A stretch of DNA of 28,652 bases from a virus (Duplodnaviria > Caudoviricetes). The notes under the pieces are model-generated. The model searched no databases. It had not been told where the DNA came from and was given only the letters and a program-made list of their open reading frames with translations. Where the stretch lies: positions 1 through 28,652 of the IMG/VR virus record IMGVR_UViG_3300034116_000503. The stretch is one strand, 5' to 3'. Shown in pieces: positions 1 through 28,652 of the stretch; within the stretch, counting starts at the first letter, position 1; each line of letters starts with the position of its first letter. The position numbers were made by a program, and so were the translations under genes.

Positions 1-223
1 ATGCCGTATCTTCGTTTTGAATAGTAGCAGTTGCCACTAAGTACAACTTATTGCCTATCGCTTGGATGCTATCGGTTAGCGTTAGTAGACATTCGTGCTT
101 TAGTAGAATAGGCTTTACGGCTTCGAGTATGTCCTCCGCTGACCTGTACTTGTAATTTCCGAATTTGTTGACGTTGCCCTTTGGGACTTTCAGTTCGTTT
201 TGGATTTGGATTAGTTTTTTCAT
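1..223 (-). CDS. ERF-family ssDNA-annealing recombinase (5' part, runs off window)
   Basis: Not in ORF track. Manual translation from ATG at 223: MKKLIQIQNELKVPKGNVNKFGNYKYRSAEDILEAVKPILLKHECLLTLTDSIQAIGNKLYLVATATI, the typical ERF N-terminus (K..N.FG.YKYRS.EDILEAVKP). Confidence 0.85.
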   Translation of the reverse strand, partial: MKKLIQIQNELKVPKGNVNKFGNYKYRSAEDILEAVKPILLKHECLLTLTDSIQAIGNKLYLVATATIQNEDTA

Positions 224-247
224 AGGTTTATTTGGTTTGGTTAATAA

Positions 248-532
248 TTAAAATGGAAGGTCGTGATTATCATCAGTTGCACTCGCTGAGGTTGCTGGTG
301 CTTTGTAATCGCTTTTAGGTTGCCATTCGTTTAGCACCGCATAATGCGTATTGCCATTCTTGTCGGCTTCCTTTCTACGTAGCAAATCAATGTTCACGTA
401 CCCTTTGGCGTTGGTATGTTTGTTTAGTTCCTCGATTAGTGTTTTGGCGTTGATTGATACGCTCACCACTTCACCGAATTTGGTTTCTTTGACTTTGATA
501 AATAAGCCGTTGATGTAGGTTTTGTCTGACAT
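248..532 (-). CDS. Small ssDNA-binding-like protein
   Basis: 94 aa, beta-rich core, acidic flexible tail ending DDNHDLPF (SSB-type C-terminus); adjacent to ERF. Confidence 0.6.
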   Translation of the reverse strand: MSDKTYINGLFIKVKETKFGEVVSVSINAKTLIEELNKHTNAKGYVNIDLLRRKEADKNGNTHYAVLNEWQPKSDYKAPATSASATDDNHDLPF

Positions 533-543
533 TTGTTTATGGT

Positions 544-759
544 TTAATTGTTAAAAAAGAAATCAAATTGACCGTAATAAAAATCAACTGCAATTCTTAC
601 ATTGTAAGATTTTGCTTTATTGATTATATCGCTTAGGCTGTGCGAACTTACCCACGTTTTGCATTTTGGTTTAGCGTAGTAAAATTCAACATTTGAGCAA
701 CTTACTATTGGCGTAAATTTATCGCCTAGTATGTCTTGAATGATTTGTAGTTTGTTCAT
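544..759 (-). CDS. Hypothetical early protein
   Basis: ATG at 759 (MNKLQIIQ...) preceded by the shared leader CTAAACCAAACCACT-ATG and a promoter at 781-809; preferred over the track start at 783. Confidence 0.6.
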   Translation of the reverse strand: MNKLQIIQDILGDKFTPIVSCSNVEFYYAKPKCKTWVSSHSLSDIINKAKSYNVRIAVDFYYGQFDFFFNN

Positions 760-780
760 AGTGGTTTGGTTTAGTTGACG

Positions 781-809
781 CAAAAATATAAAAATAAATT
801 AAAATCAAA
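781..809 (-). promoter_or_regulatory. Bacteroidota sigma-A-type promoter
   Basis: Minus strand TTTG (809-806), 17 nt spacer, TATTTTTG (788-781), matching the TTTG...TAnnTTTG consensus. Confidence 0.6.
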
Positions 810-833
810 GTTTTTTTAAACTTTATTTTTTGG

Positions 834-1091
834 CTAAAAATCATACTCACGCTCTGGCATCCGTCCGTTCTTAATAAAGAAAATCTCTTGGCGTTCCTCT
901 GCAATGTAATCGCTATCTTTTCCGTTCTCAATAGCCTCTTCCACTTGCTTTAATTCGGTTGGGGATTTCACTTCTAAAACGGTTACATCTTGTAACCATC
1001 TGGTTACGTTGTGCAGGAATAGTTGCTTTTCGGCTACTTCGTACCATCCGCAGTAAAGGTTGCCATTTAATTCGATTTCAAATTTTTTCAT
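834..1091 (-). CDS. Hypothetical early protein
   Basis: 85 aa ORF with leader ATAAACCAAACT-ATG. Confidence 0.65.
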   Translation of the reverse strand: MKKFEIELNGNLYCGWYEVAEKQLFLHNVTRWLQDVTVLEVKSPTELKQVEEAIENGKDSDYIAEERQEIFFIKNGRMPEREYDF

Positions 1092-1155
1092 AGTTTGGTT
1101 TATTTGTTTAGTTTTGCATTAATACTTTTTCATAGGGGTATTTGGTTAAGAATTT

Positions 1156-1183
1156 GGGCGGCTGGTTACCGCCCTCTTTTTTT
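1156..1183 (+). terminator. Intrinsic terminator-like hairpin
   Basis: GGGCGG-ctggtta-CCGCCC followed by TC and a T-run on the plus strand; intergenic. Confidence 0.55.
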
Positions 1184-1304
1184 ATATGCCTTTCAACCAA
1201 CAAAGCAAAGCGATTGAACCACTTGCTGCTGCTGCATAAATAAGCAACTGAATGACTGGATTAACTTCGTTCCAATTCTTTAGGATGTGCAGGATTAACT
1301 TCAT
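1182..1304 (-). CDS. Small hydrophobic (single-TM) protein, 40 aa
   Basis: Below track cutoff. MKLILHILKNWNEVNPVIQLLIYAAAASGSIALLCWLKGI*; ATGA overlap with the upstream gene stop. Confidence 0.6.
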   Translation of the reverse strand: MKLILHILKNWNEVNPVIQLLIYAAAASGSIALLCWLKGI

Positions 1305-1510
1305 AGCTTTGATTTTTTAAAGTTAGCTAATATCTCCATCGCTGTTCGTGCGCCTTGCTCCATCATTGGTAGCGTTTCTGGTAGCCATGCGTTTCCTGTG
1401 CGATGTTTCTTTGCCGCTAGTATTCGGCTGTTAAAATAAGTCAAAGCCATTTCGACTTCACTTTCTGTTCTGTCTTTTAGGTAGCTGTAAGCCTCTATTG
1501 TATTGCTCAT
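1301..1510 (-). CDS. Hypothetical protein
   Basis: Likely ATG at 1510 (MSNTIEAY...) overlapping the HTH gene stop (ATGA). Confidence 0.65.
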   Translation of the reverse strand: MSNTIEAYSYLKDRTESEVEMALTYFNSRILAAKKHRTGNAWLPETLPMMEQGARTAMEILANFKKSKL

Positions 1511-1725
1511 TTTGTAGAATTTAAGAAGTTTAACCATGTTGTTTTCGCCTCGTTGCGCATCTCAATCATTTGCTTGATTGCTTCGTGCGCTTTCTTTGTT
1601 TTGCCGTTTAGGATGTTGTATACGGCTGTTTCGCTTACGCCTAGTGCTTTCGCTACTTGTGCGATTGTTACGTTGTACTTGGTCAAGTCTGACCAAAGTT
1701 CTTTTAGTTGTTTGTTTGTTAGCAT
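1507..1725 (-). CDS. Cro/XRE-like helix-turn-helix regulator
   Basis: VTIAQVAKALGVSETAVYNILNGK is a canonical HTH. Confidence 0.85.
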   Translation of the reverse strand: MLTNKQLKELWSDLTKYNVTIAQVAKALGVSETAVYNILNGKTKKAHEAIKQMIEMRNEAKTTWLNFLNSTK

Positions 1726-1886
1726 TTGTTTAAGTTGTTTATACGGTTAGAAAATAATTGCAGTTCGCGAATTGCGATTTGGTTTAGTAAATACACCCCT
1801 TGCATATACTTGTGGTGCATCTTGTCTTTTAGTGCTTGGTTTGTTAGGCGTTGCACTTTGTCACGCCTTGATTGTAGTTGGCTCAT
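1719..1886 (-). CDS. Hypothetical protein, 55 aa
   Basis: Below track cutoff. MSQLQSRRDKVQRLTNQALKDKMHHKYMQGVYLLNQIAIRELQLFSNRINNLNKC*; preceded by AACCAAACCAAAACCAAACCAGACT leader; fills the gap. Confidence 0.6.
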   Translation of the reverse strand: MSQLQSRRDKVQRLTNQALKDKMHHKYMQGVYLLNQIAIRELQLFSNRINNLNKC

Positions 1887-2217
1887 AGTCTGGTTTGGTT
1901 TTGGTTTGGTTATTGATTGCTTTTAAGATTGCATTATTTACTAAATTTTCAGTAGATGGTAATAAATTAAATTGCTGTAAGTCTTTTTGTACTGCAAGTA
2001 ATGCTTCGAGCAATTCGGGAGCTGATGCTATTAACTTGGCGTTGGCTTCTTGTTCCTCTTTTAATCTTTGTTCTTCTGCCTGATATTCATCAGATAAATA
2101 ATTTTTCTCTTTGTTTTCTAAATTAGATAATTGACATATCCATTGATTGCCCATTTCTACGTGCAAGAAAATACGATTTGATGATTTCCATTCGCCTTGT
2201 GTGTGTTTTGTTTTCAT
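1861..2217 (-). CDS. Conserved phage hypothetical protein
   Basis: N-terminal KHTQGEW and ANAKLIASAPELLEAL match the widespread HTPGPW...ANARLIAAAPELLEAL phage early protein pattern. Confidence 0.75.
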   Translation of the reverse strand: MKTKHTQGEWKSSNRIFLHVEMGNQWICQLSNLENKEKNYLSDEYQAEEQRLKEEQEANAKLIASAPELLEALLAVQKDLQQFNLLPSTENLVNNAILKAINNQTKTKPDYEPTTIKA

Positions 2218-2259
2218 AGGTTTGGTTTGGTTTTGGTTAGTAAATATTTTGTTTGTGTT

Positions 2260-2442
2260 TTATCCTCTTACTCCACCGTTATATCCTCTTTTCAATTTGC
2301 CGTAGTAATACTTTTGATAATTAGATTTGTCAGCTTTAAAAAGTTGAGTAGCATCTTTTATATTAGATGCACAATAAAAAACACTTGTAGGATTTCCGCT
2401 ACTATCAATTACATTGTAAAAATTTGTTTGGGGAGTTTTCAT
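2260..2442 (-). CDS. Hypothetical early protein
   Basis: 60 aa, first gene after the promoter at 2478-2485, shared AACCA-type leader. Confidence 0.6.
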   Translation of the reverse strand: MKTPQTNFYNVIDSSGNPTSVFYCASNIKDATQLFKADKSNYQKYYYGKLKRGYNGGVRG

Positions 2443-2477
2443 AGGTTTGTTTTTTGTTTTGGTTAATAATTATAGTG

Positions 2478-2485
2478 CAAATATA
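2478..2485 (-). promoter_or_regulatory. -7 promoter box for the early gene block
   Basis: TATATTTG on the minus strand in an AT-rich intergenic gap (2443-2596), 35 nt upstream of ATG 2442. Confidence 0.6.
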
Positions 2486-2596
2486 AATGCACTTTTTGAA
2501 TAAAAAAACATTTTCCAAACTTTTTTTAAACTTTTTTTTGCGAAAAAAGCAATTACACAATGAAAAACGACTAAAAAAATACCCTAAAAAAAATAA

Positions 2597-3034
2597 TTAT
2601 TTGGCTAAAATAACCGCAGTTACGCCCAAAATAACGCCCAAACCTACACCACCAACACCACATCCAACCGACTTTATTAATGTTTTCCGCTTTTGTAGCT
2701 TTAGTTGCTTTCTTAATTCGTTGCGGTTATCAATAGCCACATCCTTTGCCAAAGTGAGTAGGCTTATTGTTTCGTCTTTTAAGGCTATAACCGTATCAAG
2801 TGAAGCAATATATCTACGTGAAACTAAAACAACGCTATCTGCCACGCTAATGACTTTATTCGAGTGGTTTAGTTCCGCTTTGTTCCTATCGTTTAGTTCG
2901 ATTTGTTTAATCAAGTCAATACGGCTAACTAAAATGCTATCTGATTTGACTTGCCCATATACTTGTGAGGCTGTCATCACTAACATTAGGGTTACGATAA
3001 ATAACTTTCGGTTTAACTTTGCGAAGGCTGTCAT
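2597..3034 (-). CDS. Spanin-like lysis accessory protein
   Basis: N-terminal signal-like hydrophobic stretch, coiled-coil middle, Gly-rich C-terminal TM; last gene of the lysis cassette, overlapping the preceding gene. Exact start uncertain. Confidence 0.5.
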   Translation of the reverse strand: MTAFAKLNRKLFIVTLMLVMTASQVYGQVKSDSILVSRIDLIKQIELNDRNKAELNHSNKVISVADSVVLVSRRYIASLDTVIALKDETISLLTLAKDVAIDNRNELRKQLKLQKRKTLIKSVGCGVGGVGLGVILGVTAVILAK

Positions 3035-3281
3035 AGCTGTATTGTTTTAATTCTAAATCGTGCTTTAATCCTGTGGCTTTCTTAATCGCTTTAAGTTCGT
3101 TGGCTTGGCTTACATCAATCGCACTTTCTAACCGTTCTATGTACTCCGCTTGTTCTTCGATTAGAATATCTCTTGCATCCATCTTAGCGTCCGTTTGACC
3201 ACCGCAATAGCTTAGGCTGGTTAATACTAATATCAAAAGAAACATGGCGTAGATAGCCACTATCCAAGGGTGATCTCTCAT
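2937..3281 (-). CDS. Spanin-like (Rz-like) membrane-anchored coiled-coil protein
   Basis: N-terminal TM (WIVAIYAMFLLILVLTSLSYC) then coiled coil; directly after the endolysin. Confidence 0.55.
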   Translation of the reverse strand: MRDHPWIVAIYAMFLLILVLTSLSYCGGQTDAKMDARDILIEEQAEYIERLESAIDVSQANELKAIKKATGLKHDLELKQYSYDSLRKVKPKVIYRNPNVSDDSLTSIWASQIR

Positions 3282-3742
3282 TGTTTATTTCTGTAATGTG
3301 TTTTCCCGCCAATCTTTACGGCTTCTAAAACTTGTTTACGATTAACACCGTTTGCCCTCAAAGAAACGTGAACCCATGCAGGTTCGTTGCTATCTCCAAA
3401 CTCCCAAATCAACTGGTCAAAATCTAAATTGTTTTTGATGTATTCAAAGATTTGCTTATTCGTTACACCCCCGAAAATGTCAGCATCAATATCAATGGCA
3501 CAACCGTTGCAATGGTCTGAGTTAATCGAACCGCCAATCGCTTTGTTTATTTCTTTAGACCTAAAAAAAGAACTAATCCCAATCGGTTTGCCAAAGTGCT
3601 CACGAACTTTATCGAATACATTTGTGGCTACGTTCTTCATGGCTACCAACTGCCCATCATCTGGGATGTTGTTAATCTGTTTGCGAATAGCGTAATCACT
3701 TTTCGTTGCTTCTTTTAAACTAACATATTTGCTTATCTGCAT
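3278..3742 (-). CDS. Endolysin, peptidase M15 family
   Basis: ISSFFRS..IN.AIGGS.NSDH..G.AIDI and WVHVS zinc-peptidase motifs. Confidence 0.9.
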   Translation of the reverse strand: MQISKYVSLKEATKSDYAIRKQINNIPDDGQLVAMKNVATNVFDKVREHFGKPIGISSFFRSKEINKAIGGSINSDHCNGCAIDIDADIFGGVTNKQIFEYIKNNLDFDQLIWEFGDSNEPAWVHVSLRANGVNRKQVLEAVKIGGKTHYRNKQ

Positions 3743-3744
3743 AG

Positions 3745-4140
3745 TTATTCCGATTTGCGTTCCAACATATTAATCAAAGGCTTTAGAATGTCCAAGTTAG
3801 TAACGCCTTTTATATTCTCCCTCACGCTTTGCAATTCACTAACCGCAATAATAGCCACAACCGCTTTGACCATAAAGTCAGCATCACCATAATAACCGCC
3901 AATCACGTGAGCGATTAGTATAGCTAAAAAGTAAGATAGCACAGCATAAAACTTTCTTATCATTTTATTGGATGTAATTAACTCTGCCTTTGTCTTTGCC
4001 GACATAATGCCTGTAATAAAGTCAATTAAACTAATTGCACCCACAACGAACAATGTTGATTGTAATGGTGCTAAATAAGTCAATACTGCCGCTAAAGCCA
4101 GTCCACCATATTTTGAAGAAAGTAGTTTAAAATCTATCAT
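3745..4140 (-). CDS. Holin
   Basis: Several TM segments; IDFITGI..A, SNKMIRK and ELQSVREN pattern of phage holin 4-type proteins; next to the endolysin. Confidence 0.85.
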   Translation of the reverse strand: MIDFKLLSSKYGGLALAAVLTYLAPLQSTLFVVGAISLIDFITGIMSAKTKAELITSNKMIRKFYAVLSYFLAILIAHVIGGYYGDADFMVKAVVAIIAVSELQSVRENIKGVTNLDILKPLINMLERKSE

Positions 4141-4547
4141 AAGTTATCTACGAATGTTTGAGGGTCAATAAAGTTTTCTTCCGTTACCGTTTCGCTGTAT
4201 GCCTTTATCGCATCCCATCCATTCCACCAATAATTTATAATCAAAACCGCTTCATCAAAATATTCGTTTTCGCTATCGGCTAAAACTGCATTCAACTCCC
4301 ATTCACCTACATAATCCGCATTAAACAACCTACGTTTAAATTCTTCCTCATGCAAAGCGTTTATTTCTGCAAGGTGGCTTTCTTTGCTCCATACTTTCGG
4401 CAATGATGCAATGTAATTATCAAACTCATCTTGACTATCAAATTCTAAAACATTCGCCCCATTAAATAGGGTTGTAGCGTTAAGTGTAATCACCTCGCCA
4501 TTATCATCTATCGGCTGTCCATTTTCATTTGCTTTATGTGTTTTCAT
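4137..4547 (-). CDS. Hypothetical protein, possible tail-fibre assembly factor
   Basis: Acidic 136 aa ORF directly after the tail fibre; function inferred from position only. Confidence 0.5.
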   Translation of the reverse strand: MKTHKANENGQPIDDNGEVITLNATTLFNGANVLEFDSQDEFDNYIASLPKVWSKESHLAEINALHEEEFKRRLFNADYVGEWELNAVLADSENEYFDEAVLIINYWWNGWDAIKAYSETVTEENFIDPQTFVDNL

Positions 4548-4548
4548 A

Positions 4549-6579
4549 CTATCCGATTATAAATATTTGGCATAAATCAATAGCATTAACATCGCCACCG
4601 ACATTCGCTTGGTTAGTAAATAAAATATATTGATTAACCGTCCAATTAATGTTGAGGTTAGATTGTGCAAAAAATATATTGCCGTCTTTTGTATCTTGGT
4701 TCGTTTGTACCGTTACAGGAAAAACCAATGTAGATGATGCAGATTGCACAGCCAATGTTCTTTCTGCCTGATTAAAAAATGCTGTTGGCGCAATACCACC
4801 AGGGAACATCAACACTTGCGCGCTTGTCAATGGTGATGGTGTCGCAGTTGTGGCTATCCTAATTCTCGCAGCAAGAACACCTGTCGCTCCACTTACTCTA
4901 GTATTTCTAACCAACAGCTTTAGTGACTTCCCTGCTGTGATTGTGTTTGCAGGTATCAACACTGCATACGCTACAACTTCTGTATTTATATTGTTAGTGT
5001 GTCTATTTGTGTTTTGGTAGAATAAACGGTTTGTTAATTGGTCATTTACTGCTTTTACCGTTGGGTATAGTGTATCGTTTACCGTTGCAAAAGTTGTAGC
5101 TTTGTTCGCTACGTTTTCGGGGGTAAATCCTAAAGCGTTTTGTTTCCCATCAAAAGTTGACCAATCTGCGCTACTAAGTTTACCTGTATTTGTAGCACTT
5201 GCAATAGGTAAATTGAACGTATGTGTTCCCGTTGCTGAATTAATTGCAAAATCAGTTCCGCTTGTACCTGTTGCAAAGTTTTGTACTTGAGCAATTAAGC
5301 CATTTAGTGCCGTTAAGCCTGTTGAAAAAGTAGTAATTACTTGGCATAAATTATTATCTTCTGTATGTAAAGTTACAGTTCTATTACCTGCTGTATTTAC
5401 ATGTAATCTTACAGCTAGCCTATCAGTAGCCAATAATGTAGTTTGTGGTACAGGTATTGCTGTAGTATATAAATCTACTTGAGTACCATTAGTAATAAAT
5501 TCAGGATTAGTAGAACTTGATGCTATTAAAGTAAAAGTAACACCATCATATTTATAAAGTTCTATATAAAAAGATGGATTACCACTATTATTACTAACAT
5601 TAAAATAAAGTTCACAATTCCAATTACCTGCTGGTATATTTAATTGATTAGGGTCGCCTGCATCAGTTAAGAAAGAAGCAATGTAATTATTTGTATTAGT
5701 TAAAGTAAAGTTAGTACCAAGACCCAATATTGGCGTTCTATTCATTTCTTTAAATGCAACACCGCCAAATGTACCTTGACTTACTGAACCGTTTAAATAA
5801 AAAGACAATGAAGCACCACCGCCTGTTGACGCTGGAAAGTTAGCAAGGCTACCATCACCCCTTACATATTGGCTAACTAAACCTGCACCTGTAACCGCTA
5901 TATCTCCACTTGAAGTAATAGGACTATTTGCAACGGTAAATGCACTTGGCATTGTTAAACCTACCGATGTTACCGTGCCCTCAATAATTAACGCCCAAAC
6001 TGCTGCACCTGTTGTGGCATCACTACAAACATAAACATCACCGTTATCTAATATCCATCTTGACCCAATAACAAAGCCTTTAGTATCGTCATCATTTGCC
6101 GTTGGTGTAAATGTGAAGTTATGGCTCACTTCTCGAATGGTGAAGCCATCTTGTTGCATCGTGTACAAACGCCCTGCTTCCCACTTCAATTCGTAGTCTA
6201 ATGAACAAACTAGCGCAACGCCTTTTGCACCCCCATTTCCTGCATCGGTTAATCCCTTTCTTATTCTGGAGTAATTATCAAATTGTATTTGGTCGCCATC
6301 TGAAATCAATATATCTTCTCCATCTGTAGTATTGCCCTCGACTAATACTTCATTTAGCGTTTGATTTCCACCGCCACCGCCTTGCACCTGCACCCAATCG
6401 CCCTGCTCGTTTAGAAAGTAATCCGCTTCGCCACTTGGTGAGATACCTAAACAATCTTGTACTTCTTCGCAAATGTTACTAGGTAGTTGAGTGGCTGGGA
6501 ACGTCAAAACAAGTGAAACGCTTTTTGTTTCCGCTTGGATAGTTGTTGCGCTAAAGGTGCAAACTATGTCAATTATCAT
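4549..6579 (-). CDS. Tail fibre / receptor-binding protein
   Basis: 676 aa, G/T/S/N-rich, with fibre-type segments (QTLNEVLVEGNTT, GTVTSVGLTM, TGKLSSADWSTFDGKQNALGFTPENVANK, YPTVKAV). Confidence 0.8.
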   Translation of the reverse strand: MIIDIVCTFSATTIQAETKSVSLVLTFPATQLPSNICEEVQDCLGISPSGEADYFLNEQGDWVQVQGGGGGNQTLNEVLVEGNTTDGEDILISDGDQIQFDNYSRIRKGLTDAGNGGAKGVALVCSLDYELKWEAGRLYTMQQDGFTIREVSHNFTFTPTANDDDTKGFVIGSRWILDNGDVYVCSDATTGAAVWALIIEGTVTSVGLTMPSAFTVANSPITSSGDIAVTGAGLVSQYVRGDGSLANFPASTGGGASLSFYLNGSVSQGTFGGVAFKEMNRTPILGLGTNFTLTNTNNYIASFLTDAGDPNQLNIPAGNWNCELYFNVSNNSGNPSFYIELYKYDGVTFTLIASSSTNPEFITNGTQVDLYTTAIPVPQTTLLATDRLAVRLHVNTAGNRTVTLHTEDNNLCQVITTFSTGLTALNGLIAQVQNFATGTSGTDFAINSATGTHTFNLPIASATNTGKLSSADWSTFDGKQNALGFTPENVANKATTFATVNDTLYPTVKAVNDQLTNRLFYQNTNRHTNNINTEVVAYAVLIPANTITAGKSLKLLVRNTRVSGATGVLAARIRIATTATPSPLTSAQVLMFPGGIAPTAFFNQAERTLAVQSASSTLVFPVTVQTNQDTKDGNIFFAQSNLNINWTVNQYILFTNQANVGGDVNAIDLCQIFIIG

Positions 6580-6928
6580 TGCTAACCGAATTTATTACAT
6601 CACATAAAACAATGTCGGTTATCTTGTTGACCTTAAATCCTGCGTCAAAGTCAGCATCATCTACTTTAGCCACTACTTCGGCATAAACACGCCCTGCAAT
6701 AAAATTAGAACTTGCACCCAAAACAATAGCTTTTACTTTGCCCAATAAACTGCTCACAACTTCCATTTCATTTAGTGCTATTTCAACTAAAATGTTTTCA
6801 CGCCTTTGGTATAGGTAAAGAATAACGTCCTCGCAGTTGCTTATTTGGATAGGCTCACCATCCTCACCAACTAACTGAATGTTGATGGTCAAGTCCTCAC
6901 CCTGTACTAATTGTTTTACTGCTCCCAT
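6569..6928 (-). CDS. Beta-sandwich structural protein (BppU-N-like)
   Basis: LVQGEDLTINIQLVGEDGEPI.I start and alternating beta-strand pattern; precedes the fibre gene. Confidence 0.5.
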   Translation of the reverse strand: MGAVKQLVQGEDLTINIQLVGEDGEPIQISNCEDVILYLYQRRENILVEIALNEMEVVSSLLGKVKAIVLGASSNFIAGRVYAEVVAKVDDADFDAGFKVNKITDIVLCDVINSVSNDN

Positions 6929-7605
6929 ATTATCCGTCTATTGTTTTCGTCAAAGTAATATTTTCTATTTTTCACACCTGCACCAATAATACTAAACGGC
7001 AATTTGGTTTTCACTTGTTTGCAAAGCGTTTCACGCTCGTAAACTACTCCGTCAAGTGTCCAATTAACATCGTTTAAATAGTTAATCATTTCGTTTGCGT
7101 AGGCTGATGTTTGTCCTGCTATTGAGTTTAATAACTCCGCACGTCTTTTATCGCTTACTTGACCAAATCCCTCTTGTTGAAACTGCTCTAATCCCCATTG
7201 TGTACCATGCAAACCTAAGTAAGGCATATATCGTTTCATGGTGCAACCTGCTAACCAACGCTTCACAAACACATTGTAGAAGTTCATCAACTCATAATCA
7301 CCCCAATCTGCGCTTGGTGGTGCTTCATTTACTGCTATTGCATCTAAAGCAATATAATAAACGCCATTATAAAATACTTTATCACCTTCAACATACGTTC
7401 TATTCGTTCTGTATTGTTGTGGGTTCGCTAATATAGCGTTATTAATATCTTCAATTAATTCTTTCGGTAGTTCATTCTTAACGTCCAACGTCTGCGCTAA
7501 TATCACTTGTTGCTCTATCTGTGCTGTTGGTGTATTCGGACTTAACACCGCAAAGAACGGTGTAATATCCACAACGCTAATCCATGCTTTATTATTCGGA
7601 AACAT
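6916..7605 (-). CDS. Head-tail adaptor-like protein with inserted CBM5/12-like module
   Basis: Directly downstream of portal; I..AQ.LDVK and MINYLN helical pattern; internal YVEGDKVFYNGVYYIA...W segment. Confidence 0.6.
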   Translation of the reverse strand: MFPNNKAWISVVDITPFFAVLSPNTPTAQIEQQVILAQTLDVKNELPKELIEDINNAILANPQQYRTNRTYVEGDKVFYNGVYYIALDAIAVNEAPPSADWGDYELMNFYNVFVKRWLAGCTMKRYMPYLGLHGTQWGLEQFQQEGFGQVSDKRRAELLNSIAGQTSAYANEMINYLNDVNWTLDGVVYERETLCKQVKTKLPFSIIGAGVKNRKYYFDENNRRIIWEQ

Positions 7606-8728
7606 TTGGCATATTTATTTGAGTGTTAACAATACCATACTCGCTCAAAGTCCAATCAATATTATTGCCGTACATTGTAGCCATTGTTTCTTGAATTAAT
7701 CCCTGCACTGGTTTAACGGCTTCTCTTAATTCTTTTCTCGCTTGTTCGATTGCGTTTGTGTTTCCTAAAACTGCCGCTTCGCTGTAACCTAGTAATACAG
7801 GATGAACGCCAAATAAACGGCATATTGAACGCTCGATAATATCACGCTTCGTATTTGACGCTTCCAATATTGGTTTCGGGTCTGTTGCTGTGTACGTTGG
7901 TGCTTGTTCGGGTGTTTCAACAAAGTGCGCCAATACTCCGAAACGTGAAGTCAATCCATCTTTATTTTTCTGCAACCCTGTGAACTGCGTCATTGCTTCT
8001 TCCACACGCTGACGGTCTGTTAATCCATCTTCTCCTTCCGTTGTTTCATTTACTCCGCTAAACGTCATGATACCGCCCAAAACAAAGCCATTCAATACGG
8101 CTTCATAGTCCATCTTTGATAACTCGCTTGACGTTTTCAAGTCTTCAAATGCGGCTAAATAATCGGGAAGTCCATAATGCCCACTATCAAAAGGATTTCC
8201 ATTGTAAACATAAAGTATTTCACCACGCCCACCAAAGTGATTGACATTTATATCCATCGCTTCAAATGTAGCTACTTCGCCCTGAAAGTCTTGCAACTCA
8301 ACCCACGCATCACGTCTATATTTGTCAGTTTGTATTGTCGGGTTATAAAACCAAGTCCCATTTATTCCACGTCTAAATTTCTGCAACGGCATTACTTCCG
8401 ATTTCCCTACTCGACCGTTTCCAAGTCTTGAAACATGGATAACAACCGCATTAAAATACGACCATGAAGTAGCAAATATTCCTACAAACTTATCCGCTGT
8501 TTGCTTTGAGTTTACTTTGAACCCCGAAGCAACTGGAGAAACAAATCCATCCGCTTGGATGTACTCCGCATATTTCTTTGCGGCTTTCTTAGCCACGCCA
8601 CTATTGTTGATTGCCTCAATTAATTCTAAAGGCAAATTGTCATTCCATCCATAACGAAAATATCCATCACCTTTTTTTTCAGTAGTGACTGGCAAAATGT
8701 TTTTGAATGTTCGTGTATGTTTGCTCAT
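7592..8728 (-). CDS. Portal protein
   Basis: YG..DNLP..L...IN.S, YGLPDYLAA, LNGF..GGI, ICRLFGVHPVLLG, VKPVQ..I motifs typical of portals. Confidence 0.85.
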   Translation of the reverse strand: MSKHTRTFKNILPVTTEKKGDGYFRYGWNDNLPLELIEAINNSGVAKKAAKKYAEYIQADGFVSPVASGFKVNSKQTADKFVGIFATSWSYFNAVVIHVSRLGNGRVGKSEVMPLQKFRRGINGTWFYNPTIQTDKYRRDAWVELQDFQGEVATFEAMDINVNHFGGRGEILYVYNGNPFDSGHYGLPDYLAAFEDLKTSSELSKMDYEAVLNGFVLGGIMTFSGVNETTEGEDGLTDRQRVEEAMTQFTGLQKNKDGLTSRFGVLAHFVETPEQAPTYTATDPKPILEASNTKRDIIERSICRLFGVHPVLLGYSEAAVLGNTNAIEQARKELREAVKPVQGLIQETMATMYGNNIDWTLSEYGIVNTQINMPNVSE

Positions 8729-9379
8729 TGTATGCCTTTATAATTAACCTCGATTTCTTTGATAGTGCTAAACCCTTTTGGATGTATCACTAACCGTTCG
8801 TTTGGCTTAATGCAAAGGTGCGATTTTTGGTAGTCAATATAGTGACCGTCCACTATTTTTTTAGGACACGAAAGCATTTCAATTAGATTATTGTACGCTC
8901 TCTTGTGTACGATGTACGCAAACGCTCCCCACGTTTGATTTTGCTGAGTAAAGTATTGATTAAAATAAAAAGGGTTACGCCCAAACGAACCGCCTAAATA
9001 AAGGATATGCCAATCTTTTGGTAACTGGTTTAAATACTTTTCAAACTTAGGTTTAAAATCTTTTACGAAAGTTATGTCATCCTCAAAAATAGCGATGCAC
9101 TCATAGCCTCTTTCTTTAGCTAATTTAATAGCGTTCAAGTGGCTTTGAATGCAAGCATATTCGTTATTCGTTACACCTTGAATTGGTGAAACTATTTCTT
9201 TGCCATCAACTGCAATTAGTCTTTCGACTTGAAGGGTCTGCCCCTTTTCTTTGGCTGTGGAATAGAAACATCCTCTAGCCTCTTGTTTGGCACTAACGGT
9301 AAATCGCTCTCGTCTGTCGACACTTCGTTCAAGGTTGATAAAGACGCTGGGAACTGGGATGTTGATAGGCTTTTTTTTT
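8725..9379 (-). CDS. Glycosyltransferase family 25; frame is open well beyond the track start and is probably entered by a -1 shift from the 9216-9551 ORF
   Basis: Frame open from 9402 with no ATG/GTG/TTG until 9138. It encodes FINLERSVDRRERF...ERLIAVDG...ACIQSH...IFEDD...WHILYLG...AYIV, the full GT25 motif series. Confidence 0.85.
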
Positions 9380-9551
9380 GACCTTTTTCTTCGCCCATAA
9401 TGTCAAAGCAATGCGACTTTCCAAACTTGCAGCATAAGTTGTAAAGTTCTTCGCTGATTTGCGTTTCTTTAGTGATAGAAACAATTTGCGTTCCTGCTCG
9501 AAATACTATAGAGCCAACGTCTTTTTTAAGTTTAAATTTTTGAGGTATCAT
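9216..9551 (-). CDS. Small protein with C-terminal AT-hook-like PKKRGRP; N-terminal ~60 aa may be shared with a GT25 fusion
   Basis: 111 aa ORF containing the A9 run at 9371-9379; ends QPKKRGRPFKSKD. Confidence 0.65.
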   Translation of the reverse strand: MIPQKFKLKKDVGSIVFRAGTQIVSITKETQISEELYNLCCKFGKSHCFDIMGEEKGQKKSLSTSQFPASLSTLNEVSTDESDLPLVPNKRLEDVSIPQPKKRGRPFKSKD

Positions 9552-9567
9552 ATTTTGATTTTATTGT

Positions 9568-10176
9568 TTACAAATCTACTTTAATTAGTTCTACACCGCA
9601 AATCTCGTCACGTTCTACTATCTTGTAACGTAGGCTATTTAAGCCGTCAAACGCCCATGTGTGCTGTGTTCTATTCAATCGCTCTTTATTCGCTTTGTAT
9701 TCGCTTGTAATGGGTTGTTTTTCGTGCTTTAGTGACTTGTATCTATGCAACTCGAATTTAGTGCGGATGTTGTTTAGCTTTGTTCGGGTGAATAAGTCAT
9801 CATCTTCGCCACCCCATCCCCAATAATTATTTGAAAATCCATTGCACTTCAAAAAACTTTCGGCATCAAAAGCCGTTACGCCACCAAAACAAGTTTCATA
9901 CGGTACTTTGTAATTGAACTGCTCACATAAACCGCTAAAGTGGACCGCTCCATCAATAGGCTGTGTGTAATGTGCTAGGCTTTCGGCTAATAAATCAACA
10001 TCATGAAAGCAAACCGTTTTATCAGTGCACTCATTAAAGCCTATATTCAGCAACTTACCACGATTAAATAACTCGTTATTCGCTTGTTCGACTACTAAAA
10101 TGTCAAAGCCTTTGTAGTGCTCTACAAATTGTTTTAAGTGGTCAAGTCTATTTCGGTATGGAACTATTAACTTCAT
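9568..10176 (-). CDS. Glycosyltransferase family 7 (beta-1,4-galactosyltransferase-like)
   Basis: IVPYRNR..HL, FNRGKLLNIGF, FHDVDL, FGGV, NGFSNNYWGWGGEDDD are hallmark GT7 motifs. Confidence 0.92.
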   Translation of the reverse strand: MKLIVPYRNRLDHLKQFVEHYKGFDILVVEQANNELFNRGKLLNIGFNECTDKTVCFHDVDLLAESLAHYTQPIDGAVHFSGLCEQFNYKVPYETCFGGVTAFDAESFLKCNGFSNNYWGWGGEDDDLFTRTKLNNIRTKFELHRYKSLKHEKQPITSEYKANKERLNRTQHTWAFDGLNSLRYKIVERDEICGVELIKVDL

Positions 10177-10814
10177 TGATTATGGTTAATTATTGCCCAC
10201 TCTAGGCACTTATCAATTCGCTCGGTCTGCTTCACGTCCTTGCCATACTCACGACTATACCATGAATGTATGCCTATCGGTTTGTCGTTAATGTTTATCA
10301 CCGTACTTGTACCATCTGTTGAAGTTATCTTTGTAAAGTTAGCGTGTTTGAAGTTCAAATGTAGCCAATAGAATAACCCTGCAAACGGCTCATCTACATT
10401 GCCATTCTTTTCGCACTGGTTTGCGTAGTCATAAACCTTTGAGTTGTCAAATTTTGACAATTTAGTTTTAATCATGTCCACGTTAAATACATTAAAGAAC
10501 GGATTGACGTGGAAAAATGATTTGTCTCTATGGCTAATCACTCCCTTATCGGGAACACCACAATAGGCAAAGTCATTTCGTGTCATGTCAGCAATCACTT
10601 GGTCTATTAAATCTTCATTGGTAACAAAGAAATCTTCGTCAGCGTTTACGATTATGCCATTGTAGTTTTCAAGAATGTGAAGGAGATAAGTCAGCGCACC
10701 ATGAAACCCTGTAAACTGTTGCAACCTTACGAAAGTATTGTCATCACGCCATAATGATTTTGATAGGCTGTAAAGTTTATCGTTTGCGCTTCGGGTTATA
10801 ATTGTTTTCTTCAT
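10173..10814 (-). CDS. Putative GT-A fold glycosyltransferase
   Basis: IIVNADEDFF (DxD after a beta strand), late HSWYSR histidine; adjacent to two other GTs. Confidence 0.55.
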   Translation of the reverse strand: MKKTIITRSANDKLYSLSKSLWRDDNTFVRLQQFTGFHGALTYLLHILENYNGIIVNADEDFFVTNEDLIDQVIADMTRNDFAYCGVPDKGVISHRDKSFFHVNPFFNVFNVDMIKTKLSKFDNSKVYDYANQCEKNGNVDEPFAGLFYWLHLNFKHANFTKITSTDGTSTVININDKPIGIHSWYSREYGKDVKQTERIDKCLEWAIINHNQ

Positions 10815-11092
10815 GCAAATATCTGTTTTACTTCATTACTAAATAGTTTTACGCTATGCTCTAATTCAGTTACTCCATGTCCATCTTTCTTATTGCAAAA
10901 GCTATCAAAGTCACAACCGATATACTTCATATCTTTAAAATACCAAACGAACGCCACGCCATTGAAAACTTTATCCGCTTTCATTCGCTCAAAGCGTTTA
11001 TCCGTAGCCTCGTAAATACTAGGAAAGTGTTTAAGTGTGGCTAACCTTGTTAAACTTAGAAGCCAATGTCTGTATTTCTCGATTTCGCTCAT
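10811..11092 (-). CDS. Hypothetical protein
   Basis: 93 aa ORF with ATGA overlaps on both sides. Confidence 0.65.
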   Translation of the reverse strand: MSEIEKYRHWLLSLTRLATLKHFPSIYEATDKRFERMKADKVFNGVAFVWYFKDMKYIGCDFDSFCNKKDGHGVTELEHSVKLFSNEVKQIFA

Positions 11093-11430
11093 ATCATTTT
11101 TTTATAAATATCAATCCGACTTTTAATAAACTCGCATAATTCATATTTCTCTAATGCCTTAAACTCAATCAATGCTTTAGTCAAAGCGTATTTATTTACC
11201 TTTAAAATCTCAGCATCACTACTATTGTACTTCGCTATGTTAGTCGTATAATATTTGCGCATTGAAACCATCGCATCAACCAAACATGAACTGCAATTCC
11301 CTTTTAATTTCTTGTTGAAAATTAGTGTATAGTAATATCGGATAGTTACTCCGCTTACATTGTTTACGCTACCTTTTGAGATTACATTCTCATTCAACTC
11401 ATTTAAAAAAGATAGGCTTCTCACTTCCAT
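11089..11430 (-). CDS. Hypothetical protein with CxxC (CSSC)
   Basis: 113 aa; Y..IFNKK...NCSSC; first gene after the major tail terminator. Confidence 0.7.
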   Translation of the reverse strand: MEVRSLSFLNELNENVISKGSVNNVSGVTIRYYYTLIFNKKLKGNCSSCLVDAMVSMRKYYTTNIAKYNSSDAEILKVNKYALTKALIEFKALEKYELCEFIKSRIDIYKKMI

Positions 11431-11434
11431 TGTA

Positions 11435-11442
11435 CAAATATA
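11435..11442 (-). promoter_or_regulatory. -7 promoter box 4 nt before ATG
   Basis: TATATTTG-TACA-ATG. Confidence 0.65.
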
Positions 11443-11453
11443 GACAAACGTAT

Positions 11454-11484
11454 TTAAAAAACAATAGCCACTCGAAAGTGGCTA
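11454..11484 (-). terminator. Intrinsic terminator after the major tail gene
   Basis: TAGCCACT-TTCG-AGTGGCTA followed by TTGTTTTT. Confidence 0.8.
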
Positions 11485-11514
11485 AAGTTTATGCAACTAA
11501 GGGAGCGAGAAGAA

Positions 11515-12090
11515 TTAAACTACTGCTTTGCTGATGTTGTCCAAGTAAGCGATTGACGTAGCCAATGAACCTCCGTTTAAGAAGTATTTAGGCAAGTAGC
11601 GTTGTTCGCCACTCAAAGTCAACAACATTCCTGTGTCATCTTGTAAAGCCGTTCCAGTACCACCTGCGAATGCCGATGCTTTCAATCCTTTGTCCAATCC
11701 GTAAACTTCGATTTGGTCGTTTTCGTTTTGGAAAATAACAATCAAATCTTTGGCTTTGAACAATGTTTCAACTGCCGCACGTTCTGATGGTGTAGCTGTG
11801 AAAATCTTAATCGCTGCGCTGTGGTTGAATGTGTTGGTATTATCACCAATCACGCCTTCAATAACACCGTTGTGAGTGTAATCTTTGCCTGTAACCGTAA
11901 TCAACTTATAAGCATCGCTCGAATTGTCAACGCCCATTGTAATGGTGTTAACGTATCCGTTAGCGTCAGTTGTAGTGCTTACGACTTGGCTCTTTTGCGT
12001 TACCCAAACTCTACGGTTTACACCGCCAACTTGGTTTTCTTTTTCGCATCCTTGTCCGATGCTCTCTAATATGTCAATGCAATCTGCCAT
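11515..12090 (-). CDS. Major tail (tube) protein
   Basis: 191 aa; C......GGV..VWV, L.VIFQNEN....VYG...GL, GTGTA..D..G..LTLSGEQ pattern; follows the capsid gene. Confidence 0.7.
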   Translation of the reverse strand: MADCIDILESIGQGCEKENQVGGVNRRVWVTQKSQVVSTTTDANGYVNTITMGVDNSSDAYKLITVTGKDYTHNGVIEGVIGDNTNTFNHSAAIKIFTATPSERAAVETLFKAKDLIVIFQNENDQIEVYGLDKGLKASAFAGGTGTALQDDTGMLLTLSGEQRYLPKYFLNGGSLATSIAYLDNISKAVV

Positions 12091-12109
12091 TTTATGTTTT
12101 ATTTAAGAT

Positions 12110-12135
12110 ATTAAAAGGGGGATTTGCACCCCCTT
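12110..12135 (-). terminator. Hairpin/terminator after the major capsid gene
   Basis: AAGGGGG-TGCAAAT-CCCCCTT then TTAAT; T-rich on both sides, possibly bidirectional. Confidence 0.7.
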
Positions 12136-12143
12136 AATTTTTT

Positions 12144-13145
12144 TTAGAAACCTGCGATTACGTTCAAGTCACCGTAGCCGTATTGGTAGTCAATCATGGC
12201 ACTAGCTGGTGAAAATACTTTGTCCTCTTTACGGTCGTAGAATGGCTCGATGCTTTCAAAACCGCTACCATCAATCATGATGTGGTGGTTTGTAGGCAAA
12301 GTCAAGATAACTCGGTTCGGGTCGGTTACACTTGGAGGTGAACCTGCTGTTCCGTAAAGTGCTAATCCTCTGTCAACGTAGTTAGCGTTAATCATTGGAA
12401 TGCCTTGATAAGAGATACCAGTCACACCATTTTGAAGAGATGCACGGTCAATCAAGTTACCACCTACTGCGGTGTTGATTTGCAAGAAACGGCTCCATGC
12501 TTCGTAAACTTTTTGAGTTACAATGAACGCTTTAGTTCCGTTGTCAAAAGTTTTAAGCAAATCGCTCTGTGCTGTGTAGATACCATACAAAGTACCTTCG
12601 ATGTTTGTCAAAGACAAATCGCTGTCAGTGATTGCACCTGCATCAACCGTTCCGTCATTTGCGGCTACACCTGCTAAAAGTTTTTGATAAACTCCATCCA
12701 TACCGCTCAAGAAGTTAGTAGTAGATGAAGTGTCAGCAAGGAACAAAGCGTAAAGTAAGTTAGTGTTGAAAGCGTTTGATTGCTTAGTCACGATACGGTC
12801 AACAATCTCTGGTGTCAATTCACCTTTTCTCCATCCGTCTGGAAGGCTATCGCCCCAAATTGATTTAACGAAGTCGGTATAACATTGCTCAAAAGAAAAA
12901 TCCAACTCATAAGGGTCAAGAGCCTTTTTAGTGATTGGCGTTCCTGTTTTGTAATCCCATCCACAAGTCGCCTTGATAGTTGGTGCATCTGTAAATTCAG
13001 CATCAAAGTATAATTCTTTGCCGATTTTACCAAAGTGAATTGTGAACGGTAAAGCGTTAATCTTTGGGTCGTTCAATAGCGGTTTATAGAATACCTCGTA
13101 TGGTATCGAACCGTTTGCTGGTAGTGCTGTTACTGCGTTTGCCAT
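12144..13145 (-). CDS. Major capsid protein
   Basis: 333 aa directly after the protease/scaffold; C.W...G..IT.K.L, EQC..DF...W and MDG.Y..L patterns; followed by a hairpin. Confidence 0.8.
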   Translation of the reverse strand: MANAVTALPANGSIPYEVFYKPLLNDPKINALPFTIHFGKIGKELYFDAEFTDAPTIKATCGWDYKTGTPITKKALDPYELDFSFEQCYTDFVKSIWGDSLPDGWRKGELTPEIVDRIVTKQSNAFNTNLLYALFLADTSSTTNFLSGMDGVYQKLLAGVAANDGTVDAGAITDSDLSLTNIEGTLYGIYTAQSDLLKTFDNGTKAFIVTQKVYEAWSRFLQINTAVGGNLIDRASLQNGVTGISYQGIPMINANYVDRGLALYGTAGSPPSVTDPNRVILTLPTNHHIMIDGSGFESIEPFYDRKEDKVFSPASAMIDYQYGYGDLNVIAGF

Positions 13146-13176
13146 GTCTTATTGTTTTTGTTTTTAGTTTATTAAT

Positions 13177-14328
13177 TTATTTGTTTTCCTTTTCGGCTCT
13201 ACGTTTAGCGATTACTTCCATTGCTGAAAGTTTTGGCGCATCTTGGTTAGTGTTATTTGACTGACCTGCTTCGGCTTTGAAGTTCTTGCCAGTTACAAGT
13301 AATGCTTCAAAAGACTTCACCTTAGTTGCAAGTGCTACGATTTCGTTCTTAGTGTCGTTAATCAAAGTTTCTTTCTCGTTTACGATTTCTTCTTTAGCGG
13401 CAAGTTGTGCTTTCAAATCTTCGATTTGTGCATTTGCTTCTTTTAGTTTCGCATCTTCAACTTCAACTTCAACTTCTTTTACCGCTGTAACTACACCCTC
13501 TGCAACGGTGTAAGTAGCTGTATCTACAACGTAATCACCATCTGCCAAAGGTGTCAACATTGTTTCGTCTTCAAATACCAAAGTGCCTTCGGTAAGTGTT
13601 GAGCCATCAAAGTGGATTACTTTGCCGTCAATAGTTTCGGTCATTGCTGCCTTAAATAATTTTGATGTGAGTTTTGCAAGGAATGATTTTATTCCTGTCA
13701 ACTCGGCTTTGATTTCGGTTTGTTCTGCCATGTTAATTGTTTTATTTTGATTAGATAAATACGCTGCTATTTTGTACTTGGTGAACGCCTTAATTTCACC
13801 GCCCATGATTTCATCTGCAAATCCTAGTTCTATTGCTTCACTTGCTGTTAGTGTTGTTTGACGGTCTAAGATTGGTTTCAAATCTTCGGTGCTTTTGCCT
13901 GTGATAGTTGAGTAGAAATTAACTATCTTATTTTCCGCACGTTTCAAATCTTCGGCTAGTGCTTCCAAGTCTTTTGCTTCCATTGCGTTTGGTGCATCGG
14001 GCATCCAAAAAGGATTGTGAACAAAGAACTCGCTGTTTGCGTACATTTTTCTTTTGCCCTTTTTACCTGCTTGGAATATCACCGTAGCGATACTGCCACA
14101 CATACCGTTCACTATTGTGTTAACCGTAAACGGCAAAGACATTAAACGGTCATGAATTGCAAAGCCTTCTGTTACTGAACCGCCACCGCTATTGATAAAC
14201 ACATTTAGTTCTTCAATATCTTGGTGCTGGTCAAGGAAATTGTTTAACGTAGTCAAGTCGAAAGACGCTTCATCAAAGAAACCTTGCTGACCGATATAAC
14301 CGTTAATGTAAAGCGTTGCGCTGTTCAT
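13177..14328 (-). CDS. ClpP-type (S14) prohead protease fused to a scaffold domain
   Basis: INSGGGSV.EGFAI, CGSIATVI (Ser), FFVHNP (His), LTASEAIELGFAD; acidic coiled-coil C-terminal half. Confidence 0.92.
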   Translation of the reverse strand: MNSATLYINGYIGQQGFFDEASFDLTTLNNFLDQHQDIEELNVFINSGGGSVTEGFAIHDRLMSLPFTVNTIVNGMCGSIATVIFQAGKKGKRKMYANSEFFVHNPFWMPDAPNAMEAKDLEALAEDLKRAENKIVNFYSTITGKSTEDLKPILDRQTTLTASEAIELGFADEIMGGEIKAFTKYKIAAYLSNQNKTINMAEQTEIKAELTGIKSFLAKLTSKLFKAAMTETIDGKVIHFDGSTLTEGTLVFEDETMLTPLADGDYVVDTATYTVAEGVVTAVKEVEVEVEDAKLKEANAQIEDLKAQLAAKEEIVNEKETLINDTKNEIVALATKVKSFEALLVTGKNFKAEAGQSNNTNQDAPKLSAMEVIAKRRAEKENK

Positions 14329-14359
14329 AGTACAAAAAAAGGGAGAATATCAAAGCCAA

Positions 14360-14398
14360 TTTGTTTTTGTCCTAAAATCAAACTATGTTTGTCCTAAA
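14360..14398 (+). promoter_or_regulatory. Rightward promoter overlapped by an 11-bp direct repeat
   Basis: TTTG (14360-14363), 20 nt spacer, TATGTTTG (14384-14391); TTTGTCCTAAA at 14366-14376 and 14388-14398. Confidence 0.65.
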
Positions 14399-14408
14399 CT
14401 TTTTAACC

Positions 14409-14588
14409 ATGTCAATCCGAAACAAATACATCAGCGCATCAGTTACGTTCGTACTATGCTATTTACTTTGCGCCTTTATTGGTGCTAATCTTAACCCTTT
14501 GCAATGGTCTGAGTGGGTTAGATTGTTTTTCATTATAGCCTTGTTTATTCCTAGTCAGTTAACCAAAACTATTGCAAATGGCAAGTAA
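14409..14588 (+). CDS. Small two-TM membrane protein
   Basis: ATG 14409 lies downstream of the promoter; two hydrophobic helices separated by NLNPLQWSEW. Confidence 0.65.
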   Translation: MSIRNKYISASVTFVLCYLLCAFIGANLNPLQWSEWVRLFFIIALFIPSQLTKTIANGK

Positions 14589-14769
14589 AAAAGACGAAGC
14601 AGAAAAGTATAGTAAACAACTCAAAACGCAGTTCACGCCTTATTGGTGGAAACGCTTAGAAAATCATTGCCAACTTCCGCAGTCAAATACAAGTGTGGCG
14701 AAGTTTGTGAGGGAAGCGGCTATTGAGAAGTATAATGAAATTTACAACTCCGATAAATTAACCGACTGA
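14578..14769 (+). CDS. Small DNA-binding protein, ribbon-helix-helix-like
   Basis: Strand QLKTQFT, helix YWWKRLENHC, then TSVAKFVREAAIEK (S.A.FVR.A pattern of CopG/Arc-like proteins); 3' end overlaps the tape measure end. Confidence 0.55.
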   Translation: MASKKDEAEKYSKQLKTQFTPYWWKRLENHCQLPQSNTSVAKFVREAAIEKYNEIYNSDKLTD

Positions 14770-17105
14770 TTTCGGTTGTTCACAAAATTAGTGAACTCAT
14801 CGTAAACAAGTTTCGGCTGTGGCATCTTAGCTATGCTATCGCTAAACATCTTCGCCATCGTACTAGCGTTGTTAACCTCGTTACTCATTGCCCTATCGCT
14901 ATAACCCCCATCAGTTGTCGGGATGTAACCTGTGGCAAATTTCCTATTGCCTAATTGGAAGTTCGGTCTGTTACCTACTGCCATCTCCATCTGCGCTAAT
15001 ACTGGCGCAAATCGCTCCGTTGCCTTTGCTGTTATTACACTTTCGCCTCGTGATAACTTTGCATCTATGCTGTCGCTTGTTGCTGTTCCTGCACCGTCTA
15101 AACCAATAACGCCTGTGGCAAATCTTGGCGGTTGTTTACTTGCTATCATTCCAATTTGAACTGCTGAAAATGCTGCTGCTAATGCTGCAAATAACGGACC
15201 TGTAACCGTACCAACTAAAGGGATTGAAGCACCCGAAGTATAAGCCGCTAAAGTGGCGTTTATACCTTGCATTACTGCCGTTGCTAATTGTATAGCTTTG
15301 TTTTCTTCAAATTGTTTACGCTTCAACTCCGCACTTTGTTTAGCATATTCTTCCTCGCTTAATGCACCACTTTTTAAAGCCGCATCAAGTTCTTCTTGTT
15401 TACGTGCCGTTACCTCGCTAAGTATATCAGATATTGAACCGATAGTATTCAACGCTCCCCCTACAATACCTTGTATAGCCTGTATTTGCTCGGTTTGTAT
15501 TTCTTCTGCTGTCTTTGCAGTTGACTTAGTTAATTCAGTTCCTTTTTCAGCGTACTTTTCTTTTATCGCTAATAACTCCTTTTGCTTTATTTCTTCAATT
15601 TTTACCTCGCTTAATCCTAATGCTCTTAGGTCTTCAATACGCTTTTCAAAAGCCAACTCAAATAAAGCCTCCTCCTGCTCTTGACCACTTAGCAAAGTTT
15701 TTATTCTTAACTCTTCTAAAAAGGCATTACGGTCTGCAATTTTATTTAATCGGTTGACTTCATCTTGTTCTGCTTTCTCTTTATCAGAAATAGCTTTAGC
15801 GTCTGAAATAGCTTTTTTAGCCGCTGCGTCTGCTGCGTCTCTACCACGTTTTTCTTTTTCCTTTGCACTTTTATCTGCCGCCTTTTGCGCTTCGGCTTCG
15901 GCTTTTTCAATTATCTTATTACGAGCATTAATCATTTTCTCGGAGAACTTATTTAATTCACCCTCTAATGATTGACGTTCTAATAAAGCTGTTTGGTATA
16001 ATTTTAATTCTTCATCGGTTAATCCTTTTGTATCTTCAAGTCTTTTACGCAACGCTAATGACCTTTGAGTGTCCTCCTCCGCTAATATTTTTAATTCGGC
16101 ATCAGATATTTCTAACTTTGCTTTTAGTGCTTTGGCTTGATTGTCTATTGAGATAACATTTCGCACGTTTGCTTTCCCAAAAATATCACGCTCCAATGCC
16201 TCCGCTTTCTCAATTAATTTAAGCCTATCTTCCTCGCTTTTAGTTCTATCTTTTGATGCAATTATTAAGGCATCAACTTGTGCACGACCTTTGGCTTGTG
16301 ATATATTAAATGCGCCTTGTGTGTCCTCTAAATCACGAAGGACGTTTAATAAATTCATTGACGAGTTAACTATATCGTCAATACTTCCACCAGTTACTAT
16401 TGCTCTAAATGCTGCGCCCAAAGCTGTTGTGCTATCCTCAACCGCATCAGCTACTGGTTTAAAATTTTCAAATACGGTTATAAGGGATTGAATACCCATT
16501 ATAATCAACGGCAAACCTGTTGTAGCTAGTGCCGCACCAAAACCTTTAACGCCACCCCCTGCGGCTGTGAAACCTGCTTTAGCAGCCTCTAATCCTTTAG
16601 AAACCTCGCCAATGTTTACGCCAAATAAGTTTATTTGCTTCCCTGCTTCACTAAACCCTTGACCGTAGTTACCTACGTTACGAGTAGTGTTACCTAATGC
16701 CGCCTCTTGTTCCTTTATTACCGTATTTAATTGTTTAGCGGTTGCGATTTGCTCTTTAGTTGGCTTCGCTGTTTGTATTAATTGATTGTATAAAGCGTTA
16801 TAGGCTTTACGGTTTTCTGCTATGCTGTTTTCTTGTGCCTTCCCTGCTTTGATGTTATCTTCAGTGGCTTGGGTCATTATCTTTGTTGCACTAGTTTGTT
16901 GCACCAAAACATTGTTTAACGCCCGTTGCTCTTTCTCTAATGCCTTTACTTCCGCATTTTGTGCAATGTATTCATTGGTCTGTTGCTTCCCTGCATCAGT
17001 CAACTCCTTTAGCTTTGTTTTAGACTGGGTCAACAAATCGTTAACGTCCTGCAATGCCGAAACGGTTGGAGTGGTGTCAATCTTAAATATTAGTGTATCT
17101 GCCAT
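14742..17105 (-). CDS. Tape measure protein
   Basis: 787 aa Ala/Lys/Glu helical protein; RNVGNY motif and C-terminal FATG...G.GTATSDSI.AKLSRGESVI. Confidence 0.9.
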   Translation of the reverse strand: MADTLIFKIDTTPTVSALQDVNDLLTQSKTKLKELTDAGKQQTNEYIAQNAEVKALEKEQRALNNVLVQQTSATKIMTQATEDNIKAGKAQENSIAENRKAYNALYNQLIQTAKPTKEQIATAKQLNTVIKEQEAALGNTTRNVGNYGQGFSEAGKQINLFGVNIGEVSKGLEAAKAGFTAAGGGVKGFGAALATTGLPLIIMGIQSLITVFENFKPVADAVEDSTTALGAAFRAIVTGGSIDDIVNSSMNLLNVLRDLEDTQGAFNISQAKGRAQVDALIIASKDRTKSEEDRLKLIEKAEALERDIFGKANVRNVISIDNQAKALKAKLEISDAELKILAEEDTQRSLALRKRLEDTKGLTDEELKLYQTALLERQSLEGELNKFSEKMINARNKIIEKAEAEAQKAADKSAKEKEKRGRDAADAAAKKAISDAKAISDKEKAEQDEVNRLNKIADRNAFLEELRIKTLLSGQEQEEALFELAFEKRIEDLRALGLSEVKIEEIKQKELLAIKEKYAEKGTELTKSTAKTAEEIQTEQIQAIQGIVGGALNTIGSISDILSEVTARKQEELDAALKSGALSEEEYAKQSAELKRKQFEENKAIQLATAVMQGINATLAAYTSGASIPLVGTVTGPLFAALAAAFSAVQIGMIASKQPPRFATGVIGLDGAGTATSDSIDAKLSRGESVITAKATERFAPVLAQMEMAVGNRPNFQLGNRKFATGYIPTTDGGYSDRAMSNEVNNASTMAKMFSDSIAKMPQPKLVYDEFTNFVNNRNQSVNLSEL

Positions 17106-17106
17106 C

Positions 17107-19032
17107 TTAATAAAGTTTTACAAGTTCAACCAATGTACTCACGTTCCTGTTCGGGTTATAACCGCTTATCTTGCTCACATAAAAATAACTATTGAAGTAT
17201 TCTATATAAATAGGAATAGTCAAGTCAAGTTGATTAATGTCTGAGGCGTTTAACCGTAGTAAGCAAGTGACTATCTTAGCCTTATCCAAAACATCAATAA
17301 AAGACTGGTAAAAAGTCGGGATTAAATTATCATCAAACCCTAAATTGATTTCACCGCTCTTTTGAAAGTGAGTTAAAAGAATGTCCGTTGTCTGTGCGCT
17401 GTTACTTGTGCCGTCTGTGTAGGTAAACGCCACATCATTAAACTTGGCGAATAGAATACGCTGGTCTATTTCATCTTTAAACGTGCCGTCATCATTAAAT
17501 ATTTGCAAGTCTGCAACAACTAAACCACCTGTTAATGCTTGTGTACTTGCGCTAAAATCAATCTCAATTAAATCTTGTTCGTCATCTAAATTCTGGTCAT
17601 CTAAAGTTATTACTCCATTTGCGAATGTTGCGTTTTGGTTAGGGTCGAACACACTATCATATTGCCACGTGCAAAGATTTCTTTGAGCGTAGCCATCAAC
17701 CGCAAATGTTATCTGTGGCGTATCGGTTAGGTCTAACTTATTTGACCAATCTAAAGCGTTTGGAATATTATCATTTAGCTTTTCAAACGGTACTATGTTA
17801 ACTACTTTGTTTACTTCATCAACTTGAATAAGTGAGCAAGTCAACTTCAAATAAGTAGCTAGTAATTCGCTTTGTTTTGTATCGGGTAGTAAACTATTGA
17901 CGGTTGTAAATTGACGGCTTATAAAGTTAACTGACGGTAAAGCATTTACTTCAGTTGGAGTAACTACAACCGTATCTGTAATGGTTAATGAAGCATCAGC
18001 AACGGTGTAAATTGCAGCCGTTAAAAATGAAATGGTAATTGAGTTTGCATCATCTGTTAATGCTGACGGTGTAAGTGTTGCCGTTCCCGAATAAGTAAAA
18101 GTGTTTACGCCTACTACCACATCAGCCGCTAATCTTGTATCTGATATGCCTATTGAATTAACGTCTATCGTAATATTGCCTACGATTGTAACCGTTATAT
18201 TTATTACAATGTTATAAGTTACGGTTATTATATCATTTAGAATAACGCTACCATCCCAAGTTGCTATTGAACTAGGGTCAAAATAAATATCGCTACCACT
18301 AATTTTAGTAAGCATCATTATTTTGTTAGCCGCTGCAGGAGCTGGTAAAACCAAAGTATCACCAAAAAACTCGCAGTTATATTTATCACCGTTAAAATCT
18401 CTCAACCACTCTTTACACAACGGCAAAACCATTAACTGATTAGGATAACCGTATTTTAATTTCGTTTCATTGTTTAGCGTGTAATCTTGTGAAGCCGCTA
18501 TTTGTTCTAAAATAAACTCAATCGAAACGCTCGGTGGTTGGTAACGAATATCACCCAAAGCTATCGCAGTAGGTTGCTCAACATTCAAAGCGATTGAACG
18601 TGGAACGTCTAAATCCGTTCTCGTTGCAACGTAGTTAGTCAACGTGTGATAATAGTCATAAGCACTAAAATCAATATCAGTTAACTTGCCGTCCTTTAAA
18701 GCCGCAAAGAAATCACTATTGCCACCGTAAATGTTGACGTTATAACCTTGTGCGCTTTCCTTTAGCGTTGCAAATGAAATCTGTTGGTCAATACCGTTGG
18801 AATAGTAACGTGCCTTTAGCCGCCTGTATGGCTTAGTACCTATGTTATTTACGTCATCGGGATTTTCAAAGATAGCTTTGTTCTTTGCCGTTTTCGGGAT
18901 GGTAAACTCGGCTGACCTTACTCCGCTTCGCTTTTCAATTTCACCAATCTTAGCTATGGCGTATTCGATACTGATATCCGCATCAGTAGGCAAGTCAACT
19001 AATTTATCTTCGATGTATAACTCACTAGCCAT
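17107..19032 (-). CDS. Tail tip / baseplate hub-like structural protein
   Basis: 641 aa; ELYI....VDL, S.EFTIPKT.KN..IF N-terminus and LDL..PIYI......FYV.KI..Y......VELVK C-terminus; Thr/Val-rich beta insert. Confidence 0.7.
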   Translation of the reverse strand: MASELYIEDKLVDLPTDADISIEYAIAKIGEIEKRSGVRSAEFTIPKTAKNKAIFENPDDVNNIGTKPYRRLKARYYSNGIDQQISFATLKESAQGYNVNIYGGNSDFFAALKDGKLTDIDFSAYDYYHTLTNYVATRTDLDVPRSIALNVEQPTAIALGDIRYQPPSVSIEFILEQIAASQDYTLNNETKLKYGYPNQLMVLPLCKEWLRDFNGDKYNCEFFGDTLVLPAPAAANKIMMLTKISGSDIYFDPSSIATWDGSVILNDIITVTYNIVINITVTIVGNITIDVNSIGISDTRLAADVVVGVNTFTYSGTATLTPSALTDDANSITISFLTAAIYTVADASLTITDTVVVTPTEVNALPSVNFISRQFTTVNSLLPDTKQSELLATYLKLTCSLIQVDEVNKVVNIVPFEKLNDNIPNALDWSNKLDLTDTPQITFAVDGYAQRNLCTWQYDSVFDPNQNATFANGVITLDDQNLDDEQDLIEIDFSASTQALTGGLVVADLQIFNDDGTFKDEIDQRILFAKFNDVAFTYTDGTSNSAQTTDILLTHFQKSGEINLGFDDNLIPTFYQSFIDVLDKAKIVTCLLRLNASDINQLDLTIPIYIEYFNSYFYVSKISGYNPNRNVSTLVELVKLY

Positions 19033-19735
19033 TTTGCATAGTTATTTCAGTAGCGTAAATAATTCTGACGCTAACATCAAAAAATTTATCGTTTGTGTTT
19101 CGCTTGGTGAATGTTCCTGCTTCAATCAACACTGGTGTAACTTCAAGCGTTCCATCTTGTAAAAAGTTTGCGATGTACGCCTGTGTGGTTTGCTTTAAAC
19201 TTTCCATGTAGGCTAACGCCTCTTGTGGTATATCTCCAGTGGTAAGTATCTCGCTATCGGTTACGCCTCTACGCTCACTAACGGCTGTTAGATATTGTGG
19301 CGTTTGGTATGTTTCTGCATCGGGTATCTCCGTTTCAAAAGTCGTGTTACCGTTAAATGGAAACACCGCCCAACCGCCTTGCCTTGTTAACCAACCTAGT
19401 AATTTAGTATTGCAATTAGTTGGTAAGTCAATTTGATTGTACGCTTCTAAGTTTAACTCCACAATGTACTCTACATCAGTTGCTCCGTAGCTTAATGTGT
19501 AACTAAAGGAATAGAACCCAATATCTGCCACGTCTAAATTAATATACCAACCCAAACTAAAAGGAAACGAACCGAATGGAATAAACCACGCTGGTTCAGT
19601 CACATAGTTCCCTGCAATACCTAAACCGTTAAATGTGTATGCCGTCACGCCTTGCATAATAGCCGCATCGAAGTAATCAGTAATCACTCCGCTATCGGTG
19701 CTGTCTTTAACGTAGGTCTTGACTTTCTTAATCAT
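19025..19735 (-). CDS. Tail structural protein (distal-tail-like)
   Basis: Likely start ATG 19735 (TAATG overlap with the upstream stop); L.WL.RQGGW..F.F motif. Confidence 0.6.
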   Translation of the reverse strand: MIKKVKTYVKDSTDSGVITDYFDAAIMQGVTAYTFNGLGIAGNYVTEPAWFIPFGSFPFSLGWYINLDVADIGFYSFSYTLSYGATDVEYIVELNLEAYNQIDLPTNCNTKLLGWLTRQGGWAVFPFNGNTTFETEIPDAETYQTPQYLTAVSERRGVTDSEILTTGDIPQEALAYMESLKQTTQAYIANFLQDGTLEVTPVLIEAGTFTKRNTNDKFFDVSVRIIYATEITMQNG

Positions 19736-20373
19736 TAGTAAGGTATTGTCGTATAAATAACGGTTATGTCTAATCTTCCACTCCCTGCTGTCGGGTTTCC
19801 GTTTTGAATTGCCCACATTAAAGCCTTGTTTGCAATAATGCTATTCCCATTCGTTGGCGAACTTGCTGAAACTATTGCACTTTTATTTGCTGTTTGCTCT
19901 AAAATAGTGGATATAGAAATCAAACGATTATCCTCAATATCTAATGTGTCAAAGTATATTGATTGAGTTGTGTTTGTTGCATAAGCCGCTGTGATGTATG
20001 TATATTTTACAACTGCTGAAATAGGTATGATTGCCAAACCTGCGCCTGGTGCTGCAATTAATTGAACTGGTGTTGTGTTCCCTGCCAATATCTGTGCGCT
20101 TCCAATGGCTACGGTTACGGATTGCGTACTCCCTAAACCGCTCGACATACTCGCCCATGCTGAACCGTTGTAATATTCAAACTGACTATTATCAGTGTTG
20201 TATATTAGTAAGCCACTCGCTGGTGTTGCGATTGCGTTACGTTGTGCCGTTGTTAGCTGAATAGCTAAGTCTTGGTAGCTGTCAACCATGTCATCCAAGA
20301 TAACTTGTTGAGGTGCGCTAAATGTACTCCCTGAAATGTCGGAAGCTAATTGTGTTTTGCTTTTTACTGCCAT
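19735..20373 (-). CDS. Fibre-like structural protein
   Basis: LTTAQRNAIATPASGLLIYNTDNSQFEYYNGSAW segment common in fibre/surface proteins; beta-rich C-terminal domain. Confidence 0.65.
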   Translation of the reverse strand: MAVKSKTQLASDISGSTFSAPQQVILDDMVDSYQDLAIQLTTAQRNAIATPASGLLIYNTDNSQFEYYNGSAWASMSSGLGSTQSVTVAIGSAQILAGNTTPVQLIAAPGAGLAIIPISAVVKYTYITAAYATNTTQSIYFDTLDIEDNRLISISTILEQTANKSAIVSASSPTNGNSIIANKALMWAIQNGNPTAGSGRLDITVIYTTIPY

Positions 20374-21134
20374 TGTATTTGATTTTCGTTTATTGTTCGT
20401 TTATCATCTGCGCTTCCATCAATTAATAGCTTGGTAAAACCGCACTCGCTAATTGAGTTTGCTTTCACATAATATCGGTTCAAATCTTCTACCGTTAACC
20501 CACTATTAGCCACATAGTTTTCACCCTTTAATGAACCGTTAAAAAAGTGGCGAAGATAAATATACTCTTTGCCACCAACCGTTATCGTTCCTGTATATAT
20601 GTTGTAATTGACTTCGTCTAAATTGTAATGTATTTTGTATGGCGTAGGGAATGCCGCTTGTGCATAGCCGCTTAGATTAAACCTTAATCGCCCATTTAAA
20701 TCTGCTTCTGGTCTGAATGTAGCGATTAACTTGTAAGGTTGAACCGTATTCATATCAACGCCACCGATAATCAATTCACCCACTTGCCATCCGCTATAAA
20801 CGGTCACGCTAGGTAAGTCCACAAACTCACAACCTGCACCAACCGAACTAATAACCGTACTCGGATAGGCTGTTTGTAAAGTAAAGTCGGATTGACTTGT
20901 GATTGACTTCACCACATGAAAACCAGTTAACGCCCCAAAGTTCCGAAAGTAAATACGGCTTCCCACTTCTAGGTCAGCACTAAATGAAGAAGTCAACACC
21001 ACTTGAATAAGACCGTTATTAGGGAAATAAAAGAATGGTCGTGTGGGTAAAGAGTACACCCATGTGAACTCTCGATGTGCGCTAACCCACTTGTAAGGAC
21101 GTTGGAAAAGTAAATAGTCGTTGGCTCGGCTCAT
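20364..21134 (-). CDS. Putative tail structural protein
   Basis: 256 aa beta-rich ORF leading the tail-tip block. Confidence 0.55.
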   Translation of the reverse strand: MSRANDYLLFQRPYKWVSAHREFTWVYSLPTRPFFYFPNNGLIQVVLTSSFSADLEVGSRIYFRNFGALTGFHVVKSITSQSDFTLQTAYPSTVISSVGAGCEFVDLPSVTVYSGWQVGELIIGGVDMNTVQPYKLIATFRPEADLNGRLRFNLSGYAQAAFPTPYKIHYNLDEVNYNIYTGTITVGGKEYIYLRHFFNGSLKGENYVANSGLTVEDLNRYYVKANSISECGFTKLLIDGSADDKRTINENQIQWQ

Positions 21135-21138
21135 GTTG

Positions 21139-21146
21139 CAAATTTA
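21139..21146 (-). promoter_or_regulatory. -7 promoter box 4 nt before ATG
   Basis: TAAATTTG-CAAC-ATG. Confidence 0.6.
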
Positions 21147-21185
21147 AACAACTCTAAGCCGTTATTATTTTCGTGTCCTATTTAT

Positions 21186-21692
21186 TTATGCCGCCAATAA
21201 TTCAAAAATCTCGGATTGGATTTCTGTCACCAATAATTGAGCAAACTCGGCTTCGATGCTTCGCTGTAATTCTTCATTAAATATTCCGCTCACTAAATCG
21301 CTCCCACCTGCTTGATATATGGTCGAACCCTCTTGATGTATTCGCCTTGCAATTAAGAAGGCTAAACTATCTTTACTTATTCCATCGGGTATAATTCCTT
21401 TGTCATCTATCCATTGCCTTATCGCACGTTTAACCGCACCATTGCCTCCGTTCTTTGTCGGTCCTCTACCGTTTTGTAGATACTGAATATAATCATTGCC
21501 GTAAATGCTTAGCACCGTTCCGTTGGTTACTTCAAACCGTATTGACTTGGCTAGTTTGCCACTTGCGTTTACAACACTCTCAAACGTGCCATTTGCGCCC
21601 CTGCGCTGTATTAGCTTTGTTTGGATGTCATTCACCAACTGCTCGGTTAATTTGACCCCTAATTCGTTTAATCTCGCCTCTAAGTTAATCAT
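21186..21692 (-). CDS. Neck / tail-completion protein
   Basis: ASGKLAKSI, Y..YLQNGRGP, I.QWI..KGI, LAFLIARRI..EG motifs. Confidence 0.7.
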   Translation of the reverse strand: MINLEARLNELGVKLTEQLVNDIQTKLIQRRGANGTFESVVNASGKLAKSIRFEVTNGTVLSIYGNDYIQYLQNGRGPTKNGGNGAVKRAIRQWIDDKGIIPDGISKDSLAFLIARRIHQEGSTIYQAGGSDLVSGIFNEELQRSIEAEFAQLLVTEIQSEIFELLAA

Positions 21693-22111
21693 GGCTCACA
21701 AACTTTGCTGGATTTGATTTGAAGTTGAAATCTCACGAACATTCCGTTTGTCACTCCGCTAAACTGCTTATAAAACGGTTCTGCTTCATAGTTGCTCACT
21801 ATCTTACCGCTACCTTGTAAAGCTAGGTGAAACCGTCTTTGCATGGTGTCGGCTTCGTCTGTGCTGTTTAACAAGTCATCTGCCCCATCGTGAGGCGAAC
21901 CGTCAAACAAAAATGCCATTAATATATTTGGGTTCACGTCTACGCCCATATTGGTCGGGTTTTGCACACGAAACGGATAAAGGTGTATTTGTGGCATCGG
22001 GTTGTCCTTGATGGCTAAATTCGCATCGCTAACACGCCCATGATAGAACGTGCCGTTCGGGTTAATGGTTTGGCAAATGCCTTTGATGAAGTTTACGGTG
22101 TCTAAGTACAT
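21689..22111 (-). CDS. Tail terminator-like protein
   Basis: 140 aa; F.HG...D, P.IHL.P and EPF...F....G pattern; adjacent to the neck gene. Confidence 0.5.
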   Translation of the reverse strand: MYLDTVNFIKGICQTINPNGTFYHGRVSDANLAIKDNPMPQIHLYPFRVQNPTNMGVDVNPNILMAFLFDGSPHDGADDLLNSTDEADTMQRRFHLALQGSGKIVSNYEAEPFYKQFSGVTNGMFVRFQLQIKSSKVCEP

Positions 22112-22115
22112 AAAG

Positions 22116-22123
22116 CAAAAATA
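22116..22123 (-). promoter_or_regulatory. -7 promoter box 4 nt before ATG
   Basis: TATTTTTG-CTTT-ATG in the 12-nt intergenic gap. Confidence 0.55.
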
Positions 22124-22408
22124 CTATTTTCTCATCATTTTCTGCTGTTGCTGTTGTGCGGCTTGTAAATCTTTTTGATACATGGACTTTTCAAAGTCGT
22201 GAAGGAGAATATCGTAAATCAAAGTCGCCTGCATATTTGTGACTTCCTCAATAGTTTTGCCCCATCTGTCCATCATGGCAAAGATAGTGGCTTTCGCTCC
22301 GAACTTTTTGAACCTGTCCACGTTTGCTATTGCCTCCGCTTGGCTTGGTTTGTAGTCGTTCAATCTTTTATAACGCTCAAAGAACTTTTTGAGTGCAGAA
22401 AAAAAAAA
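22124..22408 (-). CDS. Tail assembly chaperone, frameshifted C-terminal extension (gpGT-like)
   Basis: -1 frame relative to 22360-22806, entered at T10 (22399-22408); the only alternative start is a TTG at 22414. Confidence 0.65.
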   Translation of the reverse strand, partial: FFFSALKKFFERYKRLNDYKPSQAEAIANVDRFKKFGAKATIFAMMDRWGKTIEEVTNMQATLIYDILLHDFEKSMYQKDLQAAQQQQQKMMRK

Positions 22409-22806
22409 GCGCAAATAGGGTTCGCCTCATCAGTAGGCACTTCGCTAAAATCAATGTCGGTGTAGATTTTCGCAATGCCAATCAAAGCGTCCTTCGGTTT
22501 GTCATGTTGAAGGAGTAAAGACTTCGCCATCTCTAGTTTGCCGTAGCTTTCACGCCCAATGTCAATTTGTTTATCTTTTTCTAAGTAAGCGTTTGGAGGC
22601 TCGTGCATAAACTGCAATGCCGTAAACAACGCCCCTAGTGCTTCGCTGTTTAGCTTGTTTAATGTTGTGGTCGGTACACCTAGCAAACAACTAGCTTGGT
22701 CAAGTGCTGTTTCATGGTTTAGAAACTCGATGTACTTCTTAAAAGGCACATCGCCCCAATTAGTCGGGATGTTAATTAGTTCCTCGTTTATTTTTCCTTG
22801 TATCAT
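22360..22806 (-). CDS. Tail assembly chaperone (gpG-like)
   Basis: IPTNWGDVPFKKYIEF N-terminus; AFFF slippery site near the C-terminus. Confidence 0.65.
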   Translation of the reverse strand: MIQGKINEELINIPTNWGDVPFKKYIEFLNHETALDQASCLLGVPTTTLNKLNSEALGALFTALQFMHEPPNAYLEKDKQIDIGRESYGKLEMAKSLLLQHDKPKDALIGIAKIYTDIDFSEVPTDEANPICAFFFLHSKSSLSVIKD

Positions 22807-23950
22807 ATTAGACTATTTTTTCTTATTCCTGTGCTTGTTTTATGCTTGGTTAAATACATTGTGCTGTATCGTAGTGGGTCAATGCAATGATTAAACGCAT
22901 CAACTGGTATTCCTGCTTTTTTATCGTTCCAAATATAGTTAGATAATTCTTTTCGTAAATTGTGCGATGTTCGTGTTATCACTATTTGATAGTCTTGCAT
23001 CTTTGTTATCCCTGCGCTCACACTTCCTGCACCCTTTTCGCATGGTATTATATTCGTTCCTTTTCGTCTCAAATCGTCTATCAATCTAGGTTCAGCACTA
23101 TCCGCAATGATTAACTCATTCGGCTTCGTGGCTTGTTTATTTGCCTCGAATATTTCGTTTGTACCCATGCCAACGGTTGAATAAAACTTTTCATCAGCGT
23201 AGATAATCTTTTTCTTTTCGTCAACCGCCACTTTGACTAAAGTTGTCGGGTCAACACTAAAGCCATAATCTTGACCGTAAACGTATGGCAAAGAATTATC
23301 GAACTCCCCATGTGTCCAGTTGGTGAAGATTGCGCCTTGTCGGTTTGCCCTTTCACCGCTTCCGTAAATTGTCCACCAATATTGGTTTGACTTTCTGCTT
23401 TCGATGTCCTCAATCTGCGCTTGGGTCAAATATGGATTGTCTTTGTAGGTGGTTATTAGCGGTGGATATTTTTCAATGTAAGGGTCAAGCCAATGTTCCA
23501 AACCTAAAGCAGGGTTATAATCGCAAATAATTCTATGCCTTGTTCGTGGGAATAGTTGGTCGATTGTTTCTTGTGGGAACTGGTGCGCCTCGTTTATCCA
23601 AATGAAGTCACGGCTGCGTCCGTGTATCTTTGCAGGAGTGTCCGCACCGTAGTAGCTTATTATATTGCCGTGCAAATTATAATAGTGTTCGCTTTTGTTA
23701 TGGTGCAAATCATTATACACGCCACACTCAATTAGAACGTCTTTAAAGTCTTTCCAAGCCGTTGCACGTAAAGCAGTAAAGGTATCACGAACTATGTCTA
23801 TATCAAGCCCTGTGTAATTCTCACATAGCCAAATGATGTAATAGATAACCGAGTAACTTTTCCCCGACCTTGTGCCACCTTGCAAAAGTGTTATCCGTTG
23901 CGACTTAACTTTTTTTTTAAAAAGCGAAAGTTTGGATTACTATTCTTCAT
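22803..23950 (-). CDS. terL: Terminase large subunit (PBSX-type); N-terminus joined across a -1 shift at A9 (23910-23918)
   Basis: Walker A GGTRSGKS, Walker B IWINEA, nuclease GQDYG..DP and NHCIDPLRY. The track start (TTG 23885) removes the strand before Walker A. Confidence 0.92.
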
Positions 23951-24248
23951 CTTCCTCGTTTAGCCATTCGGGTAAATTCTTCTTTGAAACAGAAACGTCC
24001 ATTGTTTGCTTTGCTTTGCCGTATGCTCGGTCTAAAAGCACCTCCGCTGCCCTCACATCGCCTTTACTAGCTTTCGCCCTTAACGCCTTTAAAATCGCCT
24101 CACCTGCCGTTATGCCGTCCTTTTCTTCGCCAAGCACATCAGCCAATAGTTTATCCAATTCGGGTAGCTTTTTAGGTCTGCCGTTTGGGTTTCCGCTTTC
24201 GCCTTTTTTGAAAGGCTTTAGGTTTTCTTTGTTCGGGTTTTTATTCAT
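23940..24248 (-). CDS. terS: Terminase small subunit
   Basis: NLKPFKKGESGNPNGRPK and GDVRAAEVLLDRAYGK; immediately upstream of TerL. Confidence 0.85.
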   Translation of the reverse strand: MNKNPNKENLKPFKKGESGNPNGRPKKLPELDKLLADVLGEEKDGITAGEAILKALRAKASKGDVRAAEVLLDRAYGKAKQTMDVSVSKKNLPEWLNEEDEE

Positions 24249-24250
24249 TG

Positions 24251-25051
24251 TTAATTCTCTGTTAATCCTTTAAATGCTTTTAGCGGATAAAACACCAATG
24301 AGTTTCTATAACCGCCCTCAAATGTAGGGATAATCGGTGTAACTCCATGCACATTTCTCCACGCTGGATAAACCAAAATAGAATTATCTTGTTGTCCTAT
24401 TGTTGCATTGTAATCGGGTATATGCAAATCACCTCCTTTTGAATTATGTTTCTTGCAAATAATAACATTTACTGCTCCAATTATGTTTTTAGTATCCCTA
24501 TGGAATGGTGCTGAAATATTATAGTTTGAAATTGAACTTGTAAATAAATTTCCAAACCTCCATTTTTGTGGCACATCTTTAAATAATTCAACTTGATGTT
24601 CATATTGTGTTGGTAATAATTCTTTTATTAACTGCTCACTTTCCTTTGCAAGTAATAACATTGCTTTTATAAAAGTTTCTGATTTTTTATTTAAATGAAC
24701 ACTTGAAATTGATGGATATGGTCTTGACATATGAGGTTTTGGTGGAATACTTCCTATTATTGCACTTAATTGCTCAACTTCATTTTTGTATTTAAAGTTT
24801 CCAGTTTTTTCATCAATACCATCTCCTGTTCTTCTTGTCAATAAAGTTTTTTTTACGTTTTTACTTCTAAATTCTGCATTTGCTAAGTCTGCCAACTTGC
24901 ACATTTTTTCAGGCATTTTCGTAAGGTAAAAACCTATCGGTTCGCCATCTGCATAAAAGATACAATCTTCAGTAACATTAGGCTCAATATATTCACACGC
25001 TTCTCCAATTTTACGATTATGCTTTACTTCAATTAAATCTATACGTTTCAT
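24251..25051 (-). CDS. TET/JBP-family 2OG-Fe(II) dioxygenase
   Basis: FTSSISNYN...FHRD..N (HxD), GGDL.IPDY, HGVTPI (distal His), RNSLVFY (2OG-binding Arg). Confidence 0.88.
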   Translation of the reverse strand: MKRIDLIEVKHNRKIGEACEYIEPNVTEDCIFYADGEPIGFYLTKMPEKMCKLADLANAEFRSKNVKKTLLTRRTGDGIDEKTGNFKYKNEVEQLSAIIGSIPPKPHMSRPYPSISSVHLNKKSETFIKAMLLLAKESEQLIKELLPTQYEHQVELFKDVPQKWRFGNLFTSSISNYNISAPFHRDTKNIIGAVNVIICKKHNSKGGDLHIPDYNATIGQQDNSILVYPAWRNVHGVTPIIPTFEGGYRNSLVFYPLKAFKGLTEN

Positions 25052-25054
25052 ATA

Positions 25055-25753
25055 TTATTTATTAAATGCGAAAACATTTGTACAAGCTGGAAACCAACTT
25101 TTTTGCCAAACATCATAATCACGTGTTTTGAATTTTGCTGTATTTCCAATATCTTTCAAATCGTTGTATTGCTTTTGTTGTTTTTCAATAATTTTCCAAA
25201 ATCTCGGCAAACTATCATCAATATCGAAACTCCATTCATAAACTAATTTTTTAAATACTTTTTTTGTATTTTCTAAAATCAACATTTCAGCTCCTTCAAT
25301 ATCCATTTTGCAACAATCAAATTTTTTAGCTTCATCTTCAAAATTTAAACAAGGAACTTTTATTCCTTTGTTATTCCATTTCTTCACTATTGAATTTCTC
25401 CAAACATTGCCGTTGTTGCCAATAAATAAAATGATTTCTTTAGTGTCATTATGGACTAATGCAGCTTGTTTCACTTCTGCAGTAAATCCATTTAGTTCTA
25501 AATTCTTTTTAATCATTTCGCAATTAAAAGGGTCTGGTTCATAAACTGTAACCTTTGCACCTTTTGAACAAGCTAATAAAGTAAATGCCCCTACATTGCC
25601 ACCGCAATCCATCCAAGTTTCACCTGCTTGAATTGTCATTGATTTCTTTAAATAAACTTCATTACCTAAAACTTCATCAAATGTTTTTTTATCTGACATC
25701 CCATCTCTGTAATAAAATTTAATTCCTTTGATTTCTCCTTTGTTTAATTTCAT
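25055..25753 (-). CDS. FkbM-family SAM-dependent methyltransferase
   Basis: WMDCGGNVGAF, YEPDPFN...KKN, KMDIEGAE. Confidence 0.9.
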   Translation of the reverse strand: MKLNKGEIKGIKFYYRDGMSDKKTFDEVLGNEVYLKKSMTIQAGETWMDCGGNVGAFTLLACSKGAKVTVYEPDPFNCEMIKKNLELNGFTAEVKQAALVHNDTKEIILFIGNNGNVWRNSIVKKWNNKGIKVPCLNFEDEAKKFDCCKMDIEGAEMLILENTKKVFKKLVYEWSFDIDDSLPRFWKIIEKQQKQYNDLKDIGNTAKFKTRDYDVWQKSWFPACTNVFAFNK

Positions 25754-26322
25754 ATCTTATTTTTTTCTTCTTTAAGATATTCCATTATCATTCCACCAAC
25801 ATAACCGCCTTTGTCTCTCCAAAACTTTACAAGTGCATAAGCCTCTTCATAGTGTTCTGCTTCAAATTCAATCTGTATAGCTTTCTTAACACCATCAGTC
25901 ATTTCTTCAAGTTGCTTTGAAACATCTTCATCATCAAGAATAGAATAATCAACTGCTGGTGAAAAAGTTGGAACATCTAATCCCCAATCCCCTAACTCCT
26001 CAGCATCCCATTCGTTTGCTAACATCTCCCAATCCCATTCACCACCGCTAGTATTATCTTTGATAAGAAATTCACGTTGCTGTTCTTCGGTTAGTTTGTC
26101 AGCAACAATAACTGGTATCTCTTTCAATCCTGCTTCTACACAAGCTTTGTAGCGCATATTGCCACCAAGTATAATCATATCAGCGTTAACCACTATCGGA
26201 CGAATGTCAAGCATTTCGGGGAAGTCTTTTATTGACTGCACCAACTTTTTAAACTTGTCATCTTTAATTAATCTTGGATTGTTTGGATTTAGTTTGATTT
26301 TGCTAGTTGCTATTTTCTTCAT
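25750..26322 (-). CDS. ParB/Srx N-terminal domain protein
   Basis: IKLNPNNPR.I, RPIVV...ILGGNMRYKA, IKDN...GEWD; no methylase domain fused. Confidence 0.88.
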   Translation of the reverse strand: MKKIATSKIKLNPNNPRLIKDDKFKKLVQSIKDFPEMLDIRPIVVNADMIILGGNMRYKACVEAGLKEIPVIVADKLTEEQQREFLIKDNTSGGEWDWEMLANEWDAEELGDWGLDVPTFSPAVDYSILDDEDVSKQLEEMTDGVKKAIQIEFEAEHYEEAYALVKFWRDKGGYVGGMIMEYLKEEKNKI

Positions 26323-26334
26323 CGCTTTTGTTTT

Positions 26335-26808
26335 TTATTTTTTATCTATCTGTTCTAATTTCCTTTGTGCCCATGCAACGCCCTCATCACCACCCCACGC
26401 ATCCCACATTAAACCACCGCATCCATCTTTGTAAGGTACTTTGCTGTTTTGCCTATGCCGTTCAAATGATGCCATTCGTGCTATCGTATCTCGGCTAATT
26501 GGTTCTCTGTTCGCCAGTTGGTTTGCTCTTGCCCATCCAACTAAAGTTCCGCATCCTTTCGGGTTGCCACTTTCATCCCTATACTTCAATGCACGTTTAG
26601 CGTTCTCGGTTGCGGCTTTCGGGTAATCGTTGTACGTTTCAGCGTTTAAGATTTCTTTCTGCGCTTTTAAATCATTTGCATGGCTGTACAAACAAAGTCG
26701 GTATCTTTGCGCTTCGTCTTTGTATTCATTAACCATAACATCATCACTCATGCAACGCTGAATGAAATCGTCTTTGCTTTCGTTGGTTTTTGGTTTAGGT
26801 ATTGGCAT
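26335..26808 (-). CDS. Conserved phage protein, first gene of the late operon
   Basis: MPIPKP...E.KDDFIQRCM N-terminal module plus YNDYP.AA..NAKRAL...GT.VGW.RA.QLA...WDAWGG module; function not recognised. Confidence 0.75.
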   Translation of the reverse strand: MPIPKPKTNESKDDFIQRCMSDDVMVNEYKDEAQRYRLCLYSHANDLKAQKEILNAETYNDYPKAATENAKRALKYRDESGNPKGCGTLVGWARANQLANREPISRDTIARMASFERHRQNSKVPYKDGCGGLMWDAWGGDEGVAWAQRKLEQIDKK

Positions 26809-26812
26809 GGGT

Positions 26813-26820
26813 CAAAAATA
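26813..26820 (-). promoter_or_regulatory. -7 promoter box 4 nt before ATG
   Basis: TATTTTTG-ACCC-ATG. Confidence 0.65.
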
Positions 26821-26858
26821 GTAATTAATTTTATTTCTGTTAGCTTAATCATTCATTA

Positions 26859-26874
26859 ACCGCAAAAGTGCGGT
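26859..26874 (-). terminator. Short hairpin between replication and late operons
   Basis: ACCGCA-CTTT-TGCGGT; poor U-tract. Confidence 0.35.
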
Positions 26875-26889
26875 GTATTGCACATTATG

Positions 26890-27129
26890 TCATTCTTCTT
26901 CGGGTTCAGATACTTCTTCTTGTTCTAATTCACTAATAAAGTCCATTTCATAAACTTGGATCAGTTTCACCCCATCTTCTATTTCGTCAAAGGTCAATAG
27001 CTGTGGCAATTTCAAATCTCGTATTTTTCTGAGCGCATCTTTGTACGTTGGTGCATACACCACAATGTTAGTGCCTTCAAAGTTTTTATAATCTAATACT
27101 TGAAAAGTCCATTGATATAGCTGGTCCAT
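26890..27129 (-). CDS. Hypothetical acidic protein
   Basis: 79 aa, TAATG overlap with the exonuclease stop. Confidence 0.7.
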   Translation of the reverse strand: MDQLYQWTFQVLDYKNFEGTNIVVYAPTYKDALRKIRDLKLPQLLTFDEIEDGVKLIQVYEMDFISELEQEEVSEPEEE

Positions 27130-28079
27130 TATTTATCATTTATCGATTTGAACATAATGTTTTCGAGCATCCGAATGTAACTACGGTTGGATATTTTATA
27201 AAACTTGCGGCACGAATTACATTTCATGTGGCGTTTGATGTAACCCATTGCCGTTGCATCGGTGTGAGATAGTTGCACGTTGTCACTCGCACATTCTGGA
27301 CAATGCCACTTTTCACCGCCTTTCAAAACTGCCATGTTCGTGTTGTGGTAAATGTACGGTGACATAACCATATAAACATCCTCTAAAACTGCCACATCTT
27401 GAACGCAGTAGTCAACCATCTTTTTTAGTGAAGCCTTATTTTTATGTTCGCAAATGTCAATCCACAACTTCATGCCCTCATGGTCAAGTTTGCGCCCTAC
27501 ATTCAACACCTTACCGAGATAGTCAAGTTTATTACTAGCGAAGCGAAAGTATTGGCGTGACTTCTTTAGCGTGTCAAGTGTGCGATAAATAGGAAACATT
27601 AAATTGCCAGTTAATATTGCCCTTGTGCGAAGTTCTTTGATGTCAAATTTATCACCGTTGTGCGCCACTATCTCATCAGCGTGTTTAATTACTTGGATAA
27701 AGTCTTTTACTAGCTTGGTATCATCTTGGTTTTCATCCCACTTTAGAACGTGAACTTTGTCTTCATACTGCCATTTGTAGGCTATGCAGATAATTTTCTT
27801 TTGCCTTAAAATGTTATCGGGATTAATGTTGACTTTCCAAAATTGAAATGTAGGCACAATGTAATAACTTGTTTCGATGTCAAAGAACAGCCTTTTGATT
27901 TCGCTATTTTGTTTTTTAAGGTTTGCCTTATTTATAAACCTGCTGACCTCTCTTCTAAAACTTTCTGGTTTAACGTCTATCTTAAACTTCTTGAAAATCT
28001 CATCCGCAATTTGAGTAATGTTTTGGGTGCTTTCATACCTTACTCGAATATACTCTTGGATTTCTTTAGTTAGAACCAT
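27129..28079 (-). CDS. DnaQ/RNase H-like 3'-5' exonuclease with C-terminal Zn finger
   Basis: FFDIET, AHNGDKFD, LDTLK, SNKLDYL, YCVQDV; CPEC...CNSC. Confidence 0.88.
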   Translation of the reverse strand: MVLTKEIQEYIRVRYESTQNITQIADEIFKKFKIDVKPESFRREVSRFINKANLKKQNSEIKRLFFDIETSYYIVPTFQFWKVNINPDNILRQKKIICIAYKWQYEDKVHVLKWDENQDDTKLVKDFIQVIKHADEIVAHNGDKFDIKELRTRAILTGNLMFPIYRTLDTLKKSRQYFRFASNKLDYLGKVLNVGRKLDHEGMKLWIDICEHKNKASLKKMVDYCVQDVAVLEDVYMVMSPYIYHNTNMAVLKGGEKWHCPECASDNVQLSHTDATAMGYIKRHMKCNSCRKFYKISNRSYIRMLENIMFKSINDK

Positions 28080-28121
28080 AGTTTGTTTATTTAATTGTGG
28101 CGAATTTACCGTAATTAATTG

Positions 28122-28358
28122 TCATAATGCTTTATTTACGTATGCTTTAAATCCTAAATCATTCAACTGCTTTATTCGGTACTCCTGTAAAGGTTTCAAA
28201 GTGTCGGTCTTTTCTTTGCACTCAATAAATATAGCCTCACCGTCTTTCAAACATAATAAATCTGGAATTCCGTTTTTTGATGTCCTAATTAAATTAATCA
28301 CAAAGTAACCTTTTGCCTCCATTTCTTTTATGACTTTGGTTTGGTGCTTACTTGCCAT
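28122..28358 (-). CDS. VRR-NUC domain nuclease
   Basis: GIPDLL......FIECK......LQEYR PD-(D/E)xK pattern; next to the helicase. Confidence 0.88.
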   Translation of the reverse strand: MASKHQTKVIKEMEAKGYFVINLIRTSKNGIPDLLCLKDGEAIFIECKEKTDTLKPLQEYRIKQLNDLGFKAYVNKAL

Positions 28359-28652
28359 TTCTTAAATGTTTGTAGGACAAAGTCCTTTTTTTTAGATACT
28401 GCTTTATAAATCTGCCACTCAATCCCATCTTTAGCAAACACCCAAAATATATCACTTTGCTTTCGGTTTATAGTTGTCATTCTATCTCTCGATTGCCAGT
28501 AGCTAATCGCACTAAAATCAATATTGTAATAAACTAAAGCCTCCGCACTTGACAAATTAATGCCTTCACGTCCACTTATTATTTGCAAAGCTATGGTTTT
28601 ATTTGAATTATTGAACTCCTCGATGTTGTCGGTAACGTCAAAGTGCTTCTTG
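28328..28652 (-). CDS. SNF2-like helicase, C-terminal part (starts outside window)
   Basis: SGREGINLS.A, YWQSRDR and IE.QIY helicase-C motifs; frame open to the window end. Confidence 0.85.
   Translation of the reverse strand, partial: KKHFDVTDNIEEFNNSNKTIALQIISGREGINLSSAEALVYYNIDFSAISYWQSRDRMTTINRKQSDIFWVFAKDGIEWQIYKAVSKKKDFVLQTFKKWQVSTKPKS

Follow-up and report, generated by a model that had tools for sequence, protein, structure and literature searches.

Programmed transcriptional realignment in bacteria is known from dnaX of Thermus thermophilus, spa13/mxiE of Shigella, tssM1 of Citrobacter and IS elements, where a homopolymer of at least nine nucleotides (A9–A11 or T9) lies at the junction and two apparently needed products share their N-terminus (PMC5009743, PMC4256274, PMC6260861). 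Nine A or T residues represent the length for efficient slippage by bacterial RNA polymerase (PMC5009743, PMC6260861, PMC4256274, PMC3711429), and the known cases yield 20–50 % of product (PMC5009743, PMC6260861, PMC4256274). For phage late genes, −1 ribosomal shifts leading to a minor longer product are the described norm, i.e., in lambda G/GT, the capsid extensions of T7/T3 and A2, and Ig-like extensions (PMC5009743). In the accessible sections of the same source, recoding of a terminase is represented only by candidate bypassing in Streptomyces phage Hau3 (PMC5009743).

The locus described here resembles the bacterial cases by its homopolymer of nine or more nucleotides, the shared N-terminus and two apparently needed products, but belongs to a morphogenesis operon of a dsDNA phage, with up to three genes concerned, and its short form runs about 50 conserved, dual-coded codons past the site. 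With the phage −1 shifts it has in common the late-gene junction and the presumed minor longer product, and a third site (22399–22408) resembles G/GT. In contrast to these, an enzyme is added, selection acts on both frames of a long overlap, and a homopolymer of 9–10 nt in any codon phase, with no hairpin found, forms the site. Full-text searches revealed neither this site nor a phage glycosyltransferase made by frameshifting nor a homopolymer-shifted terminase, and productive transcriptional slippage in late genes of dsDNA phages was likewise not encountered; subscription journals and supplements may bear on this.

The window, i.e., the whole stretch of DNA analyzed, is a virus record of 28,652 nt (about 78 % complete, GC 30–42 %). 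Near-identical DNA is contained in lake-water metagenomes, with half or more of its words in 18 of the 24 runs listed and 10 runs flagged as possible source. All window features given below are located on the minus strand, where the morphogenesis operon has the order terminase, tape-measure-like protein, Clp-type protease, major capsid-like protein, GT7, small gene/GT25 and portal. The portal gene (7592–8728; PF04860, phrog_11226) overlaps the stop of the GT25 frame.

The slip site is a run of nine A (9371–9379; T9 on the plus strand), which is read as GGT CAA AAA AAA AGC within an ORF of 111 amino acids (9216–9551) without Pfam or PHROG family above cut-off. The product of this ORF consists of an N-terminal domain of about 57 residues (9381–9551; predicted three strands, helix, strand), a linker and a basic tail. 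Frame 0 continues for 50–51 codons beyond the run and ends in PKKRGRPFKSKD, with the basic motif PKKRGRP at 9234–9254. The −1 frame is open from 9402 to 8725 (225 codons), has a TTG at 9138 as its first ATG/GTG/TTG codon and encodes a start-less GT25 glycosyltransferase (8725–9372; PF01755), comprising the first motif INLxRxxDR (9313–9339; strand 1 and start of helix 1), a conserved Cys (9151–9153) and the EDD motif (9076–9084). The segment at 9216–9370 is dual-coded, as frame-0 tail and as GT25 N-terminus, and is constrained in both frames. A −1 step at the run would join the 111-aa ORF to the GT25 frame, giving 275 aa by arithmetic. The run, the extent of the start-less frame and the length of the joined product are as the first-pass annotation of this DNA had described them. 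A gene caller would report only an ORF of 137 aa (8725–9138).

The length of the run withstood a check against reads-derived contigs, which give A9; the contigs of all four DNA runs span it without indel. The RNA run X19 contributed two contigs over the site with no indel, although assembled contigs drop minor forms; in the RNA runs X20, X21 and X24 the site lies outside the coverage. All 13 close IMG/VR loci (92–100 % nucleotide identity, 12 contigs) are gap-free at the run. In two of them A10 is formed by a G-to-A substitution with the offset kept, and in five a TGA interrupts the GT frame 14 nt ahead of the run. Among these 13 loci, substitutions are silent for the frame-0 product as far as the run, whereas directly beyond it most of them are silent for GT25.

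Matches were obtained for 73 viral and 80 metagenome loci, of which the 51 matching over the entire GT25 frame with at least 48 % identity were analyzed; L114 (without junction) and 101 distant GT25s were set aside. The 51 loci represent 46 distinct sequences from roughly ten deep lineages with GT25 identities of 48–100 %. The run measures A9 in 32 and A10 in 19 of them and is never shorter than nine, and the −1 offset is kept in 51/51 (in frame 0/51, third frame 0/51), the run occupying all three codon phases (37/8/6). Two further A9 cases were found in L216 and L218. Elsewhere in 293,680 nt of the orthologous loci only three A runs of nine or more occur, and lysine runs in the tail of the small gene reach A5 at most (46/46 sequences). 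The occurrence of the run at this site thus exceeds chance.

In these relatives the GT frame is closed by a stop 0–34 nt before the run, the stop overlapping the run in 20/51 loci. No ATG, GTG or TTG precedes the first GT25 motif in 50/51 loci; in the one exception a TTG lies ahead of the run. Counted from the motif, the first canonical start is reached after 53–154 codons. The relatives, which the first-pass annotation had suggested consulting for an in-frame fusion or an ATG-started GT25, contain neither (0/51 each). The frame-0 tail comprises 48–58 codons in the 51 loci and ends with a lysine-rich G-R/P motif. The annotated phage collection contains only distant GT25s (3 records, <30 %).

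Substitutions were counted in eight groups of close relatives (39 loci). In the single-coded part of GT25, 289 of 2301 possible silent versus 94 of 9348 replacing changes were observed, and in the shared N-terminal domain 123/831 versus 63/3174. Within the overlap, substitutions that spare GT25 and affect the tail (48/791) are rarer than silent changes in single-coded GT25 (p = 1e-7); those that spare the tail and affect GT25 amount to 35/835 as compared to 123/831 (p = 5e-14). Hence, the overlap of about 50 codons is under purifying selection in both frames. Constraint at the RNA level could contribute to the overlap counts; no RNA structure was found. The invariant columns of the first half belong to the GT frame (P, I-N-L-x-R-S-x-D-R, F) and those of the second half to frame 0 (K, K, G, K, K and the stop), and indels in the overlap are in-frame triplets. 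The PKKRGRP-bearing frame is accordingly both conserved and constrained, in agreement with the earlier suggestion that both frames are functional.

Three apparent signals were discarded. The invariant S-x-L-x-E of the tail is only a shadow of the GT motif, and an open stretch that some loci conserve ahead of the small gene reflects GT7 in the same way. The stop-free tail is weak as stand-alone proof, with P of 0.01–0.21 per lineage and the lineages being related.

The GT25 frame matches PF01755 from its residue 21 (46 bits versus a cut-off of 24, E 7.5e-12), and its AF2 model reached a pLDDT of 85 and a pTM of 0.85. The closest solved folds are protein/glycan galactosyltransferases: COLGALT1 (9u7j; Z 18.4, rmsd 2.3, 183 residues aligned, i.e., a GT-A fold), mimivirus R655 (Z 17.9) and the bacterial β-1,4-galactosyltransferase 8xc8 (Z 16.2). 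Fold, EDD and Leu/Ala/Cys donor pocket are shared with the GT2 domain of COLGALT1, R655 and 8xc8. In COLGALT1, Leu348, Ala374 and Cys412 line the uridine pocket, and the Cys412Ser variant is inactive (PMC12003778). The EDD metal motif and the pocket residues are invariant in 24/24 aligned rows and map to COLGALT1 Leu348, Ala374, Cys412 and Glu435–Asp437, with the Leu of INLxRxxDR aligning to Leu348 of the pocket. Since the equivalents of Leu, Ala and Cys are all encoded upstream of the 137-aa ORF, this ORF cannot be the enzyme, and its earlier description as incomplete holds.

In the AF2 model, strand 1 and helix 1 are built from GT-frame residues 7–31 (pLDDT about 90), residues 41–45 staying below 50. 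The modelled GT25 fold is shown to be complete when the N-terminus provided by the overlap is counted. After helix 1 the enzyme contains an insertion of 10–20 residues that varies in length by whole codons and is located exactly under the frame-0 basic motif, in the window as a low-confidence loop. This insertion hosting the basic motif of the other frame, the missing start and the N-terminal domain without match distinguish the enzyme from the above GT25s. In 13 of 16 close database homologs, gene callers clip GT25 to 133–151 aa.

The small protein is predicted to form a compact domain (AF2 pLDDT about 86 over residues 11–50) followed by a disordered tail. The domain family counts 24 matches, about 17 of them real 50 % clusters, among 1.84 billion representatives; in the distant members listed a lysine run occupies the corresponding position, and their tails can accommodate the GT motif. 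No match was found in Pfam, PHROGs or PDB sequences, and comparison of structures gave none that was convincing (solved folds Z ≤ 2.4; BFVD E ≥ 0.007 with Foldseek; Atlas ≤ 0.85, DUF7302 0.77), which does not show a new fold. In nine longer proteins (P0033–P0041) the whole small protein forms the C-terminal part of an in-frame glycosyltransferase-like fusion, the partner being a GT2 in P0033 and a weakly GT-B-like family in the other eight. L112 (2–499) encodes such a fusion, yet A9 and GT25 are still present. Scans for the DNA of P0033–P0041 gave, besides L112, only L179 and L180. The association of the domain with glycosyltransferases thus recurs, as expected of a docking tag. In P0033–P0041, P0050, P0051 and L112 (2–499), the fused small protein retains an internal Met with an A-rich leader, and slippage in these longer fusions would yield a two-enzyme chain of more than 500 aa.

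The last 13 residues of the tail carry a net charge of +3 to +7 in 12/12 representatives. The AT-hook-like character proposed in the first-pass annotation is retained only in part. The tail is basic and loosely alike in its G-R-P residues, but RGRP, which we take to be the AT-hook core, is present in 3/12 representatives (GRP in 8/12), the window protein gave no PF02178 match at E ≤ 1, and the six weak matches among 21 members (best E 0.015) all stay below the Pfam cut-off. The lysine-rich G-R-P tail is probably, in a putative sense, nucleic-acid binding.

The window contains three homopolymers of nine or more nucleotides, all at −1 junctions. One of the two further sites (A9, 23910–23918) is located in a frame-0 mini-ORF of 19 aa (23891–23950) with the start of the large terminase subunit, whose start-less body follows in the −1 frame (22803–23918). 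The joined product of 382 aa has the length of the in-frame TerL of the complete relative G006. From 246 matched terminase loci 80 were kept; five had no Walker-A match and the remaining 75 reduce to 57 distinct 5′ ends. Twelve of these alleles have the conserved N-terminus in another frame, with A9 or A10 in 12/12, as compared to A9 in 1 of the 45 in-frame alleles. On a tree of 61 proteins at least six changes between in-frame and shifted states are required, by repeated change or recombination. Since the terminase is essential, these phages must be able to carry out the A9 shift, provided that the contigs represent viable genomes.

The other site (sense-strand T10, 22399–22408) is the junction of a pair of genes at 22124–22806, termed tail-assembly-chaperone-like (G/T) on account of size and frameshift pattern. 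The pair has no Pfam match and only weak, unnamed PHROG matches. Among 81 loci of this pair, 39 lack one match, and the other 42 reduce to 29 distinct junctions: T9 or T10 is found in 25/25 shifted junctions, and four are in-frame fusions without the run. These in-frame fusions belong to distant relatives (e.g., L180:4217–4882).

Genome-wide counts show 61 homopolymers of eight and 27 of nine nucleotides, with no sharp drop at nine, and in seven genomes 15 of 33 long runs (≥9) are located away from junctions. An A9 run at L252:7367 (G011) lies inside an uninterrupted frame of about 700 codons with no evident junction. T10 or A9 runs common to relatives, inside or near ORF ends, were encountered at L247:1319 and L251:5591, at L250:5365 and L253:12147, and at L245:684; these are possible additional slip sites.

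In our estimate the most probable explanation of the whole, at roughly 0.58, is slippage of the host RNA polymerase on A9/A10, giving two proteins from one start. In part of the late transcripts the polymerase would insert an additional A. Unslipped mRNA would direct synthesis of the 111-aa protein, with its compact N-terminal domain, acidic linker and lysine-rich G-R-P tail. From mRNA with one extra A the 275-aa N-domain–GT25 enzyme would be formed, and one A fewer would lead to a stop within 0–15 codons. That the fusion is made appears very probable from its layout, conservation, selection on both frames and complete fold. Given a fusion, the step is somewhat better than evenly placed to be transcriptional. 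The run has a floor of 9–10 nt at three unrelated genes, in A as well as T and in any phase, which fits the length of the RNA–DNA hybrid and the slippage threshold of the polymerase. Slippage by polymerases of Bacteroidota was not found described in the texts consulted.

The ribosome is a live rival, and both mechanisms may contribute. The same two products would arise if ribosomes shifted by −1 on A_AAA_AAA, in the manner known from the tail chaperones and capsid extensions of phages. This heptamer is present in frame 0 at 51/51 GT25 loci, the direction is always −1, the strong bacterial A_AAA_AAG occurs at 11 of 12 shifted terminase alleles, and ribosomal shifts, including G-T, are the known phage norm (PMC5009743). 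At the GT25 loci, however, A_AAA_AAG is found in only 6/51, and A_AAA_AAA is much weaker than A_AAA_AAG in Escherichia coli (PMC5009743). Moreover, a stable hairpin within 70 nt 3′ of the run is absent from 12/12 representatives (z −1.2 to +1.7). For a ribosomal shift on A_AAA_AAA, 7–8 A would suffice, but the extra A past the heptamer is kept in all phases, and the T runs are also exactly 9–10 nt long. Frameshifting by the ribosome appears rather unlikely, without being negligible.

A separate start of GT25, from a near-cognate ATC/ATT after the run or by re-initiation at the stop of the small gene, is highly improbable. The A run would then act as an A-rich initiation enhancer of the Bacteroidota type; A-rich leaders do precede starts in these phages, and an ATH or CTG codon lies between run and motif in 46/51 loci. 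These codons vary in position and identity, the ATC codons named earlier as possible starts are not conserved, and 5/51 loci have no such codon. Re-initiation at the stop would omit the invariant, selected first strand and helix. Nor could a separate start give rise to the terminase, the conserved N-terminus of which is encoded upstream of the run in the other frame.

Phase variation, in which replication of the DNA would alter the run length and glycosylation would be turned on in rare in-frame genomes, has an even smaller chance of being right. Homopolymers in surface-glycan genes are a classic device of this kind (PMC3711429), and rare variants would be hidden by contigs. Yet all 51 loci show the −1 arrangement rather than an in-frame or third-frame one, A10 arose by substitution with the offset kept, and the contigs of four DNA runs reveal no indel. 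Purifying selection on GT25 is strong, and the terminase cannot be mostly off. A shared sequencing or assembly error or a decaying pseudogene is largely refuted; the annotation had already argued against a plain sequencing error, as both frames look functional. Homopolymers are error-prone, but lineages of 48–65 % identity share the offset, both frames are constrained, indels are triplets and Illumina-derived contigs agree.

At every locus inspected, the glycosyltransferase genes form a cluster flanked by those for capsid and portal. Besides the small gene/GT25 it contains a syntenic GT7-family glycosyltransferase (9568–10176; PF02709/PF13733) and a 213-aa protein (10173–10814), as a lead only a possible GT-A enzyme; both are present in 6/6 near-complete relatives. 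The 213-aa protein displays a DxD-like stretch, its Atlas look-alikes are viral, and one cluster has PF00535 on 13 % of its members. A gene for a 113-aa CxxC protein (11089–11430), located between a 191-aa structural gene and the glycosyltransferases, is also present in 6/6 near-complete relatives and has no family match.

A variable DNA-modification cassette is found at 24251–26322, and at L245:17978–18694, beside ParB and terminase. It contains a TET_JBP oxygenase and a FkbM methyltransferase in the window, and a TET-associated glycosyltransferase (TAGT, PF20691) in G004, G006 and G008 (3/7 genomes); neither TET_JBP/FkbM nor PF20691 is present in G009, G011 and G014. TET_JBP and FkbM are absent from 14/14 records by a first look, and from 6/6 near-complete relatives that keep the fusion according to tblastn. 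A link of the fusion to DNA modification was rejected for this reason, and the same absence makes DNA a less likely destination of the enzyme. Glycosylation of a virion protein is favoured over DNA modification, because the glycosyltransferase cluster is fixed between capsid and portal genes and the DNA-modification genes vary. A virion protein is therefore, at modest odds, the preferred target of the enzyme.

Virion glycosylation is known for mycobacteriophage Che8, with several phage-encoded glycosyltransferases and the capsid as plausible target (cited in PMC11256854). The present phages are similar in both respects but differ from Che8 in the position of these genes between capsid and portal, and in the presumed expression through recoding. 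One may speculate that the N-terminal domain serves as docking tag by which a minor amount of enzyme would be brought to virion proteins during assembly, where the GT7 and 213-aa enzymes would act beside N-domain–GT25. This docking and glycosylation role is conceivable at somewhat less than even odds.

The host may weakly be assigned to Bacteroidota by placement of metagenome-assembled genomes (MAGs) and the A-rich leaders; MAGs with orthologous contigs comprise one of Chitinophagales and one of Beijerinckiaceae. A scan for promoters and terminators gave nothing above chance level. Among the 42 ORFs of the complete relative G006 an RNA polymerase family is absent.

On a broader scale, the amounts of large terminase and chaperone-like G-T fusion appear to be governed by the same device. 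Polymerase slippage would then be a general dosing device of the morphogenesis operon (glycosyltransferase, terminase, tail chaperone), combined with the 50-codon two-frame overlap, a docking domain ending in either a DNA-binding tail or a virion-glycosylating enzyme, and an enzyme loop grown to fit the motif of the other frame. This extended proposal is tentative, the chances being nearer one in three than one in two.

The hidden frameshift fusion of the first-pass annotation, one N-terminal domain with two tails, is supported by run and offset in 51/51 loci and by constraint on both frames. For this recoding site, which belongs to abundant lake phages not yet cultured, the comparative proof is unusually clean, and natural controls are provided by the terminase, whose in-frame and shifted alleles exist side by side. 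With GT25 truncated and the terminase clipped by gene callers, annotations do not reveal the products. It can be seen from the overlap how a bacterial-type genome is able to maintain two selected proteins on a single stretch, and the system as a whole would exemplify productive slippage of transcription in the late genes of dsDNA phages.
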